Assembly: GCA_026195275.1 (NCBI GenBank)
Contig: JAPHQU010000002.1
Coordinates: 5,964-69,963 of the forward strand
Length of the DNA stretch: 64,000 nt
Direction of reading: 5' to 3'
Source: Minisyncoccota bacterium
GTDB lineage: Bacteria; Patescibacteriota; Minisyncoccia; Phycocordibacterales; JABMNX01
Part shown: positions 1-64,000 of the stretch, piece after piece
How the letters are laid out: every line of letters begins with the position of its first letter
Numbering within the stretch: the first letter of the stretch is position 1
Notes under the pieces: model-generated
Databases searched by the model: none
What the model was told of the DNA's origin: nothing
The model's input: only the letters and a program-made list of their open reading frames with translations
Program-made: the position numbers and the translations under genes

Positions 1-150
1 CTCACACGCTCCTCGCTCGAAATTATAATGACGAGGTCGTAGGTTTTGCGCAAGAGCACTTCTTATTTACTAACTCACTAGCTCGTAAGTAAATAAAGTC
101 GAAGACGTCAGGCCCAATCACTCACTTGGAGGTCCGACCCCCAAGCACAC

Positions 151-174
151 AATCATACGATATATCGTATGATT
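151..174. repeat. distal copy of the same palindrome (AATCATACGATATATCGTATGATT, 24-bp perfect)
   Basis: identical 18-bp core to the 51.5-kb array. Confidence 0.85.
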
Positions 175-390
175 GTAATTTGAGAAATACATCTTTTAAA
201 GATACATAAAAATACAAGGACTAAAAACACAAGGACCGCCCTTGTATAGACAAAACAAAGTCGAAGCCGTTTAAAACCCACTCACACCCCAAGCGACCGC
301 GGCCTATTCTACACCCCCACAAATCAATAAATTCTTGACTTTTCTTCGTTAGAGGAGTTTACTGGGTGTAGTCAGAAACAGGAGGGACTA

Positions 391-513
391 ATGAAAGAGC
401 AGCCGTCTGCCCTTGGCTACATCCTCGATGTCATGTTGGGTTTTTTCTTCGAGATTCCGCCGGAAATGTTGAAGCCCAAGAAGAAGTACCTTAGACGCCA
501 GGAGGGCCTCTAA
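391..513 (+). CDS. small hypothetical protein (40 aa, MKEQPSALGYILDVMLGFFFEIPPEMLKPKKKYLRRQEGL)
   Basis: ATG preceded by GGAGGG at 381-386; stop TAA followed directly by GC-rich hairpin plus T-run (521-558). ORF is below the track size cutoff, and I recognise no homology. Confidence 0.3.
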   Translation: MKEQPSALGYILDVMLGFFFEIPPEMLKPKKKYLRRQEGL

Positions 514-520
514 GGCACAC

Positions 521-558
521 GCCGACCGCACCAATTTGGTAGCGGTCGGCATTTTGTT
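521..558 (+). terminator. rho-independent terminator (gccgaccgc-loop-gcggtcggc + attttgtttc)
   Basis: 9-bp perfect stem followed by T-rich tract, located between small ORF and rsmI true start. Confidence 0.5.
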
Positions 559-574
559 TCTGTATGATGATGCT

Positions 575-1249
575 ATGCCAAAACTCTATGTCGTTGGAAC
601 CCCAATCGGGAACCTGAAAGATATCTCCCAGCGAGCGCTCGAAGCACTTGGGTCTGTTGATTTGATCTTGTGCGAGGACACACGAGTGACAAAGAAGCTA
701 CTCGCGCATTACGGGATCGAGAAGCCGATGAAGCGCATGGACGCACATATCGAGGCTTCATCGGCGGGGAAGGTTACTGACCTCTTTGAATCTTACGAAA
801 GAATTGCACTTGTATCTGACGCCGGCACCCCAACACTCTCCGACCCGGGCGATCGGCTCGTGCGCGCTGCGCGTAGTGCTGGTGTTGCTATTGAGGTAGT
901 GCCCGGACCTGCTGCTCTCACTGCGGCACTCTCAGTGTCTGGATTACCCGCGTCCGAGTTCACTTTCCTCGGTTTTGTGCCACATAAAAAAGGAAGAGAG
1001 AAGCTTTTTGCTGAGGTGGCAGAATCCACTCGCACTATAGTGATGTACGAATCTCCACATCGAATCATGAAGACCCTCAGCTCGCTTGTGACACACCTCT
1101 CGTCGGAGCGCACAGTTGTGGTGGCGCGTGAACTCACGAAGCTGTATGAGTCAACTATCTCCGGTACGCCGCAGGAGGTCTTCGACCATTTCACTGCGTA
1201 CGAAGAGGAGCAGCGCGGAGAGTTCGTGGTGATCGTCTCTGGCGTATAG
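575..1249 (+). CDS. rsmI: 16S rRNA (cytidine1402-2'-O)-methyltransferase RsmI (tetrapyrrole/corrin methylase fold)
   Basis: N-term KLYVVGTPIGNLKDISQRALEAL, CEDTRVTKKLL, YESPHR motifs typical of RsmI. The track ORF starts at 536 but overlaps the upstream terminator; Met at 575 fits the family N-terminus. Confidence 0.85.
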   Translation: MPKLYVVGTPIGNLKDISQRALEALGSVDLILCEDTRVTKKLLAHYGIEKPMKRMDAHIEASSAGKVTDLFESYERIALVSDAGTPTLSDPGDRLVRAARSAGVAIEVVPGPAALTAALSVSGLPASEFTFLGFVPHKKGREKLFAEVAESTRTIVMYESPHRIMKTLSSLVTHLSSERTVVVARELTKLYESTISGTPQEVFDHFTAYEEEQRGEFVVIVSGV

Positions 1250-1267
1250 ACGAATATTTGATTTAGG

Positions 1268-1579
1268 ATGCCTGCGCGCGGTATACTAGGGGTATATATG
1301 CAGAGCATGACCAAAAATTCAACCCTCATCTTCCTCGGTGTCCTTGTTGTTTTCTCTTCATTTCTTGGTATTCCCGGTTCATGGAAGATGGTAATTTTCA
1401 ACTTTCTTGGTTTACTCATAATCATTACCGCGGCACTCCTCCGTCGTGATATCACCTCAGGTTCCCTTTGTGCGCATTTAACCGAAGAGAAGCATACCGA
1501 TAGTTACCGTCAGACTGGGGTGTTGCGTCCGGATGACACACATGAGCATGGAGAGAGCACTACAGGAAATCAAGAATAA
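1268..1579 (+). CDS. small hypothetical membrane protein (two predicted TM helices)
   Basis: ORF with two hydrophobic stretches; no recognisable family; overlaps start of next gene by ~45 nt. Confidence 0.25.
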   Translation: MPARGILGVYMQSMTKNSTLIFLGVLVVFSSFLGIPGSWKMVIFNFLGLLIIITAALLRRDITSGSLCAHLTEEKHTDSYRQTGVLRPDDTHEHGESTTGNQE

Positions 1580-2864
1580 TACTCGAGCCTACCTCTTCGG
1601 TGCTCTTTTTGTCGGGCTTCTTTCCGGAGCGTATTTCGGGGTGCCTGTGATATTGCCGGTTTCTTATTCATCACCCGAGGTGGCGGATTCGGCGGCTGTT
1701 GCCTCAGTAGAAGAGGAAAGAAAAGAAAGTATATCGCACGCCTCTCATATTCCGACACCTGAAGCAGTGAAAGCGATCTACATGTCGCAGTGCGTCGTGG
1801 GCACACCTTCTTTCCGAGACTCCCTCATCACACTTATTGAGGAGACCGAGCTCAATTCTGTGGTCATCGACATCAAGGACTACACCGGCAAGATTGCGTT
1901 TGAGACTGAACACCCACTCCTCAAGAGTTTTGTCTCTGACGAGTGTGGTGCCCGTGATATGCGTGGTTTTATAGAGACACTCCACGAGAAGGAGATTTAC
2001 GTTATTGGGCGCATCACTGTTTTCCAAGATCCATTTTACGCGGAGATACACCCCGAATTGGCAGTGCAGAGCGTAAGCGGTTCCGGGACCCCGTGGGTCG
2101 ACTACAAAGGGCTCTCGTTTATCGACGTGAGCTCAAAGCCATTCTGGGAATATATCGTTGCGCTCTCAAAAGAATCATACGAAATCGGTTTTGATGAGCT
2201 TAACTACGATTATATTCGCTATCCGTCTGATGGACCGATGAAGGATGCAAAATTCGTAAACGATAACAAATCAGAAGCGCTTGAGATCTTCTTTAAGTAC
2301 CTCTACGAAGAGGTGCACCCGATTGGTGTGAAGATGTCTGCAGACCTCTTCGGGTATACCGCGATCTTCACCAATGACCTCGGCATTGGTCAGCAGCTTG
2401 AGCGCGCGTTGCCATATTTCGATTACATTGCACCAATGGTCTACCCATCGCACTACAACAAAGGTTTTGCCGGACTCGAAAACCCGAACACTGATCCATA
2501 CAAAGTCGTATTCACCTCAATGGAAGAAGCAGTGCGACGTACTCTTGCAAAAGAGACCGTTGTAGAGACTTTGGATGGGGAAGAAGTGTTCACGAGTGAA
2601 GTAATCCCCGCGCATTATGCTGAGGACGTGGGTTTTGTCGCAACCAGTACGCGTCAGGTAGTGACCGGGTACTACACAAAACCCGTCTATGATATACAGA
2701 AGCTTCGCCCCTGGCTTCAGGACTTCGACTACGGCGGTGACTATGACATTGAGGAGGTTCGCGCGCAGATCCAGGCAACGTACGACACCAGCCTCACCAG
2801 TTGGATGTTGTGGAGTCCGAGCAACCGCTATACACGCGGAGCGCTTGAACCCGCCCAAGAATAG
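1533..2864 (+). CDS. membrane-anchored DUF4015-like putative glycoside hydrolase (TIM-barrel-like)
   Basis: N-terminal TM helix; core AVKAIYMS...LNSVVIDIKDY...HEKEIYVIGRITVFQD...PELAV resembles DUF4015 (putative glycosyl hydrolase) family; exact start (1533/1545) uncertain. Confidence 0.5.
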   Translation: MTHMSMERALQEIKNNTRAYLFGALFVGLLSGAYFGVPVILPVSYSSPEVADSAAVASVEEERKESISHASHIPTPEAVKAIYMSQCVVGTPSFRDSLITLIEETELNSVVIDIKDYTGKIAFETEHPLLKSFVSDECGARDMRGFIETLHEKEIYVIGRITVFQDPFYAEIHPELAVQSVSGSGTPWVDYKGLSFIDVSSKPFWEYIVALSKESYEIGFDELNYDYIRYPSDGPMKDAKFVNDNKSEALEIFFKYLYEEVHPIGVKMSADLFGYTAIFTNDLGIGQQLERALPYFDYIAPMVYPSHYNKGFAGLENPNTDPYKVVFTSMEEAVRRTLAKETVVETLDGEEVFTSEVIPAHYAEDVGFVATSTRQVVTGYYTKPVYDIQKLRPWLQDFDYGGDYDIEEVRAQIQATYDTSLTSWMLWSPSNRYTRGALEPAQE

Positions 2865-3001
2865 GAGTACGATAAAAGTGGTATGGAGGTTATCTCCATG
2901 TCTTTCTCGAAAGGAGGTGAGTCCGTTATCTCCCAGAGAGCCAGCATAGCTGGGGTTACCGCTCTCACACGTGCGGTTTCAATAGGCGAAGGAGGTTTTC
3001 A

Positions 3002-3027
3002 TCAAAGGCGCGCCCACAGGGCGCGCC
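3002..3027. terminator. perfect palindromic hairpin aggcgcgcc-cacag-ggcgcgcct
   Basis: 9-bp GC stem seen directly in sequence in the 260-bp noncoding gap after the DUF4015 gene; weak T-run so terminator function uncertain. Confidence 0.35.
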
Positions 3028-3127
3028 TCTTCATATCCCAAAGAGACACTCATTCTCATTGTATAAATAGGTATTTCTTTGTTTTACTCTTTCAACTTTC
3101 AACTTTTTACTTTACACTTGTTGATAT

Positions 3128-5041
3128 ATGGATGATCTCCAAAAAGTAACCTATATCGGCGCCACAGACGCGCGTGGCAAACGACAGCCTTTCGGTATCA
3201 AAGCGCTTGATCGCGCCAAGCACATGTATGTGATCGGCAAGACCGGTATGGGCAAGTCGACCTTGCTTGAGAATATGGCGATCCAGGACATCCAACATGG
3301 GAATGGCTTGGGCTTCATTGACCCACACGGCTCGACCGCTGAGAAACTCCTTGACTACGTGCCCGAGAATCGCATCAAGGACGTGATCTACTTCGCGCCG
3401 TTTGATATGGATTACCCGATCGCCTTTAACGTCATGGAGGATGTTGGCTACGACAAGCGACACCTCGTTGTCTCGGGACTCATGTCGACCTTTAAGAAGA
3501 TCTGGGTTGATGCGTGGTCGGCGCGTATGGAATACATTCTTACCAACGTGCTCCTTGCGCTCCTTGAGTATCCTGATTCGACACTCCTTGATGTGAATAA
3601 GATGCTCACCAACAAAGCCTTCCGCAAGAAAGTGGTTGAGAATATAACCGACCCCATCGTAAAGGATTTCTGGACGGTTGAGTTCGCAGGCTATACCGAC
3701 CGGTACACCCAAGAGGCAACCCCGGCAATTCAGAATAAGATCGGGCAATTTACCAGCAATCCGCTCATCCGCAACATCGTTGGGCAGCCAAAGTCGAGTT
3801 TTGATATGCGTGAAATCTTGGACTCCAAGAAGATATTCATTGCAAACCTCTCCAAAGGGCGCATGGGGGAGACTAACGCCGCACTTCTTGGAAGTATGCT
3901 TACCACCAAGATCTATCTCTCAGCCATGAGCCGCGCCGACGAGCCAGCTTCAGTTCAAGCGAAGCTCCCGCCTTTTTATTTCTATGTGGATGAGTTCCAA
4001 TCAATCGCGAACGAGTCGTTCGCCGACATTCTCTCTGAGGCCAGGAAGTACAAGCTCGCGCTCACAATCGCACACCAGTACGTCGAGCAGATGGAGGAGA
4101 ATGTGCGCAACGCCGTCTTTGGCAACGTGGGTAGCACGATCGCGTTTCGTGTCGGGCCGTTTGATGCTGAAGTGCTTGAAACCATCTTCCAACCCAAGTT
4201 CATGGCGGAAGACCTGGTCGGGCTCGGCTTTGCACAGATCTATCTCACACTTATGATCGATGGGGTTGGGTCAGCCCCTTTTTCCGCAACCACCCTGCCG
4301 CCAATTGAAGAGCCGGAGATTACCTTTAAGGATGAGGCTATCAAAACATCGCGCAGTGCATATGGTCGGTCGCGCGCCGAGGTTGAGCAAGTTATCTCTG
4401 ACCGCAACAAGGAGGAGCTACCTGAGCCGCCGATGGGTGGCATGAAGAAGAAAGGAGGACAAGGAACTCCACAGAAAAACAGTACTCAACCAAAAGGGCC
4501 GATAGTCCACAGCACAAGCGGAGCACGGAAGGAGAAGACAACTATCCCACTTGCTGCGCTTAAAATGCATCAAAAACCGAATGACAAAGGTCCGAGTCCC
4601 GAACAACGATCAGCACTCAAGGAGGCCCTAATGTCGGCTCAAAAAAAGGGAATCACGGGTGCACCCTCTGCTCCAAAGGAGCCTAAGTCACAAGAGAATC
4701 ATTCACAACCGCAGCGAAGAGGCGCTCCTGAGGGGGCAGTTTTACACACTATGGAACGCGATTCACAACAGCCGGAACCAGCTTCAGAAAAAAAGGAACA
4801 AAGACCTACTCCACCTGAAATAAAGAGAGGACAATCTTCAGCACCCCAGAAGGAAGAGCAAAAGGCGGTTCAACATAAAGAAACCGCCGCACAGAAACCG
4901 CCGCAAGGACCTCCCCAAAAAGAGACACCAGAAGAGGTCTCGACACAAACTCTTTCTCCCGAGCAGAAGATTCAAGCAGAAGGCTCGCCCGGAGAGGTGC
5001 CACTTGATGTGCTCGAAGATATATTAAAGGACGACAAATAA
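3128..5041 (+). CDS. soluble FtsK/HerA-superfamily ATPase of the TraD/TraG/VirD4 'type IV secretion DNA-binding domain' type, with ~200-aa disordered K/E/P/Q-rich C-terminal tail
   Basis: Walker A VIGKTGMGKSTLL, Walker B FYFYVDEFQ, LTIAHQY motif; no N-terminal TM helices; low-complexity tail from ~aa 430 ending DVLEDILKDDK. Confidence 0.65.
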   Translation: MDDLQKVTYIGATDARGKRQPFGIKALDRAKHMYVIGKTGMGKSTLLENMAIQDIQHGNGLGFIDPHGSTAEKLLDYVPENRIKDVIYFAPFDMDYPIAFNVMEDVGYDKRHLVVSGLMSTFKKIWVDAWSARMEYILTNVLLALLEYPDSTLLDVNKMLTNKAFRKKVVENITDPIVKDFWTVEFAGYTDRYTQEATPAIQNKIGQFTSNPLIRNIVGQPKSSFDMREILDSKKIFIANLSKGRMGETNAALLGSMLTTKIYLSAMSRADEPASVQAKLPPFYFYVDEFQSIANESFADILSEARKYKLALTIAHQYVEQMEENVRNAVFGNVGSTIAFRVGPFDAEVLETIFQPKFMAEDLVGLGFAQIYLTLMIDGVGSAPFSATTLPPIEEPEITFKDEAIKTSRSAYGRSRAEVEQVISDRNKEELPEPPMGGMKKKGGQGTPQKNSTQPKGPIVHSTSGARKEKTTIPLAALKMHQKPNDKGPSPEQRSALKEALMSAQKKGITGAPSAPKEPKSQENHSQPQRRGAPEGAVLHTMERDSQQPEPASEKKEQRPTPPEIKRGQSSAPQKEEQKAVQHKETAAQKPPQGPPQKETPEEVSTQTLSPEQKIQAEGSPGEVPLDVLEDILKDDK

Positions 5042-5043
5042 AT

Positions 5044-6468
5044 GTGACACAGCGATACGTCAGAGGAATACTCCTAATATTGTTTTTTTGGAGTCTTCCT
5101 GTGGGTACGCATGCATCGGTGGTGTTCTCTGAGGTCATGTATGATCTTGAAGGGTCCGATGAAAAGAGAGAATGGGTTGAGATATTTAATACTGGAGTTG
5201 TAGCAGTTGATCTAGCCGAGTGGCGTTTTTTTGACGGGTCAAACCATATCTTAAACGAGCCACCCAAGAACGGCAGCTCCGGGTCGCTGATACTTGCTCC
5301 TGGCGAATACATGATACTCGCAAGTGACGCGGGCACTTTTTTGTCGGAGTATCAGGTGTCTGTGTCGGTGATTGATACGGTCATGAGTCTTGGTCAGAAG
5401 AATGATCGAGAGTATACAATTCAACTAATTGATGGCGACGGGGTGGTTGTTGATAGCATGACGTATACGACCGACCAAGGAAGTGAGGGGAACTCGCTCT
5501 CTTATGAAGGTTCTTCTTGGAAGGCGGGTTTTCCAAACCCCGGAGAGGGGGACCTTGCAGCAGATGACGCTTCTTCTGCTGAAGACAATCAGGAGACCAC
5601 TTCAGGGTCGGAGAACCTCAGGGACTTCCCAACAGAACCGCAGATAACTGCCTTCGCGGGCGATAATCGAGTGGTAACCGTTGGTGCTGATGCTGAGTTT
5701 AAAGGAACAGCGGCCGGTCTTCTGGGTGAGCCACTTGCGGGTGCACGCTATTTGTGGAACCTGGGCGACGGGAGCACAAGAGAAGGAGAGTCGGTTCTCT
5801 ATCATTACCAGTACCCCGGAGAATACATTGTCGTGCTCAACGTCTCCTCAGGGGAGTTCAGCGCGACAGATCACATTGTTGTCTCAGCGCTTCCTGCGCT
5901 CGTCTATATCACTGAGGCGACACCTGCGTATGTTGCGCTTACCAATAAGAGTGACCGCACGCTTGATCTCTCATGGTGGATCCTTAAATCAGGAAGTGAC
6001 ACATTTATGCTTCCCGAATACACGAGCATACTGCCTGGGCACACATTGAGGTTTGCCGCGTCAGTCACTGGATTGCGTCCACAGGGCGCCTCGGATACTG
6101 AGCTACAGTACCCAAACGGGCGCGCGGTAACCTTAGATGAATCAGTCGTCTCAGAGAACACCCAGGCATATGGTCGGGTGGGTGCACTGGAGGCAGAGAC
6201 TGTGCGCTCGGGCCGCTCGATTGTCGGCATGACCGTCTCACCGGGAGCTGAACCGGCAGTGAGGGAGACGGTCGAGGTTGTCCAAAGTGACGCCAGAGAA
6301 CCAAAGACACAAGAGCGTGAGGTGCTCACCGCTTCTGTGAGGAGCACTTCTGGGAAAACTAGTTCGTTTTGGTATATTCTCGCCTTGCTTGGCGTTATCG
6401 CGTTCGGTATTTTAAGCACACTCTTTGTCAGGAGGGCATCACAAGACGAAATTACCATACTAGAGTAG
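5044..6468 (+). CDS. secreted, C-terminally membrane-anchored LTD-PKD-LTD protein (lamin-tail-domain surface protein)
   Basis: Signal peptide MTQRYVRGILLILFFWSLPVGTHA; LTD motif VVFSEVMYDLEGSDEKREWVEIFNTGVVAVDLAEWRFFDG; PKD-like ARYLWNLGDGSTREGESVLYHYQYPGEYIVVLNV; second LTD-like segment; C-terminal TM helix; GTG start within TAAATGTG junction with upstream gene. Confidence 0.6.
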   Translation: MTQRYVRGILLILFFWSLPVGTHASVVFSEVMYDLEGSDEKREWVEIFNTGVVAVDLAEWRFFDGSNHILNEPPKNGSSGSLILAPGEYMILASDAGTFLSEYQVSVSVIDTVMSLGQKNDREYTIQLIDGDGVVVDSMTYTTDQGSEGNSLSYEGSSWKAGFPNPGEGDLAADDASSAEDNQETTSGSENLRDFPTEPQITAFAGDNRVVTVGADAEFKGTAAGLLGEPLAGARYLWNLGDGSTREGESVLYHYQYPGEYIVVLNVSSGEFSATDHIVVSALPALVYITEATPAYVALTNKSDRTLDLSWWILKSGSDTFMLPEYTSILPGHTLRFAASVTGLRPQGASDTELQYPNGRAVTLDESVVSENTQAYGRVGALEAETVRSGRSIVGMTVSPGAEPAVRETVEVVQSDAREPKTQEREVLTASVRSTSGKTSSFWYILALLGVIAFGILSTLFVRRASQDEITILE

Positions 6469-6498
6469 GCACCCTTTCTATTGTATAGTTGAGATATT

Positions 6499-7794
6499 AT
6501 GGCTACCGTACGGAAGATAAAGACAGGCACAACCACACCAAAACGAGACAAGACAACGGCTTCGCGCCCCAAGAAGCGCGCGCTCATATTCTCCATGACC
6601 TACCAACCGTTTGTTGGTGGAGCCGAGGTTGCGGTACGTGAGATCACCGACCGGGTCTCGAAAGACGAGATCGAATTTCATATGATAACGCTCAGGTTCG
6701 ACAGTGCACTCCCAGAGGTTGAGCAAATTGGGAATGTGCTCGTGCATCGTATTGGGTTTGCTCGTCCACACCCCTCTCCTGAGGGTCTCAAGCAATTTCC
6801 ACTTCACCTCAACAAGCTCTACTACCAGGTAGCTGCGGCGCTTCGTGCAAGCCTGCTTCACCGGAAATATCACTATGATGCGACCTGGGCGATCATGGCG
6901 CATAGTGCAGGGGTCCCCGCAGCACTCTTTAAGATGAGCCACCCGCAGGTCCCGTATCTCCTCACACTCCAAGAAGGTGATCCGGTTGAGCACATTAAAC
7001 GGGTGATGCTCCCGCTCTACCCGCTCTTTGTTCGTGCATTTAAGCGCGCCGATCAACTCCAGGCAATCTCGACCCACCTCGCTTCGTGGGGGACAGCGAT
7101 GGGTTTCCATGGGAAGCCGGTGGTTATCCCAAACGGCGTTGATATCAATCGCTTCAGCAAGGAGTATCCGCGGCGCGAGCTTGAAGAGCTAAAACAGAAG
7201 CTCGACAAGAAGGTGAACTCAATCTTTTTAGTGACCACCTCACGGCTCGTTGAGAAGAACGGAATTGATACCGTGATACACGCACTTGTGAAGCTGCCGC
7301 CACAGGTATCATTCCTGGTACTCGGCGAGGGGCCCGAAGAAGAGAGGCTCAAAGCGCTCGCGCGCAATCTCGGGGTCATGAGTCGAGTGCGCTTTCTTGG
7401 GCACGTCCCACAAAAGGAGATCCCCAAGTATCTCAAGGTGTCAGAGATATTCATCAGACCTTCGCGTTCAGAGGGTATGGGCAACTCGTTCATCGAAGCA
7501 ATGGCGTCAGGGACACCGGTTATTGCGACACAGGTTGGAGGCATAACCGATTTTATTTTTGACCCTGACCGGAACCCCGACGTAAAGCCGACCGGACTTG
7601 CAGTCGACGTTGACGACTCGGCGGCAGTAGCCGAGCAGGTGCTTCGCTACAGCTCCGATGTGCTTTTGCGGCGGGAGATCACAGACAACGCCCACGCACT
7701 CGTAGAAGCGCGGTATGATTGGAAGCTCATTGTGCGCGCAATGCACGAGAAGGTGTTTACACCGCTTTTCTCGAAAACAACAGCGAGAAAATAA
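6499..7794 (+). CDS. glycosyltransferase family 4 (GT-B, Glycos_transf_1) with basic N-terminal extension
   Basis: ALIFSMTYQPFVGGAEV N-domain, EGMGNSFIEAMASGTPVIATQVGG C-domain motif. Confidence 0.8.
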   Translation: MATVRKIKTGTTTPKRDKTTASRPKKRALIFSMTYQPFVGGAEVAVREITDRVSKDEIEFHMITLRFDSALPEVEQIGNVLVHRIGFARPHPSPEGLKQFPLHLNKLYYQVAAALRASLLHRKYHYDATWAIMAHSAGVPAALFKMSHPQVPYLLTLQEGDPVEHIKRVMLPLYPLFVRAFKRADQLQAISTHLASWGTAMGFHGKPVVIPNGVDINRFSKEYPRRELEELKQKLDKKVNSIFLVTTSRLVEKNGIDTVIHALVKLPPQVSFLVLGEGPEEERLKALARNLGVMSRVRFLGHVPQKEIPKYLKVSEIFIRPSRSEGMGNSFIEAMASGTPVIATQVGGITDFIFDPDRNPDVKPTGLAVDVDDSAAVAEQVLRYSSDVLLRREITDNAHALVEARYDWKLIVRAMHEKVFTPLFSKTTARK

Positions 7795-7795
7795 T

Positions 7796-8941
7796 ATGAA
7801 TACCCAACGTACAATAAACCTCCTCATCGCTACCGGGGCATACCCGCCGGATATTGGTGGCCCGGCGACCTATGTGAAAATTCTCGAAGAAGAGCTTCCT
7901 CAAGAGGGGTTTGTGGTTTCTGCTCTGCCATTCGGGCGTGTACGCCGACTCCCGCGCTTCATTCGTCACGTTGCGTATGGATTCCTACTCTTTAGAGAAG
8001 GTCGCCACGCTGACATAATCTACGCGCTTGACCCGGTGAGTGTTGGGCTTCCCGCGGTGCTCATAGCACGCGCGCTGAGGAAGCGATTTATTGTACGCAT
8101 CGCAGGTGATTATGCATGGGAGCAGGGGGTGCAGCGCTTTAAGGTGAAAGATCATCTCGACGTGTTCTCAAAGAAGAATGATGAGTATCTACTTCCGATA
8201 CTTATACTCAAGTGGATACAGAAGTGGGTCGCGGAGAGTGCTGAGCGCGTCATTGTGCCGAGCGCGTACTTCAAAGGAGTCGTGAGTAATTGGGGGGTTG
8301 ATGAGGATCATATTGTTGTCATCTACACAGTTGTTGATGACATTGCGTCTCAAGGGAGGCGTGACTGGCTCCGCGAGATGGTGAAGTTCGACGGGAAGAT
8401 GCTCGTGAGCGCAGGGCGTCTCGTTCCATGGAAAGGGTTTGAGGCACTAATCGAGCTTGTACCCAAACTCGTCTCTCGCTACCCAGATTTTAAACTTCTT
8501 ATCGCTGGCGATGGCCCCGATTTTCACAAGCTCGATACAATGGTGTCACGGAAGAAACTCGACGAGTATGTAGCGCTCACTGGTTCACTCGAGAAAGCCG
8601 TGCTCTTTAAGTACATTCGCATGGCGGATGTCTTTGTACTAAATACCAATTACGAAGGTCTCTCGCATCAGCTTCTTGAGACCATGGCGATCGGCACACC
8701 TGTTGTCACCACGCGTGTCGGTGGCAACCCGGAGCTTATCAAGCATGAGAAGAACGGCCTTTTAGTTAAGTATAATAATAAGAATCAGCTGTTTGAGGCT
8801 ATTGTACGTTTGCTCGACAATGAAGGGGAGTCACAGCGCTTTGTGCGCAATGCACGCGAGACACTCAAGAAGTTCTCAGTTGAGCAGATGATCCCGAAGC
8901 TAGTAACTATTTTACGAGAAGACCATGGAAAGCAAACCTAA
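7796..8941 (+). CDS. glycosyltransferase family 4
   Basis: LLIATGAYPPDIGGPATYV, EGLSHQLLETMAIGTPVVTTRVGGNPELI; ATG 1 nt after upstream stop. Confidence 0.8.
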   Translation: MNTQRTINLLIATGAYPPDIGGPATYVKILEEELPQEGFVVSALPFGRVRRLPRFIRHVAYGFLLFREGRHADIIYALDPVSVGLPAVLIARALRKRFIVRIAGDYAWEQGVQRFKVKDHLDVFSKKNDEYLLPILILKWIQKWVAESAERVIVPSAYFKGVVSNWGVDEDHIVVIYTVVDDIASQGRRDWLREMVKFDGKMLVSAGRLVPWKGFEALIELVPKLVSRYPDFKLLIAGDGPDFHKLDTMVSRKKLDEYVALTGSLEKAVLFKYIRMADVFVLNTNYEGLSHQLLETMAIGTPVVTTRVGGNPELIKHEKNGLLVKYNNKNQLFEAIVRLLDNEGESQRFVRNARETLKKFSVEQMIPKLVTILREDHGKQT

Positions 8942-9845
8942 GGTACTCATGATAACCGCCGACGGGAATCTTGGCGTTCCCGGCACCGAGGCGAATCAAC
9001 GACTTCTGCTCCAAGAGAAGTATGCCGACATCACGCCGGTGTTTTGGGGACGTGGTGCACTCATACTTCCGTTTAGGGTCGGCGGCGCATTCGACGTGGT
9101 CTCGGTCCAGGATCCGTTCTGGCGCGGATTGGTTGGACTTCTTTTGGCGCGGCGGAAGCAGGCACGACTCAACGTGCAGGTACACACCGATCTTGAGGCG
9201 CAAGGTCCTCTGCGCCACTCGCTCGCGCGTTTTGTGCTCCGCCACGCTGATTCAGTGCGTGTCGTCTCAGAGAAGTTGCGCGAGCAAGCTGAAGAGATGG
9301 GAGTTACCGCACCTATTTCGGTGCTCCCTATCTATATTGACATTGAGCGTTTCTGCTCAATTGAACGCGCGCCAAGAGGAGGAGAACACAAAACAATACT
9401 TTGGGTTGGACGCTTTGAAGAAGAGAAAGACCCGCTGCGCGCGATTGACGTTCTTAACGAAGTTCGTGAAGGAGGGGTTGATGCAAAGCTTGTGATGCTC
9501 GGCACAGGGAGTCTCGAGAACGAACTCAAAAAGCGCGCAGAGGAACTCCCGGTCACATTCGCGGGTTGGCAAGACCCAGCACCGTTTTACGCTTCCGCAG
9601 ACGTACTCCTCAACACCTCGCGCTACGAGGGGTATGGCGTCGCAATGGTCGAGGCGCTTGCCGCAGGGGTGCCGGTTATCGCACCCGACGTTGGTATTGC
9701 GCGAGAGGCCGGCGCCATAGTCGTGGATCGCGACAAGCTCGCAGAAGCGATCACCAACACGCTCCGCTCAGGCACACGTGGCGAACTTCAGTTGCCGCTT
9801 CTCTCACAAGAGGAGTGGGGCAGGCAGTGGTCAAAGACTCTATAA
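8925..9845 (+). CDS. glycosyltransferase family 4 (short form)
   Basis: EGYGVAMVEALAAGVPVIAPDVG motif; overlaps upstream gene by 17 nt. Confidence 0.7.
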   Translation: MESKPKVLMITADGNLGVPGTEANQRLLLQEKYADITPVFWGRGALILPFRVGGAFDVVSVQDPFWRGLVGLLLARRKQARLNVQVHTDLEAQGPLRHSLARFVLRHADSVRVVSEKLREQAEEMGVTAPISVLPIYIDIERFCSIERAPRGGEHKTILWVGRFEEEKDPLRAIDVLNEVREGGVDAKLVMLGTGSLENELKKRAEELPVTFAGWQDPAPFYASADVLLNTSRYEGYGVAMVEALAAGVPVIAPDVGIAREAGAIVVDRDKLAEAITNTLRSGTRGELQLPLLSQEEWGRQWSKTL

Positions 9846-10882
9846 TGAAACTCTTAATTTGTACTCAGAAGATTGATAGGAACGACCCCATACTTGGGTT
9901 CTTTCATCGTTGGGTCAAAGAGTTTGCAAAGCATTCTGGGCAAGTGACGGTCATCTGTCTTGAGAAAGGCGAGTACGATCTTCCACAAAACGTTCGCGTG
10001 CTCTCTCTTGGCAAAGAAGAGGGAAAGGGGCGCCTCACATACCTCTCGCGCTTCTACCGCTACATCTGGCACGAGCGCACAAACTACGACGCGATCTTCG
10101 TGCATATGAATCAGGAATACGTTTTGCTCGGCTGGTTACCGTGGAGGCTTTTGGGTAAAAGGATATTTATGTGGAGAAACCACGCCAAGGGGAGTTGGCT
10201 TACTCGGCTTGCTGTTCTCTTATCCGACAAAGTATTTTGTACCTCACCACAGTCATTCACAGCGAATTTTAAAAAGACAGAGCTCATGTCTGTGGGTGTC
10301 GACACAGATTTCTTCAAACCCGACTCATCAGTTCACAAAAGACCGCACTCAATCCTTTTCTTGGGGCGTATAGCACCGGTTAAACGCGTCGACATGTTCA
10401 TTGAAGCCCTACGAATACTTAAAGATAAAGGGATTGATTTTACAGCGACCATAGCAGGAAATTCATTACCACGGGACGCAGAATACGAAACAATGATTCG
10501 CAATAAAGTTCTTACGCACGGTCTCTCGTCCCAAGTAGTGTTCACGGGTTCTGCGTCGCGCACTCAAGCTCGAGATCTCTATCGAGAGCACGAGCTGTAT
10601 GTGAACCTTACTCCGTCGGGTAGCTTGGACAAGACCATTTTTGAAGCTCTTGCCTCTGGCCTCAAGGTGGTCATCTCAAACAATTTTTTTGAAGGAAAAT
10701 TGCCGAAAAGATGGGTTATCACCGATGATTCCGACGCCCATGTTATAGCAGCCACCCTTGAAGATGTTCTTAGTGAGGGTTCAGAGATAGTAAATGATAT
10801 TGCATCATTCACTAAGAAACACAGTCTCAAGAGTCTAATGGATGTATTGGTGACAGCCATGAATGCATCAAGCGCGAAATAA
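9845..10882 (+). CDS. glycosyltransferase family 4
   Basis: MKLLICTQKIDRNDPILGFFHRWVKEF start at TAATG overlap; ORF track start 9566 is an in-frame TTG extension. Confidence 0.7.
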   Translation: MKLLICTQKIDRNDPILGFFHRWVKEFAKHSGQVTVICLEKGEYDLPQNVRVLSLGKEEGKGRLTYLSRFYRYIWHERTNYDAIFVHMNQEYVLLGWLPWRLLGKRIFMWRNHAKGSWLTRLAVLLSDKVFCTSPQSFTANFKKTELMSVGVDTDFFKPDSSVHKRPHSILFLGRIAPVKRVDMFIEALRILKDKGIDFTATIAGNSLPRDAEYETMIRNKVLTHGLSSQVVFTGSASRTQARDLYREHELYVNLTPSGSLDKTIFEALASGLKVVISNNFFEGKLPKRWVITDDSDAHVIAATLEDVLSEGSEIVNDIASFTKKHSLKSLMDVLVTAMNASSAK

Positions 10883-10887
10883 GTAAT

Positions 10888-11997
10888 ATGAAATTGATCT
10901 ACGTTACCTCTAAGAAATTTCCTTCTGGGAAAGTCGATCCTTTTTACGTACGGTCGATGGCAGAGGCATTCACCGCGCTCCTCGGTCGGGACTTCTTGTT
11001 TCTTGTGAGAGGAAGCGTGCCCGACCAACTGAAACACACGAATGCCACAGCAGTGAGAATACCAAACCGTCTGAGGGTGGTCTACTACTTCTTTTTGATG
11101 CCGGTTCTTACAATGTTGCGCAAATGGAATGATTCAGAAACAATATTTATTTCTTATGACCCATACCTTCTCTCGATACTTATATTCTGGCGAAAGGTAT
11201 TCGGATCTAGATACTTCATCTGCTCTGATTGGCATCAGCTCTTTGATGATTGGAAAGATAAATATGTGTCAACAAATAGTGATTACCTGACATGCACATC
11301 GAAAAGGTTAAAGAGACTTTTGTCATCTGCCTGCGACATTGACCCAAGTAAGATATTGGTTGCGTACGGTGGCGTAGACCCGGATATCTTTATCAAGAAA
11401 TCGGAGATAGGTAAGATGGAATACCGAAAGAGGCTAGGGCTGCCAAGAGGCTCGTTTCTAGTGGGTTATGTGGGCGGCTTTAGGAGTGTCGGTATGGAAA
11501 AAGGTCTTGATACCATGATCAAGGCTCTCCCGTATCTGGATGAAAAGATACTCATGGTGTTTGTTGGCGGGTCTGTGGAACACATCAATGAATACAAGGC
11601 GCTCGCGGAGGAGATTGGCGTTGAAGAGAAATGCATATTCGTAGAGAAACAACCGTTTGAGAAAGTTGTCGAGTACGAATTGGCACTAGATATTCTTACC
11701 ATACCGTATCCGGACAAACATCACTTCAGAGACTACGGCTTTCCGATGAAAGTGTGGGAGTGCATGGCCGCCGGTCGCCCGATAGTATACTCGGATCTCG
11801 ATATCATAGGAGAGGTACTTGAGGGTAGGGCGACCTCTTTTCAACCGGACGATGCGCGAAGTCTCGCAGATACCGTGTTGTCTATCTATCAAGATACGGA
11901 ATCTGCAGAGAAGATTGCAAAACAAAACCCCGTGGATATACAAGCGTATACTTGGAAGGCTCGAGCAAAGAATATTTTAGATTTTATACAAATATAG
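10888..11997 (+). CDS. glycosyltransferase family 4
   Basis: GT-B two-domain architecture, FPMKVWECMAAGRPIVYSDL motif. Confidence 0.7.
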   Translation: MKLIYVTSKKFPSGKVDPFYVRSMAEAFTALLGRDFLFLVRGSVPDQLKHTNATAVRIPNRLRVVYYFFLMPVLTMLRKWNDSETIFISYDPYLLSILIFWRKVFGSRYFICSDWHQLFDDWKDKYVSTNSDYLTCTSKRLKRLLSSACDIDPSKILVAYGGVDPDIFIKKSEIGKMEYRKRLGLPRGSFLVGYVGGFRSVGMEKGLDTMIKALPYLDEKILMVFVGGSVEHINEYKALAEEIGVEEKCIFVEKQPFEKVVEYELALDILTIPYPDKHHFRDYGFPMKVWECMAAGRPIVYSDLDIIGEVLEGRATSFQPDDARSLADTVLSIYQDTESAEKIAKQNPVDIQAYTWKARAKNILDFIQI

Positions 11998-12000
11998 CGT

Positions 12001-13830
12001 ATGTGCGGAATTTCAGGATTTAATTGGAAAGATGAACAGAGAGTAGCTTCAATGGTGACGACGCTTACTCATCGTGGCCCGGACGCACAGGGCGTTTTTG
12101 TTGATGCGGGTATATCACTCGGACACAATCGACTGAGTGTCATTGACTTGTCCTCGGACGCAAATCAACCGATGCACAATAATGATAAGACACTAACCAT
12201 CGTTTTTAATGGAGAGATCTACAATTTTCGAGAATTACGAAAGGAGCTTGAAGGGATGTATGCGTTTCGGACAAAGAGTGACACCGAGGTGATCCTTGCT
12301 GGCTATAAGATGTGGGGGGAGGGTGTGGTCGACAGACTCAATGGTATGTTTGCTTTTGCCATTTGGGATAGACAAAAACAGAAACTCTTTTGTGCACGAG
12401 ATCGTGCGGGCATTAAACCATTCTATTACTTTTGGGATGGGAAACGTTTTATATTTGCTTCAGAGATAAAAGGTATTTTGAAACACGATGTACCACGAAC
12501 GCTCAACATAGAAGCATTCAATCACTATATGAGAGTCTTGTATGTACCAGAGCCAATGACCATGATGCGAGACATATACAAGTTACCGCCTAAACACACA
12601 CTGACTCTTAAAGATGGAGACCTCTCTGTTGCGGAGTATTGCGACGAACCAAGTGAAGTACAGCCGCGTTCGTATAAAGAGGCGGTGAGTATGTTGCGTG
12701 AGAAGGTTATCAGTGCCGTAGGCAGACAGCTTGTATCTGATGTACCTGTCGGGGTATACCTCTCTGGAGGTATAGACTCGAGTGCGGTGTTGTTCTCTAT
12801 GACCCAATTTAATAAGAACGCGGAGACATTTTCTGTAGGTTTTGATCTTGGGACAGGAGAAGAAAGCGAAAAATTCAACAGCGACCTTCGGCTTGCAAAA
12901 CAAACCGCAGAGTTCTTTGGGGTAAAACACAACCAGATACTCATTTCTGCAAAAGATGCGCGTAACCATCTGGAGGAAGTAATTGGAGCATGTGACGATC
13001 CAATATCGAATCCGACATCTGTTGCGATGATGCTTTTGGCACGGTTTGCAAAAGATAAGGTGAGCGTGGTCCTGACCGGAAGTGGAGGGGACGAGCTTTT
13101 TGGCGGTTATGACCGATATCGCGCAGCACTTGCTGCATATTATTACAAAAAATTGCCCGGAGCTCTGCGTTCTCTCGGGGATATCCATCCAAAGGTAGCT
13201 AAGCTAGACTACCAAAGTGGCAGCGACTTCCTTGCGCGGGTCATGTTCGAGAAGGACCCGAGACTCTCCAAAGTATTGTCACCGTCTGTGTTTAAAGATG
13301 ACTCATTCAGCAAGCAATATTTTGAGGAGCGGTATATCTCACAATGTTCTGGAGACTTAGCGGATTGCCTCATGGAGACCGATCAGAAGAGTTGGCTACC
13401 GGACCATTTCTTCATGCTTTCTGATAAGATGTCTATGTCGAGTGCTCTCGAAGAACGAGTGCCGTTGACAGACAACGAGCTCATCGCTTTCTCACAGTCA
13501 CTGCCACGATCATATAAGCTAGATCTATTTAGGACGAAGAAGATACTCAAAGATGCCTTCCGAGATGACCTGCCAGGATTCCTCTTTGATCAACCGAAGC
13601 GAGGTTGGTTTTCACCGGGAGCAAAATGGCTACGAAACAAGGAGTTTGCAGGTTTTGCGAAAGAAGTATTGTCAAAGGATTACTATAAGGGCACCAAAGA
13701 TCTTTTTAATTGGATGGAAGTAGAAGATATGCTTGAAAAACATGTCAGCAAAGATGCCTACAACCTGACTATTCTTTGGGCGATACTTACTTTCCAGGTA
13801 TGGGCACGTACGTATGAGATAGAAATATGA
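12001..13830 (+). CDS. asnB: asparagine synthetase (glutamine-hydrolysing)-type amidotransferase
   Basis: MCGISGF N-terminal Cys nucleophile, Ntn glutaminase domain, SGGIDSS PP-loop. Confidence 0.85.
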   Translation: MCGISGFNWKDEQRVASMVTTLTHRGPDAQGVFVDAGISLGHNRLSVIDLSSDANQPMHNNDKTLTIVFNGEIYNFRELRKELEGMYAFRTKSDTEVILAGYKMWGEGVVDRLNGMFAFAIWDRQKQKLFCARDRAGIKPFYYFWDGKRFIFASEIKGILKHDVPRTLNIEAFNHYMRVLYVPEPMTMMRDIYKLPPKHTLTLKDGDLSVAEYCDEPSEVQPRSYKEAVSMLREKVISAVGRQLVSDVPVGVYLSGGIDSSAVLFSMTQFNKNAETFSVGFDLGTGEESEKFNSDLRLAKQTAEFFGVKHNQILISAKDARNHLEEVIGACDDPISNPTSVAMMLLARFAKDKVSVVLTGSGGDELFGGYDRYRAALAAYYYKKLPGALRSLGDIHPKVAKLDYQSGSDFLARVMFEKDPRLSKVLSPSVFKDDSFSKQYFEERYISQCSGDLADCLMETDQKSWLPDHFFMLSDKMSMSSALEERVPLTDNELIAFSQSLPRSYKLDLFRTKKILKDAFRDDLPGFLFDQPKRGWFSPGAKWLRNKEFAGFAKEVLSKDYYKGTKDLFNWMEVEDMLEKHVSKDAYNLTILWAILTFQVWARTYEIEI

Positions 13831-14780
13831 GCACAAATAATACACAACACGATTTGATCGAACGGTTTGCAACCTATGTTTCAGCATACAAACATTCAAT
13901 GCAGTACGCGAGAGAAGAAAGAAGTGCAATTAAAAGAGTCCTCTACGGATTGCAGACATTTGGTTGTTCGTACATTTTTTACAATCTTGCGCGGTTCAAG
14001 ATACTGCCTCCTTGGGGTAGTGTGCGCAACAGATTCTTTTTTGGTAAGAATATGGTCTTACCGATGAGGGACCTCGGCACACATGTATTCTCCATGTACC
14101 AAATCGCACAAGACAAGAGCGAGATACGGTTAACATTGTGGATGCTCAAAAACCTTAGGGACACAGATATCGTATACGATGTTGGTGTTCATTTGGGGTA
14201 CTATACGGCACTTGCAGAGAAGGTTGCCACCGGTGGGGAGGTGCATGCGTTTGAAGCAAATAAGCGACTCTGTCATTATTTACATAAGAATTTCTCTAAT
14301 TCAGGGAGGGTCTTTATCACATGCAAAGCTGTCGCGGGATCTTCAGGAAAGGTCGAGTTTTATGATGCAACTGATGCCGAAGACAGTTCTACGAGCTCAC
14401 GTTTTAATCTGTCAAAATCAGACACAAAGCCGTCGAGTATTCCTAGTGTTAGTCTTGATGCATACACACGAGCAGGGCATAAGATCCCAACAGTGATAAA
14501 ATTAGACATAGAAGGCGGAGAGTACGATGCAATTGTAGGCGCGTCGAAATTGCTAGAGGATCATCGTCCGCGCGTTGTTATGGAAGTGTGGGGTGGAGAA
14601 ATGGGAAAGCAGTACTCTCAAAAGGCAGTCGAGAAACTTCAGAGTCTTGGATATCGCGCTTTCGCCATAGAAAGCGACGGGTCTATTTCTCAAGATCATA
14701 TAGTTGACCCGGTTGCACATATCTCAGGACATTCTCAAAATAATCCCCGAGATAATTTTTTGTTTATAAAAGGTTCATAA
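13827..14780 (+). CDS. FkbM-family methyltransferase
   Basis: VGVHLGYYT, IKLDIEGGEYDAI motif typical of Methyltransf_21/FkbM. Confidence 0.7.
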   Translation: MSTNNTQHDLIERFATYVSAYKHSMQYAREERSAIKRVLYGLQTFGCSYIFYNLARFKILPPWGSVRNRFFFGKNMVLPMRDLGTHVFSMYQIAQDKSEIRLTLWMLKNLRDTDIVYDVGVHLGYYTALAEKVATGGEVHAFEANKRLCHYLHKNFSNSGRVFITCKAVAGSSGKVEFYDATDAEDSSTSSRFNLSKSDTKPSSIPSVSLDAYTRAGHKIPTVIKLDIEGGEYDAIVGASKLLEDHRPRVVMEVWGGEMGKQYSQKAVEKLQSLGYRAFAIESDGSISQDHIVDPVAHISGHSQNNPRDNFLFIKGS

Positions 14781-14784
14781 AAGG

Positions 14785-15888
14785 ATGAAGAAAATTACCT
14801 ATATAGCAAATATCCGCATTCCAACTGAGAAAGCTCACGGTGTGCAGATCATGAAGATGTGCGAGGCATTTGGAAAGGAAGGGCACAATGTAACACTTGT
14901 CGCACCATGGCGATTTAATCCAGTGAAGGCGGATCCATTTGAATACTACGGAGTTGAGCGCAATTTCTCGATTACCAAACTCCCGTCGCTTGATCTGGTG
15001 CGATTTGGCCGGATTGGGTTTTTGATACAGCTCGCAACATTTAGCTTCTCGGCCTTCATCTACACCCTTATCAAAGATGTGGGAGTTATATACTCACGAG
15101 ACGACCTTGTATTGTGGCCAATAAGTTTTTTTAAGAAAAATGTCGTGTGGGAGGCGCATATGCCGCGCGATAATTACATCGCAAAGTCGCTTACAAAAAA
15201 GTTAAAGAAACTGATTGTCATATCACAGGGTCTGAAGGACTTCTTTGTGAATACTGGGATCTCTCCAGAAAATATTCTCGTTGCGCATGATGCTGTTGAC
15301 CTCGAAGACTTCTCTGTACAGGCTGACAAGAAGGAGACGCGAGAAAGGCTGGGTTTGCCACAAGACAAATCAATCGTGATGTATCTCGGGCGGCTTGACC
15401 CGTGGAAGGGGGTTGAGACTCTTCTTGAGACTTCACATATGCTTCCCGAAGACGCTCAGGTTGTTATAGTAGGAGAGGGAAGCGAGCTTGAGCGATATAA
15501 GCAAGAATATCCAAGCGTCATTTTCACAGGCCCGCTTCCGTATCGCGATCTGCCACAAAATCAGCAGGCGGCGGACGTTCTCGTGATTCCAAACTCAGGA
15601 AAGAGCGATGTCTCGCGTCTCTATACATCACCACTTAAGGTGTTTGCACATATGGCATCCGGTGTTCCTATTGTTGCGTCAGACCTGCCGAGTATGCGCG
15701 AAGTGCTCTCAGAGGAGACCGCGACGTTTGCTACCCCGGACGACTCTGACTCGTTTGCAGATGTGATCACTGGGGTGCTCGAGCAGCACGACGAATCTGT
15801 AAGCAAGGCGCGTCGAGCAGTTGGGGTAGTGCGGTCGCATACATGGCACAATAGAGCAAAAGATATTGTTGAATTTATAAAAACATAA
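14785..15888 (+). CDS. glycosyltransferase family 4
   Basis: GT-B fold, KVFAHMASGVPIVASDLPSMREV motif. Confidence 0.75.
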   Translation: MKKITYIANIRIPTEKAHGVQIMKMCEAFGKEGHNVTLVAPWRFNPVKADPFEYYGVERNFSITKLPSLDLVRFGRIGFLIQLATFSFSAFIYTLIKDVGVIYSRDDLVLWPISFFKKNVVWEAHMPRDNYIAKSLTKKLKKLIVISQGLKDFFVNTGISPENILVAHDAVDLEDFSVQADKKETRERLGLPQDKSIVMYLGRLDPWKGVETLLETSHMLPEDAQVVIVGEGSELERYKQEYPSVIFTGPLPYRDLPQNQQAADVLVIPNSGKSDVSRLYTSPLKVFAHMASGVPIVASDLPSMREVLSEETATFATPDDSDSFADVITGVLEQHDESVSKARRAVGVVRSHTWHNRAKDIVEFIKT

Positions 15889-15891
15889 TAA

Positions 15892-16578
15892 ATGAGTAAT
15901 CATTTACAAAATTTATTAAGCCATACACCTGATCTTCTCAGCAGGAAGGTTTTGGACATTGGATCTGGAAAAGGTGATTTTCTGGTTGAGGTTGCTATTG
16001 AGGGAGGAGAGGCGCAAGGAATAGAGAAACATAGAGAATACATAAAGGAAACTCTAAAGAACGCAAAGAGAAACAATGTGTCTGTGAAAGTTACGGAGGG
16101 TGTTGCTGAGAAGCTGCCGTTTCAGGATAAAGAATTTGGATTCATAAACATCTCAGAAGTTATAGAACATGTAAAAGATCCGAATCTGCTTATAAAAGAA
16201 GCTTACCGTGTTCTAGGGGATGACGGTACTGTGTACATAAGCATTCCAAGCAGGTTTAGTCTTAAGGATCCGCATTTTCATTTGTATTTCGTGAACTGGT
16301 TGCCAAGATTCGTGTCGGACTCATTTATCTCTATATTTGGAAAACATAAAGACTACAGTGGCGATGCGGGGAAACAAAGGTTGGGGGAGATGCACTACTA
16401 CAGATTTTATGACATAAAAAGGGATTTGGTTGAAGAAGGTTTCGAGGTTGTTGATATTAGGGAGGACAAGATTCGAAAGAAGTTTCGAGGTTTGCTAGGG
16501 GTAGTCATTCTGATTCTGTATAGACTATTTCTACGTCCATTTTATCTTGATACTTTTCATATCCTTTTAAGAAAATGA
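15892..16578 (+). CDS. class I SAM-dependent methyltransferase
   Basis: VLDIGSGKGDF (motif I), ISEVIEHVKDP, DDGTVYIS. Confidence 0.75.
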   Translation: MSNHLQNLLSHTPDLLSRKVLDIGSGKGDFLVEVAIEGGEAQGIEKHREYIKETLKNAKRNNVSVKVTEGVAEKLPFQDKEFGFINISEVIEHVKDPNLLIKEAYRVLGDDGTVYISIPSRFSLKDPHFHLYFVNWLPRFVSDSFISIFGKHKDYSGDAGKQRLGEMHYYRFYDIKRDLVEEGFEVVDIREDKIRKKFRGLLGVVILILYRLFLRPFYLDTFHILLRK

Positions 16579-17723
16579 AATTAAAATTGAAAACATTATT
16601 TCTTTTGTTTTTGTGCCTATGCCGATATGTGGTTTTCGGCAAAGCACAAAAGAAGCAGAAGACTTTTAAAAAGATCGCGATATTCCAAGGAGCAAAGTTG
16701 GGGGATATGGTGTGCACCACGCCAATGTTTAGAGCTGTTAAAGAAAAATATCCACAATCTCAACTTGTTGTTATCGGTGACGGTGTGAACAAGCGTCTTC
16801 TAGAGCACAATCCTGATGTAGACAGTTATCGTGTGTACAAGGAAGAGGATATTTTCTCGACCATTAAAGAAATAAAGAAAGAAGGTGTGGATTTTGGCTG
16901 CATCACCGGACCCAGCTTCCTGAATCTTGCTGTTCTTTATCTGGCTGGCATCCCACTGATTGTTGCTCCTGTAATCAAGAGTGGTTGGAGTCCTTGGGAG
17001 ACCATGAGTTATAAGATTCTTCGGAGGTTTGTTGAGACCCAACCGCATCACATGGGACAGTATGCCCCCAGAGAATATTTACGTTTGCTTGAGACCATCC
17101 ACATTTTCACAGATGATACAACAAAACACTTAGTGTTTTCTTCACAAGCTCAGCAAGAGACCAGAGCTTTGCTTGAGCAATACGCCGGTCGATTATTGAT
17201 TGGCATTTCACCTTCAGCGGGCAATAAGATAAAAGAGTGGCCAACCGAGCGTTTTGCTGAGGTTGCTAATTACATCGCGTCTCGATACGATGCAGTTGTG
17301 GTGATTATTGGTGGTCCCGGTGACGGCGAATATGCCAAGAGGATGAAAGCGGGTCTTGATAGAGATGTCGAATATGTTGATACAACGGGGATACTCTCCA
17401 TTGATGAATTAAAGGCATTGATAAGCAAACTCAATCTTTTTATAAGCGTAGATACTGGACCCATCTATATTGCAGAGGCATTCGGTGTTCCTACGATTGA
17501 TATAGTCGGACCAGTGGATGAAAATGAACAGCCACCTGTTGGTGAGAGACACAAGATAGTAGTGTTTGGACGAGATAAGCCAGAACTACATATTATGAAC
17601 TCCAGGATATATAATGAAAAGAAGGCTCGGATGCAAGTCGAGTCAATTAATGTCAAAGATGTTATTTATGAGATTGCAAAATTGGCTGTATTCTTGAAAG
17701 AAAATGAAACCAAAAAATCATAA
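16575..17723 (+). CDS. glycosyltransferase family 9 (heptosyltransferase-like)
   Basis: IAIFQGAKLGDMVCTTPMFRAVKEKYP N-term and C-term ISVDTGPIYIAEAFGVPTIDIVGP typical of GT9. Confidence 0.7.
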   Translation: MKLKLKTLFLLFLCLCRYVVFGKAQKKQKTFKKIAIFQGAKLGDMVCTTPMFRAVKEKYPQSQLVVIGDGVNKRLLEHNPDVDSYRVYKEEDIFSTIKEIKKEGVDFGCITGPSFLNLAVLYLAGIPLIVAPVIKSGWSPWETMSYKILRRFVETQPHHMGQYAPREYLRLLETIHIFTDDTTKHLVFSSQAQQETRALLEQYAGRLLIGISPSAGNKIKEWPTERFAEVANYIASRYDAVVVIIGGPGDGEYAKRMKAGLDRDVEYVDTTGILSIDELKALISKLNLFISVDTGPIYIAEAFGVPTIDIVGPVDENEQPPVGERHKIVVFGRDKPELHIMNSRIYNEKKARMQVESINVKDVIYEIAKLAVFLKENETKKS

Positions 17724-18873
17724 AAAGATTGTCATCGGTGCCGGCTACGGCATGGGGAATCTGGGCGATGAGGCAATCTGCGAGACCATTATTAACGATA
17801 TTCATTCTGTGGACGGATCTGCGTCCATCACAGTTCTCGTCTTTGAGAAGAACCTCTTTCTTGAGTCACATCCTGACCTTATTGACAACAGACGCATTCG
17901 CGTCCTGTCTATGGATTTTCGACGAGGAACTCTGCGTAGACCGAGGAAACTGTTTGATTTATTATTGGGAATAGTTGCTGTGATATATTGCGATATATTT
18001 ATCTGGGGTGGTGGTAACCTAATCAGGGATAGAAAATACTGGCTTAACATTTATATAAAACCGTTACTGTTAGCTCAAGCTCTAAGAAAGAAGATTATTA
18101 TATGGTCAATAGGCATTGATAACATCTCTAAGCCTGAGGTTATAAAACTCGCAAATAAGATAAGAAAGGTTGATGCATTTTCGGTAAGAGACAGAGCGAG
18201 TAAGGATAATTTTTTGAACATATCAAGACACTTCAATACTGGAGAGATTGATGTTATACGCGATCCAGTATTTCATTTCTCTAGCTTGGTCAAAAGGGTG
18301 CCTGCGAAGGATTATTGCACAATCGGGTTTAATATAACTTTTTGGAAGGCAGATTTTTCTAATGAAGACAAGACGGAAGATTTCGCGACTTCGTTTGCAA
18401 AGATCTTAAACAGTTTACACGAGAAGATAAAGTTAAGGTTGGTTTACCTTCCGAGTGCGCCAGAAAGAGATTCCTTAATGTATGAGCTTTTGTTAAAGAA
18501 AATGGACCCGTATATAAATCTAGAGTACCCAAAGATATCAACCCCATTGCAGTATGTAGAACATACCTCTGAACTCGATTTATTTATCGGTATGAGGATG
18601 CATTCCATCATTATGTCTTCAAATGTGACTCGTCTGCCTACCCTTGGAATTATCTATGACGAAAAAGTTCAAGCTTTGAGTGAAGAGGAAGGGTTGGGGG
18701 ACAACTTCTTTTCTATTGAGGATGTTATAGAGTATCCAGACAAAGTAGAAAGGAAAATATATGATTCCATAGATGATAAGTTACCGGCAATTGATTTTAA
18801 TAATGTAAGACAGGATTCATTAAAAATGATAGACGTAATAAAACCTATTATTTTCCACAAAGATACTGAATAA
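17704..18873 (+). CDS. polysaccharide pyruvyl transferase family protein
   Basis: IGAGYGMGNLGDEAI, IWGGGNLIRD, MRMHSIIMS motifs of PS_pyruv_trans (CsaB/WcaK-like). Confidence 0.65.
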   Translation: MKPKNHKKIVIGAGYGMGNLGDEAICETIINDIHSVDGSASITVLVFEKNLFLESHPDLIDNRRIRVLSMDFRRGTLRRPRKLFDLLLGIVAVIYCDIFIWGGGNLIRDRKYWLNIYIKPLLLAQALRKKIIIWSIGIDNISKPEVIKLANKIRKVDAFSVRDRASKDNFLNISRHFNTGEIDVIRDPVFHFSSLVKRVPAKDYCTIGFNITFWKADFSNEDKTEDFATSFAKILNSLHEKIKLRLVYLPSAPERDSLMYELLLKKMDPYINLEYPKISTPLQYVEHTSELDLFIGMRMHSIIMSSNVTRLPTLGIIYDEKVQALSEEEGLGDNFFSIEDVIEYPDKVERKIYDSIDDKLPAIDFNNVRQDSLKMIDVIKPIIFHKDTE

Positions 18874-18876
18874 ATT

Positions 18877-19623
18877 ATGAACAAAATATTGTTTACAACT
18901 AGTTGGGATGATGGTTCTGTACTGGACTTGAAGATCGCCGATTTATTATCGCATTATGGTATGAAAGGTACATTCTATATTCCAAAGAGCTTTGATGGAA
19001 AAAATGATAAGCATTCTGCTTATAACCGCCGACTCACAGAGAACGAGATTTGTTCTATTGCTACCTCTCATGAGGTGGGAGGACACTCGCTTACTCATCG
19101 CAGGCTTACCAACATCTCCTTGGAGGAGGCGAGAGGCGAGATCTTCGCATGTAAGGATTTTTTGGATAAAGTTACCGGTTCTCCAACCAAAGCGTTTGCT
19201 TACCCCGGTGGCGAGTTTGACAGGCAGATTACAGGAATAGTTAAAGAGGCAGGGTTTAAAGTTGCCCGAACGACCCAGAAGCTCACCATCCAGATGACTA
19301 AAGGACAGTTTCTAATGAGTCCGACTATTATATGTCAGCCATTTCCCTTCCGTAAATTAGACGCAAATCGATACTATTTTGGGAGGATTCTCGACCCTGT
19401 GAATGCTTATACACCAAAGCAATTTGTGCCCTCGTGGCAGTCGCTAGCAAGGAAGTGGTTTAAGAAATCTCTTGTTGAAGGCAGCTATTTTCATCTATAT
19501 GGCCATTCTTGGGAGCTTGAGAAATATGGTATGTGGCAAGAACTTGAATCCTTCTTGAAATTTGTTAAAGAGTATGGCGACGTTATTTATTTGTCCAACA
19601 GCGAAGTTATGGAACAGGTATAG
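18877..19623 (+). CDS. polysaccharide deacetylase (CE4/NodB-like)
   Basis: TSWDDG and GGHSLTHRRL motifs. Confidence 0.7.
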   Translation: MNKILFTTSWDDGSVLDLKIADLLSHYGMKGTFYIPKSFDGKNDKHSAYNRRLTENEICSIATSHEVGGHSLTHRRLTNISLEEARGEIFACKDFLDKVTGSPTKAFAYPGGEFDRQITGIVKEAGFKVARTTQKLTIQMTKGQFLMSPTIICQPFPFRKLDANRYYFGRILDPVNAYTPKQFVPSWQSLARKWFKKSLVEGSYFHLYGHSWELEKYGMWQELESFLKFVKEYGDVIYLSNSEVMEQV

Positions 19624-19669
19624 AGTCCGACTTTCTTGATGATACATTTCATATTAAACTTAAGATAAG

Positions 19670-20269
19670 ATGAAGCCACAGATGACACCAAAAGAAATTG
19701 AGATGATGGAAGAAATACTGTCATCGTATGGTCCACACATCGATGTCTTAGAGTGGGGTAGTGGCGGTAGTACAGTGTACTTCACGCGGTTCCTCCATAG
19801 TAAAGATATCTCGTACACATGGACAAGTATTGAATATAACAAGCTCTGGTATGACAAAATATCGGAGGCGGTGAGTAATGACGAAGATGTTGCGCTGAAA
19901 CTTTTTGATGTTGGAAATACTGAATTAAAACAACCTTATACACAAATGGATGAGTATGTCGCGTACCCTAGGACGCTCGGAAAGAAATACGACGTTATTC
20001 TTGTTGACGGAAGGAAGCGACACAGATGCTTGCTTGAAGCAAGTAAGTTATTAAGACCTGGTGGCACCGCGATTCTTCACGATGCGCGAAGGACGTATTA
20101 CCACGGCGCTTTTTCTGCGTACCCAAACAGTCGCATGCTTTTATGGACGGGTCTCTGGCAAGGAAAGCTGGAAGACCCAGGTTTGATTTGTAGAGCTATA
20201 AACTTTATGAGATATTGGTGTTTCCGTGCGTATACATTTTCGTTTCGCTTACGTCCAAGATCCTCATGA
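19670..20269 (+). CDS. class I SAM-dependent methyltransferase (Methyltransf_24-like)
   Basis: VLEWGSGGST, ILVDGRKRHRC; stop overlaps next start (ATGA). Confidence 0.6.
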   Translation: MKPQMTPKEIEMMEEILSSYGPHIDVLEWGSGGSTVYFTRFLHSKDISYTWTSIEYNKLWYDKISEAVSNDEDVALKLFDVGNTELKQPYTQMDEYVAYPRTLGKKYDVILVDGRKRHRCLLEASKLLRPGGTAILHDARRTYYHGAFSAYPNSRMLLWTGLWQGKLEDPGLICRAINFMRYWCFRAYTFSFRLRPRSS

Positions 20270-21519
20270 AGATAATACTTTTACATGACAGTTTCCCCCC
20301 ATATAGTTTTGGGGGCGGTGGGATTTCTGTCCAAGGAATTGCCGCTGTTTTGAAAAAAATCGGTCACGATGTCTCCGTTATTACCACGTGCAGGAAAGAA
20401 AGCGAGGAAGGAGTTTTCGACTGCGAGGGCATTAGGGTATTTAGGATAGCAAGTGACTACAGTGAAAGATGGCGTGCGTATCGAAGTCTGTATAACAATA
20501 AGGTTGTCCATAAGGTAGAGGAGATATTTAAGAAGATAGGTCCAGATGTTGTACATATCAATAGCATACATCACCACCTTTCATATCACTGCCTAAAGCT
20601 TGCTAGACAACAATCAGAAGTCGTTATATTTACCGCTCGTGATGTCATGCTATTTAATTTTGGTAAATTGCAGACGAGTAAGTATCTAAGAAATTTTGAT
20701 TATCGCACAACTTGGCATGACCATATTAAACAAGCAAGGAAGCGATGGAACCCTTTTCGTAATTTTATTATTAAGAGATACCTTAGGTATGCGGATAAGG
20801 TCTTTGCGATAAGTAAGTCATTAAGGGATGCTCTTAACCAGAATGATATAGAACACGTTGAGGTTATATACAATGGGATTGATGTTAGTGAGTGGCTTGT
20901 TGACCAAAGGATAGTTGTCGATTTTCAGACTAAGTATAGTCTGCAGGGTAGAAGAGTGATTTTATTCGGAGGAAGGTTGAGTGCAGCAAAGGGGGCAGAG
21001 AAAACACTTGAAGCACTTGTTAAAATAGTTAAGGAGATACCGAATGCAACACTGCTGGTCATGGGTAAGATTGATTGGTATGCGCAGGTAATGAAAGGGT
21101 ACGCTCGAGACCTAGATATAGAGGAACATCTTGTTTTTACTGGGTGGATTAAGGGAGATGAAATAAGGGCTGCATATGCGGCCTCTAATGTGGTATTAAT
21201 GCCATCAATTTGTTTTGATTCTTTTGGCAGGATTAATATAGAAGCGATGGCTTCCAAGAAGCCCGTTATTGGAACTTGTTACGGAGGAACCCCGGAGATT
21301 GTAGATGATGGAGTGACGGGTTATATAGTAAACCCCATGTATCCAGAAGAGATTGCCGAAAAGACCTTAGATTTACTCAAAAATCCAGAAAGAGCGGATA
21401 GGTTTGGTAAAGCTGGTTACGAGAGAGTAAAGAGTCATTTTAACCTGGAAGACAAGGTAAAAGAATACATTGCTGTATACGAAGCATTGTTAGAGGAAAA
21501 GAAAAGTGGGCCAATGTAA
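20266..21519 (+). CDS. glycosyltransferase family 4
   Basis: MKIILLHDSFPPYSFGGGG..., EAMASKKPVIGTCYGGTPEIVDDGVTGYIV; track start 20215 is an upstream extension. Confidence 0.8.
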   Translation: MKIILLHDSFPPYSFGGGGISVQGIAAVLKKIGHDVSVITTCRKESEEGVFDCEGIRVFRIASDYSERWRAYRSLYNNKVVHKVEEIFKKIGPDVVHINSIHHHLSYHCLKLARQQSEVVIFTARDVMLFNFGKLQTSKYLRNFDYRTTWHDHIKQARKRWNPFRNFIIKRYLRYADKVFAISKSLRDALNQNDIEHVEVIYNGIDVSEWLVDQRIVVDFQTKYSLQGRRVILFGGRLSAAKGAEKTLEALVKIVKEIPNATLLVMGKIDWYAQVMKGYARDLDIEEHLVFTGWIKGDEIRAAYAASNVVLMPSICFDSFGRINIEAMASKKPVIGTCYGGTPEIVDDGVTGYIVNPMYPEEIAEKTLDLLKNPERADRFGKAGYERVKSHFNLEDKVKEYIAVYEALLEEKKSGPM

Positions 21520-21531
21520 TCTATTAAAACC

Positions 21532-23307
21532 ATGACCACATTAAAACCCAAAGAGAGAATACTTGTTGTTTGCGGCAAGGATTTTCCTACCACACGCAGA
21601 ATTAAACACAAGTTTAATATAATCGTAGCAGATAAGATATTTCAAAAGGATGTAGAGACTCTAGGTTGCAGATTTATAGAACTCGGAATGTTTGTTGATC
21701 CAGGAAGCGTTTACAAAGCGGGCTCTTTCCTTGAAGAACTCTCTATATTGACCCTCCCGGATGGTTCCCGTCTTTCAAGGCGCTTTATATATAAAGGTTA
21801 TGAATTATGGTGGATACATTACAATAGTCTTTTTACTTATTTCTCTTTACCATACACTCAATATAAGAGGCTGCTTGAATATCTGAGGGATTTTCAGAGA
21901 GTGTCCTTTTATCAGCCTTCATTCAAGAGCCTTTTCTCTTGTTATCTACGTGCGTATGGGTGTGAAGTAAGTACTCTCCATGGGAGACATTTAAAATTTC
22001 CATCATTCCTTCCATTTGGTGTCTTATTTCAGATAATCCTTACCCTATTAAGTCTGCCTATTCTCACCATAAAGAAGTCGCCTGCGATGCTATTCACCGG
22101 AGACAAGTTTGAAGAAGACAAAGACTATGATTTTAGGATGAAATTTATTTATGAGGAGCTACGACAAAGAAATATCCGTTTTGTTGAATTTATCCGTAGT
22201 TTGGAATCGTGGAAGACTGTACTAAAGCATGCACTTAAACGAAGGAGACCTGTGATTTATTCAGACAGTATAGTTTTTATTGGACGGTTTATAAGCATAA
22301 TATCAGGTGGGCGACGTCGCGCTGAGCAGAAATTTGGCACTCATAAACTTATTTCTGAGACGGATCCTGAGAACCGGTTCAAATATCTGGTGGCTACCCA
22401 ATACCTCCTTACGGTGTACGATGACGTTTGGGCAATACGGATTATGGAATGGATTTTACACGCGATTGGTATCAGGGTAGCGCTGGTTATAAGTGCATCA
22501 GAACGCAGTTTTCACACTGTCTTAGGGTGTAAATTGAATTCCATACCAACAGTTGGAATCATGCACGGTGTTGCATCACGCTACGGAACTCCTTGTGACT
22601 TTATGATTGGCTTTGATGGCAAGAAGATGCTTTCGGTTGACAATTATGGTGTTTGGAGTGATTGGTGGAAGGTGCACTATATGAGGAATAGTCAATCGTA
22701 CAAACCTGAACAGATTCATGTGTCTGGTCCCATGCGTCCGCTTATGTTGGTGGAGGAACAGAATACAACCTCGACATCACAAGATGAACGAATGAGGGTG
22801 CTTTTTATCGCCGAGCAAACAGCTGATCCTAGTGAAGTGATGCTATATCTCCATAAGCTTTTACATTGCACGGATATAAGGTTGACGATAAAGTTCCGTC
22901 CATATCGCGACGGTTTTGAAATATGGCTTTTAGAGAACGAACCCCAGATCTTAAAACTCCCGCATATAAAGGTTGTTAAGGGAGGTATGCAAGAAGCAAT
23001 TCAAAATGTCGATGTTGTCGTTGGTTGTCATAGCACCGCTGTACTTGAAGCACTACTTCAGTTAAAAGTTCCCATCTTCCTTCGCACACAAAAGTGGGGT
23101 GACTACTACAGCATGACTCAATCAGATAAAACCCGACACCTAATCGCCGAGAATCCAGGAGAGCTCATTGAGCAGATTCAGCACGCAGGCACCATCACCC
23201 CAAGTCTTTTAACAGAGTTGCGCGAGCAATACTTTGGTGATCCGCATAAAAACGGGAGCAAGTGGGTGGTGGATCAGGTAGAAGAGATCCTGCAGAAGAC
23301 AAACTAA
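21532..23307 (+). CDS. hypothetical GT-B-fold protein, weakly TagB/TagF glycerophosphotransferase- or capsule-biosynthesis (KpsC/KpsS)-like
   Basis: C-terminal VVGCHSTAVLEALLQLKVPIFL resembles donor-binding strand of TagF/KpsC-type enzymes; otherwise no clear motifs. Confidence 0.35.
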   Translation: MTTLKPKERILVVCGKDFPTTRRIKHKFNIIVADKIFQKDVETLGCRFIELGMFVDPGSVYKAGSFLEELSILTLPDGSRLSRRFIYKGYELWWIHYNSLFTYFSLPYTQYKRLLEYLRDFQRVSFYQPSFKSLFSCYLRAYGCEVSTLHGRHLKFPSFLPFGVLFQIILTLLSLPILTIKKSPAMLFTGDKFEEDKDYDFRMKFIYEELRQRNIRFVEFIRSLESWKTVLKHALKRRRPVIYSDSIVFIGRFISIISGGRRRAEQKFGTHKLISETDPENRFKYLVATQYLLTVYDDVWAIRIMEWILHAIGIRVALVISASERSFHTVLGCKLNSIPTVGIMHGVASRYGTPCDFMIGFDGKKMLSVDNYGVWSDWWKVHYMRNSQSYKPEQIHVSGPMRPLMLVEEQNTTSTSQDERMRVLFIAEQTADPSEVMLYLHKLLHCTDIRLTIKFRPYRDGFEIWLLENEPQILKLPHIKVVKGGMQEAIQNVDVVVGCHSTAVLEALLQLKVPIFLRTQKWGDYYSMTQSDKTRHLIAENPGELIEQIQHAGTITPSLLTELREQYFGDPHKNGSKWVVDQVEEILQKTN

Positions 23308-24569
23308 GTATTTGTGTTTCTTCTCCACATACCAATACCAATCAATAGTGCTATCAGAGAATTGGATACATTTGCTATCACAAGTCCAAGTACTCCTCCC
23401 CAGATTCCTAGAATCACATAAAGTGTGACGAGTATGACACTTTGAATTATGCTTCTGATGAAAATGAGACGAGATAATTTCTGTGATTCAAAAAGGAGGC
23501 TGACATAGCGGTTGGGCATTGCAAAGATAAAACCTAACGCTAATATCTGCGAGTAGACAACCCCCTCTATATACTGAGGTAGTAGGTATTTGAATAAATA
23601 TGGCGAGATAAGTATATATGTGACCGCTATAAGCGTACCGATGAACATTCCCTGGAAGATTCTTTTGTAGAAAACAGTATTTATTTCTTCAGGTGTCTTT
23701 GTTGCGAACTTGGGGAATCCTAAGCCGACCCAGTTTTTCATGAATGAGGTTGCTCTGTCTGGTACAGCAAGGGCAAGCCAATACACAGCAAGCTGTGCCG
23801 GACCCCAGAAGTGCGTGAGAATGATCTTGTCTATCTGTCCAGTGATTGGTCCAATGAGTCGTATAAAACTTAGCTTGCGACCATACTTGAGTACGTCTCC
23901 AACATCGCCCTCTAGAGACGGCTTGAACTTTCGCAGGATGACAATATAAAAGAAGAGTGTTGTGGCAAACGTCGTAATAGCATAAGCGGCTATGAGCCAC
24001 ACTATTTCTCCGCTTAACAGGATTGCAGCTAGAATACCGCCCACATATACGAGAGTGGATATGATGTTCGATATGCTAGCGAATTGGAACTTTCTTTTCC
24101 CTTCAAGATAAGCGCCGTATGTATTTAAGGCGAGAGTTGAAGGAACAAAGATACCTAAAATAAGAAAGGATATCGCAAGAAGAGTATTGTCATTTATGAA
24201 ATAGTATCCGCTGAAGGTAAAGAACGCAGTAAGCATCAACAAGTTCCACTTGAGTTGGTATTTGACAGAAACCCTGAGCGCTCCGTCGTGCCCCGCGGCA
24301 ACAGCTCTTGCAACTGCGCTGTTCATGCCGGTGAGCGTGAATATATTCAACACGCCTGCTAAGGCAAGGATGTAGCGGTAGAGACCATAAACATCTTTTG
24401 GTAGCAAGTTAGCAAAAGCCACTATGAGCCCCAACGAGAGAATGCTCGTGATGGTTTGTCCAAATGTCACCCAAAAGCCGCCTTTGGCGAGGTAGAGCAT
24501 GTCGGTTTTTGTGTACTTTTCGCTCCAACGGAGGAGGCGATAGAGCTTGTTTCTGGCTTTGGGTATCAT
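23304..24569 (-). CDS. wzx: oligosaccharide flippase (Wzx / polysaccharide biosynthesis protein, MOP superfamily)
   Basis: ~12 predicted TM helices, length 421 aa, typical N-terminal KGGFWVTFGQ... of Wzx family; only large minus-strand gene in cluster. Confidence 0.7.
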   Translation of the reverse strand: MIPKARNKLYRLLRWSEKYTKTDMLYLAKGGFWVTFGQTITSILSLGLIVAFANLLPKDVYGLYRYILALAGVLNIFTLTGMNSAVARAVAAGHDGALRVSVKYQLKWNLLMLTAFFTFSGYYFINDNTLLAISFLILGIFVPSTLALNTYGAYLEGKRKFQFASISNIISTLVYVGGILAAILLSGEIVWLIAAYAITTFATTLFFYIVILRKFKPSLEGDVGDVLKYGRKLSFIRLIGPITGQIDKIILTHFWGPAQLAVYWLALAVPDRATSFMKNWVGLGFPKFATKTPEEINTVFYKRIFQGMFIGTLIAVTYILISPYLFKYLLPQYIEGVVYSQILALGFIFAMPNRYVSLLFESQKLSRLIFIRSIIQSVILVTLYVILGIWGGVLGLVIANVSNSLIALLIGIGMWRRNTNT

Positions 24570-24638
24570 GGTATGTATCTTAATCTATTGCGTGCGGTCG
24601 AGCTAGCACCACAGGGCGCAGGGTGGTATAGTTTTTCT

Positions 24639-26825
24639 ATGAAAGTTGAGAATATTCTGAGAAAAGTGGTCCTTGCGGGGATCTTTTTGATTCCATTTAT
24701 TCCGTTCATCGTTTCCTCAAGTCTCTTTTTCCCGTTCATTACCGGGAAAAACTTTGCATTCCGTATCATAGTTGAGATCATCTTTGGCGGCTGGCTCGGG
24801 CTTATGCTCTACAATCCGGCGTATCGGCCGCGTTTCTCGTGGCTTCTTGCGGCAATCGCCTCGTTCGTCGGCATCATTGCCCTTGCTGACATTTTTGGCG
24901 AGAACCCGCTTAAGAGCATCTGGAGCAACTTTGAGCGCATGGAAGGTCTGGTGACGCTCGTGCATCTCTTTATGTACTTCCTCGTAGTTGGAACTGTCCT
25001 TAATACGGAAAAGTTGTGGACACGATTCTTGAATACATCTGTTGCGGTCTCCGGCTTGCTCGGCATCTACGGTCTCTTCCAGCTTTGGGGATTCATCACC
25101 ATCAACCAAGGTGGTGTGCGACTTGATGCAACATTCGGCAACGCGACGTATCTCGCAATCTACATGCTTTTCCATGTATTCATCACTGCACTGCTTTTGA
25201 TGCGTTTTAAAGGGGATCGAATCGTGCGACACCTCTATATAGGAATCATGGCGCTACAGGTGATGATGATCTACTTCACTGCGACACGTGGTGCGATTCT
25301 CGGTCTTCTCGGCGGAGTGATTTTCGCCGGATTGCTCGTTGCTATTTTTGAACGAGAACAAAAGACACTTCGCAAGACCGCAATCGGTGCGGTAGTCGCG
25401 GTGCTTCTTGTTGTTGGCGGGTTCTTCGCTATCAAGAACACTGAGTTTGCAAAGGGGAGCCCGGTGCTTGGTCGTTTCACCAACCTCTCACTCTCAAGCG
25501 GTACGGTTGACGCGCGCTTCCAGATTTGGGGCCTAGCTATTGAAGGGGTCAAAGAACGACCACTTCTCGGTTGGGGGCAGGAGAATTTTAACTTTGTCTT
25601 TAATAAGTACTACAAGCCGGAGCTCTACAAGCAGGAGCAGTGGTTTGACCGCACGCACAACATTGTCTTCGACTGGCTGATTGCCGGTGGCATCCTCGGT
25701 TTCCTCGCGTACCTTGCTATAGCACTCGCGACACTCTTCTACCTGTGGCGGCCGCGTAATACCTTCTTGTCTATTCCTGAGAAGAGTGTCATCACCGGTT
25801 TGCTCGCGGGTTACGGCTTCCACAACCTCTTTGTATTCGACAATATCATAAGCTACATTCTCTACTTCACGGTGATGGCGTTCGTGTGCTTCTCGTATCG
25901 GGAGAGCATCAAGCCTGAAGTGGGTGAGGTAGAAACAAAGACTCTCGGTACCGACATAACCTCCCGTGTGTATGTGCCAATTATTGTTGTGATTACCATT
26001 ATGGCGCTGTATCTAGTGAACGGGAAGCCGATACTCACCGCGCACGCGCTCCTTCGCGCAATTGCGACACAGCCGGGGAGCGCAGAGCAGATTGAGTCGT
26101 TCAAGAAAGCGTTTTCGTACGACACATTTGGCAACCAGGAAGCAGCAGAGCAGCTTGCGCAGATCTCGACACGCATCGCAGCGAATCGTTTTGATATTGA
26201 GGTAAAGCAGCAATACCTCTCGCTTACCGAGACGGAGATGCAGAAGGTTGTCGACCGGGTACCAAACGACGCACGCACACAGCTTTTCTTCGGGACAGTA
26301 TTTGACTCGTTCAGTCAGTACGCAAAGGCGCAGCCGCACCTTGTGCGCGCGAACGAGCTCTCACCCAAAAAACCAACCATCCTCTATCAGCTTGGTTTTA
26401 ATGCATTCAATCGAGGTGATACAGCGGGCGGACTTGGGATCTTTAAGGAAGCATATGAACTTGCTCCAGAATCGAAGGACGGAGCGATTTACTACGCGGT
26501 TGGTGCGGTGAATTCAGGCGACCGAGCTCTCCTTGAGGATATCCTTATCCCAACGTTTGGTTCCATCATTGTCGATAGCGACCACTTGGTGCAGGCGTAC
26601 TTTAATAATGGGATGCTCCATGAGGTGCTTGCGGTATGGAGATTGCGCGTCGAAGAAGACCCAAACAATCCACAGAAACGCCTTGGGCTCGCCGCTGCGT
26701 ATCTTGAGCTTGGTCAACGCCAGAATACGATAGCTGAGCTTGAGAAGATGATCGAGCTTGATCCAAACTATAAAGCGCAAGGAGAGTACCTTATCCGTGA
26801 GATTCGTGCCGGAAGGAATCCGTAA
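24639..26825 (+). CDS. O-antigen ligase/polymerase-family membrane protein (Wzy_C) with C-terminal TPR repeats
   Basis: Polytopic N-terminal domain with FTATRGAILGL (Wzy_C-like) then soluble TPR-like C-terminus (NPQKRLGLAAAYLELGQRQNTIAELEKMIELDPN); start chosen at Met before first TM helix, divergent from wzx. Confidence 0.65.
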   Translation: MKVENILRKVVLAGIFLIPFIPFIVSSSLFFPFITGKNFAFRIIVEIIFGGWLGLMLYNPAYRPRFSWLLAAIASFVGIIALADIFGENPLKSIWSNFERMEGLVTLVHLFMYFLVVGTVLNTEKLWTRFLNTSVAVSGLLGIYGLFQLWGFITINQGGVRLDATFGNATYLAIYMLFHVFITALLLMRFKGDRIVRHLYIGIMALQVMMIYFTATRGAILGLLGGVIFAGLLVAIFEREQKTLRKTAIGAVVAVLLVVGGFFAIKNTEFAKGSPVLGRFTNLSLSSGTVDARFQIWGLAIEGVKERPLLGWGQENFNFVFNKYYKPELYKQEQWFDRTHNIVFDWLIAGGILGFLAYLAIALATLFYLWRPRNTFLSIPEKSVITGLLAGYGFHNLFVFDNIISYILYFTVMAFVCFSYRESIKPEVGEVETKTLGTDITSRVYVPIIVVITIMALYLVNGKPILTAHALLRAIATQPGSAEQIESFKKAFSYDTFGNQEAAEQLAQISTRIAANRFDIEVKQQYLSLTETEMQKVVDRVPNDARTQLFFGTVFDSFSQYAKAQPHLVRANELSPKKPTILYQLGFNAFNRGDTAGGLGIFKEAYELAPESKDGAIYYAVGAVNSGDRALLEDILIPTFGSIIVDSDHLVQAYFNNGMLHEVLAVWRLRVEEDPNNPQKRLGLAAAYLELGQRQNTIAELEKMIELDPNYKAQGEYLIREIRAGRNP

Positions 26826-26837
26826 TTAGAGTAGAGG

Positions 26838-26865
26838 TTGCATTTTTTTGAGAATGTGCTATATT
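26838..26865 (+). promoter_or_regulatory. sigma70-like promoter TTGCAT-16-TGcTATATT (extended -10)
   Basis: Read directly: TTGCAT 26838-26843, TG at 26857-26858, TATATT 26860-26865. Confidence 0.5.
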
Positions 26866-26871
26866 ATATTC

Positions 26872-27170
26872 GTGAGTGTCACATTCGTGTGGCTCTAACG
26901 AAAATCTGCGTAAGTCCCGCCCTCGTGGCGGGTTTTACGTTTCTGAAGAAATACCCATTTAAATATACATTTAAATGGGTATTTCTTTTAGGTTGCACAG
27001 TGCATTGTGAAGCGCGTATACTAAGTGGGTGCGGCGATCCTCCCAAGGTACGGGGGACGGCGGCACTCACATTAGATCTTCGTTTTGGAGCTCGCACCCG
27101 TTCCCCATATCTCGGTGGGATCGCTTGCAGAAAAAACAAAACCGATACACATGTATCGGTTTTGTTTTTT
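26872..27170 (+). ncRNA. candidate small structured RNA: short attenuator-like hairpin+U-run (26908-26936), 17-bp perfect inverted repeat (26946-26983), GC-rich segment, strong terminator (27126-27168)
   Basis: Promoter upstream, no ORF, multiple perfect hairpins, terminal aaaaccgatacacatgtatcggttttgttttttt; does not match RNase P, tmRNA or SRP conserved motifs by eye. Confidence 0.35.
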
Positions 27171-27432
27171 TAAAAAGTACATGAACACAACAACAGTATT
27201 AATAACGTCATTAATGCTGTCGGTGATAAACATTTAACTAAAAAGATCTAACGTTACAGATTTTTTATTTTTTGAATTATTTTTTGTTATCCACAAAAAC
27301 TTTTTAACTTTTTATTGTGTTTGCACGTTGTACGTTCGATAATATAAGTAACTTCTCTAACGCGTTACAACGTTTTCTTTTGTACAAAAGAGGAGGGGTC
27401 GACATTACTAAGAAGATCATTCATTAGACATC

Positions 27433-27675
27433 ATGCCAGCACGAAAACGAAAAGCAGCTAAGAAGACAACACGTCGCAAGGTTGCTAAGAAAGCAGCTAA
27501 GAAGACGACGCGTCGCAAGACAACTCGTCGTAAGGTTGCTAAGAAAGCAGCTAAGAAGACGACGCGTCGCAAGACAACTCGTCGTAAGGTTGCTAAGAAA
27601 GCAGCTAAGAAGACAACTCGTCGTAAGGTTGCTAAGAAAGCAGCAAAAAAGACTACCCGTCGACGAAAGCGATAG
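27433..27675 (+). CDS. histone H1-like / Hc1-like highly basic repeat protein (KKAAKKTTRRK repeats), likely nucleoid-associated DNA-binding protein
   Basis: 80-aa ORF that is ~50% Lys/Arg with tandem repeats; underlying DNA is an imperfect tandem repeat; followed by strong terminator. Confidence 0.6.
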   Translation: MPARKRKAAKKTTRRKVAKKAAKKTTRRKTTRRKVAKKAAKKTTRRKTTRRKVAKKAAKKTTRRKVAKKAAKKTTRRRKR

Positions 27676-27703
27676 TAGCCTCTTTGCAGGACTATTTCTA
27701 ACA

Positions 27704-27746
27704 AAATCCCCCGGAGAGGTCAATGACCACCTCCGGGGGATTTTGT
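27704..27746 (+). terminator. rho-independent terminator (13-bp stem aaatcccccggag / ctccgggggattt)
   Basis: Perfect inverted repeat with 14-nt loop and T-run, immediately 3' of the histone-like gene and ~15 nt before secA. Confidence 0.7.
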
Positions 27747-27762
27747 GCTACTATAGGTGCGT

Positions 27763-30249
27763 ATGATTACTGCTTTTAAGAAGCTATTTGGTGACGAGCA
27801 TGCCACGGCACTCAAGAAACTGAACCCCATCGTCGCGAAGATAAACGAGCTTGAGCAGGCTACTGCGCCACTCTCTGATGATGACCTTCGTGCGCGGACG
27901 GCTGAATTCCGCACTCGACTCAAAGAGGGGGAGACTCTCGACGATCTTCTACCAGAGGCGTTTGCTGTCGTGCGTGAAGCGGCGAAGCGAACACTCGATC
28001 AGCGCCACTACGACGAGCAGCTTCTCGGCGGCATCGCGCTTCACCAAGGCGACATCGCAGAGATGCGCACTGGAGAAGGGAAGACTTTAGTTGCAACACT
28101 TCCGGTGTACCTCAATGCGCTTCCCGGGAAGGGTGCGCATGTGGTGACAGTAAACGACTACCTCTCACGGCGTGATGGTGTGTGGATGGGGCAAGTCTAC
28201 GCATTCCTCGGTCTCTCAGTCGGTGTCATAAATCAAGGACAATCATTCCTCTATGACCAGTCTCATACAAATAAAGGAGAAGACGAGGAGCGTGATGAGC
28301 TTGGTTCGTTTAAGGTAATCCACGAATTCTTACGCCCATGTAGCCGAAAAGAGGCATACGAGGCAGACATTACGTACGGGACAAACAACGAGTTTGGGTT
28401 TGATTACCTTCGCGACAATATTGAATACGAGAAAGAGAAGCTCCGCCAACGTGAGTATTATTTCGCTATTGTTGATGAGGTAGACTCGATTCTTATTGAT
28501 GAGTCGCGCACACCGCTTATCATCTCGGCGCCGACAGTCGAGTCGGAAGATCTCTACACAACATTTGCGGACATTGCGCGGCGATTTGTGAAAGATACCG
28601 ATTTCTCTGTCGATGAAAAGCAGAAAGCAATCACACTAAGCGATGAGGGTATCGAGAAAGCGGAGAAAATTCTCGGTGTCGAGAATATCTATACTGAAGG
28701 TGGTATTAAGTATGTGCATCATCTCGAGACCGCCGTGCGCGCAAAGGCACTTTTTGAAAAGGACAAAGAATATGTTGTGAAGGATGGGGAGGTGGTTGTT
28801 GTTGATGAATTCACCGGACGTCTCCAGCCAGGGCGACGGTGGTCGGAAGGACTCCATCAGGCAATTGAGGCAAAGGAGGGTGTCGAGATCCAACGTGAGT
28901 CGCGCACCTTTGCGTCAATCACATTTCAAAACTATTTCAGGCTCTACGATAAGCTCGCGGGTATGACGGGAACCGCAGAGACATCCTCGGAAGAGTTCTA
29001 TAAAGTGTATGGACTCAATGTACTCCCTATCCCGACCCATGTGCAACCGCAGCGTATTGACCGCGACGACCTCATCTACCAGAGCGAACTCGGCAAGTTT
29101 AAAGCTGTTGCGCGAAAGGTGGGTGAGCTTCACGAGAAGGGACAACCAGTTTTGATTGGCACGGTTTCTATTGAGAAAAACGAGCTCTTAAGTGCCTACC
29201 TCAAGCAAGCAGGTGTTCCACACCAAGTGCTTAATGCCAAGAACCACGAGCACGAGGGCGAGATCATTGCACAGGCCGGAAAGCGCGGAAATGTGACTAT
29301 TGCGACTAACATGGCTGGTCGCGGTGTCGACATTAAGCTCGGTGGTAACCCCGGGACTGAAGGTGAGTATGAAGCGGTTAAAGCACTCGGCGGACTCTTT
29401 GTTTTGGGTACCGAGCGACACGAAGCACGCCGTATCGACAACCAGCTCCGTGGACGCTCGGGTCGCCAAGGGGATCCAGGTGAGACACAGTTCTTTGTCT
29501 CTCTTGAGGACTCGCTTATGCGTGTCTTTGCATCCGACATGATTAAAAACATGATGGGGCGTTTTGGTATTCCTGAGGATCAGCCTATTGAAAACAAGAT
29601 GATCACACGTTCACTTGAGTCGGCACAGACCAAGATAGAAGGATTCCATTTTGATGCCCGCAAACACGTGCTTCAGTACGACGATGTGCTCAATCAACAG
29701 CGTTCGTCGGTGTATCGAGACCGTCACGCAATACTTGTTGGTCAAGATGATGACGTTCTGCAGCGACTCGATGGGATCATCTCCGGTGATGCGAGATTGA
29801 TCAAGGTTATTACCGAGAAAAAAGAAGAGCTTGGCAAAGATGCGTTTGTAACCACGGTACGCAGGATGTTGCTCCAAATTATTGACATGTTGTGGGTGGA
29901 GCATCTCGAGATGATGGATTATCTACGCGGCAGTGTGAACCTGCGAGCATACGGTCAGCGCGATCCACTCGTTGAGTATAAGAAAGAAGGTTTGCGTATG
30001 TTCAAGGATATGGAGGGTTCATTTGCACATCATGTGCGTGAAGCACTCCCAAAGATAGGTGCCACTGCATTCTCACAGGAAGAACAAAAGATGAAAGAAG
30101 TGCACGAGAGTGCACGGCTCATTGGTGGTGATGTTGCACCGGGAAGCGTAGCGAAACAGGTGCCCGTCTCGGGAGTAAAAAAAGTCGGACGTAACGACCC
30201 ATGTCCGTGCGGATCAGGGAAGAAGTATAAACATTGCCATGGAAAGTAA
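27763..30249 (+). CDS. secA: preprotein translocase ATPase SecA
   Basis: DEAD-like motor motifs (MRTGEGKTLVATLP, VDEVDSILIDE), C-terminal zinc-binding CPCGSGKKYKHCHG; alternative GTG start at 27757. Confidence 0.9.
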   Translation: MITAFKKLFGDEHATALKKLNPIVAKINELEQATAPLSDDDLRARTAEFRTRLKEGETLDDLLPEAFAVVREAAKRTLDQRHYDEQLLGGIALHQGDIAEMRTGEGKTLVATLPVYLNALPGKGAHVVTVNDYLSRRDGVWMGQVYAFLGLSVGVINQGQSFLYDQSHTNKGEDEERDELGSFKVIHEFLRPCSRKEAYEADITYGTNNEFGFDYLRDNIEYEKEKLRQREYYFAIVDEVDSILIDESRTPLIISAPTVESEDLYTTFADIARRFVKDTDFSVDEKQKAITLSDEGIEKAEKILGVENIYTEGGIKYVHHLETAVRAKALFEKDKEYVVKDGEVVVVDEFTGRLQPGRRWSEGLHQAIEAKEGVEIQRESRTFASITFQNYFRLYDKLAGMTGTAETSSEEFYKVYGLNVLPIPTHVQPQRIDRDDLIYQSELGKFKAVARKVGELHEKGQPVLIGTVSIEKNELLSAYLKQAGVPHQVLNAKNHEHEGEIIAQAGKRGNVTIATNMAGRGVDIKLGGNPGTEGEYEAVKALGGLFVLGTERHEARRIDNQLRGRSGRQGDPGETQFFVSLEDSLMRVFASDMIKNMMGRFGIPEDQPIENKMITRSLESAQTKIEGFHFDARKHVLQYDDVLNQQRSSVYRDRHAILVGQDDDVLQRLDGIISGDARLIKVITEKKEELGKDAFVTTVRRMLLQIIDMLWVEHLEMMDYLRGSVNLRAYGQRDPLVEYKKEGLRMFKDMEGSFAHHVREALPKIGATAFSQEEQKMKEVHESARLIGGDVAPGSVAKQVPVSGVKKVGRNDPCPCGSGKKYKHCHGK

Positions 30250-30457
30250 TATCAAAACAGGGAAGTATCGGCATTATAAAGGCGGCGAGTACGAGGTCAT
30301 CGGTGTTGGGAAGCACTCCGAGACACTTGAAGACTTTGTTATTTATCGGCATCGAGACAATGAACTCTCCGAGCTCTGGGTGCGGCCGCTCGGAATGTTT
30401 CTTGAGACCGTCGAAGTGGACGGCAGAGAAGTGCCACGGTTTGCATATATTGGTTAG
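30239..30457 (+). CDS. DUF1653 domain protein
   Basis: YRHYKGGEYEVIG motif; overlaps secA 3' end by 11 nt. Confidence 0.6.
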   Translation: MESNIKTGKYRHYKGGEYEVIGVGKHSETLEDFVIYRHRDNELSELWVRPLGMFLETVEVDGREVPRFAYIG

Positions 30458-30466
30458 TAATTCAAC

Positions 30467-30506
30467 GCCCAATCATATAATGTGGCGTTGATTTTGATAA
30501 TGGAAA
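30467..30506 (+). terminator. putative terminator hairpin (tcaacgcc...ggcgttga + tttt)
   Basis: 8-bp stem with long loop followed by TTTT. Confidence 0.35.
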
Positions 30507-30524
30507 AGGTATCATAAGGAGTGT

Positions 30525-30860
30525 ATGGGACTCATCACAAAACTCCTTCTTACCGTCCTCACGCTTCTTTTGGTGTCGCGCTACATTCCCGGAATCGAGG
30601 TGTCCGGGTTCTACATCGCGCTTATTGTTGCGGTGGTGCTTGGCCTCATCAACCTCATTATCAAGCCGATTCTGGTGCTTCTCACACTTCCAATTAACCT
30701 CCTCACACTTGGCCTCTTCACATTTGTTATAAACGCCGGCCTCTTCTGGTTTGTATCCACTTTCGTTGAAGGATTCACTGTCGATGGGTTCATCCCGGCG
30801 TTCATTGGTGCGCTTTCGATTGTGGTAGTGCACTGGCTCGCCGAGAAGATTGTTGACTAA
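30525..30860 (+). CDS. phage-holin-family 4-TMS membrane protein (Phage_holin_4_2 / DUF360-like)
   Basis: 111 aa, four TM segments, pattern LLVSRYIPGIEVSGF...LINLIIKPILVLLTLPINLLTLGLF typical of this family. Confidence 0.6.
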   Translation: MGLITKLLLTVLTLLLVSRYIPGIEVSGFYIALIVAVVLGLINLIIKPILVLLTLPINLLTLGLFTFVINAGLFWFVSTFVEGFTVDGFIPAFIGALSIVVVHWLAEKIVD

Positions 30861-30927
30861 GGTTGCGTATGTTGTACTCCTTAAGACTTCATTGCGTATC
30901 AGTACGGGTTTGTTATAGTTCTCAGGC

Positions 30928-31902
30928 ATGAAATTCATAGACGAAATAACTTTGTTTGCAACGGCGGGCACCGGTGGCGATGGTGTGGTTCGCTGGATCC
31001 AAGCGCGCGGTATGCCGCGCGGTGGTCCTGGCGGTGGCGATGGCGGCAGAGGTGGTGACGTATACGCGCGCGCGATACGTGACATTGCGAAGCTTGCACA
31101 GTATCGGAGTGATCCGAAGTTTCGTGCAGAGGACGGCGAGCCAGGTCAGAATCATCGCAAACACGGCAAAGATGGTGAGTCAATCTACATCGAGCTTCCT
31201 ATCGGTTCGCGTGTGACAAATAAGACAACTGAAGAATCCTTCGAGCTTCTTCATGAGGGAGAAGAGGTGTTGGTCTTGCGCGGTGGTCCTGGAGGGTTTG
31301 GTAACGAGCACTTCAAGAGTTCACGCAACGTAAAGCCAACAAAAGCAACAAAAGGAAAGGAGGGCGAAGAAGCAGAGTTGTATGTAGAGCTTTCTCTGAT
31401 AGCTGATGCGGGACTCATCGGGCTCCCAAATGCTGGTAAATCGAGTTTGCTCAACGAGCTCACCAGCGCCAAGGCAAAAGTGGGGAGCTACCAATTCACC
31501 ACACTCGACCCCAACCTCGGTGATTTTTATGGATTCATACTTGCTGATATACCCGGTCTCATTGAGGGTGCCTCTGAAGGGAAGGGGCTTGGTCACAAAT
31601 TTCTCAAGCATATTACTCGCACAAAACTCCTCCTCCATTGTGTCTCGCTTGAGAGCAGTGATCCACTTGCTGACTATCGCACGATCAGGAAAGAGTTAAC
31701 CGCGTACAACGAAGCACTCGGCGAGCTTCCTGAGATTGTTGTGCTTACCAAGACCGATCTGGTCCCAGAAGAAGAACAAAGTCGTCTGAAAGATCTCTTT
31801 AGAGAGGAGATAGGGGAGGACGTATTTACCGTGTCGATACTCGATAACGAATCAATCAAGAGTTTCTCCGACTCACTCGCGAGTATCCTCGCGTCTGCTT
31901 AG
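30928..31902 (+). CDS. obg: GTPase Obg/CgtA
   Basis: Obg fold N-term with Gly-rich GGxGGxGG repeats, G1 GLPNAGKSSL, G3 DIPGLIEGA. Confidence 0.9.
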   Translation: MKFIDEITLFATAGTGGDGVVRWIQARGMPRGGPGGGDGGRGGDVYARAIRDIAKLAQYRSDPKFRAEDGEPGQNHRKHGKDGESIYIELPIGSRVTNKTTEESFELLHEGEEVLVLRGGPGGFGNEHFKSSRNVKPTKATKGKEGEEAELYVELSLIADAGLIGLPNAGKSSLLNELTSAKAKVGSYQFTTLDPNLGDFYGFILADIPGLIEGASEGKGLGHKFLKHITRTKLLLHCVSLESSDPLADYRTIRKELTAYNEALGELPEIVVLTKTDLVPEEEQSRLKDLFREEIGEDVFTVSILDNESIKSFSDSLASILASA

Positions 31903-32047
31903 TGGTTGCCGAAGTTATTTGAACACAGCCTTGAGGGCAAACACAAAGACAAACCTAGCGATATGTCGCCAAGTCTGCGTGGTTGATATTATATGATCCC
32001 CCTTCTCTTTCAGTGGGGGAGGAGATTTGCTATAGTAACGAGTACTT

Positions 32048-33463
32048 ATGGAATACACGCCTACAATTGGTCTAGAGATTCACGCAGAATTAAAGACCAA
32101 GACAAAGATGTTCTGCGACTCCAAGAACGACCCAAACGAACGTGAACCCAACGTGAACATATGCTCTGTGTGTATGGCGCACCCGGGGGCGCTTCCGGTC
32201 ATCAATAGGGAGGCGGTGAAGCATGTACTTCGAGTCGGACTCGCGCTTGGTGGAGAGCTTGCCGACTTCACTGAGTTTGATCGCAAGAATTATTTTTATC
32301 CCGACATCCCCAAAGGTTATCAGATCAGCCAATACAAACACCCGCTTATCTCCGGTGGAAGCCTTAACGGAATTGAATTAACTCGAATTCACCTGGAAGA
32401 AGATACCGCACGCTCTACTCATGACAAAGGCGAGAGAAGTCTAGTTGATTTTAATCGTGCGGGGATTCCACTCATGGAACTCGTAACAGAACCGGTTATT
32501 AGTAACGCAATTGATGCAGGTAACTTTGCGCGTGAACTACAACTACTCCTTCGTTATCTTAAAGCGAGTGATGCAAACATGGAGAAAGGTGAGATGCGTG
32601 TTGAAGCAAATATCTCAGTGAGTAAGACAGGCGAGAAAGGAACCAAGGTAGAGGTGAAGAACCTCAATTCGTTCCGTTCTGTCGAGCGAGCTATTGCATA
32701 CGAGACCAGGCGACAGATTGAAGTGCTTGAGAGTGGCGGGACAGTCGTTCAAGAGACACGTGGATGGGATGAGAATAAACAAGAGACATTCTCTCAGCGT
32801 ATGAAAGAAGAATCGCACGATTATCGCTATATGCCTGACCCTGACCTCCCAAAACTACGCATCTCGGAGATTCGAGATTTTGAGAAGAGTGAACTTACAA
32901 AAGAACTTCCCGAACTCCCATGGGAGAACCGAAGACGCTACGTTGAGGAATATGGAATGAAGCCCGAGGATGCAGAACTCTTTGTTCATGACATGGGCGT
33001 GCTAAAGAGGCTCCTTGAAGAGCACGTGATCCCTGCATTCAAAGATGATAAGAAGAGATTTGGCTTAGCGGTTAACTATATCGCCTCGGATATTGTTGGC
33101 ACGCTATCTCGGATGGGCGAGAGCGCACGCGAACTGGGGGAGAATTTTGTAGAACTCATCACCATGGTAGATGAGGGTCTCTTGTCATCTCGAGGTGCAA
33201 AAGACACCCTCGCAACTCTCCTTGTAGAGGGTGGAAGCGCCAAGGAGGTGGCAGAGGATAAAGGGTTACTACAAGAAAGTAACGAAGGAAAGATCGCCCT
33301 GCTTGTCGATGAAATCATTGAAGAGAACCCAGAAGCAGTAAAAGAGTATAAAGAAGGCAAAGAAGCGTCTCTGAAGTTCCTTGTCGGGCAAGGTATGAAG
33401 AAGAGCAGTGGGTCGGCAAACCCTCAGATTCTTTCAAAACTTTTGATAGAAAAGATGTCCTAG
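32048..33463 (+). CDS. gatB: Asp-tRNA(Asn)/Glu-tRNA(Gln) amidotransferase subunit B
   Basis: MEYTPTIGLEIHAELKTKTKMFC, NICSVCMAHPGALPV, GatB/YqeY C-terminal domain. Confidence 0.9.
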   Translation: MEYTPTIGLEIHAELKTKTKMFCDSKNDPNEREPNVNICSVCMAHPGALPVINREAVKHVLRVGLALGGELADFTEFDRKNYFYPDIPKGYQISQYKHPLISGGSLNGIELTRIHLEEDTARSTHDKGERSLVDFNRAGIPLMELVTEPVISNAIDAGNFARELQLLLRYLKASDANMEKGEMRVEANISVSKTGEKGTKVEVKNLNSFRSVERAIAYETRRQIEVLESGGTVVQETRGWDENKQETFSQRMKEESHDYRYMPDPDLPKLRISEIRDFEKSELTKELPELPWENRRRYVEEYGMKPEDAELFVHDMGVLKRLLEEHVIPAFKDDKKRFGLAVNYIASDIVGTLSRMGESARELGENFVELITMVDEGLLSSRGAKDTLATLLVEGGSAKEVAEDKGLLQESNEGKIALLVDEIIEENPEAVKEYKEGKEASLKFLVGQGMKKSSGSANPQILSKLLIEKMS

Positions 33464-33504
33464 AAAATAAAGCTAGTCTGTCTAAACGACATACCTGTTT
33501 TCCA

Positions 33505-33527
33505 ATCCACATGCGTGGATTTTTTTA
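33505..33527 (+). terminator. rho-independent terminator (atccac-atgc-gtggat + TTTTTTT)
   Basis: hairpin followed by 7 T. Confidence 0.55.
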
Positions 33528-33555
33528 TTGCAAAAGGAGCGTATAATTAAAGTAT

Positions 33556-34605
33556 ATGGACAGTCTTACTATCGGAGGGAAAAACCACATCTCGTCAAAA
33601 CGAGCAGCCGAGCTCATGGGCTACACCCAAGACTACATCGGGCAGCTTGCGCGTGCTGGAAAGATTGACGCAAAGCGCGTCAGTGGTGTGTGGTACATCT
33701 CCGAAGATGAATTCTCTGGCAACGATACTGATCAGAGCAACAATACAGATATTGGCGAGACTAATACTGCTGATCGGGTAGCAGGCGGAAAGACTAATAG
33801 TGGCAACGTAAAAGATGAAAGCGAGACAATCATTCTTGAAGGTGATAAATATATCTCGTCAAAACGAGCAGCCGAGCTCATGGGCTACACCCAAGACTAC
33901 ATCGGGCAACTTTGTCGCGCCGGAAAGATTGAAGCACGACAAGTCGGCAGAAGTTGGTATGTACCAATGACACGTATTGAAGGGGAGCAGGAGATACTGC
34001 AGACGCCAACTAGAGAAGTTAACAACGAAGAAGAAGCTCCTTTCAGGGAACCTACTCTAGAACACACACCTGTTACTAATAAAGGTGCTGATATTTTGAT
34101 TCAATCCGCGTATACCTATACAAATGACGAAAAGCCGCTTATTCCGACACCGCAGCGTGTATCGCGGCCACTTCTCCACGAGATACTTGCTGAAGAGCGT
34201 GATTCCGGGGTCTTGCAGACGGTAGATCGTGATACATATCACACAGAAGACTCTCTTGAACCAACTCCGAGTCGGGTACACGGAGTGATTCCGGCGCAAG
34301 AGACTAAGATCAAGAAGACAGAGAGCAATCCAGTAGCGACTCCTTCTAGACTAAGCACAATACTCCGTGTGGGCACAGTTGCTGCCATGATTGTATTTTC
34401 TTCTCTCTCTTTCTCATATGCCCCATATAAGACGGCATACAGCACACGCGGCGTTGTTGAGGGGGATCAAGTAGAGGTTGCTATTCAAGCAGATGTATTG
34501 CAAGCGGGTGTGGGCAGAGTGGGCGTCAGATCGTCTTTCCTTGAGAAAGGTATAGATTTCCTCTTGAAGACGTTTGGATCAGAGCTAGAATACAAGGCAA
34601 AATAA
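33556..34605 (+). CDS. membrane-tethered protein with two tandem HTH_17 (excisionase/MerR-type) DNA-binding domains and one C-terminal TM helix
   Basis: Two copies of SSKRAAELMGYTQDYIGQL(A/C)RAGKI..(V)..(W)Y motif; hydrophobic LSTILRVGTVAAMIVFSSLSF near C-terminus; a 56-bp segment is repeated 100% identically (33589-33644 and 33853-33908). Confidence 0.6.
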   Translation: MDSLTIGGKNHISSKRAAELMGYTQDYIGQLARAGKIDAKRVSGVWYISEDEFSGNDTDQSNNTDIGETNTADRVAGGKTNSGNVKDESETIILEGDKYISSKRAAELMGYTQDYIGQLCRAGKIEARQVGRSWYVPMTRIEGEQEILQTPTREVNNEEEAPFREPTLEHTPVTNKGADILIQSAYTYTNDEKPLIPTPQRVSRPLLHEILAEERDSGVLQTVDRDTYHTEDSLEPTPSRVHGVIPAQETKIKKTESNPVATPSRLSTILRVGTVAAMIVFSSLSFSYAPYKTAYSTRGVVEGDQVEVAIQADVLQAGVGRVGVRSSFLEKGIDFLLKTFGSELEYKAK

Positions 34606-34624
34606 ACCAATAAGTCGTCATCAT

Positions 34625-34657
34625 ACACCATCTCGGCAATACGAGATGGTGTTTTTG
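34625..34657 (+). terminator. rho-independent terminator (acaccatctcg / cgagatggtgt + tttt)
   Basis: 11-bp perfect stem then T-run. Confidence 0.6.
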
Positions 34658-34911
34658 CTTCTTTAACTCATTTATATATCGAAAGAAGATCTTTTCTGGA
34701 GATCTTCGTATCATATTATATGTCCGGACAGCCGACCTGTCTCTTCATTGCGGTGTATTTTCATTATCAATAACAATCGTCACAGAGATATTCTTCCAAG
34801 GAGTTTGAATGTTTTTTAAAAAGACATCTTAAAGGGCGTTTATCCCCACACTAAAGGACAATGTCTTTTAGAAAGTGTTGTAATATATAGATAATTCGTG
34901 TTAGCGACCAT

Positions 34912-37900
34912 ATGCCAGAAGGTATTTTCTTAAATAACAAAAAATATTTCTCTTCTCGAGATGCGGCGAGTTATGCCGGCTATACCAACGACTACGTCTC
35001 CCGGCTCTGTCGCGAGGGAAAGGTGCCTGGGCAGATGATGGGTCGGGTGTGGCATGTCGAGGCGGAGCCGTTTCTTGAATTCATTCTTGGGCAGGAGCAG
35101 AAGAAGGTCGAGCAGTCACAAGCGCTCTCAGAAGGACGAAAGAAGACATACCAAAAGAGTGTTGAAGAAGATGAGATTGAGAAGCTCACGAGTCTCAGTA
35201 TTCCGCGTGTCGCACTCCCAGTGCCCGCCATCTCCCGAGAGTTGATCGAGAAGTCTGTCGCACTCAGCTTTGCGGTCTTTCTTGTGTTTGGTTCGTACTT
35301 GGCAAAAGATTCTGAATTTGTTCGTGCGACACCTGCGGCGATTGTGTCGTACGCGACAGAGGTGCGCAACAACACACTCGGCATGGTCGAGGGTGTTCGT
35401 GAGGGTGTAGAACTTTCTTCAGTACAAACACGATCCCTTATCTCGAGTGTCGCAAGCGGTGCTTACACAGATGAAATAAAAGAACAGTTCTCTCTTAAAA
35501 ATATCTCTCTTGCGGCTTCCAACTTCGGGGGGCGCATTCTTGATGTAATCGAGCGTGGTATGAAAGGATACCTTTCATTAGTTGTCCTAGCTGGCGAAGG
35601 TGTTGTTTCGGTAAGTGATGCAATCGCTAAACTCCCTGTTGTTGCACGCGAGGCATCAGTCGCAGACATTGTCGCGTACAGCACGCAAAAGGTACAAGAT
35701 GTTGCGGCTAGCACTTCAGGCGGACTGGGCAACGCACGCGAATATTTTTTGGTCTCGATTGCTCGTGGTGTAGATGGGGCGAAGCAGATTTTCCAGAATT
35801 CTCACACAACACTCGCCGCGGTGAATGTTCCTGATTTCTTTGGGAGTCTTTCAAGCAGTATTCGTTTTGGCATCATCGACTGGCTCGACATCCAATCAGA
35901 AGGAGTGGTCACTACTCCTTCCTTTGTAGAGGAGCCACAGGCAGTTATTGAACATCCAGTGATTGAGCGGGTCGTGGAGACGAGGGAGACGATCGTGCGT
36001 AGCGGTATCACCGAAGAGTATGTGCTTGCCAAACTCGAGGAACTTAACAATAAACTATCTTCAAAGATATACGATCTCACTGCTAGCAATGCATCAAGTA
36101 TCGCTAGTAACTTCAATACAATCGCAAAGACGAATATCATTAACAAACTCAAGTCAGTAACGATCACAAGCTCAACGATCACTGATTCGACGATCAATGG
36201 CAATTCAACATTCTCCGGAACGACTGGTTCATTCAGCGGAGCGGTCGATGTCGGGTCGCTCACAGTGGGTGGTGAGGTAATCACTGGCGGGCTTACTGTC
36301 GGTACCGACGGGATTGTCTTTGTGAGTAGTTCCGGCAATGTAGGTATTGGTACCACCTCACCATACGCAAAACTCTCTGTGGTAGGAGAGGTGGTTGCCG
36401 CTAACTTCACCGCCACCTCAACGAGCGCGACCTCAACTTTCAATGGCGCACTTCTCGCAACACGCGCACCAACGCTTCCACATACATTTTCAGTTTGGTC
36501 ACCTGGCGCCAGTGGCTCCAATTATGCTGACGCTTCTCTCGTGATTAATCCAGCTTCATCCGTTGCCGATGGAAACCTGATCACCGCCTCTGTAGGTGGG
36601 TCGGTTAAATTCATTGTTGACGCCGAGGGAGGTGTGTTTACTAACTCACTTACCTCAGTTGGTGGCGTGACGCTCTCGACCACTACTGCGGCAACGTTCA
36701 CAGTTGAAGGCAACACTACGTTGGGTGACTCTGTCTCTGATGTAACCACAATCAACGGTACACTCACTGTAACTGGACAGACGTCTGTCTCAACAGTTGA
36801 TGGTAACTTCGGCGTGGGCACCACGTCTCCATGGGCACGTCTCTCGGTTGCGGGGGTGTCGAATGGTACCGACCCACTCTTTACAATCTCCACCTCAACC
36901 GCATCAGCAACCTCAACTGCGGTGTTAGTTGATGCAAACGGCAACTTTGGTATCGGTACTACATCACCATCTGCAACTTTTGCGGTTGAAGGTGACGCGT
37001 ATATTAACGGGGTGATCACCACCGACCTCACTACTTCAGGGATCGTCGACTTCAGTGGTACGGGTACCACAACCTTTGGAGGTGACATAGAAGTACAGGG
37101 TCTTTCTGCAATCAATTACCTTGAGACACCATTCATCTATGCGACCTCTACCACTGCCACGTCGACATTCGCCGGCGGTCTTGCAATAGAGACCACCGGA
37201 CTGGTGTATGACTATTCGACGAATAGAGTGGGAATTGGGACGGCATCACCAAGTCAGTCGCTTGATGTGTACGGAAAGATAGCACAAAACGGATTGCAGA
37301 TGTTGTACAACGCTAACGCAGGCGGCTACACAGGGTCGCTATTCTTTGGTAGTGGTGGAGGAAGCCTTTCCCATACATCAGGAAGTGAAGGATATTATAA
37401 TACAGCGGTTGGATATGATACCCTGCTTTCAAATACAACCGGAAGTTATAACTCAGCACTTGGATACAAAGCGCTCTACTCAAATACCACGGGAGACAGC
37501 AACACTGCTGTAGGGAAGGACGCGCTTCGGTATAATACGACCGGGTTTCAGAATACCGCCATAGGACTCGACGCGCTTCAAGCTAATACCGAGGGGTATA
37601 ACAACTCCGCCCTAGGATTCGATGCTCTTTACTCAAATACCACAGGATACACCAACATTGCTGTAGGGATGAGCGCGCTCTACCGCAATACCGAGGGGTT
37701 CGATAACGTCGCAGTGGGATACGAGGCACTCCATGATAACACCATCGGAGATGGAAGTGTTGCTTTAGGTCTCGGTGCCCTCTACAACAACACTACCGGG
37801 GGTTGGAATGTCGCTTTGGGGCCTCACGCCGGCAGGTACGTCACTGGTAGTGTCGCGAATGAGTCTTCTGAGTACTCAGTGTACATTGGTGCGAACACAA

Positions 37901-38544
37901 AAGGGTTTGCAGACGGTGATTCAAACGAGATTGTTATCGGCTACAACGCCACCGGTATAGGATCCAATACGGTAACTCTCGGAAACGACTCTATTGTTAC
38001 CACAGCACTTAAGGGAAATGTCGGCATCGGTACCACAACCCCGTGGGGCAAGCTCTCCATTGAGATGGATACAACCGATCCGTCCTTTGTCGTCTCCAAC
38101 CAGGGCTCATCAACCCCTGCACTCTATGTCTCGGGTGTAAACCAGGACGGCGTCGTGGGTATTGGTACGACCGGTGGCACCGGTCGCAGACTCGATGTCT
38201 TTGACGCGGGCAATCCGCAGTTGCGTCTCTCGCAGACGAGCAGTATCTACACGAACTTCCAAGTTGCAGCAAGCACTGGAGACCTCACGATCGACCTCAA
38301 CCCGAACACAAGCGCGACAAACATTTACCTTACACAAACAGGCGGTTCGACCGGTGCAAACCTGCGTGTGTGTGAAGGTTCGGCCTGCCCGAGTGTGACG
38401 ATCTCAAGCGGTGGTAATGTGCTCGCCGAGAACGGTTTCTACTTCGGCAACGGCTACAAGCTCGACCAGGTCGCTGGCACCACGACCGAGATTGCGGTGT
38501 ATGACACCAGTGCGACTGCGATCATCATCTTCGATGAGTTCTAA
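34912..38544 (+). CDS. giant (1210 aa) surface protein: N-terminal HTH_17-like domain, single TM helix, then tail-fibre-like extracellular region with NVGIGTTSP motifs and seven or eight 17-aa xxNxAxGxxALxxNTxG repeats
   Basis: N-term FSSRDAASYAGYTNDYVSRLCREGKVPGQMMGRVWHV paralogous to upstream gene; TM SVALSFAVFLVFGSYLAK; repeats read directly in translation; stop 5 nt before tatC start. Confidence 0.6.
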   Translation: MPEGIFLNNKKYFSSRDAASYAGYTNDYVSRLCREGKVPGQMMGRVWHVEAEPFLEFILGQEQKKVEQSQALSEGRKKTYQKSVEEDEIEKLTSLSIPRVALPVPAISRELIEKSVALSFAVFLVFGSYLAKDSEFVRATPAAIVSYATEVRNNTLGMVEGVREGVELSSVQTRSLISSVASGAYTDEIKEQFSLKNISLAASNFGGRILDVIERGMKGYLSLVVLAGEGVVSVSDAIAKLPVVAREASVADIVAYSTQKVQDVAASTSGGLGNAREYFLVSIARGVDGAKQIFQNSHTTLAAVNVPDFFGSLSSSIRFGIIDWLDIQSEGVVTTPSFVEEPQAVIEHPVIERVVETRETIVRSGITEEYVLAKLEELNNKLSSKIYDLTASNASSIASNFNTIAKTNIINKLKSVTITSSTITDSTINGNSTFSGTTGSFSGAVDVGSLTVGGEVITGGLTVGTDGIVFVSSSGNVGIGTTSPYAKLSVVGEVVAANFTATSTSATSTFNGALLATRAPTLPHTFSVWSPGASGSNYADASLVINPASSVADGNLITASVGGSVKFIVDAEGGVFTNSLTSVGGVTLSTTTAATFTVEGNTTLGDSVSDVTTINGTLTVTGQTSVSTVDGNFGVGTTSPWARLSVAGVSNGTDPLFTISTSTASATSTAVLVDANGNFGIGTTSPSATFAVEGDAYINGVITTDLTTSGIVDFSGTGTTTFGGDIEVQGLSAINYLETPFIYATSTTATSTFAGGLAIETTGLVYDYSTNRVGIGTASPSQSLDVYGKIAQNGLQMLYNANAGGYTGSLFFGSGGGSLSHTSGSEGYYNTAVGYDTLLSNTTGSYNSALGYKALYSNTTGDSNTAVGKDALRYNTTGFQNTAIGLDALQANTEGYNNSALGFDALYSNTTGYTNIAVGMSALYRNTEGFDNVAVGYEALHDNTIGDGSVALGLGALYNNTTGGWNVALGPHAGRYVTGSVANESSEYSVYIGANTKGFADGDSNEIVIGYNATGIGSNTVTLGNDSIVTTALKGNVGIGTTTPWGKLSIEMDTTDPSFVVSNQGSSTPALYVSGVNQDGVVGIGTTGGTGRRLDVFDAGNPQLRLSQTSSIYTNFQVAASTGDLTIDLNPNTSATNIYLTQTGGSTGANLRVCEGSACPSVTISSGGNVLAENGFYFGNGYKLDQVAGTTTEIAVYDTSATAIIIFDEF

Positions 38545-38549
38545 TATAT

Positions 38550-39347
38550 ATGAGCAACTTTCTTTCAACATATTTTGATGAAGCAAGATTATTTTTCCGC
38601 AATTTCACGGAGTGGTTTTTGCTTTTACTTATTTTCACGATTTTCTTCTTTCTGTTTGGTCTCAAAGAGGTCGTGTTCTTTGAGCGCGTCTTCATGCTTC
38701 CACTTCCAACAAACCCATCGTTTGCTGCAGATTTCTTTAATCAGATGGTCGTGGATCTTGTGCCGCATGAGGTGTTGCTCGTGGTGACGGGTCCACTCGC
38801 GGCATTCATTGCACAGATCAAGATCGCGCTTCTCCTGGCGTTTGTCTTTACGCTTCCGGTCTTCTTGTATCGCTTTGTGCACTACCTCTCACCCGCGCTT
38901 CGTGGGCGCGAGAAGCGAACAATCTTTGCTGTTGCGTTCCTGTCGGCGCTCCTCTTTGCTCTCGGCGGACTCTTCTCGTACCTCGTCTTAATTCCACCAA
39001 CGTTTGACATTCTTTACGTATACACCGGTGCAATTGATGCGGCTCCGTTCTTCACTGTAAATGAGTTTGTCGGGCTTGTACTCTCATTTGTACTCGCGAC
39101 CGGTATTCTCTTCCTACTGCCGGTTGTGCAAGTGCTTCTCACGCGTCTCGGAATCGTTTCTCCACAATTTTGGCGTCAGCAATGGCGCTATGCATTGGTA
39201 GTTTTCCTTGTGGTCTCTGCTATAATTACACCAGATGGCAGTGGGGTGACGATGGTGTTTCTCTCACTCCCTATGACAGGTCTCTACCTCATCGGTAGCG
39301 CTGTGGCGCAACCGATGAGGAGTGGAAAGTGGAAAGTGGAAAGTTGA
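38550..39347 (+). CDS. tatC: twin-arginine translocase subunit TatC
   Basis: six TM helices, conserved TatC pattern incl. LPLPTNPSF... and ITPDGSGVTM. Confidence 0.85.
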   Translation: MSNFLSTYFDEARLFFRNFTEWFLLLLIFTIFFFLFGLKEVVFFERVFMLPLPTNPSFAADFFNQMVVDLVPHEVLLVVTGPLAAFIAQIKIALLLAFVFTLPVFLYRFVHYLSPALRGREKRTIFAVAFLSALLFALGGLFSYLVLIPPTFDILYVYTGAIDAAPFFTVNEFVGLVLSFVLATGILFLLPVVQVLLTRLGIVSPQFWRQQWRYALVVFLVVSAIITPDGSGVTMVFLSLPMTGLYLIGSAVAQPMRSGKWKVES

Positions 39348-39375
39348 AAGTATGAAAATAACTTTTAACCTTACA

Positions 39376-39414
39376 AACCTAATACCTAATTACTAAAACC
39401 TAACACCTAATAAT
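39376..39414. repeat. short tandem ACCTAAT-like repeats (5 copies) in tatC-tatA spacer
   Basis: aaccttacaaacctaatacctaattactaaaacctaacacctaataat read directly. Confidence 0.5.
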
Positions 39415-39687
39415 ATGTTTGGACTCGGAATATCAGAAATAATAATTATCTTGCTTGCCGTGGGGATTCTTCTCTTTGGAAGCAATAAGATCGTTGATCT
39501 TGCGCGCTCAATGGGCCGCTTCACTGGAGAATTCAAAAAAGGAAAGCGCGACATTGAGAACGAGATCACCAAAGCAGAGCAGGAGAACATGGGAGGTGCG
39601 CCAGTATCAGAGAATGATCAGGCGTTGACTCAAGAAGATTCATCAACTGAAGAGGTGGGTGATACCCAAGATAAGAGTCGCTCATAA
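39415..39687 (+). CDS. tatA: twin-arginine translocase subunit TatA/E
   Basis: N-terminal TM then FG hinge and amphipathic helix (MFGLGISEIIIILLAVGILLFGSNKIVDLARSMG). Confidence 0.85.
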   Translation: MFGLGISEIIIILLAVGILLFGSNKIVDLARSMGRFTGEFKKGKRDIENEITKAEQENMGGAPVSENDQALTQEDSSTEEVGDTQDKSRS

Positions 39688-39690
39688 TCC

Positions 39691-39981
39691 TTGACGCGTA
39701 ACTTGCAAACATCCATGCCTATGTCTGAGAAAGAGGAAAATACATTTGAGAAATTCAACAAGAACCGCCGACAATTCCTTGTCGTTGGCGGTGCGAGTGT
39801 AGCTTCGTTTTTCTTGGGAAAGATCTTTGGTCCGAGCATCAATCTCTTCTCGCAAGATATCCCGATTAGCGAGAGAGATTTTAAGGATTTTCGCATCGTG
39901 GAGACCAACAAGGAGATGAAGCTCTACGATCGTAAGGGCAACGAGCTCTTCATCGTTGACAAGGAAAGCTTCCGCGAATAA
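39691..39981 (+). CDS. small protein with twin-arginine signal/anchor (NRRQFLVVGGASVASFFLG)
   Basis: Tat motif read in translation; TTG start at 39691 or ATG at 39715; stop lies inside a perfect 13-bp hairpin (39972-40000). Confidence 0.45.
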   Translation: MTRNLQTSMPMSEKEENTFEKFNKNRRQFLVVGGASVASFFLGKIFGPSINLFSQDIPISERDFKDFRIVETNKEMKLYDRKGNELFIVDKESFRE

Positions 39982-40011
39982 AGGCAAAGCCTTTATTCGC
40001 GAAAACTTTCC

Positions 40012-40037
40012 AGTTGAAAGTTATAAAGTTCATAAAG
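40012..40037. repeat. left inverted repeat flanking Avd/IVS-like gene (agttgaaagttataaagttcataaag)
   Basis: matches reverse complement of 40400-40424 at 22/25 positions. Confidence 0.7.
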
Positions 40038-40054
40038 TTAGAAAGTGTGCGACG

Positions 40055-40399
40055 ATGAAGATAGAAAAATTTGAAGATATCCTCGCGTGGCAGAAAGCTC
40101 AAAAACTGACTCTTTTTGTCTACAAAACATTTCGTAACAATAAGGATTTTGGCTTTAAAAATCAGATAGAGAGAGCGGCGGTCTCAGTGATGAATAATAT
40201 AGCCGAAGGATTTGAGCGCCAGACAAACAAGGAGCTGACAAACTTCCTGTTTATCGCAAAAGGTTCTTGTGGAGAGGTTAGGTCTATGCTCTATGTTGCT
40301 CTTGAGTTAAAATGTATTACAAAAGCAGACTTTGACGAAATGTATAAAATGTCGGTGGAGATATCAAAGATGCTTTCGGGATTGATCAAGACTTTATAA
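40055..40399 (+). CDS. four-helix-bundle protein of the 23S rRNA intervening-sequence protein / Avd-like family
   Basis: kvWQKAqkL...KNQIERAAVSVMNNIAEGFERQT..FLFIAKGSCGEV..L pattern matches the IVS-protein family consensus; track ORF start 39956 is an upstream extension. Confidence 0.7.
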   Translation: MKIEKFEDILAWQKAQKLTLFVYKTFRNNKDFGFKNQIERAAVSVMNNIAEGFERQTNKELTNFLFIAKGSCGEVRSMLYVALELKCITKADFDEMYKMSVEISKMLSGLIKTL

Positions 40400-40424
40400 C
40401 TTTACAAACTTTTAACTTTCAACT
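40400..40424. repeat. right inverted repeat flanking Avd/IVS-like gene (ctttacaaacttttaactttcaact)
   Basis: reverse complement matches 40012-40037. Confidence 0.7.
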
Positions 40425-40433
40425 CGTTTCTCT

Positions 40434-40829
40434 ATGACAATGCGCATCTCAGCAACCCGAATAGACATGGACGACAAGACGCTCCAGAAGCCGGTCCTCA
40501 AGGACTATGGCGAGACAGTGAACGCGCTTGGCTCCGGAGGCGGCACGCGAGATGTCGACCTCACACTCGGCAACGTGGTGACCTGCACAGTCTCTACAAG
40601 CACCAACACATTCACATTCTCGAATCCGTCTGCATCAGGCACCGCCTGCAGCTTCACGCTCATCCTCACCAACGGCGGTTCACAGACCGTCAATTGGCCC
40701 GCGTCTGTTGGCTGGGCAGGCGGTACCGGACCGACCTTGACCAGCTCAGGTGTCGACGTCATCACCTTTGTCACAATCGACGCCGGCACGACATGGTATG
40801 GTTTTGCTGCCGGTCTGGCTATGGCGTAG
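40434..40829 (+). CDS. hypothetical protein (Thr/Ser/Gly-rich, 131 aa)
   Basis: ORF with RBS-less ATG after the inverted repeat; no recognised family; shares short TxSTxNxF motif with next gene. Confidence 0.4.
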   Translation: MTMRISATRIDMDDKTLQKPVLKDYGETVNALGSGGGTRDVDLTLGNVVTCTVSTSTNTFTFSNPSASGTACSFTLILTNGGSQTVNWPASVGWAGGTGPTLTSSGVDVITFVTIDAGTTWYGFAAGLAMA

Positions 40830-40880
40830 TCTATTGTGCTGTGCTCTGTAGGATTTTTGTCTTAGATTCTTATTTCTCTT

Positions 40881-41735
40881 ATGCCCTTCGGAACTTCATT
40901 CAGAACACTTCTTGCGAGCGCGAGTAACGGAAGTGGCGGCGGTTTTAATCTGACAGTTTCTTCCACGACTAACAAGTTCAACCTGTACAATGCGCTTATC
41001 GCAGACGGGTGGAACGGGACTGATGTCGTCGAAGCCACGGTCACCGTGGACACCGGGGTAGTTGTCTATTCGGATACCACGGCGACCGCAGCATTTGATG
41101 CGACAGGGCTTCCGGCTGGGTCCACCTTATCGCTGATCAACCTTGGCTATCTGTACGGTAAGGGGGGAAACGGCGGCGCTGGCGGCTGGAGAGGTGGAGA
41201 TAATTATCCGACCAATGGTGCCGCAGGTTCGGCAGGCGGAACCTCCTTCAAGACAGACAGTAATTGCACTGTCGAAATAACCAACGCCAATGGCTACATT
41301 TATGGTGGAGGCGGAGGCGGTGGCGGAGGCGGTGGCGGGTACTTAATCGGAGGTCACGATTGCGGCATAACCGGTGGTGGCGGCGGAGGCGGTGGTGCAG
41401 GGTATTCTGGCGGTGGCGGCGGAAGCGGCGGAAATATGTCAGGCTCCGGCTGTACTATCGGAAAATGTAGTGGCACTGCCGGATCAACAGGATCATCCTC
41501 TTCCGGAGGTGGTCCGGGTAGTGGCTGTACGGTTAACATCTGCGTTAGCGGCAACGGCGGCGGGGGTGGCGGTCTAGGTGCTGGCGGAAGTTCTGGTAGC
41601 AATGCGTCGTCCTGTAATTCTATGAACAAATCTGGTGGAGGTGGCGGCGCAGCCGGTAAATCCGTCGAAGGCAACACCTACGTCACTTTCTTGTCTGGTG
41701 ACGATTCGACACACGTAAAAGGACCAAAAGTATAA
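40881..41735 (+). CDS. glycine-rich, Cys-containing hypothetical protein (long poly-Gly tracts)
   Basis: GGGGGGGGGGGG tracts, seven Cys in C-terminal half; alternate-frame ORFs across the G-rich DNA are artefacts. Confidence 0.45.
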   Translation: MPFGTSFRTLLASASNGSGGGFNLTVSSTTNKFNLYNALIADGWNGTDVVEATVTVDTGVVVYSDTTATAAFDATGLPAGSTLSLINLGYLYGKGGNGGAGGWRGGDNYPTNGAAGSAGGTSFKTDSNCTVEITNANGYIYGGGGGGGGGGGGYLIGGHDCGITGGGGGGGGAGYSGGGGGSGGNMSGSGCTIGKCSGTAGSTGSSSSGGGPGSGCTVNICVSGNGGGGGGLGAGGSSGSNASSCNSMNKSGGGGGAAGKSVEGNTYVTFLSGDDSTHVKGPKV

Positions 41736-41737
41736 TT

Positions 41738-42613
41738 ATGACAAAAAAGTACGACTTCAAAATTATGAGACTGGATCGTGATAACAAAACCATCGAAATT
41801 GAGTGGGATAACAAGCTCGTTCTTTCATATGACATACCATTTGATGATAATGGGATACCACTAAAGGACCAGTATTTTTTGGATTGGGTTGCCCGCAATG
41901 TCCCTGAGGATGATTTGAGAAAGAAAGAGAGAGTGAATCTGCTCACAGATGCTGATGTCAATATTTTGAATGGACTCAGCGGTACCGTTGAACCTCTCTC
42001 AGGTAAGAATTCTTGTGGGCTTCCTGGAGAATGTAGTGTCGAAAGTGCGATGAAGGAGCTTGTGTGGATTGCGAGTTTCCCAAAGTCCGGTAATACGTGG
42101 TTTCGGGTCATGTTATACGAGACTCTTTTTGGAAAGTTGGTAAACAAAGATTTAGATGATTTATTACCTAACAGTCTGGGGGATCTTCGCGTACATCGAA
42201 ATACACAGTTCATAAGGACCCACGACCTGCCACTTATGCACAAGTGTCCAGCAAAGGCGATATACCTAAAACGCGATTGGTCGGGAGTGATGCAATCCGC
42301 CGACAACCATCAAGAGTTTGCAGGATACAACGTCCTCAAGACCGTGGGTGCCTCTCATGGCGAGCATATTGCCGCATGGGAGAGCCGGAGCGATTGTCCG
42401 GTTCATGTGATTCGCTACGAAGAGATGTGCAAAGACCCGGTTGGTATATTTGTCAAAGCCGCAGAGTTTCTCGGCTTGGATGCTGTTGTGGCTGCGCAAG
42501 TGGCAGCACGAGTGAACAAGGCTTACATGCGGAAGCTCGAGGACGCAGGGCTTCTTGGCATGCACGTTAATTCAGCCCCGGGATTCGGGGGAAAGACCCG
42601 GTTCATTAGATAA
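41738..42613 (+). CDS. sulfotransferase-family protein (PAPS-dependent) with ~100-aa N-terminal extension
   Basis: 5'-PSB motif SFPKSGNTW; start 3 nt after upstream stop. Confidence 0.6.
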   Translation: MTKKYDFKIMRLDRDNKTIEIEWDNKLVLSYDIPFDDNGIPLKDQYFLDWVARNVPEDDLRKKERVNLLTDADVNILNGLSGTVEPLSGKNSCGLPGECSVESAMKELVWIASFPKSGNTWFRVMLYETLFGKLVNKDLDDLLPNSLGDLRVHRNTQFIRTHDLPLMHKCPAKAIYLKRDWSGVMQSADNHQEFAGYNVLKTVGASHGEHIAAWESRSDCPVHVIRYEEMCKDPVGIFVKAAEFLGLDAVVAAQVAARVNKAYMRKLEDAGLLGMHVNSAPGFGGKTRFIR

Positions 42614-42787
42614 ACACTGTTACGTATCGCATTCGGGGGAACACCCGCCTAAGGCTAAAGGTGTAATATAAAATGATTACGGACACCGTGACATATACCC
42701 TAATTTGTTGAGAGCTGTGTGTTTTTGTGTACAAATGGGCTGTTTGGAGGGTAGAAATACTGATACAATGATTAGAATCGGAACCAT

Positions 42788-44206
42788 ATGTTTCAAAGAC
42801 TCGTACACTTCATTAAGTATCATAACGCGCTCCCTATAGCGATATCTATTGTTGTTGCGGGATCCGGTGCTGCATTTGCCGCTACGAATGATGCGGTGCG
42901 CGATCAGGTTGTCTCAAAGGAGGTGGTCATGCAATCGGTTGATAATAGCTACGTTCTCTCAGTTGATCTTGCGGCGTTTAACCCAGGACTCCAGGTGACG
43001 GCTGTTGAAGAAGACGAAGAGTTTTATTATGTCACCTATGCATACCGTACGATTGCGATTGATGATTATGCATGGAAGGACAGATATATTGAAGAGACAC
43101 TTGCGGTCTCCAAAGAGGTGCTTGGCGAGCGCGACCTCGGTAGCTACGTAGCTGAAGAACTCGGACAGACTGTTGAGGCGAGGATGGCATATCTTAAAGA
43201 TGTGCAGTCTATTGAGAAGAGAAACGGGGTGACCAAGAAGGTTGCGACTGTGACGTACTCAGGGCTTGTCGGCAAATTCCTTGAGCCAAAACAAGAATTC
43301 TTTGAGGGATATACCCCAGTCAAAGAGGAACCAAAACCGTACGTTGCATCGGTTGAAGAGTCGAAAGCAAGTGCGGCGATTGCGGCCGCAAACGCGGTTT
43401 CAAACCAGATTGCGGCGGCTATCCCAAGCAAAGAGGAGGTCGAGCGTATTATCGAACGAAAAGTTGCCGAGCTTCTTAAAGAAGGCAAACTCACAGCGTC
43501 AGCTGCCGGGGCTGACACCACAAATGAGACAGGCGCAACAAGTCCGACAGACACTTCTGGCGGTGTCTCAGGAGATACGGAAGCACCAGTTATCACTGTT
43601 CTTGGTAACAACCCCGCGGAGATTGAAGTTGGCGCAAGTTACGTGGATCTTGGCGCGACTGTAGAGGACAACGTTGACAATAACCTCGGTATTCATTACG
43701 CAGTTGATGGTGCTGAGGTTGGTGCTATAGCGATCGACACTTCAACGGACCGCACGTATACCATAACCTACAGCGCGACAGACCAAGCGGGTAACACCGG
43801 TACCGCGGAGCGTGTGGTGATCGTTGGTACCGGAGAGTACACGGAGCCAGAAAGTGAAGAACCTGTTGAGGAAGAAACACCCGTTGAGGAGCCTGCTCAA
43901 CCTGAAGACATCACCGCGCCAATCATTACTCTCATCGGAGATTCGGAGATTACACTCACAGAAGGCGACACATACACTGAAGCGGGCGCGACAGCAACAG
44001 ATGAGATCGATGGCGACATTACAGACAGTATTGTGATTGAAGGTACTGTTGACACAGCGACTCCCGGAGAATACACACTCAGCTATAATGTCTCCGATGC
44101 TGCAGGTAATGGGGCGGTGGAGGTTGTGAGGGTGGTGATCATTGAGGCTGCACCCGAGCAAACCCCAGAAGACAATGAGACCGCGACGAGTACCCCAAGT
44201 GAATAG
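42788..44206 (+). CDS. secreted/anchored protein with two bacterial Ig-like DUF5011-type domains and acidic linkers
   Basis: N-terminal signal-anchor, APVITVLGNNPAEIEVGASYVDLGATVEDN and APIITLIGDSEITLTEGDTYTEAGATATDEIDGD repeats. Confidence 0.5.
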   Translation: MFQRLVHFIKYHNALPIAISIVVAGSGAAFAATNDAVRDQVVSKEVVMQSVDNSYVLSVDLAAFNPGLQVTAVEEDEEFYYVTYAYRTIAIDDYAWKDRYIEETLAVSKEVLGERDLGSYVAEELGQTVEARMAYLKDVQSIEKRNGVTKKVATVTYSGLVGKFLEPKQEFFEGYTPVKEEPKPYVASVEESKASAAIAAANAVSNQIAAAIPSKEEVERIIERKVAELLKEGKLTASAAGADTTNETGATSPTDTSGGVSGDTEAPVITVLGNNPAEIEVGASYVDLGATVEDNVDNNLGIHYAVDGAEVGAIAIDTSTDRTYTITYSATDQAGNTGTAERVVIVGTGEYTEPESEEPVEEETPVEEPAQPEDITAPIITLIGDSEITLTEGDTYTEAGATATDEIDGDITDSIVIEGTVDTATPGEYTLSYNVSDAAGNGAVEVVRVVIIEAAPEQTPEDNETATSTPSE

Positions 44207-44257
44207 TATGGGCGCACTTGGTGGTCGTCTGCAACTTTTTAATACCCCTAATATAGA

Positions 44258-45286
44258 ATGAGAAAGAAACGAGTAGCAATCAACGGGTTTGGACGTATCG
44301 GACGGGCGTTCTTTAAGCTTGCTGAGGCGGACGAATCGTTTGAGGTGGCAGCCATCAACGATCTTGGTGATCTTGAGAACCTCGCGTACCTTCTTAAATA
44401 TGATTCCGCGTATGGGATCAGTGATTTGAATATTGACACCAAGGACGGCGCGCTTGTGGTGGATGGTCGCAAGATTACTTTCATGAGCGAACGTGATCCA
44501 CTCAACCTCCCGTGGGGCAAGATGGAGATCGACCTGGTCCTTGAGTCAACCGGGGTGTTTACGAGCTATGAGAAGTCGCGTGTACACCTAGAGACCGGCG
44601 CAAAACGTGTAGTCATCTCAGCTCCGGTAAAAGACGAGCCGCCAGCGGGTGTTGCTGGTGCCACTGTGCTTATTGGTGTCAACGAAGAGAAGCTCAGGGT
44701 GTGTGACATAAGCTCAAACGCATCGTGCACCACGAACGCATCGAGCCCGGTGATACAGATTCTTGATGAGGTTGTGGGCATTGAGAAAGCACTCCTTAAT
44801 ACGGTTCACGGGTACACTGCCTCACAGAGCCTTGTTGACGGACCAAACAAGAAAGATTTCCGCAAAGGTCGCGCAGCAGCAGAGAATATTATTCCCTCAA
44901 CCACTGGCGCGGCGATCGCGGTCACAAAAGCCATACCGTCGCTTGAAGGGAAGTTTGACGGTATCGCGATGCGTGTACCGATTATTACCGGCTCTCTTGT
45001 CGACATCACTTTTGTCGCAAAACGGGAGGTGACGACTGAGGAGATTAACGGTGCACTCGCGCGTGCGGCGGGAGATGACCAGTGGAAACGCGTATTTTCC
45101 GTTACGAAAGAGCCGATTGTCTCAAGTGATATTGTCGGGAGCCCGTTTGCATCAATTGCCGACCTTTCTTTCACGCGAGTGGTTGGCGGCAACCTCGTGA
45201 AGGTGCTCGCGTGGTATGACAACGAGGCGGGGTATACGCACGCACTCCTTGAGCATGTTAAGCGTTCACTTAGACATATATCATAA
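44258..45286 (+). CDS. gap: type I glyceraldehyde-3-phosphate dehydrogenase
   Basis: VAINGFGRIGR NAD-binding, ASCTTN active site. Confidence 0.9.
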   Translation: MRKKRVAINGFGRIGRAFFKLAEADESFEVAAINDLGDLENLAYLLKYDSAYGISDLNIDTKDGALVVDGRKITFMSERDPLNLPWGKMEIDLVLESTGVFTSYEKSRVHLETGAKRVVISAPVKDEPPAGVAGATVLIGVNEEKLRVCDISSNASCTTNASSPVIQILDEVVGIEKALLNTVHGYTASQSLVDGPNKKDFRKGRAAAENIIPSTTGAAIAVTKAIPSLEGKFDGIAMRVPIITGSLVDITFVAKREVTTEEINGALARAAGDDQWKRVFSVTKEPIVSSDIVGSPFASIADLSFTRVVGGNLVKVLAWYDNEAGYTHALLEHVKRSLRHIS

Positions 45287-45298
45287 GGACGTACGATT

Positions 45299-45742
45299 AT
45301 GAAAATATACATCGCGACAGATCATGCCGGTTTTGAGCTTAAAGGGAGACTCATGCCGCTTTTGCGTGAACTCGGACACGAGGTTGTTGACTGTGGTGCC
45401 GAGACATATGACGAAAGCGATGACTACCCGGACTTTATCGCAAAAGCGGCAGAAGCGGTCTCTGAGAACCCCGAGTGTCGAGGGGTTATCCTTGGCGGGT
45501 CAGGGCAAGGTGAAGCGATCGTCGCAAACCGTTATCCTCGTGTGCGCACGGCTGTGTACTATGGCGGTCCAATCGACATTGTATCGCTTGCGCGCGAACA
45601 CAATGACGCAAACATACTCTCGCTTGGCGCACGCTTTCTTTCTGATGAAGAAGCACAAGAGGCTGTGCGAGTATTTCTTGCGACACCTTTTAGTGATGAC
45701 GAGCGGCATGTACGCCGCATCGCAAAGATAGACAAGTCATGA
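45299..45742 (+). CDS. rpiB: ribose-5-phosphate isomerase B (RpiB/LacAB family)
   Basis: MKIYIATDHAGFELK, GVILGGSGQGEAIVANR. Confidence 0.85.
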   Translation: MKIYIATDHAGFELKGRLMPLLRELGHEVVDCGAETYDESDDYPDFIAKAAEAVSENPECRGVILGGSGQGEAIVANRYPRVRTAVYYGGPIDIVSLAREHNDANILSLGARFLSDEEAQEAVRVFLATPFSDDERHVRRIAKIDKS

Positions 45743-46422
45743 GTGAACGCGCGATTGAGGTCATCCCGGCAATCATGCCAGAGAGCGTTGCTGACCTTAC
45801 GGAGAAGGTGCGCAAGATAGTGGGTTTAGTGAGAACCGTCCAGATCGATATCATGGACGGTGTTTTCGTTCCTGAGAAGACGTGGCCGTATATTGACGAT
45901 GAAACACGTCCCGAAGAACTTCCATATTGGGATGAGGTAGCATACGAGGTTGATCTTATGGTCAAAGAGCCGGAGGAGATCATTGACACGTGGCTTGGAT
46001 TTGAGGTTGCGCGAATTATTATTCATATTGAGAGCACAGAGAAGTTGCAGAGTATTATGCGGCATATAGAAGCGTATGACGAGCGTACGCTCGTCACCTC
46101 ACCGACTGAGATAGGGATCTCGCTTAATGTAGAAACACCGAATGACGCTATTGCACCGTATGAGTATGATGTCGATTTCGTCCAGTGTATGGGTATCGCG
46201 AGGATCGGATACCAGGGAGAGCCTTTTGATGAGCGTGTGATTGAGAAGATCCGTGATTTGCGACGTAAGTACCCGCACCTTATAATAAGTGTTGACGGGG
46301 GTGTCTCACTTGAGAGCGCACCGAAACTTATTGAAGCGGGGGCAGAGCGGCTCGTTTCCGGCTCATCGGTGTTTGAGAGCCCCGACATACAAGCGACCAT
46401 AGAAAAGCTTAAGCAGAAATAA
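45739..46422 (+). CDS. rpe: ribulose-phosphate 3-epimerase
   Basis: IMPESVADL..VQIDIMDGVFVP, ISVDGGVSL. Confidence 0.85.
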   Translation: MSERAIEVIPAIMPESVADLTEKVRKIVGLVRTVQIDIMDGVFVPEKTWPYIDDETRPEELPYWDEVAYEVDLMVKEPEEIIDTWLGFEVARIIIHIESTEKLQSIMRHIEAYDERTLVTSPTEIGISLNVETPNDAIAPYEYDVDFVQCMGIARIGYQGEPFDERVIEKIRDLRRKYPHLIISVDGGVSLESAPKLIEAGAERLVSGSSVFESPDIQATIEKLKQK

Positions 46423-46431
46423 TCAGAGACC

Positions 46432-47292
46432 ATGACAAGCATTCGAGACACACGAGTACAAGAACTTGAAATTCGGGCGAATCAGATTCGGCAGACAACC
46501 ATTGAGATGTTGGTAGCGGCCGGCTCAGGGCACACCGCAGGCCCCTTGGGCATGGCGGATATCTTTACTGCATTTTATTTTCATATTCTTAACCACAAAC
46601 CGAGCGATCCTCTGTGGGAAGAGCGTGATCGACTCGTCCTCTCAAATGGACACATCACTCCGGTACGCTACGCGGCGATGGCGCACGCGGGGTATTTCTC
46701 GATTGATGAAGTGATGACACTACGCAAGTTCGGTTCATCTATGCAGGGACACCCAGAGCGCACACGCCTTCCGGAGCTTGAAACTACTTCGGGGCCACTC
46801 GGCTCAGGGCTTGGCGAGGCGGCGGGTATCGCGTATGGCGCGCGTATGGACGGTAGAAAATTCCGCGTGTATTGCCTTATGTCAGACGGCGAGCACCAGG
46901 CGGGAAATCTGTGGGAGTCAATCATGTTTGCGGGGAAAAACAAACTCGCAAACCTCACTGGTGTGATTGACCGTAATAATATTCAGATCAATGGGGCAAC
47001 CGAGGATGTGATGCCACTTGAGCCGCTTCGTGAAAAATATGAGGCATTCGGTTGGCACGTTATAGAGGTCGATGGACACAATATTGAAGCGTTTGTGGAT
47101 GTGATTGAAGAGGCAAAAGCAATCCAAGAGAAACCGACTGTTATTATTGCGAACACGATTGCCGGCAAGGGAGTCTCTTCAATCGAGGGTGATTACATGT
47201 GGCATGGCAAGCCGCCGACCCCTGAAGAGGGAGAACAATTTTTAGCAGAGCTTCGTAAGTGTGGTGATGAACTCGCAGGTAACGCAGCATAA
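46432..47292 (+). CDS. tkt: transketolase, N-terminal (TPP-binding) subunit
   Basis: GSGHTAGPLGMADI, split-transketolase architecture with next gene. Confidence 0.85.
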   Translation: MTSIRDTRVQELEIRANQIRQTTIEMLVAAGSGHTAGPLGMADIFTAFYFHILNHKPSDPLWEERDRLVLSNGHITPVRYAAMAHAGYFSIDEVMTLRKFGSSMQGHPERTRLPELETTSGPLGSGLGEAAGIAYGARMDGRKFRVYCLMSDGEHQAGNLWESIMFAGKNKLANLTGVIDRNNIQINGATEDVMPLEPLREKYEAFGWHVIEVDGHNIEAFVDVIEEAKAIQEKPTVIIANTIAGKGVSSIEGDYMWHGKPPTPEEGEQFLAELRKCGDELAGNAA

Positions 47293-47298
47293 AGGGAT

Positions 47299-48294
47299 AT
47301 GATCAATAAAAACGCACATCTGGTAGAAAATATTTTCGATCTTGAGTCGCTTGAGCAGGGTTCAACGCGCGATGGATACGGCAAAGGAGTTGTTGAAGCT
47401 GGTGAGCAAGATGAGCGCGTCATGGTGCTGTGTGCTGACCTTGCTGAATCAACACGTTCGCACTGGTTTCAGGAAAAGTTCCCGGAGCGCTATGTTGAGA
47501 TGGGAGTCGCTGAGCAGAACCTCGCAACGATTGCCTCGGGTCTTGCAAACTATGGAAAGATACCGTTCATTGCGAGTTACGCCGCATTCTCTCCCGGCCG
47601 TAACAACGAGCAGATCCGTACCACAATCTCGCTGAGTGAGCTTCCGGTAAAGGTGTGTGGTATGCACGCAGGTGTCTCGGTAGGGCCGGACGGCGCAACA
47701 CACCAGATGCTCGAGGACATAGCGCTTATGCGCGCACAACCAAACATGACTGTTGTATATCCGTGTGACGTTGAGGAGGCGCGTAAGGCAACACTTGCCG
47801 CAGCACAAACAAACACGCCAATCTACCTGCGCTTTGCACGCTCAAACACGCCAATATTTACCACCAAAGATACGCCGTTTGAGATTGGTAAGAGCTACGA
47901 ACTCTGGCGCTCTGATAAACCACAGGTTGCTATTGTTGCGACCGGTGCACTTACTCACAAAGCACTTCTTGCCGCACATGAGTTGGATGCTGAAGGTGTG
48001 CAAACAGTAGTGCTTAACCTGCACACGATCAAGCCGCTGGATAAAGATGCACTTCTTGCAATCGCGAAAGAGTGTGGTGCTCTGGTGACCGTGGAGGAGC
48101 ATCAGGTTGCGTGTGGTATGGGAAGCGCTGTGGCAGAATTTCTTGCACAGAATCACCCGACCCCGATCGAGTTCATTGGAGTTCATGACCAATTTGGACA
48201 ATCAGGAGAACCTGACGAGCTTGTTGAGTATTACGGTATGGGGGTTGAATCGATCAAAGAAGCAGCGAAGAGGGTATTTGATAGAAAAAGTTAA
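47299..48294 (+). CDS. tkt: transketolase, C-terminal (pyrimidine-binding) subunit
   Basis: MGVAEQNL, GMHAGVSVGPDGATHQ. Confidence 0.85.
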   Translation: MINKNAHLVENIFDLESLEQGSTRDGYGKGVVEAGEQDERVMVLCADLAESTRSHWFQEKFPERYVEMGVAEQNLATIASGLANYGKIPFIASYAAFSPGRNNEQIRTTISLSELPVKVCGMHAGVSVGPDGATHQMLEDIALMRAQPNMTVVYPCDVEEARKATLAAAQTNTPIYLRFARSNTPIFTTKDTPFEIGKSYELWRSDKPQVAIVATGALTHKALLAAHELDAEGVQTVVLNLHTIKPLDKDALLAIAKECGALVTVEEHQVACGMGSAVAEFLAQNHPTPIEFIGVHDQFGQSGEPDELVEYYGMGVESIKEAAKRVFDRKS

Positions 48295-48303
48295 GGTGGT
48301 TTT

Positions 48304-49413
48304 ATGAAAAGTGAAGAGAAAGGGAAGGAGCTGCTTGCGCATGCGGGCATTGAGGTGGGTGGCAATAAGCCGTGGGACATTCAGGTTAAAGACCCTCGGT
48401 TCTTTCGTCGTGTGCTCGCTGAGGGGCCGCTCGCGCTTGGCGAGAGCTACATGGACGGTTGGTGGGATGCTGAGTCACTTGATATGTTCTTTGATAAGGT
48501 GCTCTCCGCTGAACTTGAGAAAAAGATCATTACACCATCCCTAATGCTACACATATTGCGCGCCAAGTTTGTGAACTTACAGAGTCCGAAACGCGCCTTT
48601 AAGGTGGGGGAGGAGCATTACGACGTTGGGAATGATTTATATCGACGCATGCTTGATTCACGCATGGTCTATACGTGTGGATACTGGAGAGATGCGAACA
48701 CCCTTGATGAAGCGCAGGAAGCAAAGCTTGACCTTGTGTGTCGTAAATTAGGCCTTATGAAAGGGCAGCGTATTTTGGATATTGGTTGTGGATGGGGAAG
48801 TTTTGCGAAGTTTGCCGCCGAGCGTTACGGTGTCGAGGTGGTCGGGATCACTATCTCTAAAGAACAGAAGAACCTTGCTGAGGAGAGTGTGAAGGGTCTC
48901 CCGGTCGAGATCCGGCTTCAGGATTACCGAGAGATGAATGAGCAATTTGACCACATTGTTTCGATCGGTATGTTTGAACACGTAGGGCGTAAGAATTATC
49001 GCGAGTACATGGAGGTTGCACACCGAAACCTTAAAGATGGTGGCATGTTCTTGCTCCACACTATCGGCGGGAACAGGTCGGCGCACACAACCGATCCATG
49101 GATCGAGAAGTATATCTTTCCTGGTGGCATGTTGCCGTCCATTACGCAGATCGGGGAGTCGATTGAGGGACTTTTTGTTATGGAAGATTGGCATAATTTT
49201 GGTACAGATTATGACACAACTCTCATGCATTGGTTCAAAAATTTTGACGCGCATTGGAGTGATATTAAAGACCACTATGGCGAACGTTTTTATCGTATGT
49301 GGAAATATTACCTTATGATGTCAGCCGGATCGTTTCGTTCGCGCAAGAACCAGCTTTGGCAGATCACGCTCTCCAAAGGAGGAGTTCGTGGTGGGTATCA
49401 GTCGGTACGCTAA
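48304..49413 (+). CDS. cfa: cyclopropane-fatty-acyl-phospholipid synthase family methyltransferase
   Basis: LDIGCGWGSFAKFAAERYG, YRMWKYYLMMSAGSFRSRKNQLWQ. Confidence 0.8.
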   Translation: MKSEEKGKELLAHAGIEVGGNKPWDIQVKDPRFFRRVLAEGPLALGESYMDGWWDAESLDMFFDKVLSAELEKKIITPSLMLHILRAKFVNLQSPKRAFKVGEEHYDVGNDLYRRMLDSRMVYTCGYWRDANTLDEAQEAKLDLVCRKLGLMKGQRILDIGCGWGSFAKFAAERYGVEVVGITISKEQKNLAEESVKGLPVEIRLQDYREMNEQFDHIVSIGMFEHVGRKNYREYMEVAHRNLKDGGMFLLHTIGGNRSAHTTDPWIEKYIFPGGMLPSITQIGESIEGLFVMEDWHNFGTDYDTTLMHWFKNFDAHWSDIKDHYGERFYRMWKYYLMMSAGSFRSRKNQLWQITLSKGGVRGGYQSVR

Positions 49414-49442
49414 CGAGGAGGAAGAATTAAACAGGAAACATT

Positions 49443-49490
49443 AAACGCCAACCTCTGGTTGGCGTTTAATACGGCTCTACAGAGCCGTAT
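49443..49490. terminator. two adjacent hairpins between convergent cfa and pfkB genes (bidirectional terminator region)
   Basis: aaacgccaacc-tctg-ggttggcgttt and atacggctct-ac-agagccgtat read directly. Confidence 0.6.
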
Positions 49491-50491
49491 TAGAGCTTAG
49501 TGACCACATAATCAACCGGTGCATTGGCGAGGTGGCGCTCAATCTCATCTCGTGAGAGGAGCCCCGCCTGCGCGCCGATCTGCTGGACGACTGACATGGA
49601 GTTGATTGGACCGCGCGCGAGCGCCTCAGGGAGCGACATCCCCGCAGCAAGCATCGCAGTGACCGTTGAAGAGAATGAGTCACCAGCGCCGGTGCGGTCA
49701 ACCGGCGGGGCCGGGTCAGGGTACATTGGCATCTTCCAGCTCTCCGTGCCATCAGAAGCAAACGCTCCTTTAGGACCGTCAGTGACAACGGCGATCTTTG
49801 GGCCAAGTGTGCGAATACCTTCGAGGAGCTCCTCTATATCTTCAGAATCCGTCTGAAGTATCTTTTGTGCTTCTTGTTTGTTGCAGAAGAAGAGCGCAGA
49901 TACTTCGTAGATGTCCTTGAGTGTATCGGCACCGAGCTTAATCTGGAAAGTGCCTGGCTGGAAGGCGAGATTCACTTCGGGGTGGTCTTTCACATACTTT
50001 GCGATCTCATGATGGTAGGGGATAGAGTTTTCACCGAGCGAGGAGAGGTAGATCCATCGTGGTGGAGTCTTGAACTCAGGGAGTTTGTATTGATACTCAT
50101 GGTGCTTTACCAGGATCGTACGTTCTGCATCGTACAGAAGAACATAGTGGTAGTTTGATTCCACACCTTTCTCGACGGTTATAAATTCATCGCTCACCCC
50201 TTCTTTTTTGAGTTGTGCGAGCATCTCCTCGCCATTTCTGTCATCTCCGAGAGAGGTGATGAGAGCAGAGCGGAGACCGAGTCTATGCGCGCTGACGGCT
50301 GCATTTGGGGAGTTTCCAACGGCGGGCACTATTGTTGCTGATTCGTACGGGATCTTTGAACCAAAGTCCATACAGAGCTGACACGCATCTTCATCTATTG
50401 TGCAATTCACGCGCGCGTCCTCTAGGCGTATAAAGGCGTCGGTGGTGATGTCTCCAAGACCGACGAAGTCGAGTTGCTCAGTATTTTCCAT
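49490..50491 (-). CDS. PfkB-family carbohydrate kinase (ribokinase-like)
   Basis: N-term GLGDITTD, C-term DRTGAGDSF (anion hole/ATP motif); start taken at Met7 of track ORF. Confidence 0.75.
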   Translation of the reverse strand: MENTEQLDFVGLGDITTDAFIRLEDARVNCTIDEDACQLCMDFGSKIPYESATIVPAVGNSPNAAVSAHRLGLRSALITSLGDDRNGEEMLAQLKKEGVSDEFITVEKGVESNYHYVLLYDAERTILVKHHEYQYKLPEFKTPPRWIYLSSLGENSIPYHHEIAKYVKDHPEVNLAFQPGTFQIKLGADTLKDIYEVSALFFCNKQEAQKILQTDSEDIEELLEGIRTLGPKIAVVTDGPKGAFASDGTESWKMPMYPDPAPPVDRTGAGDSFSSTVTAMLAAGMSLPEALARGPINSMSVVQQIGAQAGLLSRDEIERHLANAPVDYVVTKL

Positions 50492-50542
50492 ATGCACACA
50501 TAGTATCATACGCGACTTCCCCTGTGTGGTACCATGGTGTGT

Positions 50543-51406
50543 ATGAAAACACTACGAGAGTGCATAGCAGACGCTGAGACGAAGAAGGTCGCTCTCGGGC
50601 ATTTCAACGTTTCTGACACCGAACAACTCCACGCAATCGTCAGGGCAGCGCGTGAGCTCGATGTGCCGGTCATTATTGGGACATCTGAGGGCGAGCGTGA
50701 TTTTGTTGGGGTGCGCCAGGCGGCAGTACTTGTTAAGAGTATGCGGGAAGAATTTGACCACCCTATTTTTCTCAATGCTGACCACACCTACTCATTTGAA
50801 CGATGTAAGGAAGCGATCGACGCGGGGTATGACGCGGTCATATTTGACGGGGTGAAGCTCTCTCTTGAGGAGAATATTGCTGAGACCAGGAGGGTGGTCG
50901 AATACGCGCGAAGCGTGAACCCTGAGATAATAGTCGAGGGTGAGATCGGTTATATCGGCACTTCGTCAAAGATGCTCGACGAGCTCCCCGAGGGAGTTGA
51001 TCCGGAGGGCGCGGTGACAACAGAAGAAGAGATCGGGCGATACGTTGCAGAGACAGGGGTTGATCTTGTGGCACCGGCTGTTGGCAATCTTCACGGTATG
51101 CTCAAGAGCGGGAAAAATCCGGAACTCAACATCGAGCAGATCACAAAGCTGCACGAAGCGGGTGGTGTACCGTTGGTGCTTCATGGTGGCTCAGGTATCT
51201 CGGACGAAGACTTTGTCGCGGCAATCGAAGCGGGTATCTCGACCGTACACATCAACACTGAGATCCGCGTTGCATATCGAAAGGGAATCGAGGCGGGCCT
51301 TAAAGAAAATCCTGGTGAGATCGCGCCATATCGCTTTATGAAGCAGGGTGTTGAAGGTGTTCGAGAGGTGGTTGAGCAACGCCTCAAACTCTTTAACCGA
51401 ATGTAG
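50543..51406 (+). CDS. fba: class II fructose-bisphosphate aldolase (FbaA/tagatose-bisphosphate aldolase family)
   Basis: ALGHFNVSD, LNADHT, VLHGGSGISDE zinc/ substrate motifs. Confidence 0.85.
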   Translation: MKTLRECIADAETKKVALGHFNVSDTEQLHAIVRAARELDVPVIIGTSEGERDFVGVRQAAVLVKSMREEFDHPIFLNADHTYSFERCKEAIDAGYDAVIFDGVKLSLEENIAETRRVVEYARSVNPEIIVEGEIGYIGTSSKMLDELPEGVDPEGAVTTEEEIGRYVAETGVDLVAPAVGNLHGMLKSGKNPELNIEQITKLHEAGGVPLVLHGGSGISDEDFVAAIEAGISTVHINTEIRVAYRKGIEAGLKENPGEIAPYRFMKQGVEGVREVVEQRLKLFNRM

Positions 51407-51493
51407 GTTCCTTCCGCAACAATGCAGTGTTTCCAATAACACAGCATCACCACTTCACTTTCCACCCGCACTTTCCACCCTCATTCCCTCATT

Positions 51494-51675
51494 CATACGA
51501 TATATCGTATGACCCCACCTTCACTCCACCCCCACTCCCTCATTCATACGATATATCGTATGACCCCATCTTCACTCCACCCCCACTTCTTCATTCATAC
51601 GATATATCGTATGAGAATTGTTATACACATTACGCATTGATTGCCCACTGAAGATTTCATACGATATATCGTATA
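51494..51675. repeat. array of four copies (~54-bp spacing) of perfect 18-bp palindrome CATACGATATATCGTATG with C-rich spacers, immediately upstream of trpR-like gene
   Basis: copies at 51494-51511, 51545-51562, 51596-51613, 51658-51675 (last 17/18); spacers are near-identical (not CRISPR-like). Confidence 0.85.
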
Positions 51676-51683
51676 CTTTGTGT

Positions 51684-52085
51684 ATGCCGCATGTGTCAAA
51701 GAAAGACATCGACGAGCGCATCACACAAAAGCTCGATCAACATTTTACACACCTGCTTCGCAATAGCGGGTCACGTACTCGTGTCGATATATTCAACGAA
51801 CTCTTAACGGAGACCGAACGCACCATGCTTGCAAAGCGTCTCGGGATGCTCTTGTTGATACGAAAAGGGTATTCCTCATACAAAATATCGCAGGTGCTTG
51901 GCGTGAGCCCTTCAACAGCAGAGCGATTCTCACTTTTAGAAGAAATTGGCAAGTATAAGCACACATCCAATTGGATGTGGAAGCAGAGTAGAGAAGGGTC
52001 TCTTGAAGCGCTTTTTGAATCTCTCGTCAATCTCACGTTTACTGGACGCACACGCTCGTTCAAGAAGTCTGTTGATGAATACTGA
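51684..52085 (+). CDS. TrpR-like YerC/YecD-family HTH transcriptional regulator
   Basis: LLTETERTMLAKRLGMLLLIRKGYSSYKISQVLGVSPSTAERFS matches the family pattern; track ORF 51618 start lies in repeats. Confidence 0.6.
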   Translation: MPHVSKKDIDERITQKLDQHFTHLLRNSGSRTRVDIFNELLTETERTMLAKRLGMLLLIRKGYSSYKISQVLGVSPSTAERFSLLEEIGKYKHTSNWMWKQSREGSLEALFESLVNLTFTGRTRSFKKSVDEY

Positions 52086-52156
52086 CTTCAGTTTATTCAC
52101 AGAAGAGACCAGTGCTCTACAACATAGAAGCATAAAGCATCACAGAGCTCGTTTTT

Positions 52157-52182
52157 CATTCATACGATATATCGTATGAATG
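52157..52182. repeat. 26-bp perfect palindrome CATTCATACGATATATCGTATGAATG (fifth local copy) downstream of trpR-like gene
   Basis: read directly. Confidence 0.85.
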
Positions 52183-52266
52183 GTATGTGATTCACAAGTG
52201 TGCTGTGGGGTTGGTTATTGTATGAATGGTATGTGATTTACAAGTGTGCCGTATGGTTGGTAAGAT
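52175..52266. repeat. tandem direct repeat, 2 x 46 bp (tatgaatggtatgtgatt[c/t]acaagtgtgc...)
   Basis: two adjacent near-identical units just upstream of the dehydrogenase gene. Confidence 0.8.
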
Positions 52267-52280
52267 AAATAATAATAACA

Positions 52281-53252
52281 ATGACAATGAAGGTATTTGT
52301 AACAAGAAGGATTCCTGAAGCGGGTATTACACTTCTCAGAGAGGCAGGGTATGAGGTTTTGGTAAGCGAGAAAGACGGTGTCTTGACCCGTAATGAGCTC
52401 ATTGCAGCGCTCAAGGCAGACGAGTATGACGCAGTGCTTTCGCTCCTCACCGACACGATCGACGCTGAGGTCTTTGATGCAGCACCCGGGGTGAAGATCT
52501 TTGCGAACTACGCGGTTGGCTACAACAACATCGACCTCGACGAGGCAAAAAAACGCGACATTACGGTCACCAACACCCCCGGCGTACTCTCTGACACAGT
52601 TGCCGAGCACACAATCGCACTCATGCTCTCGATCACCTCGCGTATTGCTGAGGGAGACCGGTTCGTGCGTGCCGGCAAGTATGACAGCTGGGCACCAATG
52701 CTGCTCCTCGGGACAGACCTTAAAGGCAAAACGCTTGGTGTTATGGGTGCGGGGCGTATTGGCACGCGCGTTGCACACTTTGCGTCACGCGGACTTGATA
52801 TGAATGTTATCTACTACGATATCAAACGAAATGAAAATATTGAGAAGGAGTATGGTGCGGTATTCAAAGAAACGCCTGAGGAGCTTCTCAAAGAAGCGGA
52901 CGTGGTCACGGTGCATGTGCCCCTTCTTGAGTCGACCGAGCACCTTATAAACAAGGAGCGTCTCGATATGATGAAGCGAAGTGCGTACCTGGTAAACTCC
53001 TCACGCGGACCGGTTATTGATGAGAGTGCGCTCGTTGAGGCACTTAAAGGCGGAGTTATCAAAGGAGCGGCACTTGATGTGTTTGAGAATGAGCCCACGC
53101 TTGCGCCTGGCTTGGCAGAGCTTGAGAATGTGGTCCTCACACCACATATTGCCTCGGCTACCGAGGAGACCCGCGGTGCAATGTCTGAGATGGCTGCGCG
53201 GAGCATTATTGACTTTCTTTCAGGGAAGACCCCGGAGCATATTGTTGTGTAA
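52281..53252 (+). CDS. D-isomer-specific 2-hydroxyacid dehydrogenase (glyoxylate/hydroxypyruvate reductase-like)
   Basis: GVMGAGRIGTRVA NAD motif, catalytic R/E/H arrangement. Confidence 0.8.
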   Translation: MTMKVFVTRRIPEAGITLLREAGYEVLVSEKDGVLTRNELIAALKADEYDAVLSLLTDTIDAEVFDAAPGVKIFANYAVGYNNIDLDEAKKRDITVTNTPGVLSDTVAEHTIALMLSITSRIAEGDRFVRAGKYDSWAPMLLLGTDLKGKTLGVMGAGRIGTRVAHFASRGLDMNVIYYDIKRNENIEKEYGAVFKETPEELLKEADVVTVHVPLLESTEHLINKERLDMMKRSAYLVNSSRGPVIDESALVEALKGGVIKGAALDVFENEPTLAPGLAELENVVLTPHIASATEETRGAMSEMAARSIIDFLSGKTPEHIVV

Positions 53253-53301
53253 GTGCCTTCAGCGCTTGATTTTCTATACAGAATCCGTATACTAGAGCCT
53301 C

Positions 53302-53943
53302 ATGACAGAGACACTACAAGTCCGAGTGCGAGAGGGGAAGAAAAGCCTCAAAGAACTCCGTGGCGGCAAGGAAATGCCCGCGGTCTTTTATGGTCCCAAG
53401 GAGGAGGCAACACCGATTGCACTTGAGGTGGATGCGTTCAAGAAACTTTGGAAAGAAGCAGGAGAATCAACCGTCATTGAACTGAAAGGTGATGGAATTG
53501 ATAAAGAGGTGCTCATTCAGGACGTTGATTTTCATCCGGTAACTGGTGAGCCACGCCACGCAGATTTTTATGTAATGGAGAAGGGTAAGAAAGTGACAGT
53601 GAAGGTGCCGATCGAGTTCGTTGGTGTTGCACCAGCAGTGAAGGAGCTCGGTGGTATTTTGGTGAAGGTGCTTCATGAGATCGAGATTGAGGTTATGCCA
53701 AAAGACCTTCCGCAGCATATCGAGGTTGATGTTGAGGTACTCAAAGACTTTGAGAGTCATATTCTTGCAAAGGACGTTGCTATACCCGAGAGCGCAACGC
53801 TTATAACCAACGAAGAGGAGGCTGTTGCTCTGGTGAACGAGGCGAAGGAGGAGAAAGAAGAGGAAACTTCCGAGGCATCTATTGAAGATATTGAGGTGGA
53901 GCGGAAAGGAAAGAAAGAAGAGGAAGAAACACCTACTGAATAA
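53302..53943 (+). CDS. rplY: 50S ribosomal protein L25 / general stress protein Ctc
   Basis: L25 N-domain plus Ctc C-domain and acidic tail. Confidence 0.8.
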   Translation: MTETLQVRVREGKKSLKELRGGKEMPAVFYGPKEEATPIALEVDAFKKLWKEAGESTVIELKGDGIDKEVLIQDVDFHPVTGEPRHADFYVMEKGKKVTVKVPIEFVGVAPAVKELGGILVKVLHEIEIEVMPKDLPQHIEVDVEVLKDFESHILAKDVAIPESATLITNEEEAVALVNEAKEEKEEETSEASIEDIEVERKGKKEEEETPTE

Positions 53944-54011
53944 TCATATATCTCCACGCATCCCCGACGCGCACCTTACTCCACTGTGCGCGTTTTGCTA
54001 TACTAAAGTCA

Positions 54012-55391
54012 ATGAGAGTCACATCACTGCGGTTTGCATTCATACTCCTTGTGGCATTGATGAGCACATTGGTGTTTGTCGGTGTTACCACCGTGCTCCC
54101 ACTTTTTGCGCAGACTGCTGATGAACAGGTTGCCGCGCGGCGCGCACAACTCGAAGCGGAGCTTGCCGGTATTGAAAAAGAGATCGCCGACCAACAAGTA
54201 CTCCTTGATGATAAGAGGCAAGAGCGTACTTCTCTTGAGCGTGATGTCGCAATTCTTGATGCACAGATACAAAAGGCTCGACTCTCAATACGGGCGCGCG
54301 ATCTTGAGATTAAGCGGATCACACAGGATATCTATGGGAAAGAAGAGACTATCGGAGGTCTCAATAAAAAGCTTGAGCGCCAGAAAGAGTCGCTCGCGCA
54401 GCTCTTAAGAAAGACAAACGAGATTGATGACTATTCTCTTGCTGAAGTGGTGCTGGGGAACGGGAACGTCTCGGATTTCTTTGAGGACATCGACAACTTT
54501 GAGTCAATCAAGGCGGGGCTCAGTGTCTCATTTGACGAGATTGCGCTGACAAAAGAAGATACCCAGGCGCAGAAGGAAATACTTATTGATCGGCGCGCTT
54601 CTGAAGAAGAGCTTCGCAAGATTCAGGTATTTGAGAAGCAGAAGATAGAGATGCGCGAAGCCGAACGTCAGAGAATCCTCGATATCACCAAGGGTGAAGA
54701 GGCGGCATACCAACAACTGATCACCAGTAAACGCCGGACTGCGGGTGAGATTCGAGCTGAACTCTTTACACTTCGAGGTAGCGCGCCAATCCCGTTTGCT
54801 GAGGCGTACCAATATGCACTCGAGGCTTCAAACATCACCGGTGTGCGACCGGCACTGATACTCGGCATCTTGGCGCAAGAGACGAATCTTGGCGAGAATG
54901 TAGGGCAGTGTCTCTTGACCAACGACCCCAACAAAGGAGACGGCAAAGGGGTTAACACCGGTCGGTACTTTAAGCACGTTATGCATCCAAGTCGCGACGT
55001 AGATCCTTTCTTTGCAATCACCGGTGAGTTGGGTATCAATCCTTACGGGCAGGTGGTCTCGTGTCCACCATCGTATGGGTACGGTGGTGCTATGGGGCCG
55101 GCACAGTTTATTCCATCGACGTGGAATCTCTATAAGAAACGCATTGCACGCGCAAGTGGTGAAAACCCAGCCAACCCATGGAATCCACGGACTGCGTTCA
55201 TAGCCTCAGCGCTTTTGATGAGCGACAATGGCGCGGACAAAGGGACGTACGCCGCTGAGCGCCTTGCTGCACTTCGCTACTTCGCCGGCTGGACAAATGC
55301 CAAGAACCCGCGATATGGCTTTTACGGAGATGGGGTGATGGAGCTTGCGCAGAAGTATCAAGGACTGATCGATGTGCTCGAGAGTTCGTAG
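54012..55391 (+). CDS. secreted coiled-coil protein with C-terminal lytic murein transglycosylase (MltB/Slt family 3-like) domain
   Basis: signal/TM, ~250-aa coiled coil, then GAMGPAQFIPSTW motif. Confidence 0.65.
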   Translation: MRVTSLRFAFILLVALMSTLVFVGVTTVLPLFAQTADEQVAARRAQLEAELAGIEKEIADQQVLLDDKRQERTSLERDVAILDAQIQKARLSIRARDLEIKRITQDIYGKEETIGGLNKKLERQKESLAQLLRKTNEIDDYSLAEVVLGNGNVSDFFEDIDNFESIKAGLSVSFDEIALTKEDTQAQKEILIDRRASEEELRKIQVFEKQKIEMREAERQRILDITKGEEAAYQQLITSKRRTAGEIRAELFTLRGSAPIPFAEAYQYALEASNITGVRPALILGILAQETNLGENVGQCLLTNDPNKGDGKGVNTGRYFKHVMHPSRDVDPFFAITGELGINPYGQVVSCPPSYGYGGAMGPAQFIPSTWNLYKKRIARASGENPANPWNPRTAFIASALLMSDNGADKGTYAAERLAALRYFAGWTNAKNPRYGFYGDGVMELAQKYQGLIDVLESS

Positions 55392-55400
55392 TAGAAAAAT

Positions 55401-55425
55401 AACACCCCGCGCAATGCGCGGGGTG
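55401..55425. terminator. bidirectional terminator hairpin (acaccccgcgc-aat-gcgcggggtgt)
   Basis: 11-bp stem; A-run upstream/T-run on minus strand side. Confidence 0.6.
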
Positions 55426-55430
55426 TTGCC

Positions 55431-55676
55431 TTAGGAGTACTCCAGGAATTCGCGGGGCACTTCGATGGTCTCGTTTCTGTTTGTGTCAGGGTTGAATATG
55501 CTGACACGAACTTGCCAGCTATTTGTGAACCCAGTCACAACCCCTGTCTTGCCTTTGGCGAACGAGAAGTTGTCGTCACAGAAATCCTCGGTGAGGGCGA
55601 CTTTGTTACCCGCAACAAATGCCGGTGCGGTAGCTTCGATAGGTCCCATAGGCATATCTCCCTGGCTAAAATCCAA
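55431..55676 (-). CDS. small hypothetical protein (81 aa)
   Basis: ORF bounded by terminator; no family recognised. Confidence 0.35.
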   Translation of the reverse strand: MDFSQGDMPMGPIEATAPAFVAGNKVALTEDFCDDNFSFAKGKTGVVTGFTNSWQVRVSIFNPDTNRNETIEVPREFLEYS

Positions 55677-55744
55677 GATCTTGACACCTTGTCAAGATAT
55701 TAGATGATTGAATCTCGTCCCACTATGCACGAGAATTAGCCTCG

Positions 55745-55773
55745 TTGCAACTCCTTAGTACATCTGGTATAGT
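55745..55773 (+). promoter_or_regulatory. sigma70-like promoter TTGCAA-17-TATAGT upstream of rpmE
   Basis: hexamers read directly. Confidence 0.45.
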
Positions 55774-55780
55774 GCCCTCT

Positions 55781-56044
55781 ATGAAAAAGGATATCCATCC
55801 GGAACAGTATCGAAAAGTCATCTTCGCTGACAGCTCAAGCGGGGAGCGGTTTCTTATTGGTTCAACCGTAGCCACTGATGCAACTGATACGTGGACTGAT
55901 GGAAAGGAATATCCACTCTGCACGGTAGAGATCTCAAGTGCCTCACACCCATTCTACACTGGAAAAGAAAAGGTTATGGATACTGCGGGGCGAGTCGAGA
56001 AGTTTAAAGCACGAGCTGCTGCGGCTCAGGGTTCGAAGAAATAA
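55781..56044 (+). CDS. rpmE: 50S ribosomal protein L31
   Basis: [10 protein letters not shown]... HPFYTG. Confidence 0.85.
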
Positions 56045-56061
56045 CTCAGTCAAATGAATGT

Positions 56062-56090
56062 GCGTCTCGTCTAACGACAGACGCATTTTT
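56062..56090 (+). terminator. terminator hairpin gcgtct...agacgc + TTTTT after rpmE
   Basis: 6-bp stem and T-run. Confidence 0.45.
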
Positions 56091-56098
56091 GTATTAGA

Positions 56099-57076
56099 AT
56101 GAATACCATGCTCGACGAAGCAAAACTCACTGAATATCGCACAAACCACAAGACTGCATTTTTGGTTGATCAATACGATCGACTTGAGCGGGAGCTTTTG
56201 AGTGTGCGTGACATGGCACAAGATCCGTCGTACGCGCCACTCGCGGAAGAGGAGGTTGCGTCTATCCAGAAACAGCAACAAGATCTCATCCTTGAGATGG
56301 AAAAGATCACAAAAGCTGAGGAAGAGGAAGAGCAATTCCCGAATGAGGTGATTCTTGAAGTTCGTGCAGGTGCCGGCGGGGAGGAGGCCGCTCTCTTTGC
56401 GGAGGAGTTGGTGATGATGTATGAGCGTTTTGCGGAGAAGGAGGGCTGGCAATATCGCGCGCTCGATGAATCGAAGAGCTCGCTCGGTGGCTACAAAGAG
56501 GCGTCTGTTGAGATCAAAGGGAAAGACGTGTACCGTGTTCTCCGATTTGAGACCGGTGTGCACCGTGTGCAACGTATCCCGGCTACCGAGAAGCAGGGGC
56601 GCATTCATACCTCAACAGCCTCGGTTATGATCCTGCCGGTGCGCAAGAAGAAACATGTTGAGATCAATCCGGCGGATATTGAGATGGAGTTCTCGCGCTC
56701 CGGTGGTGCCGGCGGGCAGAATGTGAACAAGGTCGAAACAGCAGTGCGGCTCATTCACAAACCGACCGGTATTGACGTCCGCTGTACTTCAGAGCGTTCA
56801 CAGGCACAGAACCGCGAGAAAGCACTCGGAATACTTCAAGCAAAGCTTGAACAAAAAATGGAAGAAGAGGCAGCGGGGGAAGCTGCAAAAGAGAGAAGAG
56901 AGCAGGTGAAAACAGCTGACCGTTCAGAGAAGGTGCGCACATACAACTTCCCGCAGGACCGTATCACCGACCATCGCCTCAAGAAGTCGTGGTCAAACAT
57001 CGGCGCCATCCTTAATGGCGATCTTTCAGGGATTGTTGCGGCTTTTCAGGATGAGTCGGCAGAAGAGGTGGAGTAA
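56099..57076 (+). CDS. prfA: peptide chain release factor 1
   Basis: PAT tripeptide (RF1-specific), GGQ motif ([11 protein letters not shown]). Confidence 0.9.
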
Positions 57077-57173
57077 GAGTAGTTTTTGTTTATTCAAGGA
57101 CCGAGTTAAGAATATATTTGCGAAATCAACCCGTTTTTGCTAGACTCTTGTGGTACAAAACGTGACCATATAT

Positions 57174-57896
57174 ATGGATACTGTAACAACAAAAGAAAAT
57201 AACACTATCGAGCAAATGTTTGAAGCAGGTGCTCATTTCGCATACAGCAAGACGCGGCGCCACCCCACGGCGAGCCCATACATCTTTGGTGCAAAAGACA
57301 TGGTTGAGATATTTGACCTTGAGAAGACTAAAGGGCTTCTCGATGATGCGCGTACCTTTGTGGCTTCACTCGCGCGCGAAGGGAAGCAGGTCCTCTTTGT
57401 TGCGGGTAAGAATGAGGCCCGTGGAGTTGTCTCAGCTACTGCACTTTCTCTTGATATGCCGTATGTCACTAGCCGTTGGATCGGCGGAACGCTCACGAAC
57501 TTCAGTGAGATCAAGAAGCGCATTGAACGCCTCGAGACACTCGCTTCAGAGAAGGAGAGCGGGGAGCTTGCAAAGAAATACACGAAGCGTGAGCAACTCC
57601 TCCTCACTCGTGAGATCGAGTCGCTTTCCGAGACCTTTGGTGGTCTGACCCCAATGAAGACACTCCCCGCAGCACTCTTTGTTGTCGACACAGAACGCGA
57701 ATCTATTGCAGTCGAGGAGGCAAAGAAGGCAGGTATTCCGATCATCGCCCTCATGAATTCAGACTGTGATGTTGCTGACGCGACATATCCGATTCTCGCA
57801 AATGACGGCTCAGTGAAGAGCATTACTTTCTTTGTGGAGAGTATTGCGGCGGCGTACCGCGAGAACAAGGGGGTCATCAAAAAGACTGAGGAATAA
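57174..57896 (+). CDS. rpsB: 30S ribosomal protein S2
   Basis: MFEAGAHFAYSKTRRHP, VDTERE; alternative GTG start 57150. Confidence 0.9.
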   Translation: MDTVTTKENNTIEQMFEAGAHFAYSKTRRHPTASPYIFGAKDMVEIFDLEKTKGLLDDARTFVASLAREGKQVLFVAGKNEARGVVSATALSLDMPYVTSRWIGGTLTNFSEIKKRIERLETLASEKESGELAKKYTKREQLLLTREIESLSETFGGLTPMKTLPAALFVVDTERESIAVEEAKKAGIPIIALMNSDCDVADATYPILANDGSVKSITFFVESIAAAYRENKGVIKKTEE

Positions 57897-57926
57897 TATT
57901 ATTCATATTCAAAGAAATAAAAAACA

Positions 57927-58511
57927 ATGAGTACTATCACTACTGAACAGATCAAGGAACTTCGTGACCTTACCGGTGTTTCGGTTATGCAGTGCAAGAA
58001 GGCGCTTGAGGAAGCAGGTGGTGATATGGAAAAGGCGAAGGTTCTTTTACGTAAGAAAAGTGGTGATATCGCAGCCAAGAAATCTGGACGAGAACTCGGG
58101 TCCGGCGTAGTTGAGTCGTATATTCACAACACAAAACAGGTTGGCACGCTTATCGTGCTCTCGTGCGAGACAGACTTCGTGGCGAAGAACGAGGAGTTTG
58201 TTCAGCTTGCACGCGATATCGCTATGCAGATTGCGGCAAGCGCTCCAGAGTTTAAGGTTCGTGACGAGGTGACCCCCGCGGCAACCGCTGCCGCCGAGGA
58301 GGTGTTTCGTAAAGAGGTTGCTGACAAACCGGCCGAAATGCAAGAGAAGATCCTCTCAGGCAAGATTGACGCATATCTTAAAGAGAAGATATTGCTTGAG
58401 CAGGACTTTATCAAGGATCCGAGTGTTACGATTAAGGGGCTTATTGAGTCTGCGACCCAGAAGTTTGGTGAGCGTATTGAGGTCTCCGACTTTACCCGGT
58501 ACAGTATATAG
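57927..58511 (+). CDS. tsf: elongation factor Ts (short form, 194 aa)
   Basis: IKELRDLTGVSVMQCKKALEEAGGDMEKA, TDFVAKN. Confidence 0.9.
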   Translation: MSTITTEQIKELRDLTGVSVMQCKKALEEAGGDMEKAKVLLRKKSGDIAAKKSGRELGSGVVESYIHNTKQVGTLIVLSCETDFVAKNEEFVQLARDIAMQIAASAPEFKVRDEVTPAATAAAEEVFRKEVADKPAEMQEKILSGKIDAYLKEKILLEQDFIKDPSVTIKGLIESATQKFGERIEVSDFTRYSI

Positions 58512-58516
58512 TACAT

Positions 58517-58912
58517 ATGGCGATAAGTATCAGCATCTTCTTTGCCTCATTCGCAGGCATCGTTCTCCTTGTGGCATTTCGGCTCTGGGAGTTGCAACGC
58601 GGTGCGCGAGTCGCTCAGCGAGTACGTGCCCATGTTGATGAATGGGTGGATGCGACCGGAAGATCTGTTCGAGCTCGTATTCCAACACTTGATCATTCCT
58701 CCATCGCGCGGGTGTTCCATGTTCTTATGCACTATAGCGCACTCATCTTACTCGCGCTTCTTAAGATGCTCGAGAAAAAGATATTCAGAGTGCTTGAGTA
58801 TGTTCGGGGGAGACGGAAAGTCTCGCGTGGCGTGACGAACTCTGACTTTCTTAAGAGTGTATCGGCGCATAAGCAGAGCCTTGGAAAAGAAAGAGGGAAT
58901 AGTGTAGAATAG
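58517..58912 (+). CDS. hypothetical membrane protein
   Basis: two hydrophobic helices, no family recognised. Confidence 0.35.
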   Translation: MAISISIFFASFAGIVLLVAFRLWELQRGARVAQRVRAHVDEWVDATGRSVRARIPTLDHSSIARVFHVLMHYSALILLALLKMLEKKIFRVLEYVRGRRKVSRGVTNSDFLKSVSAHKQSLGKERGNSVE

Positions 58913-58946
58913 CCAGGTTAGTTTGAAGGTTCATCAAGTAAGACTT

Positions 58947-59016
58947 GCCACCTTAGCCCAGTTGGGGAGTTCAAACAGAGCCAAAACTCTGTTTGAAAGT
59001 TTTGTACAAAACCGTT
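58947..59016 (+). pseudogene. degenerate tRNA-Thr-like remnant (5' half duplicate with 28-nt hairpin insertion)
   Basis: GCCACCTTAGCCCAGTTGG identical to tRNA 5' end except 1 nt, GTTTTGTA[C]AAACCGT similar to anticodon arm; no T-arm/acceptor 3' half. Confidence 0.4.
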
Positions 59017-59073
59017 GCTCCTCCTTGGTCTGATGTGATATACATTGTCTGTGTAAAGGCAATATCAAGATTT

Positions 59074-59146
59074 GCCACCTTAGCTCAGTTGGTAGAGCAA
59101 CGGTTTTGTAAACCGTAGGTCGTCAGTTCGAATCTGACAGGTGGCT
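59074..59146 (+). tRNA. tRNA-Thr (anticodon TGT)
   Basis: cloverleaf read by eye: acceptor GCCACCT/AGGTGGC, D arm GCTCAGTTGGTAGAGC, anticodon stem ACGGT-TTTGTAA-ACCGT, T arm GGTTCGAATCT region; no encoded CCA. Confidence 0.8.
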
Positions 59147-59154
59147 CCGATTTT

Positions 59155-60705
59155 ATGAAAGACACAAGTCTATATCTCCCCGAGGACCTTCATGTGGGGC
59201 GTGCGAGCGAGCTTCACGGAAGGGACCGACTACTCTATCGCGCACTTGAGATCTTGCCCGGGACACTCTCGTGGTTGACCCTTATCGGGGTGGTCTTCCT
59301 CTCATTTTTTGCTCCAGTTGCCGCGGCATATCTTATCATCGCATTCTCGCTCTTTTGGCTTCTAAAGACGATCTACCTTTCGCTCCATGTTCGGCATAAC
59401 TGGCGTCGACTGAAGCGCAATATGAATATGGACTGGGAGAAGATGCTTGAGCACTTCTCGTATGGGCATTTGCGGCACCTGATCTTGCTTCCGTATTATC
59501 AAGAAGATTATGCAACAGTCTCAGCGACTGTTGCCAAACTCGCTGAGACCAGTGGTGATAAGAAGAAGATATATGTGGTGCTTGCTCCTGAGGAGCGGGC
59601 GGGGAAGAGTGCGCAAGAGATAGCTGAGCGTGTCGTGTCTGAGTATGGGTCGGTATTTGGATATATTGGCGTTAGTGTGCACCCGAAAGATGTGCCTGGA
59701 GAGATGGCGGGAAAGGGGTCAAATATCGCACATGCCGCACAGTGGGCGCGGACACACGTGCTCGACCCGCAAGGTATCTCCTACAAGGATGTCATTGTCT
59801 CCGCGTTTGATATTGATACAGTTGTCTACCCACAGTACTTTCTTTGTCTCAACTGGTATTTCCTTACCACTGAGCGTCCTGATTACGCGTCTTTCCAGCC
59901 GGTGCCGCTTTATAACAACAACATCTGGGAGGCACCGTCATTCTCGCGTGTGGCGGCAACCTCAGGTACCTTTTGGCAGATGATCCAACAGGAACGACCA
60001 GAGAAGCTCGCGACATTCTCCTCGCACGCGGTAAGCTTCGCGGCACTTCACCGAGTGGGTTACTGGCAGAAGAATATGGTAAGCGAGGACTCGCGCATTT
60101 TCTGGAATATGTTTTTTGCGCACAACGGTGATTATCGGGTAGTACCAATCTCGTATCCGGTTTCTATGGACGCAAATCTCGCAGTGAGCACGTGGCAGAC
60201 GTTTAAGAATATCTATAAGCAAAATCGACGGTGGACATACGGCGTCGAGAATGTGCCGTATATTATCTATCATGCGATACGGAACAAGCGGTTTTCTCTC
60301 TTCGATCGACTCCGCATGGTATGGGTTCAGATCGAGGGGTTCTGGTCGCTTGCCACACATCCGCTCATACTATTCTCGCTCGGCTGGTTGCCACTGCTTG
60401 TTGGTGGGCGTGAATTTAGTACCACAATCCTCTCGTACAACCTTCCAATCGTCGCGCGCACCTTCCTCACGCTTGCTATGGGCGGCTTGATCGTCTCCGC
60501 GATCATCTCGACCTCACTTCTACCGGAGCGTCCACAACATTGCTCTCGATCGAAATATATTGGTATGACCTTGCAGTGGATCTTGGTGCCGGTAACGATG
60601 ATCGTCTTTAGTGCGATACCGGGACTTGATGCGCAGACACGTCTTATGTTCGGTCGGTACATGGGCTTTTGGGTTACGCCAAAGCGCGCCACTCGTTCGA
60701 CTTAA
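59155..60705 (+). CDS. membrane glycosyltransferase family 2 (processive, cellulose-synthase-like)
   Basis: N-terminal TM helices, SAFDIDT (DxD-like), QNRRW (QxxRW) motif, C-terminal TM helices. Confidence 0.6.
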   Translation: MKDTSLYLPEDLHVGRASELHGRDRLLYRALEILPGTLSWLTLIGVVFLSFFAPVAAAYLIIAFSLFWLLKTIYLSLHVRHNWRRLKRNMNMDWEKMLEHFSYGHLRHLILLPYYQEDYATVSATVAKLAETSGDKKKIYVVLAPEERAGKSAQEIAERVVSEYGSVFGYIGVSVHPKDVPGEMAGKGSNIAHAAQWARTHVLDPQGISYKDVIVSAFDIDTVVYPQYFLCLNWYFLTTERPDYASFQPVPLYNNNIWEAPSFSRVAATSGTFWQMIQQERPEKLATFSSHAVSFAALHRVGYWQKNMVSEDSRIFWNMFFAHNGDYRVVPISYPVSMDANLAVSTWQTFKNIYKQNRRWTYGVENVPYIIYHAIRNKRFSLFDRLRMVWVQIEGFWSLATHPLILFSLGWLPLLVGGREFSTTILSYNLPIVARTFLTLAMGGLIVSAIISTSLLPERPQHCSRSKYIGMTLQWILVPVTMIVFSAIPGLDAQTRLMFGRYMGFWVTPKRATRST

Positions 60706-60731
60706 GGGAGATTCCAGGTATAGTAGTGGGT

Positions 60732-61586
60732 ATGCAGCCACTTCCGAGAAAAACACGACGTATTTACTTGGCACTCCTGGTGCTTGTTTTTGTTGTGTTG
60801 GTTCCGGCAACCGTCCTCTATTCTACCGGGTATCGTCTCGGTGAGGGATTCTCTTTGGTAAAGACCGGGGGTATTTATATCGGGGTCGGTGAGTCGGGCG
60901 CGGAACTTCTCCTTGATGGAAGAGTACGGAAGAAAGTCGGGATTCTTAAGAACGGCTTCTTTGTGCAAGACCTTACCCCACGCGTGTATTACGTGCGAGT
61001 GGAGAAGGAAGGATATCGACCATGGGAGAAGATCCTCGAAGTAAATCCACAGCGCGTCTCTGAAGCAGCAGCGTTTATCCTCCCTGAGCACATTCCGTAT
61101 GTCGAAGTGCTTCCGTCAGATTCAAAGTACGAAGACCTGCTTGATCTCTTTGCAACATCAACCGCAACAACACTCCAAACAGACGAGTACCCGGATGAGC
61201 TTGCCACCTCAACACACGGAGTGGTGCGTGAGGTGAAGCGCAAAGGAGATGTTGTCCTTTGGCAAGAAGAAGATGGGGTCTACGCACGCTGGGTCAATAG
61301 TGTGGGGCGCGCACCATCGTATTTCTGTGAGGAGCGGGTGTGCAACAAAGTCATACACGTAAAAGATCAGACTGTTGATTTCTTTGATTTTCATCCGCAG
61401 TCAAATGAGCTCCTCATCACTGTTTCAGATGGAGTGGCATATATGACCGAGATCGATCCACGAATTCCACGCAACACCCAGACACTTTTTGATGCGACTG
61501 GTATGATGGTCCGTACCAAGGGAGCGAGTATTTATTTCAAAGAACCAACAGGCACCGGATTTAAGATATTCGAGTACGAGTTGTAA
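60732..61586 (+). CDS. membrane-anchored PEGA-domain-like protein
   Basis: N-terminal TM; YYVRVEKEGYRPWEKILEV resembles PEGA motif. Confidence 0.4.
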   Translation: MQPLPRKTRRIYLALLVLVFVVLVPATVLYSTGYRLGEGFSLVKTGGIYIGVGESGAELLLDGRVRKKVGILKNGFFVQDLTPRVYYVRVEKEGYRPWEKILEVNPQRVSEAAAFILPEHIPYVEVLPSDSKYEDLLDLFATSTATTLQTDEYPDELATSTHGVVREVKRKGDVVLWQEEDGVYARWVNSVGRAPSYFCEERVCNKVIHVKDQTVDFFDFHPQSNELLITVSDGVAYMTEIDPRIPRNTQTLFDATGMMVRTKGASIYFKEPTGTGFKIFEYEL

Positions 61587-61686
61587 GAAGGGTAAAGAAA
61601 CAATGTTAATACCAAGGTCTTGAACCCGGTGATATATCATTAGATTCGAAGGTTCCACTCTTCGGCTTTCCGGGTCTGGAGACGTA

Positions 61687-62454
61687 ATGCTCCAAAGGCA
61701 CTTTTTTGGTATACTCAGGCGTATGACTGCTGAACATACAGCACACATACACCCCATCACGCGCATGATCCGCGAAATAAACGCGATTTTTGGCGAGATG
61801 GGTTTTACCTTTGCAGAAGGTCCTGAGATCGAGACCGAGCACTACAACTTTGACGCACTCAATGTGCCGGCTAATCACCCCGCGCGTGATATGTGGGATA
61901 CTTTCTGGCTTAAACCACTTAACGCAAAGAAACTCCTCCGCACCCACACCTCACCCGTCCAGGTGCGCTATATGGAAGCGCACAAGGACGATCTCCCGAT
62001 CCGGATTATTGCGCCGGGCAAGGTCTATCGACATGAGGCGACTGACATGACACATGAAGCGCAGTTTTACCAAGTCGAGGGGCTTATGATTGGGAAAGAT
62101 GTGACCTTAGCGCACCTCAAGGGGGTACTCACCACCTTTTTTGAGAAGTTCTTCGGCGCGGATGTCGAGGTCAGGCTTCGTCCGAGCTATTTCCCGTTTG
62201 TGGAGCCGGGGGTTGAGATTGATATGCGCTTGGTGGGGGAGAATGTACCCGAGCGGCTCGCGGGGAAGTGGATTGAGATTATGGGCGCCGGCATGGTCCA
62301 TCCGAAGGTGCTTGAGAGCTCAGGTATTGACCCGCGAGAATGGCAGGGTTTTGCGTTCGGTACCGGTGTTGAGCGGCTCGGCATGCTTAAGTACGGCATT
62401 GATGACACGCGCCTCTTTCACACAGGCGACCTCAGGTTCGTCAATCAGTTCTAA
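61687..62454 (+). CDS. pheS: phenylalanine--tRNA ligase alpha subunit (short form lacking N-terminal domain)
   Basis: HPITR motif 1, class II motifs 2/3 (FRPSYFPFVEPGVEID, GFAFGTGVERLGMLKYG); possible start at Met13 (61723). Confidence 0.85.
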   Translation: MLQRHFFGILRRMTAEHTAHIHPITRMIREINAIFGEMGFTFAEGPEIETEHYNFDALNVPANHPARDMWDTFWLKPLNAKKLLRTHTSPVQVRYMEAHKDDLPIRIIAPGKVYRHEATDMTHEAQFYQVEGLMIGKDVTLAHLKGVLTTFFEKFFGADVEVRLRPSYFPFVEPGVEIDMRLVGENVPERLAGKWIEIMGAGMVHPKVLESSGIDPREWQGFAFGTGVERLGMLKYGIDDTRLFHTGDLRFVNQF

Positions 62455-62494
62455 ATTGGAGAGTAGAAAATGGGAGGTAGAAGATAGATACAAT

Positions 62495-62851
62495 ATGTCA
62501 AAAAGTTATGAAAATTTGGATATATGGAAAAATGGAACAGACTTTGCAACTCTGGTCTATAAAGTTACGTTGGATTTTCCAAAATCTGAACAGTTTGGTA
62601 TCACATCTCAATTGCGCCGCGCGGTAGTTTCCGCCCCTTTGAACATTGCCGAGGGATCAAGTCGTACTTCTAAGAAAGATTATGCTCGATTCATAGAGAT
62701 AGCCATAGGTTCTCTGAATGAGGTGGTAAGTTTACTCGTTATATCCAAGAATCTTGACTATCTAACAGTACAAAAGTATGAAGAAATGAAGGAAGCAGCC
62801 TTGGGTATCGGTCGGTCGCTTGGCGCTTTCAAGAAATATCTATTAAAATAG
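62495..62851 (+). CDS. second four-helix-bundle 23S-rRNA-IVS-protein / Avd-like family protein
   Basis: YENLDIWKNGTDFATLVYKVTLDFPKSEQFGITSQLRRAVVSAPLNIAEGSSRTSKKDY...IGSLNEV matches family consensus; sits between pheS and pheT. Confidence 0.7.
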   Translation: MSKSYENLDIWKNGTDFATLVYKVTLDFPKSEQFGITSQLRRAVVSAPLNIAEGSSRTSKKDYARFIEIAIGSLNEVVSLLVISKNLDYLTVQKYEEMKEAALGIGRSLGAFKKYLLK

Positions 62852-62878
62852 CTAACTACATTCTACTTTCTACCTTCT

Positions 62879-64000
62879 ATGCTCATATCTTACAACTGGC
62901 TCCAGACATATTTTGATACAAAGCTCCCAACTCCCGACGAGCTTGCTGAGAAGCTCACTTTCCATTCGTTTGAGATTGAGGGGGTCGAGAAGACAGAGAA
63001 CGACACAGTGATCGATGTAGATGTCTTGCCAAACCGTGCACACGATTGTCTCTCGCATCGTGGCATCGCGAAAGAACTCTCGGTTCTCTTTGAGATACCG
63101 CTTAATCGTGATGTGCTTCGTGAAGACGAGCCGGAGTTCTCTGAGTCGAAGCTTCTCTCGGTTGATATCGAGGACTCTCTTTTGTGCCGCAGGTATAGCG
63201 CTGCGGTTATTCGCGGGGTAAAAGTCGCACCATCACCCGAGTGGCTCAAAGCGCGTCTCGAGGCGCTTGGACAGCGCTCGATAAACAACATTGTGGACGC
63301 GACCAACTACGTCATGTTTGGGCTTGGACAGCCACTTCACGCATTTGACATGAAGAAGCTTGAGGAGCGGGACGGTGCGTATCGTATTAACGTGCGTTCA
63401 GCACATGACGGGGAGAGTATCACGACACTCACTGGTGAAGGGTATGAACTCACACCTCAGACGCTCCTCATTACCGACGGTAATAGTGACGCACCGATCG
63501 GGATTGCGGGCATTAAAGGTGGGAAGATAGCCGAGGTTGATCAAGAAACGACCGACATTGTGCTTGAGTCTGCGAATTTCAACCCGGCACACACGCGCAA
63601 AAGCTCGCAGATACTCAAGCTTCGCACTGATGCGTCGACTCGTTTTGAGAATGAACTTGCGCCGGAGTATGCGCCATACGGCCTTCGTGAAGTGGTTGCG
63701 CTCATCCTCGATATCGCCGGCGGCGAAGCTGAGGGGTATGTTGATATATTTCCACGACAGCAGAGTATTCCATACATAACAGGAGTATCACTTGAGGAGA
63801 TCAACAGTCTTTTAGGCACTTCTGTGAAGGAACAGGATGTCGAGCAAATACTCGATCGTTTTGGATTCGTGTTTGAGAGGGTGTCGCCGATTGACCGGGT
63901 CCTTGAAGAAGCTCGGAAACACGAGGGTGTGTCGTATAAGTATGGAGCAAGTATTCGGTTTGACGCACCCAAGGCATTCGATTGCTCGTCGTTTGTCTCA
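62879..64000 (+). CDS. pheT: phenylalanine--tRNA ligase beta subunit (5' part, continues beyond window)
   Basis: MLISYNWLQTYFDTKLPTPDELAEKLTFHSFEIEGVE (tRNA-binding domain), B3/4 domain. Confidence 0.85.
   Translation, partial: MLISYNWLQTYFDTKLPTPDELAEKLTFHSFEIEGVEKTENDTVIDVDVLPNRAHDCLSHRGIAKELSVLFEIPLNRDVLREDEPEFSESKLLSVDIEDSLLCRRYSAAVIRGVKVAPSPEWLKARLEALGQRSINNIVDATNYVMFGLGQPLHAFDMKKLEERDGAYRINVRSAHDGESITTLTGEGYELTPQTLLITDGNSDAPIGIAGIKGGKIAEVDQETTDIVLESANFNPAHTRKSSQILKLRTDASTRFENELAPEYAPYGLREVVALILDIAGGEAEGYVDIFPRQQSIPYITGVSLEEINSLLGTSVKEQDVEQILDRFGFVFERVSPIDRVLEEARKHEGVSYKYGASIRFDAPKAFDCSSFVS

Follow-up and report, generated by a model that had tools for sequence, protein, structure and literature searches.

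A four-helix-bundle gene enclosed by complementary unit arrays in a Patescibacteriota operon: probably one copy of a widespread family of intervening-sequence-type cassettes

The locus described here raises the question of why a gene of the family known from 23S rRNA intervening sequences (IVSs) should lie between inverted repeats in an operon of protein genes. The helix-45 IVS of Coxiella burnetii is 444 nt long, has a 28-bp terminal stem that RNase III cuts in the middle, and carries an ORF of the PF05635 family, S23p (PMC4990558). ORFs of the 23S_rRNA_IVP type have also been reported in rRNA insertions of the Candidate Phyla Radiation (CPR) (PMC11270868), and proposals that IVSs are transposition remnants or mobile elements are cited in PMC4990558. 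Where the 23S IVSs come from, and what their conserved ORF does, has been a standing question since the early 1990s. With moderate confidence, we explain the region as one copy of a large family of promoterless, horizontally spread IVS-type cassettes, in which RNase III would cut the stem formed by the two arms.

The window, that is, the whole 64,000-nt stretch of DNA that was analyzed, carries the gene at 40055-40399 on the forward strand (cassette 1), and its product is a four-helix-bundle protein of 114 aa (PF05635/TIGR02436). Against the PF05635 (23S_rRNA_IVP) profile, the protein scored 118 bits (E=2.7e-34; cutoff 33.8), with residues 7-109 aligned to profile positions 1-106 of 106, and against TIGR02436 ('four helix bundle protein') it scored 111 bits (E=3e-32; cutoff 24). 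Its assignment to the IVS/Avd family, which the earlier note had made from the sequence alone, therefore holds well above the profile cutoff. Sequence comparison also relates the protein to 2GSC (1e-10) and 2RLD (1.5e-6), which are structures of pentameric four-helix bundles, and solved relatives with this fold are pentamers (PMC4990558). The exact protein was not on record when looked up, and no near-identical copy was found elsewhere; since the best match is only 78% identical in amino acids, movement in the lineage of the window is probably not recent. Among known defence systems, only a weak PADLOC match was obtained (PDC-M64B, E=6e-4). Across relatives the cassette ORF is under purifying selection (pN ~0.21, pS ~0.86).

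The gene order at the locus is p1210 (a 1210-aa ORF, 34912-38544), TatC, TatA, p96, cassette 1, and p131, a tail-fibre-like ORF. The upstream neighbor p96 (39691-39981) contains the twin-arginine motif NRRQFLV and has TatC and TatA directly upstream of it, in agreement with its earlier description as a Tat-signal gene. The cassette was also rightly placed outside any rRNA, as the window contains no rRNA and only a tRNA-Thr at 59074. A scan for consensus promoters and terminators, which is weak for CPR organisms, found nothing inside cassette 1, and no transposase was seen in the 64-kb window.

The left arm (40012-40046, forward strand) is a purine-rich unit array, AGTTGAAAGTT-ATAAAGTT-CATAAAGTT-AGAAAGT, and the right arm (40390-40424, forward strand) is the complementary unit array GACTTTAT-AACTTTAC-AAACTTTT-AACTTTCAACT, whose first unit overlaps the last codons and stop of the ORF (K-T-L-stop). 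The near-perfect inverted repeats first noticed around the gene lie at 40012-40037 and 40400-40424. Their complementarity stands, and over the full arms it reaches 31 of 34 aligned positions; what does not stand is their description as a simple repeat, since each arm is an array of 3-4 short units of 7-9 nt, AAAGTY upstream and RACTTT downstream. The terminal 11 nt of the two arms, AGTTGAAAGTT and AACTTTCAACT, are perfectly complementary and so constitute terminal inverted repeats. The arm-to-arm alignment score was 51, compared with a maximum of 32 for shuffled arms. The left arm is the sole AAAGTY cluster with at least three units in the 64 kb, and its 26-mer has no other match in the window at up to 3 mismatches (0 in 100 shuffles). 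In the minimum-free-energy RNA fold of 39955-40435, the ORF is closed by an interrupted stem of ~31 bp, and none of 100 shuffles was equally stable (z=-3.9). No Rfam family covers the cassette arms.

Adjoining the left arm is a 23-bp hairpin (39963-40011, forward strand), an inverted repeat with 91% complementarity and a 3-nt loop. Its left half (39963-39985) belongs to the upstream Tat-signal gene, of which it forms the native 3' end with the stop codon, and its right half (39989-40011) repeats the left in inverted orientation. Orthologues of the Tat-signal gene keep the C-terminus DKESF(K/R/A)x* and have no hairpin. This foldback hairpin, the unit-array build of the arms and the second cassette described below were absent from the earlier note.

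Comparison with orthologous sites showed which part of the locus is extra DNA. All five syntenic loci compared (L081-L085), with the order p1210, TatC, TatA, p96, p131, lack the cassette, and their p96-p131 spacer is 28-42 nt long, compared with 452 nt in the window. The DNA that is extra relative to these empty sites is 39986-40424 (forward strand), comprising the foldback copy, left arm, ORF and right arm; the native sequence TCTATGACAATG picks up again past 40424. In L081, a different four-helix-bundle cassette is located at another junction of the same operon. A comparable polymorphism was found in a Flavobacteriales trio, in which L020 has a cassette and L010 and L040 do not, with flanks that are 90-94% identical. 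Its absence from syntenic relatives makes cassette 1 look like one copy of a widespread insertable cassette; loss in the five relatives is a less likely account of the empty sites.

No target-site duplication was found on comparing filled and empty sites. The L020 junction shows a target deletion of ~100 nt, and the window junction has the foldback copy on its left. In L020 and L081, neighboring genes have been given new start codons, and it is relevant to annotation that cassette arms can supply neighboring genes with new stop or start codons. The untidy junctions and the missing target-site duplication count against the cassette explanation that we favor.

The composition and distribution of the cassette also differ from those of its surroundings. 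The GC content of cassette 1 is 36% versus 48% for the window, which places it in the lowest 0.9% of windows. The 114-aa protein is 70-78% identical to proteins from other phyla, while the neighboring TatC is only ~60% identical to that of the nearest syntenic relatives. Taken with the empty sites and low GC, this cross-phylum identity gives a sporadic distribution that fits horizontal acquisition.

The arms are a general property of the family. AAAGTY units occur upstream of 84 relatives at 2.9 per 100 nt and RACTTT units downstream at 3.7 per 112 nt, compared with a background rate of 0.12 per 100 nt, and units in the opposite orientation are not enriched. Two or more units are present on both sides in about 62 of the 84, from several phyla, and for 72 of 80 arm pairs the alignment score exceeds those of all shuffled controls. 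The units of the two arms covary, with a 20:0:2:40 split between AAAGTC/GACTTT and AAAGTT/AACTTT (p=2.5e-14). The check proposed in the earlier note, whether such repeats are missing at related loci, therefore came out in favor of its reading: most homologous cassettes, from different phyla, are bracketed by them. Elsewhere in the family, including among more distant relatives, the unit sequences differ, yet left and right arms remain complementary, as in the second cassette of the window (GTAGAA/TTCTAC), L081 (GAATTAGG/CCTAATTC), L091 (GGGAAAA/TTTTCCC), L092 (AAGGTT/AACCTT), L036 (TTAGGG/CCCTAA), L050 (CGTGAAA/TTTCACG) and L057 (CAAAAT/ATTTTG). One distant member, L011, has flanking arrays that are direct, not inverted. 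Arms typically contain 3-4 units (range 0 to 12) with 6-nt cores and variable spacers of 1-3 nt, and mismatches are frequent at the spacer positions between cores.

The window itself holds a second cassette (62458-62878) between pheS and pheT. Its left arm of purine-rich GTAGAA-type units (62458-62491, forward strand) directly follows the pheS stop codon (62452-62454), its ORF (62495-62851, forward strand) encodes a 118-aa PF05635 protein (E=1.5e-33, 115.6 bits) that is 33% identical to the cassette 1 protein, and its right arm of TTCTAC units, CTAACTACATTCTACTTTCTACCTTCT (62852-62878, forward strand), ends at the pheT start codon (62879). For cassette 2, the overall RNA fold does not exceed shuffled sequences in stability (z=-0.7).

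Cassettes are placed in accordance with host transcription. The cassette ORF lies on the same strand as its upstream neighbor in 75 of 79 cases (p=5e-5) and as its downstream neighbor in 76 of 82 (p=5e-4), where the base rate for host genes among themselves is 78.6%. Host genes abut the cassettes directly on both sides, with median gaps to the ORF of 55 and 58 nt that are mostly filled by the arms. An inverton was considered and rejected, as none of the 77 cassettes with both neighbors called is flipped relative to both.

ORF-less IVSs in helix 45 or helix 25 of 23S rRNA are found in Salmonella and Campylobacter, and short insertions occur at the classical sites in CPR. In L059, helix 45 of the 23S rRNA carries such an insertion, ~95 nt long and without an ORF, which is built of exactly the cassette-arm units, AAAGUC/GACUUU, and a cassette with AAAGTC/GACTTT-type units lies near this 23S rRNA gene. 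Unlike the ORF-less IVSs, cassette 1 carries a conserved gene in its loop. Cassette-arm units also form 18 ORF-less 'solo' hairpins in tight intergenic spacers. No cassette ORF was found inside rRNA (23S helix 9, 25 or 45) in the 80 related loci or in the window. The same-unit helix-45 hairpin, the five empty syntenic loci, the presence and absence in Flavobacteriales and the low GC together support the suggestion that cassette 1 is a mobile IVS-like element.

The likeness to the ORF-containing 23S IVSs of Coxiella burnetii and Leptospira is close. Both carry a PF05635 ORF, the Coxiella IVS (444 nt) and cassette 1 (413 nt arm to arm) are of the same size, and in both, terminal complementary sequences give a stem of ~28-31 bp around the ORF. 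Both are also AT-rich relative to the host and sporadic, with horizontal transfer as the likely source (PMC4990558). Cassette 1 differs in that it lies between protein genes of an mRNA operon, not in rRNA, and in having arms composed of repeated 7-9-nt units. The Coxiella IVS is a proven substrate of RNase III, and for cassette 1 such cutting is predicted from the shared geometry.

In the explanation that we favor, cassette 1 would have been inserted in the tight spacer between the Tat-signal and tail-fibre-like genes, which are probably co-transcribed, and would depend for its expression on read-through transcription of the host operon. Once transcribed, the arms would pair into a stem of ~30 bp around the ORF, with the geometry of the 23S IVSs. 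An RNase III cut in this stem would free the cassette RNA and leave the host messages on either side as separate molecules, so that an insertion could be tolerated in an operon or in rRNA helix 45. Processes at the DNA level, such as slippage inside an array and template switching or conversion from one arm to the other, apparently keep the arms strictly Watson-Crick and internally uniform. The inverted host copy at the left junction would likewise follow from template switching.

The tests that bear on whether RNA is the selected form of the arms gave an even result. Mismatches in the arms show no wobble bias (G:U 92 versus A:C 106, p=0.36), a test of little power because most mismatches look like register noise, and duplex energies of sense and antisense arms show no asymmetry (39 versus 39 loci). 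Equal stability of the two strands and the lack of a wobble excess mean that the sense RNA is not singled out as the selected molecule. When each arm was compared with its partner and with the arms of other cassettes, the partner came out best in only 6 of 42 cases (median score 51, versus 41 for the arms of others); this advantage is modest because the core motif is common to all arms, and much of the arm complementarity has the same cause. The strict Watson-Crick symmetry, without wobble or strand bias, favors a different explanation, in which the arms are terminal inverted repeats acting at the DNA level, as reiterated sites bound by a transposase or recombinase that is provided in trans, the gene is a passenger in a MITE-like 'mobile insertion cassette', and any RNA pairing is a by-product. 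The polymorphism at the L081-L085 sites and in Flavobacteriales and the 18 solo hairpins in tight spacers fit it as well, and known transposons have multi-site ends to which inverted terminal arrays are similar. We nevertheless consider it rather unlikely. Target-site duplications are absent and the junctions untidy, no candidate transposase adjoins the cassettes, which occur even in very small CPR genomes, and a mere passenger would not be expected to show orientation bias with respect to host transcription or purifying selection. Units also differ among proteins that are ~65% identical (e.g. L036 and L080 versus the window), which would not be expected with a conserved trans-acting binder.

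Known repeat-delimited elements differ from cassette 1 in similar respects. Correia/NEMIS elements of Neisseria and similar MITEs are small, intergenic, bounded by terminal inverted repeats and co-transcribed with their neighbors, and their hairpins are reported RNase III substrates in mRNA; they are non-coding, however, with defined target duplications and many near-identical copies, while cassette 1 has a conserved gene, no target duplication and diverged copies. Mobile insertion cassettes (MICs, such as Bacillus MIC231) and integron gene cassettes resemble cassette 1 as promoterless, repeat-delimited genes co-oriented with host transcription. MICs have the ends of a known IS and use a transposase in trans, and integron cassettes have one attC on the 3' side and need an integrase/attI platform; neither arrangement was found at cassette 1. 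An integron cassette was rejected on the grounds that repeats flank the ORF on both sides and the neighbors are ordinary operon genes.

The arrays could also be putative RNA or DNA binding sites of the encoded pentamer, for autoregulation or for packaging of its own message. Ring proteins are known to bind reiterated short motifs with variable spacers, which is how the arms are built, Avd homologues bind nucleic acid and a polymerase, the solved relatives are pentamers, and the unit type shifts between distant protein subfamilies. This reading is improbable in our judgment, as binding does not require the arms to be complementary, yet this is their most conserved property. Proteins 63-68% identical to that of the window have TTAGGG, GAAAGG or GGGA-rich units, and hairpins that lack the ORF, such as that in 23S rRNA, are maintained with no gene beside them.

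Equally poor is the prospect that the gene is an ordinary resident with conserved hairpin arrays (an mRNA stabilizer or attenuator), vertically inherited and lost in relatives. Some cassettes are indeed stable at one site across genera (L014, L018, L023 and L057 precede the same PrgI-like gene, and L007 matches L008), recent identical copies are absent, and the protein is under purifying selection. Against this are the clean 28-42-nt spacer in all five syntenic relatives, the different cassette at another junction of the operon in L081, and the gain in L020 between flanks 90-94% identical to those of L010 and L040. A resident gene would also not account for a GC content 12 points under that of the host, for cross-phylum identity above that of neighboring housekeeping genes, or for cassette-arm units inside rRNA.

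A remnant Avd gene of a diversity-generating retroelement (DGR) is hardly credible, as the earlier note had already judged: the family does include DGR Avd proteins, with a weak PHROG match of the 114-aa protein to Avd (E=2e-3) and a sub-threshold match of cassette 2 to bAvd, but the 64 kb contain no reverse-transcriptase motif (YxDD/GxxxSQ-type ORF) and no TR/VR-type repeats, all genes within ~9 kb are housekeeping or surface genes with no RT domain among the neighbors, and in relatives host genes directly abut the cassette. Where the window has direct repeats of at least 45 nt, they are of an unrelated tandem or intragenic kind and lie at a distance from cassette 1. To our knowledge, no Avd gene bracketed by inverted arrays has been described. 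The accessory protein Avd of Bordetella phage BPP-1 (bAvd) shares the four-helix-bundle fold and family by homology (PMC10053308), and cassette 1 differs from the Avd locus of DGRs in lacking a reverse transcriptase, template repeat and variable repeat.

The cassette family appears to be very widespread and undescribed; no description of the flanking-array architecture was found in open-access papers and preprints. A stem-enclosed ORF design is present inside ordinary operons of several phyla and has arisen at sites that previously lacked it, and the elements known from rRNA may be no more than the conspicuous part of a far larger population. If so, this would explain the very abundant 'four helix bundle protein' annotations and provide a testable model for a harmless, (semi-)selfish gene in an essential transcript (pheST, tat, rRNA). 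Cultivable carriers, among them Segatella hominis BCRC 81118 (L024), Labilibacter sediminis CG51 (L041), Riemerella anatipestifer (L092) and Nostoc sp. ATCC 53789 (L091), would make RNase III processing, mobility and the influence on neighboring genes accessible to study. On a broader reading, which we put forward only tentatively and hold to be doubtful, free-standing four-helix-bundle genes would be an unrecognized class of mobile elements without a classical transposase, in which an Avd-like pentamer recruits a host polymerase. The class would comprise thousands of 'hypothetical' genes in Patescibacteria, Bacteroidota, Cyanobacteria and others, and the host polymerase would copy or re-insert the cassette. 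At each event, templated or slipped synthesis would build its microsatellite-like arms anew, so that units would be uniform within an element and different between elements, and ORF-bearing and ORF-less rRNA IVSs would be copies that landed in rRNA. As for a vehicle, no phage was found in IMG/VR (peptide-pattern scan) or INPHARED (tblastn), and plasmids of Nostoc, Riemerella and others carry only distant members, with 30-47% identity.

Cassette 1 is best described as a four-helix-bundle cassette of the rRNA intervening sequence (IVS) type that lies within an mRNA operon, and it is one of two in the window. Its 114-aa protein (40055-40399, + strand) matched PF05635 (23S_rRNA_IVP) across the entire domain (E=2.7e-34) and TIGR02436, 'four helix bundle protein' (E=3e-32), in profile searches, and sequence similarity also links it to 2GSC and 2RLD, two pentameric structures of four-helix bundles. 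An earlier note, made from the sequence alone, had assigned the protein to the IVS/Avd family and had placed the cassette (39982-40430) outside any rRNA; the profile matches bear out the family, and rRNA genes were absent from the 64 kb searched. The inverted repeats quoted there do exist, and the arms are longer. The left arm (40012-40046, + strand) consists of the units AGTTGAAAGTT-ATAAAGTT-CATAAAGTT-AGAAAGT, and the right arm (40390-40424, + strand) is its mirror image, GACTTTAT-AACTTTAC-AAACTTTT-AACTTTCAACT, with 31 of 34 aligned positions of the full arms being complementary. The arms are thus unit arrays and more than plain inverted repeats. Clusters of at least three such units occur in the 64 kb only in these arms, the first right-arm unit overlaps the stop and last codons of the ORF, and the left 26-mer, with 3 mismatches or fewer allowed, matched nothing else in the window and nothing in 100 shuffles. 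The RNA of 39955-40435 is predicted to fold (z=-3.9) so that a ~31-bp interrupted stem closes the ORF, in agreement with the enclosing stem that had been proposed.

A genome scan, with one locus kept per species, gave 80 loci and 84 cassettes (61-72% amino-acid identity) from Patescibacteria and Bacteroidota, with a small number from MAGs that carry labels such as Spirochaetes, Gammaproteobacteria and Bdellovibrionales. On the sense strand of the 84 cassettes, the upstream 100 nt held 2.9 AAAGTY units and the downstream 112 nt held 3.7 RACTTT units, compared to a background of 0.12 per 100 nt for either unit, and there was no enrichment in the opposite orientation. The repeats do recur around related cassettes, with at least two units on each side in 62 of the 84. 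Unit cores were spaced by 7, 8 or 9 nt, the number of units per arm ranged from 0 to 12 (median 3-4), and 72 of 80 arm pairs outscored all shuffled controls. The arms also covary (Fisher p=2.5e-14): mostly-AAAGTC left arms occurred with mostly-GACTTT right arms in 20 cases with 0 exceptions, and AAAGTT left arms were paired with AACTTT right arms in 40 cases, 2 being mixed.

Distant members use other units and retain the design. In loci of other genomes and records (L handles), the unit pairs were GAATTAGG/CCTAATTC (L081), GGGAAAA/TTTTCCC (L091, a Nostoc plasmid), AAGGTT/AACCTT (L092, a Riemerella record filed in PLSDB as a plasmid), TTAGGG/CCCTAA (L036), CGTGAAA/TTTCACG (L050) and CAAAAT/ATTTTG (L057). 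Because the units vary in this way, what is conserved is the complementarity of the arms, their repetitiveness and the purine-rich 5′ arm. The exception was a distant family member (L011, 7120-7506) in which the flanking GATAAAC arrays are direct and not inverted. The family search gave at least 7,996 significant candidates, with 8,000 scored, and cassette 1 is one of very many across phyla.

Comparison with syntenic loci indicates that cassette 1 is an insertion. A metagenome scan using the neighboring TatC gene found five such loci (L081-L085), which share the order p1210 (the 1210-aa ORF, 34912-38544 in the window), TatC, TatA, p96 (the upstream Tat-signal ORF, 39691-39981) and p131 (the downstream tail-fibre-like ORF). 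The p96-p131 gap is 28-42 nt and lacks a cassette in all five loci, compared to 452 nt in the window, and native sequence resumes past 40424. A 23-bp hairpin at 39963-40011 is absent from the orthologues. Because the p96 C-terminus, DKESF(K/R/A)x*, is conserved in L081-L085, the left half of the hairpin is native coding DNA (the p96 3′ end), which the right half repeats in inverted form; the hairpin may be a footprint left by template switching during the insertion. Filled and empty sites, when compared, showed no target-site duplications at cassette junctions.

In L081, another cassette (37% identity) lies at the p1210-TatC junction, which in the window spans just 5 nt, and the right-arm units of that cassette (440-470) supply the TatC start codon and first codons. 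In a Flavobacteriales trio with flanks 90-94% identical, one cassette is common to all and a further one (3021-3365) is present in L020 only. This extra cassette replaced ~100 nt of spacer together with the opening codons of a SufS-like gene, to which its right-arm units (3366-3420) give a new in-frame ATG and first codons. As L020 and L081 illustrate, genes next to an inserted cassette can have their ends rewritten. The p1210-TatC spacer is an insertion hot spot, and a fresh tandem duplication of ORF and right arm was found at another locus (L077).

The GC content of cassette 1 is 36.1%, compared to 48.2% for the window, so that it ranks among the lowest 0.9% of all 413-nt segments; over the loci, mean GC was 30.5% in the ORF and 38.5% in the flanks. 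The cassette 1 protein is 70-78% identical to proteins of other phyla, whereas the adjoining TatC shares only ~60% identity with its nearest relatives in syntenic loci. Purifying selection acts on the ORF (pN ~0.21, pS saturated at ~0.86), and dN/dS was 0.07-0.3 in closer ORF pairs.

Cassettes lay on the same strand as the upstream neighbor in 75 of 79 cases (p=5e-5) and as the downstream neighbor in 76 of 82 (p=5e-4), both against a host base rate of 78.6%, and on the strand of both in 68 of 77 (base rate 66.7%, p=1e-5); none of the 77 was flipped relative to both. Median gaps to the neighbors were 55 and 58 nt, about the length of an arm. A consensus scan, which is weak for Candidate Phyla Radiation (CPR) organisms, found no sigma-70 promoter or intrinsic terminator in 39960-40430. 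Genes around cassette 1 encode Obg, GatB, a large surface protein, TatC, TatA, tail-fibre-like proteins, a sulfotransferase, GAPDH and pentose-phosphate enzymes. The two genes directly 3′ of it (40434-41735) are similar to the C-termini of phage tail fibres and to the GP38 adhesin (glycine-rich), and their products are probably cell-surface proteins of the CPR host. A diversity-generating retroelement (DGR) is unlikely, as had been anticipated: there was no reverse transcriptase among the neighbors, and no RT motif or TR/VR-type repeat in the 64 kb.

Cassette 2 (62458-62878) was detected with a profile made from the relatives' cassette proteins. Its 118-aa protein (62495-62851, + strand; PF05635 E=1.5e-33) is 33% identical to that of cassette 1, and it sits between pheS (stop codon 62452-62454) and pheT (ATG at 62879), which are normally adjacent in bacteria. 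The left arm (62458-62491, + strand) has GTAGAA-type units and the right arm (62852-62878, + strand) has TTCTAC-type units that end at the pheT start codon. The predicted fold pairs the arms as far as this codon, with an overall fold energy that is not exceptional.

In none of the 80 loci did the ORF lie within rRNA. Their flanks contained 18 ORF-less 'solo' hairpins of AAAGTY/RACTTT-type units (loci listed: L017, L021, L049, L051, L056, L060, L063, L066 and L073), which mostly fill tight spacers (6-17 nt) between co-oriented genes and look like MITE-like derivatives of cassette arms. A solo hairpin in a Magasanikbacteria MAG (L059, 7797-7867) is located inside a 23S rRNA gene, where an Rfam alignment put an insertion of ~95 nt into helix 45, which is the classical position of an IVS. 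The insertion consists of AAAGUC/GACUUU units throughout: AUAAAGUC-CAUAAAGUC-CAUAAAGUC-CAUAAAGUU on the 5′ side, then the loop, then GACUUUAUA-GACUUUU-GACUUUU-GACUUUU-GACUUG. The same locus has an AAAGTC-arm cassette ~900 nt past the 5S gene. The earlier note's observation is confirmed, its IVS-like reading being supported by the family, the arms, the empty sites and the lack of DGR parts, and its suggestion of a mobile element by the empty sites of L081-L085, the gain in L020 and the helix-45 hairpin.

The Coxiella IVS (444 nt) has a 28-bp terminal stem around a same-family ORF and is cut mid-stem by RNase III (PMC4990558). Cassette 1 is similar in that its ORF lies within a predicted terminal stem of ~31 bp, but the Coxiella element is in 23S helix 45 and cassette 1 is in an mRNA operon. 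A CPR survey of rRNA insertions reported 23S_rRNA_IVP ORFs within insertions of both 16S and 23S, and at classical IVS sites it found many short insertions that are not introns (PMC11270868). No description of the flanking-array design or of such operon-embedded cassettes was found in open-access papers and preprints, and an earlier description is possible.

Two tests for a sense-RNA signal were neutral: G:U-type and A:C-type arm mismatches were equally common (92 vs 106), with no sense-RNA bias, and the sense and antisense arm duplexes were equally stable (39 vs 39 loci). The arms accordingly appear uniform within themselves and strictly Watson-Crick in their pairing. Their complementarity owes much to the shared core, and a cassette's own partner arm was only modestly better than the arms of other cassettes. 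This strict and uniform pattern fits DNA-level homogenisation, by slippage inside the arrays and by template switching or conversion from one quasi-palindrome arm to the other. Template switching would also yield an inverted host-DNA copy at the left junction. Array slippage and quasi-palindrome template switching or conversion are established mechanisms. An RNA function of the arms is compatible with DNA-level homogenisation. Given the neutral tests and this fit, an RNase III step for the cassette rests on analogy and on the L059 helix-45 case.

Other repeats and inserts were also observed. A RACTTT-like array at 3085-3115, TTTCAACTTTCAACTTTTTACTTTAC, lies 13 nt 5′ of an ATG (3128) and has no four-helix-bundle gene beside it; it may represent an orphan right arm or have arisen by chance. 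At the p1210-TatC junction of L088 (706-2635), a RelE/HigB-like gene, an XRE HTH gene and an IS200/RAYT-like HUH ORF occur together with GGACATCGGATGTCC hairpins, and the p1210 3′ end is present there in three copies. A small ORF at 27434-27675 is made of 54-nt tandem repeats and encodes a very basic KKAAKKTTRRK-type protein. Repeats of 51 nt centered on the palindrome CATACGATATATCGTATG are present as one copy at 134-184 and as three tandem copies at 51474-51626, and a 46-nt tandem pair at 52170-52261 is, like them, intergenic.

Follow-up and report, generated by a model that had tools for sequence, protein, structure and literature searches.

A TrpR-like gene bracketed by perfect palindromes in Patescibacteria: a predicted regulator–operator module

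CPR/Patescibacteria have tiny genomes with very few recognisable regulators, and to our knowledge almost nothing has been established on how their genes are controlled. In the window analysed here, a stretch of DNA of 64,000 nucleotides from an uncultured bacterium of this group, a small gene for a TrpR-like protein lies among copies of a perfect palindrome. This raises the question of whether these copies are the operator of the adjacent protein, a self-propagating or recombining repeat, or sites with another role at gene ends or in the chromosome.

Palindromes and the TrpR-like gene in the window

The locus and its surroundings comprise the following features (positions in the window; no strand is given for repeats and palindromes).

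149-176: solo copy, 28-bp perfect palindrome, near the left window end, where at least 390 bp are non-coding
49490-50509, minus strand: ribokinase-like pfkB-family sugar kinase, a recurrent cassette neighbour (Pfam, synteny)
50534-51406, plus strand: class II fructose/ketose-bisphosphate aldolase, a recurrent cassette neighbour (Pfam, synteny)
51474-51614: 51-bp tandem repeat of 2.8 units, each with a C-rich spacer and the 20-bp palindrome TCATACGATATATCGTATGA (repeat analysis)
51659-51674: putative proximal operator copy (copy 4), centred 17.5 nt 5' of the ATG, the same position as in 19 related loci
51684-52085, plus strand: gene for a 133-aa TrpR-fold helix-turn-helix protein (ORF, Pfam, AlphaFold/Foldseek, profile search, family alignment)
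52157-52182: downstream copy, 26-bp perfect palindrome (pattern search), with a counterpart in 34 of 38 related loci
52170-52261: 2 x 46-bp tandem repeat with 89% identical units, starting inside the downstream palindrome
52281-53252, plus strand: glyoxylate-reductase-like D-2-hydroxyacid dehydrogenase, a recurrent neighbour and possible local target of the downstream copy

The recurrence of the palindrome is genuine: the 18-mer CATACGATATATCGTATG is present as five exact copies (154-171, 51494-51511, 51545-51562, 51596-51613 and 52161-52178) and one copy with a single mismatch (copy 4, 51658-51675, last base A). With up to three mismatches allowed, the window has six matches, where shuffled sequence gives an expectation of 0.01. 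The first-pass annotation correctly placed the end of the last upstream copy 9 bp before the ATG at 51684; the 2 x 46-bp repeat that it set after the single downstream copy starts inside that copy. Its description of four perfect upstream copies holds for copies 1-3, which are exact, and fails for copy 4, which is imperfect. The regular spacing of about 54 bp gives way to start-to-start distances of 51, 51 and 62 bp, and the symmetry, said to be extended to 20-26 bp in some copies, actually spans 16-28 bp (20 bp for copies 1-3, 16 bp for copy 4, 26 bp for the downstream copy and 28 bp for the distant one). Copies 1-3 (TCATACGATATATCGTATGA at 51493-51512, 51544-51563 and 51595-51614) are part of the 51-bp tandem repeat; with spacers and units 94% identical and only three regular units, the array is not a CRISPR, in agreement with that annotation.

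The downstream palindrome starts 72 nt past the stop codon of the regulator, and its end is 99 nt short of the start codon (ATG) of the 2-hydroxyacid dehydrogenase gene. Because the 46-bp repeat begins inside this palindrome, its second unit carries a degenerate half-site, TATTGTATGAATG; the same unit contains a promoter-like TTTACA-18-TAAGAT (52237-52266). A 40-aa ORF follows the solo copy at 154-171 at a distance of 237 bp, and rsmI at about 420 bp; the non-coding setting of this copy and a context repeated in no related locus argue against its earlier reading as an rsmI regulon member. Hairpins formed by the window copies have predicted stabilities of -14 to -16 kcal/mol. An Rfam search of the window returned one tRNA only, the palindrome matching no known RNA family, and the same search of five related loci with long gaps gave only tRNAs.

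The 133-aa protein passes the gathering score of the Pfam family Trp_repressor (PF01371; 29.4 bits, cut-off 27, residues 16-83), which also matches the relatives P0001, P0003, P0005 and P0011-P0013 in precomputed assignments; weak Pfam matches to the transposase-type domains HTH_23 and HTH_38 are found as well. The helix-turn-helix spans residues 64-81 (SSYKISQVLGVSPSTAER), and the family alignment shows almost no variation in the N-terminus, MPH(V/I)S. In the AlphaFold model (pLDDT 76.6) the C-terminal 20 residues fall below 50. All of the top 25 Foldseek matches in the PDB are TrpR, 3kor or 3g1c, the best being E. coli TrpR and 3kor, with target-normalised TM-scores of 0.58-0.69 and weak E-values (at least 0.05), and a profile search of PDB sequences gives 3kor (4e-6) and 3g1c (1.5e-4) as the closest solved relatives. 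The scores against the NCBIfam models for the TrpR equivalog (TIGR01321, 15.1 bits) and for YerC/YecD (TIGR02531, 14 bits) lie below the cut-offs of 67.25 and 42.2, respectively. Model and sequence together indicate an all-helical TrpR fold, with helices D and E forming the helix-turn-helix, in a protein that is an ortholog of neither TrpR nor YerC/HisR; the initial YerC/YecD-type assignment is contradicted by the TIGR02531 score, the length of 133 aa and a different operator. The best explanation is that the protein belongs to a large Patescibacteria-specific TrpR subfamily, whose sequences fall into upwards of 1,100 clusters at 50% identity and whose members at related loci are only 27-71% identical.

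Conservation, covariation and the predicted operator

In related loci the gene and its sites form a conserved module. The core CGATATATCG is found upstream of the gene in 34 of 36 loci and downstream in 34 of 38, bracketing it on both sides in 30 of 36, and the proximal site is centred 17.5 nt 5' of the ATG in 19 loci. This module is kept across hundreds of CPR lineages, with a 10-12-bp DNA core that is invariant across very distant ones; perfect 20-mers make up 90% of the sites, and few copies are degenerate. The idea that the copies sit on one helical face does not extend to the relatives, where the distance between neighbouring copies varies between 53 and 132 bp and no phase is shared, so that the comparative check of spacing reveals irregularity and helical phasing is no conserved design. 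A literature search retrieved no paper with the core sequence and none linking CPR to the TrpR-like family, and within the searchable literature the module is apparently undescribed.

The raw count of the genome scan was dropped as a test of significance, since about 139 chance matches are expected in 596 Gb. About 71 of the 120 loci with the 16-mer among the matches listed belong to CPR, as judged by record titles, several of which name no phylum. Eleven loci from Firmicutes/Chloroflexi, in which the 16-mer adjoins PadR-family genes, were set aside as an unrelated convergent operator. Viral contigs, with 27 single occurrences of 16-20 bp symmetry and no TrpR-like gene, were treated as background and used as a control.

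The site and the protein vary together. T at positions ±8 of the palindrome (CTTACG...CGTAAG) is accompanied by Leu, Ile or Phe at residue 65 in six of seven genomes, and A at ±8 in 0 of 26 (Fisher 2e-5, a statistic that ignores kinship; at least four lineages, including the close pair L100/L112). Likewise, the change of Y66 to N accompanies C to T at ±9, and the recognition helix STSTIKR accompanies the core variant ACCGATATATCGGT. In the hhalign register, residue 65 corresponds to TrpR Gln68, residue 66 to Arg69, T78 to Thr81 and R81 to Arg84; in TrpR, the DNA-contacting residues are Arg69, Thr81 and Arg84, and Gln68 adjoins Arg69 (PMC9413887). The covariation between residue 65 and the site is strong indirect evidence that points to direct binding, and it predicts a one-residue specificity rule in which Ser, Pro, Thr or Ala at 65 goes with A at ±8, and Leu, Ile or Phe with T.

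On these sequence comparisons, the adjacent TrpR-like protein very likely has its operator in the palindrome and very likely regulates its own gene; both conclusions are supported by the bracket on both sides, the fixed position before the ATG and the protein–site covariation. The earlier proposal of an operator array autoregulated by a dimeric helix-turn-helix protein is thereby strengthened as a prediction. From the observed anatomy, conservation and covariation, we infer the following scheme of binding, repression and possible looping. The protein would act as a dimeric TrpR-family repressor with the 20-bp palindrome TCATACGATATATCGTATGA as operator, each helix-turn-helix reading one arm. 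The invariant ACGAT would be read by the conserved SPST..R recognition helix and positions ±8 and ±9 by residues 65 and 66, while the A/T centre is perhaps reached by the invariant N-terminal arm MPHxSKK. The proximal copy is proposed to overlap both the -10 element and the 5' end of what is probably a leaderless mRNA; protein bound there would be expected to silence the gene of the regulator itself. The additional copies upstream and the one past the stop codon would raise local occupancy, and the extra C-terminal helices might bridge them so that the gene lies within a loop; control or insulation of the next gene is a further possible role of the downstream copy.

The right arm of copy 4 runs into a -10-like TATACT (51672-51677); 6 nt separate this hexamer from the ATG, and a Shine-Dalgarno sequence is lacking. 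The same geometry is common to other genes in the window. The -10 and leaderless assignments are putative and rely on resemblance to consensus; a promoter/terminator scan of the window found nothing beyond chance and called no promoter at copy 4. The locus is best explained by autorepression at a probably leaderless promoter, and we assign the full repressor–operator account, side effects of the palindromes included, a probability of roughly two in three. If correct, it represents a predicted regulator–operator pair spanning much of CPR.

The recurrent linkage of the cassette to genes for pfkB kinase, aldolase, transketolase, pentose-phosphate enzymes and 2-hydroxyacid dehydrogenase points to control of central carbon metabolism, and this sugar-phosphate neighbourhood suggests a carbon metabolite as ligand. 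Members of the TrpR family bind with an amino acid as co-repressor. No trp or his genes are found in the neighbourhood of the cassette, and nothing in hand points to tryptophan or histidine as the ligand. The data lend no support to a classical regulon: clustering of the genes flanking the copies in relatives gave no coherent regulon, and in one locus (L123) the aldolase and dehydrogenase genes are present without a site. Among the 52 classifiable solo copies in relatives, 11 lie between convergent and three between divergent genes, and 18 lie inside genes, the very setting that the first-pass annotation had named as refuting its operator reading; about two-thirds of the solo copies are outside promoter positions, within genes or between convergent ones. 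The binding hypothesis survives the intragenic copies because of the protein–site covariation.

Repeat-like behaviour and alternative explanations

Three features go beyond an ordinary operator, namely extended site-specific symmetry, inversion or relocation of the cassette, and a breakpoint at the centre of a palindrome. Perfect symmetry extends differently at each site, by 4.16 bp per arm compared with 1.47 bp for shuffled partner flanks, and such extension is absent from the 16-mer occurrences in viral contigs; at L130 the left arm is a mirror image of conserved sequence at the 5' end of the gene. Symmetry of up to 58 bp far exceeds what a TrpR-type dimer needs, which counts against a plain operator. 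The cassette is inverted in L121, L122, L130 and L131 within the same gene neighbourhood, it occupies other slots of that neighbourhood in L026, L086, L101, L123 and L140-144, and comparison of L134 with L135 places a rearrangement breakpoint at the palindrome centre. Fold-back or chimeric joins during assembly were rejected as the source of the long palindromes and inversions: the palindromes are contig-internal and flanked by genes on either side, four independent assemblies have the inverted arrangement, and the 20-38-bp inverted repeats are, as we assume, shorter than usual read and k-mer lengths.

Within the repressor–operator account, these features could be side effects. A strong perfect palindrome would also act as a DNA-structure element, hairpin-templated copying could generate the symmetric flanks, recombination between copies could invert and relocate the cassette, and palindrome copies may be seeded elsewhere in the genome. 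The long palindromes, in-gene copies and cassette inversions suggest that CPR genomes tolerate palindromes of such length and are reshaped by them. A more far-reaching idea, possible but on balance unlikely, is that the regulator gene and its own perfect sites form a minimal recombining cassette that flips and hops between copies and seeds new ones, even in frame in essential genes, with the protein protecting, pairing or resolving hairpin or cruciform DNA. Such a cassette would be a new, CPR-specific kind of protein-dependent palindromic genome element, and might switch which neighbour the regulator faces.

The palindrome could instead be a self-propagating or recombinogenic repeat of the REP/REPIN or minimal-MITE type, with the helix-turn-helix protein as its dedicated binding factor, the gene as master cassette and the solo copies as offspring. 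Analogies for a master cassette are the RAYT gene between REPs and InsA binding the ends of IS1. The bracket on both sides, the inversions and changes of slot, the breakpoint, the excess of solo copies between convergent over divergent genes and the weak HTH_23 and HTH_38 matches are all in keeping with this possibility. Solo copies that form in-frame insertions of 5-22 aa in TsaD, TatD, HolB, a methyltransferase and UvrC, for which orthologs without them exist, also fit, although loop indels are common anyway between orthologs that are 30-58% identical. Further support comes from a palindrome at different positions of TruB in two genomes and at two positions, in three reading frames, of MiaA. 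Against it, the TrpR fold comes with no catalytic domain, the HUH motif and catalytic Tyr being absent from the conserved alignment columns of the family, and no transposase or recombinase recurs near the sites. Copies are few (six in 64 kb, all but one at a single locus, and about one exact copy in every 30-180 kb of long contig), the common unit is only 20 bp with no target-site duplication seen, and the invariant 10-12-bp core with its covarying protein fits a vertically inherited regulator–operator pair. The earlier REP/MITE-like alternative captured the behaviour of the solo copies and lacks the defining REP/RAYT features; we regard it as quite unlikely.

Harder to accept is that the palindromes work at the ends of genes, either as hairpins that terminate transcription in both directions or as protein roadblocks or insulators, the TrpR-like protein being a global architectural or termination factor. 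Many solo copies do lie just past stop codons, between convergent genes or 3' of tRNA genes (L072, L012, L120, L005 and L050), a copy follows the regulator's own gene in most loci, palindromes are longest between convergent genes (31 bp vs 23.5 bp for intragenic ones), and the hairpins are stable, reaching -50 kcal/mol at L048. However, the T content after the palindromes at convergent sites, 2.25 of 8 nt, equals background. An intrinsic-terminator scan called one of the six window copies (51594-51615), and A/T runs within the arms could still substitute for a terminator T-tract. The 18 copies deep within genes and the fixed distance of the proximal copy from the ATG also disagree with termination, as does the covariation with a helix-turn-helix residue; we know of no ordinary terminators whose sequence is conserved across a phylum or covaries in this manner.

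A role as centromere-like or chromosome-organising sites (parS/matS-like), with a small helix-turn-helix protein as binding partner, is highly improbable: a phylum-wide palindrome with a handful of copies per genome, some in genes, and positions kept by neighbourhood and not by promoter (MreB-HolB region in four genomes, LeuRS region in four, downstream of gatB in three) would suit it, but the Pfam/NCBIfam matches comprise only TrpR and helix-turn-helix domains with no ParB-type CTPase, no ParA partner and no evidence of clustering near an origin are found, five of the six copies in the window lie around the gene of the protein itself, and the fold belongs to a family of metabolite-sensing repressors.

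Comparison with known systems

Autorepression by a TrpR-like protein, the preferred reading, has a close parallel in E. coli TrpR with its trp, aroH and trpR operators. The predicted fold is the same (Foldseek probability 1.0, target-normalised TM-score 0.64-0.69), the contact positions align (Y66/Arg69, T78/Thr81 and R81/Arg84), and both systems would share an 18-20-bp palindromic operator over the promoter of an autoregulated gene, which is a prediction for the present locus. Tandem binding is known for TrpR as well, and PDB 1trr is among the Foldseek matches. The differences are an identity of only about 22%, some 30 extra C-terminal residues and the conserved MPHxS N-terminus in the 133-aa protein, unrelated half-sites (TATCGTATGA here vs AACTAGTACA for TrpR), and sites that are perfect, multiple and on both sides of the gene, with no trp genes nearby.

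Binding to 20-bp palindromes is common to the TrpR-family members TrpR and HisR/YerC, about half of which are autoregulated (PMC9413887). HisR (YerC/YecD; PDB 3kor, 3g1c and 3frw) resembles the predicted module in both respects, whereas it is shorter than 100 aa, its operator consensus cacTTTAnnnnnnTAAAgtg (TTTA-N6-TAAA) is unrelated to the palindrome described here, and its targets are his genes, of which the present loci show none.

REP/RAYT systems (REPtrons) also combine a gene flanked by short palindromic repeat copies with dispersed, recombinogenic solo copies that are mostly extragenic and often at gene ends. Unlike them, the present module encodes a TrpR fold instead of a Y1 HUH transposase, has tens of times fewer copies (about 3-10 exact ones on recovered MAG contigs vs tens to hundreds per genome), and possesses a core that is phylum-wide rather than species-specific, with some copies in coding regions. 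It differs from a MITE in that only the 20-bp palindrome is common, the flanks varying between copies with no target-site duplication seen, and from parS/ParB in that the protein has no ParB N-terminal (CTPase) domain.

Quasipalindrome template-switch mutagenesis has reportedly been described by Ripley in 1982 and by Lovett and co-workers. Although it is a mutational process and not a functional system, and for these organisms a proposal, template switching would account both for the site-specific symmetry of the flanks and for symmetric double substitutions such as GGTATACC in L043.

Regulator gene and flanking palindromes

The 133-aa protein encoded beside the palindromes exceeds the Pfam Trp_repressor cut-off (29.4 bits against 27) and fails the NCBIfam models for both TrpR (15 bits vs 67) and YerC/YecD (14 bits vs 42). 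The first-pass annotation of a YerC/YecD-type trpR-like gene is therefore retained for the family and dropped for the type. The AlphaFold model is all-helical with a mean pLDDT of 76.6, good as far as residue ~105 and under 50 at residues 114-133. Its top structural matches in the PDB are E. coli TrpR and the YerC-type structures 3kor, 3g1c and 3frw, in agreement with a PDB sequence profile search (3kor, 4e-6). Fold and Pfam score together place the protein in the TrpR family, where it is neither TrpR nor HisR/YerC. When 1.84 billion cluster representatives were searched with a profile, 1,138 clusters reached E <=1e-10, the best 150 of which are nearly all full length (130-140 aa). The exact protein is recorded only as a 'helix-turn-helix domain-containing protein' of a Candidatus Pacebacteria MAG, so that this branch of the family is large, specific to CPR and without a name.

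Features of the cassette and its palindromes
149-176: distant palindrome copy, 28 bp of perfect symmetry
51474-51614: 51-bp tandem repeat, 2.8 units, including the three regular upstream palindromes (copies 1-3, each with 20 bp of perfect symmetry; copy 4, proximal to the gene, has 16 bp)
51684-52085, + strand: regulator gene, ATG at 51684, 133 aa
52157-52182: downstream palindrome copy, 26 bp of perfect symmetry
52170-52261: 2 x 46-bp repeat, starting inside the downstream palindrome

Exact matches to the 18-mer CATACGATATATCGTATG start at 154, 51494, 51545, 51596 and 52161, and the copy starting at 51658 carries one mismatch; with up to three mismatches allowed, the window holds 6 matches vs 0.01 expected from shuffles. 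The constant spacing of about 54 bp originally ascribed to the upstream copies does not hold, as the actual distances are 51, 51 and 62 bp, the last separating the fourth copy from the third. Related loci carry 1-5 extra upstream copies, spaced 53-132 bp apart without a common helical phase.

The distant copy lies in a segment (1-560) with at least 390 bp free of ORFs, in which the motif AAAGTCGAAG(A/C)CGT...CACTCAC is repeated at ~97-127 and ~257-287; a 40-aa ORF with a strong AGGAGG (391-513) and a G+C-rich hairpin with a T-run (~520-556) follow, and no Rfam match was found in 1-560. Another tandem repeat, with a 54-bp unit directly upstream of secA, encodes an 80-aa protein (27433-27675, +) that consists almost wholly of K/R-rich repeats, (KKTTRRKVAKKAA)n, and looks histone-H1-like.

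Conservation of the module and covariation of protein and site

A scan of genome records (596 Gb) with the 16-mer ATACGATATATCGTAT gave at least 120 loci, a raw count of little meaning because ~139 matches are expected by chance. Approximately 71 of the 120 loci listed are Patescibacteria, as judged from titles in which several records lack a phylum, and many MAGs yield several loci each. A homolog of the protein adjoins the palindrome in 14 of the loci listed; 26 further loci came from a protein-based metagenome search and 5 from look-ups of distant homologs. Of the loci with sequence on the side in question, 34 of 36 have the 10-bp core CGATATATCG no more than 450 bp upstream of the gene, 34 of 38 have it no more than 300 bp downstream, and 30 of 36 have it both upstream and downstream; the loci failing this bracket mostly have one-mismatch or half copies. 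The proximal copy has its centre 17.5 nt upstream of the ATG in 19 loci and likewise in the window, and 12-22 nt upstream of it in most others.

The same 16-mer also adjoins PadR-family regulator genes (PF03551) in Firmicutes, Chloroflexi and one Roseiarcus MAG (L002, L017, L023, L032, L042, L052, L070, L080, L088, L092 and L099; L-numbers denote related loci or contigs, L001-L120 being from the genome scan). There it often sits inside ATGT...ACAT, and is apparently an unrelated operator that reached this core by convergence. A further contig of the scan holds a leucyl-tRNA synthetase ORF (L003:4050-6299, -) with a NUDIX domain hit (residues 160-278) between its editing and catalytic parts, possibly an artefact, as the record contains a masked N run.

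Site and protein vary together, which is evidence that the protein recognises the palindrome. Residue 65 is Leu, Ile or Phe in 6 of the 7 genomes with T at ±8 (CTTACG...CGTAAG) and in none of the 26 with A (Fisher 2e-5, a statistic that ignores kinship). Where T is present, both arms and every local copy are changed, and the switch has occurred in at least four separate branches, including a close pair (L100, Ser and CATACG, vs L112, Leu and CTTACG). In one branch, a C to T change at ±9 accompanies Tyr66 to Asn. In the TrpR-operator structure, the base at position 9 is contacted by Arg69. The profile alignment with E. coli TrpR equates residues 65, 66, Thr78 and Arg81 with Gln68, Arg69, Thr81 and Arg84, and the DNA-contacting residues of TrpR include Arg69, Thr81 and Arg84 (PMC9413887). 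The central ATATAT is invariant, and the N-terminus MPH(I/V)S is kept at the protein level with varying codons; we infer that this arm touches the middle of the site.

A 39%-identical homolog (L174) has the recognition helix STSTIKR instead of SPSTAER and the core ACCGATATATCGGT, which forms part of a 48-bp perfect palindrome, GCATAGTCGGGTAATATACCGATATATCGGTATATTACCCGACTATGC, spanning its ATG (L174:9957-10004). No second copy of this variant core occurs in the 20 kb; a further perfect 16-bp palindrome of unrelated sequence lies at L174:17369-17384. Both CATACG and CTTACG sites are found in one genome in L013, L066, L091, L106 and L112, at the last only 39 bp apart (L112:1430 and 1469), and such genomes may have two paralogous regulators of different specificity.

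Solo palindromes, symmetry and rearrangement

Among 52 classifiable solo copies, away from the regulator gene in CPR loci, 18 are intragenic and 20, 11 and 3 lie in tandem, convergent and divergent gaps, against a background of 55 convergent vs 61 divergent gaps with 85% of bases coding. About two thirds are thus outside promoter positions. Several lie directly 3' of tRNA genes, and the genes holding copies include MiaA, TruB, TsaD and a reverse transcriptase. In-gene copies are often in-frame insertions of 5-22 aa relative to orthologs without the palindrome, at differing positions in two genomes for TruB and at two positions in three reading frames for MiaA. Reverse-transcriptase genes (RVT_1) were seen both around a palindrome (L047:193-1335) and beside a cassette (L123:1942-2913).

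Perfect symmetry past the shared 20-mer varies site by site, reaching 58 bp, with a mean extension of 4.16 bp per arm vs 1.47 bp after shuffling of the partner flanks; in viral contigs, symmetry around the 16-mer ends at 16-20 bp. Palindromes are longest in convergent gaps (31 bp) and shortest within genes (23.5 bp). At L130, the conserved 5' end of the regulator gene is mirrored in the palindrome's left arm. One copy (L043:5626) has a symmetric double central change (CATACGGTATACCGTATG) altering both arms, which fits arm-to-arm copying. The cassette is reversed relative to the window in L121, L122, L130 and L131 but has the same neighbourhood there, lies between kinase and aldolase in L026, L086 and L101, and is elsewhere in L123 and L140-144. 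Two closely related contigs (L134:3188 and L135:1273) are alike up to the palindrome centre and unrelated beyond it, L134 retaining only the left half, which marks a rearrangement breakpoint at the dyad. Template switching at hairpins is a known process that renders flanks symmetric. A strong palindrome would form hairpins during replication, promoting such switching, and copies would recombine with one another.

A REP/RAYT-like or MITE-like element, the alternative raised in the first-pass annotation, would account for the solo-copy locations, in-gene copies and rearrangements; against it, the protein does not have the fold of a transposase, copies are few, and a core that covaries with the protein is kept phylum-wide. 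Terminators or roadblocks would explain gene-end positions, but leave the in-gene copies, the fixed ATG distance and the covariation unexplained, and T-tracts are not enriched after the palindromes. Solo copies may still act as roadblocks, terminators or insulators, or else be by-products. A parS-like function lacks both a partner protein and positional evidence. Assembly artefact is unlikely, given that the palindromes lie within contigs, that the repeats span only 20-38 bp and that independent assemblies show the arrangements again.

Proposed regulation and relation to TrpR and HisR

In the window, transketolase halves, cyclopropane-fatty-acid synthase, a ribokinase-like pfkB kinase (-) and a class II aldolase precede the cassette, which is followed by a glyoxylate-reductase-like dehydrogenase and ribosomal protein L25. 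The kinase, aldolase and dehydrogenase again adjoin the cassette in close and distant relatives, and in one relative it lies instead beside transketolase, ribulose-phosphate epimerase and RpiB. These recurring sugar-metabolism neighbours suggest a tie to central carbon metabolism, although the link is not constant: some relatives have unrelated neighbours, and in L123 neither the aldolase nor the dehydrogenase gene has a palindrome site.

In the proximal copy, the right arm continues into TATACT (51672-51677), followed by 6 nt and the ATG, with no Shine-Dalgarno sequence before it. A Shine-Dalgarno-like motif precedes only 10 of 46 larger window genes, and a TATAnT hexamer lies 7-9 nt before the start codon in 7 of 55 (e.g. 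53302, 54012, 6499, 30928), so that leaderless mRNAs may be common in the source genome. Judged from this arrangement, the regulator mRNA could itself be leaderless, with its -10 element and start under the bound repressor; a simple promoter scan did not flag the TATACT site. A repressor dimer on the 20-bp palindrome would then cover both elements and repress its own gene, and the upstream array and the copy after the stop codon could add occupancy or form a loop.

No description of the core sequence or the system was found in the literature searched. New are a CPR-wide TrpR subfamily that has an invariant operator core of its own, the placing of putative operators to either side of the gene, a predicted rule tying specificity to a single residue, and structure-driven palindrome behaviour. 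TrpR-family members bind 20-bp palindromes, and about half of genomes show autoregulation of HisR (YerC) (PMC9413887). The protein most likely works like TrpR and HisR, as an autorepressing dimer on a 20-bp palindrome. It differs from both in its extra C-terminal helices, which, speculatively, might pair dimers.

Follow-up and report, generated by a model that had tools for sequence, protein, structure and literature searches.

What kind of element fills the 424 bp between pheS and pheT in this genome, and how could an operon carry it? The junction lies in a 64-kb stretch of DNA that was analysed as a whole and that we call the window. An earlier note, written from the letters alone, had described the insert as a cassette of the Avd/IVS type, in which a gene for a small four-helix-bundle protein sits between inverted half-sites and separates two genes that are normally adjacent. 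The question reaches beyond this locus, as the role of the ORF carried by some bacterial rRNA IVSs has been open since the early 1990s and the family is functionally uncharacterised (PMC4990558; bioRxiv 10.1101/2024.02.27.582315).

The pheS–pheT junction and its insert

The gene that the earlier note placed in the gap is indeed there, as its coordinates and its matches to PF05635 and TIGR02436 confirm (Table 1). The gene order of this part of the window reads rpsB, tsf, a small ORF, tRNA-Thr, a glycosyltransferase, an ORF, pheS, IVP and pheT, and it recurs in related Patescibacteria. The cassette is lower in GC (~0.38–0.39) than either pheS (0.535) or pheT (0.51). No transposase or recombinase was found near it, and no direct repeat of the kind left by target-site duplication was seen at its borders, for which the empty sites of relatives are too diverged to give exact positions.

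Table 1. Features of the pheS–pheT junction and of the second cassette in the window
Feature	Position	Strand	Evidence and remarks
pheS (phenylalanyl-tRNA synthetase alpha chain), upstream host gene	61687..62454	+	PF01409, E 5.3e-97; stop TAA 62452-62454
Whole 424-bp cassette, fills the pheS–pheT junction	62455..62878	+	GC 0.38; no intrinsic terminator inside
5' arm, purine-rich, ~heptameric units GAG-AGTAGAA-AA-TGGGAGGTAGAA-GA-TAG	62459..62487	+	starts 5 nt past the pheS stop
118-aa four-helix-bundle gene (PF05635/TIGR02436, S23p/IVP family)	62495..62851	+	HMM matches, AlphaFold model
3' arm, TTCTAC units, rich in pyrimidines and complementary to the 5' arm	62856..62884	+	extends over the start codon of pheT (62879-62881) into codon 2
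pheT (beta chain), 5' part, downstream host gene	62879..64000, runs off the window	+	PF03483 B3_4 E 2.7e-58, B5
Paralogous cassette 1	40010..40427	+	arms ~40010-40046 and 40400-40427; CDS 40055-40399 (114 aa), PF05635 E 2.7e-34

The encoded protein scores 115.6 bits (E 1.5e-33) against PF05635 (23S_rRNA_IVP; cut-off 33.8) and 109.3 bits against TIGR02436 ('four helix bundle protein'; cut-off 24). An AlphaFold (AF2) monomer model, built with 30 homologues, consists of four helices (pLDDT 96) and superimposes on XCC0516 (PDB 2GSC; TM 0.94, 36% identity, phmmer E 3e-21), BT_0352 (2RLD; TM 0.80) and, less closely, the DGR protein Avd (4DWL; TM 0.78, 11% identity). An identical protein (100%) is on record from a Candidatus Pacebacteria MAG, where its NCBI name is 'four helix bundle protein', and the PADLOC defence models gave no match. 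The protein is basic, with a pI of 9.3. Members of PF05635/TIGR02436 share the conserved motif GxxRxxxSxxxNxxE (PMC3936711); in the homologue alignment, R42, S46, N50 and E53 are invariant, and in this clade the first position is occupied by Q39 and not by G. Compared with its homologue in locus L001, the pheST gene shows a dN of 0.079 and a dS of 1.58 (dN/dS 0.05). By this comparison it is under strong purifying selection and is a working gene, unlike the S23p ORF of Coxiella, which is decaying (PMC4990558).

The inverted GTAGAA/TTCTAC half-sites that the earlier note had pointed out on either side of the gene are present at the positions it gave (AGTAGAA at 62462–68 and GGTAGAA at 62476–82; TTCTACT at 62861–67 and TTCTACC at 62868–74). 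They are parts of longer, imperfect inverted repeats, of 19 nt at 79% and 18 nt at 78%, and the two arms of Table 1 are predicted to pair over 3 + 6 + 12 + 3 = 24 bp, the 5' spacer with the 3' spacer and the first 6 nt of pheT. The arm duplex reaches -25.8 kcal/mol, where 2000 shuffles give -15.3 +/- 3.3 (z -3.2, p 0.002); the stem is imperfect, with three internal loops and three G.U pairs, and is moderately better than its shuffles. It closes the insert in both the MFE and the centroid fold of the whole sequence, whose energy is in itself unremarkable (z -1.15). The full-length MFE structure has the first two bases of the pheT AUG (A and U) paired with nucleotides +10 and +9 after the pheS stop, and codon 2 of pheT is also included in the stem. 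The leader before the IVP ATG reads GTAGAAA / ATGGGAG / GTAGAAG / ATAGATA, a degenerate heptamer array. An SD-like GGAGG lies 17 nt from that ATG, inside the stem.

Heptamer arms in the family and in rRNA IVSs

A metagenome scan with the homologue alignment returned 80 further loci of the family, each at most 50% identical to the window protein. Cognate flanks (90 nt upstream and 90 nt downstream, 82 loci) pair with a median of -42.8 kcal/mol, compared with -27.7 for non-cognate flanks, -30.2 for reversed partners and -30.6 for shuffles, and the z score is -3 or lower in 44 of the 82 loci. Both flanks are periodic, with an identity of 0.43 at lag 7 and of 0.39–0.40 at lag 14, against ~0.27 at other lags and 0.25 in the control region. 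Period-7 arrays of at least 21 nt, usually with 3–5 copies, were detected in 53 of 83 loci and in none of 83 shuffles. The heptamer varies by locus (GTTGAGA, CAGGCAG, GGGGTCT and others), yet each locus has, as its 3' array, the reverse complement of its own 5' array; 5' arrays are poor in C (10%) and 3' arrays are poor in G (11%).

None of 40 sampled family loci contains any rRNA. Neighbouring genes are co-oriented in 82% of the loci, and the ATG follows the upstream stop at a median of 68 nt. In the five loci that we examined, the cassettes split the genes for the small and large subunits of methylmalonyl-CoA mutase, rmlB and rmlA, the genes for HlyD and an ABC ATPase, an epimerase gene and a partner of unknown nature, and a peptidase–MFS pair; a published example from the family lies between cmr3 and cmr2 (PMC3936711). 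At the level of sequence, the survey shows that the arrangement of tandem heptamers, ORF and tandem reverse-complement heptamers is a family-wide trait in non-rRNA contexts, as surveyed across 83–85 loci outside the pheST operon. Our literature search, which left out most subscription journals, found no description of family-wide heptamer arms, and a prior description is possible.

The IVS in the 23S rRNA of Coxiella burnetii offers the closest comparison. It is 428 nt long and carries an S23p ORF; its 28-bp terminal stem is cut in the middle by RNase III; in its leader, AGAAGA and the heptamer GACAGAT, in two or three tandem copies, precede the ATG; and its GC is 36%, against 42.5% for the genome (PMC4990558). 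The pheST cassette, at 424 nt, encodes a protein of the same family (S23p/PF05635) and likewise has inverted repeats at its ends by which the element is closed into a stem-loop (predicted for pheST), a purine-rich leader with tandem heptamers before the ATG, a GC below that of its host and a sense orientation in a highly expressed host transcript. S23p ORFs are also known from IVSs of Leptospira and Brucella (PMC4990558), and in CPR bacteria 23S_rRNA_IVP ORFs are found within 16S and 23S insertions (bioRxiv 10.1101/2024.02.27.582315). The two elements differ in their host site, which is an rRNA helix for the rRNA IVSs and the intercistronic junction of a protein-coding operon for the pheST cassette; the sole Rfam match in the window is a tRNA. 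Given that every architectural feature of an IVS is matched except the rRNA location, we class the cassette not as an rRNA IVS but as an element of this kind whose host is an mRNA, and the comparison suggests that it extends the Coxiella-type IVS design to operon junctions.

The arms in RNA and in DNA

We consider it probable that an IVS-type cassette occupies the pheST junction of this Patescibacteria ('Pacebacteria') genome, where it is co-transcribed with its hosts and where the pairing of its arms allows the insertion to be tolerated. Promoter-like matches in the cassette are at chance level, and no intrinsic terminator was found within it. Presumably without a promoter of its own, the cassette would be transcribed as part of the pheST mRNA. 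The arms would then pair into a rod of ~24 bp, longer with an outer helix, which would loop out the whole insert and set the pheS stop codon beside the pheT start codon. Two routes, singly or together, could make the insertion tolerable. By analogy with the rRNA IVSs, RNase III might cut the stem, separating the pheS and pheT mRNAs and releasing the IVP message. Alternatively, a ribosome terminating at the pheS stop might melt the outer stem and expose the pheT AUG, whose pairing 9–10 nt past that stop would let translational coupling survive the 424-nt insert. With an mRNA as host, one would expect processing of that mRNA or a change in coupling, and not rRNA fragmentation. The IVS-like stem proposed by the earlier note holds in so far as the flanks are predicted to pair and to close the whole insert, as in rRNA IVSs (PMC4990558), whereas RNase III cleavage, which is shown for the rRNA elements, is one that we infer for the pheST cassette. 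A signature search found no RNase III gene in the window.

Folds of other occupants of the junction are consistent with such a stem. Each of the seven distinct pheS–IVP–pheT loci, when folded at full length, has some of the positions from -12 to -1 upstream of pheT in long-range pairing with nucleotides around the pheS stop. The ORF-less inserts present at the same junction in other genomes, for which Rfam returned no family, have ends that form a stem from the pheS stop to the pheT ATG; in one of them (L045), TCCCTCACCCTTCAAA pairs with TTTGAAGGGTGAGGG just before the ATG.

The protein, which is basic and presumably pentameric, probably binds nucleic acid, plausibly its own periodic stem, if Avd (4DWL, 8UBE) is a guide. 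Avd is also a basic four-helix bundle, and its pentamer binds an RNA stem-loop encoded beside its own gene, an 11-bp structure that is gripped by all five protomers; the DGR RNA further contains a long-range duplex between the 3' end of avd and the spacer (bioRxiv 10.1101/2023.10.23.563531).

The pheST locus and the 80-odd family loci together present the rRNA IVS design, an ORF with inverted heptamer arrays, as the norm for this gene family. Its members are found mostly in ordinary operons, often exactly between the genes for the two subunits of one enzyme, and the Coxiella-type rRNA IVS would accordingly be reframed as one habitat of a more general cassette. We put forward tentatively, as a conjecture that may well prove too broad, that PF05635 genes with inverted tandem-heptamer arms form a widespread and so far undescribed class of 'intercistronic IVS cassettes', of which the Coxiella-type rRNA IVS is the best-known special case. 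Such cassettes would settle in junctions of conserved, co-translated genes and would be harmless as their arms zip the junction together in the transcript, and their pentamer would read 3–5 heptamer units of its own stem, as Avd reads its stem-loop, thereby controlling processing, translation or spread. If this is true, the junctions that host them include pheS–pheT, the mutase subunits, rmlB–rmlA, cmr3–cmr2 and rRNA and tRNA spacers. The reframed view of the family predicts that the pentamer binds a period-7 stem, that conserved gene junctions are recurrently occupied, and that an mRNA undergoes RNase III cleavage or shows stem-dependent translational coupling.

An alternative that we judge unlikely, though it deserves attention, is that the arms act on DNA, the inverted heptamer arrays being binding or recombination sites for IVP or for a recombinase supplied in trans. 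They would then mobilise or regulate the cassette, in the manner of REPs around RAYT genes or of multi-site transposon ends. RAYTs are homologues of HUH transposases, and REPs are palindromes of ~35 nt. The pheST cassette resembles REP/RAYT systems in that inverted short repeats flank a gene and related repeats occur elsewhere without one, but its repeats are tandem heptamers, its protein is a helical bundle and the additional arrays in the window are few. Two ORF-less arrays of the GTNGAAA type were located in the window, at 3083–3117 and 39322–39356, and a 14-mer pattern search returned 15 matches against 7.0 +/- 2.5 expected, which counts in favour of sites that act in DNA. The array at 39322–39356, between tatC and tatA, has no stable fold as an ORF-less hairpin, and positions 2800–3200 of the window match no Rfam family. 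Inverted tandem short repeats are also typical of protein-binding ends, and the patchy distribution of the cassette, with empty sites among relatives, fits the same reading. The arms carry no mark of the strand that is transcribed: duplex energies show no difference between the sense and antisense strands (p 0.23), and mismatches of the G.U type, counted against those of the A.C type, are not commoner on the sense strand (41, against 37 on the antisense). With no such strand-specific signature, a role in DNA is equally compatible with them. Covariation between the arms within the pheST clade is weak (permutation 297/5040), since most members share the GTAGAAA motif and the arms are largely interchangeable.

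Divergence along the locus can be read in the same two ways. Pairwise identities of IVP correlate poorly with those of PheS (rho 0.16, against 0.74 for PheS and PheT), which weighs little, as IVP values are saturated near 55–60%, and the closest IVP to that of L171 is still the one in L003, the sister of its host. In both locus pairs tested, the cassette shows less divergence at 4-fold sites than the genes around it (0.54 vs 0.28/0.30 and 0.59 vs 0.41/0.43), an observation that would suit exchange at the level of DNA. This holds even where the protein of the cassette is the more diverged, so that constraint on the RNA or a biased composition is as likely a cause as transfer. Identity at the nucleotide level is highest across the 3' arm and the start of pheT. 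Lateral exchange in which short flanks were co-converted may account for the low synonymous divergence, and so may a constraint acting on the RNA.

What tells against a function in DNA is, first, that recombinases or transposases nearby, target-site duplications and near-identical copies are all missing. The rRNA counterparts are processed experimentally as RNA stems by RNase III (PMC4990558). Moreover, the arms run exactly from the stop of the upstream gene to the start of the downstream one, a placement suggestive of a constraint from the expression of the flanking genes, and the stem that closes the ORF-less inserts described above likewise extends to the pheT ATG. Pairing of the arms in the transcript remains the reading that we prefer.

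Residence of the cassette at the junction

The nine closest homologues that were checked (52–85% identity) all lie in the rpsB–tsf–pheS–pheT neighbourhood of other Patescibacteria. Seven of the nine are located exactly between pheS and pheT (L001/L002, L003/L004, L167, L170, L171–173, L174 and L175/176), accompanied in L170 by a NYN gene; in L169 the homologue lies just upstream of pheS, and in L005 it lies upstream of rpsB in the same neighbourhood. Arm units of the GTAGAAA, GTGGAAA or GTTGAAA type are also found in L001, L003, L167, L174, L005 and L169. The homologous loci share the TTCTAC units as well, except that the arms of L171 and L175 use a different vocabulary that is still self-complementary. 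A position between pheS and pheT that is kept in at least seven distinct loci, at protein identities down to 52% and under strong purifying selection, could also be that of an ordinary resident gene of the operon, with a function tied to PheRS (for instance as an accessory or regulatory subunit) and with repeats that are incidental spacer.

We hold this to be improbable, as the closest species representatives lack the gene, and so do most pheST loci of Patescibacteria. An empty-site scan with PheS as the query and one genome per species returned 80 loci, and it yielded the empty sites that the earlier note had suggested looking for. In the two closest species representatives, pheS and pheT are separated by a 6-bp gap (L007, PheS 77% identical) and overlap by 4 bp (L008, PheS 73%), and most Patescibacteria pheS–pheT loci examined have gaps of -4 to +24 bp. 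A neighbour-joining tree of PheS and PheT, which carries no support values, shows a patchy pattern in which loci with IVP and empty loci intermingle. Sequence comparison at this junction thus identifies the insert as a discrete IVS-like cassette in an otherwise adjacent pheS–pheT pair. The earlier note had reasoned that the same gene in conserved synteny, with no flanking repeats, would denote an ancient resident; synteny is indeed conserved, but the repeats are present and empty sites occur.

Further observations speak against a function tied to PheRS. Family members with the same arms are found in unrelated operons and in rRNA (PMC4990558; bioRxiv 10.1101/2024.02.27.582315; PMC3936711), and close homologues also occur upstream of pheS or rpsB. 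The GC of the gene is below that of its hosts, and this is the case for both flanking genes in seven of seven loci. The junction elsewhere has also received other genes that lack heptamer arms, including GIY-YIG-like (L035, in another Patescibacteria genome), NUDIX-like and methyltransferase-like ORFs and charged proteins.

As part of the explanation favoured above, and with the same degree of confidence, we regard the cassette as an old, site-faithful resident whose patchy distribution would stem from repeated loss and/or lateral re-insertion and which is probably not multiplying here at present. A fresh insertion agrees poorly with a lineage that occupies the same junction or neighbourhood in all nine homologues and with a dN/dS of 0.05.

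The earlier note also reported another such cassette in the window, which we recovered (Table 1), and took the pair as a sign of an actively spreading element. In cassette 1, GTTGAAA-like units make up a near-perfect inverted repeat of ~27 nt (duplex p 0.0025), and the closing stem is present in the MFE fold as well as in the centroid fold. The proteins of the two cassettes share only 33% identity (pairwise BLASTP) and their arms differ, and with so little identity they are to be seen as old paralogues and not as recent copies. A tblastn search with the pheST protein gave no second significant match in the window, where no near-identical copy of its gene was found, and recent duplication of the window cassettes was rejected on these two grounds.

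An actively transposing or recently duplicated mobile element would fit the presence of two cassettes within 64 kb, their inverted terminal repeats and low GC, and the empty sites of relatives. We find such an element quite improbable here, given copies that are 33% identical with different arms, the lack of a near-identical copy in the window, a locus held by the same lineage across several genera and the dN/dS of 0.05. Free-standing homing-endonuclease genes of the phage T4 seg/mob type insert between conserved genes, and the pheST cassette recalls them as a small, selfish-looking gene that lies between conserved, co-transcribed genes and is patchy among relatives. IVP differs from them in having no nuclease motifs or known catalytic activity, and it is not known to home.

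It is very improbable that the pheST protein is the accessory protein (Avd) of a diversity-generating retroelement, the label that the earlier note had used. The fold does resemble that of Avd (4DWL, TM 0.78), and there are weak matches to the bAvd and DivGenRetAVD models, but both scores fall under the curated cut-offs (PF22296, 31.8 vs 40; NF033474, 35 vs 80) and identity to Avd is 11%. A tblastn search with an RT found no reverse transcriptase in the window, and no TR/VR-like direct repeat pair was found near the cassette or in the window as a whole; pheS and pheT directly adjoin the gene, and heptamer arms are not a described feature of DGRs. An identity as DGR/Avd was rejected on the sub-cut-off scores and on the lack of an RT and of a TR/VR pair in the window.

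It is scarcely credible that the half-sites arose by chance in a spacer rich in A, T and purines: shuffling or reversal does leave purine- and pyrimidine-rich spacers with a fair degree of pairing (-15 to -20 kcal/mol), but the p values of 0.002 at the pheST locus and 0.0025 at cassette 1, the retention of the same motif in orthologous loci and the family-wide inverted period-7 arrays, which are missing from shuffles, stand against it, and the family-wide statistics have effectively refuted it already.

Variable cargo and ORF-less inserts between pheS and pheT

Elsewhere in the Patescibacteria, the cargo found between pheS and pheT is small and varies from locus to locus, making this junction a hot spot for it (L009, L021, L025, L031–L036, L039, L040, L043 and L170). 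The cargo includes a GIY-YIG-like ORF (L035), an NYN nuclease gene (L170) and a NUDIX-like gene adjoining a different IVP gene (family PF05635/TIGR02436; L025), along with methyltransferase-like genes of ~200 aa and genes for highly charged proteins of 140–180 aa. None of the non-IVP cargo genes at these loci is accompanied by heptamer arms, the 5′ array and reverse-complement 3′ array that enclose the gene in IVP cassettes.

The pheS–pheT junction can also hold inserts of 128–255 nt that lack an ORF (L045, L022, L034 and L029), for which Rfam yielded no family. The ends of the insert pair in L045, L022 and L034, forming a stem that runs from the pheS stop codon to the pheT ATG. The L029 insert has no such stem, its duplex reaching only -22.7 kcal/mol, and it shares a conserved core with that of L034.

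Features outside the two IVP cassettes of the window, and selected loci of other genomes (prefix L)
Feature	Position	Setting or detail
ORF-less insert	L045:3700-3827	pheS–pheT
ORF-less insert	L022:3682-3816	pheS–pheT
ORF-less insert	L034:3751-3911	pheS–pheT
ORF-less insert	L029:3763-4017	pheS–pheT
IVP gene lacking its stop codon	L174:1803-2201	precedes pheT
IVP gene	L034:198-849	flanked by two tRNAs
IVP gene	L169:3001-3466	followed by a tRNA, then pheS
ORF-less spacer, 263 nt	2865-3127	DUF4015 glycosyl-hydrolase-like gene / type IV coupling-protein-like gene
Heptamer array and pyrimidine-rich repeats	39322-39412	tatC end and tatC–tatA spacer
Tandem-repeat ORF (39/54-nt repeats)	27433-27675	shortly upstream of secA
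Direct repeat, 97 nt, 87% identical, 264 nt apart	33576-33936	within ORF 33556-34605
Three tandem 51-nt repeats	51474-51626	palindrome TTCATACGATATATCGTATGA in each
Related copy of the 51-nt repeat	134-184
Separate tandem pair, 46 nt	52170-52261

IVP gene variants and settings

In the relative L174, whose IVP gene has lost its stop codon, the reading frame continues across the TTCTAC 3′ arm, gives the protein a C-terminal tail (...STLYLLLSTPHL) and finishes by overlapping the pheT start as ATGA. At three metagenome loci, partner genes other than pheS and pheT are separated by an IVP cassette whose heptamer arms are strong: the small and large subunits of methylmalonyl-CoA mutase (L121), rmlB and rmlA (L160), and an HlyD-type adaptor and an ABC ATPase (L128). 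IVP genes also lie amid tRNA genes in L034 and L169, and thus stable-RNA operons other than those of rRNA host them too.

Heptamer arrays and other repeats in the window

Similar units to those of the 5′ arm of an IVP cassette were found at the end of tatC, where (GTGGAAA)x3-GTTGAAA forms the final codons and extends into the tatC–tatA spacer, followed by ACCTAAT-like pyrimidine-rich repeats that reach the tatA ATG. This array contains no ORF and showed no stable hairpin on folding (z +0.75), and it may be the remnant of a lost cassette. The 263-nt spacer beside the coupling-protein-like gene folds far more stably than shuffles (z -3.5), has a GC-rich hairpin inside and has TTTCAAC heptamers (3083-3117) at its end, immediately 5′ of the ATG at 3128. 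Rfam returned no family for this spacer, which could be an ORF-less insert like an intervening sequence (IVS) or an unknown RNA.

The 51-nt repeats, their related copy and the 46-nt pair look like operator or iteron sites. The 97-nt direct repeat, distant from both cassettes of the window, reflects a stretch of protein that is duplicated within its ORF. The ORF upstream of secA encodes a Lys/Arg/Thr-rich peptide (AAKKTTRRKVAKK...), resembling a histone H1-like DNA-binding tail.
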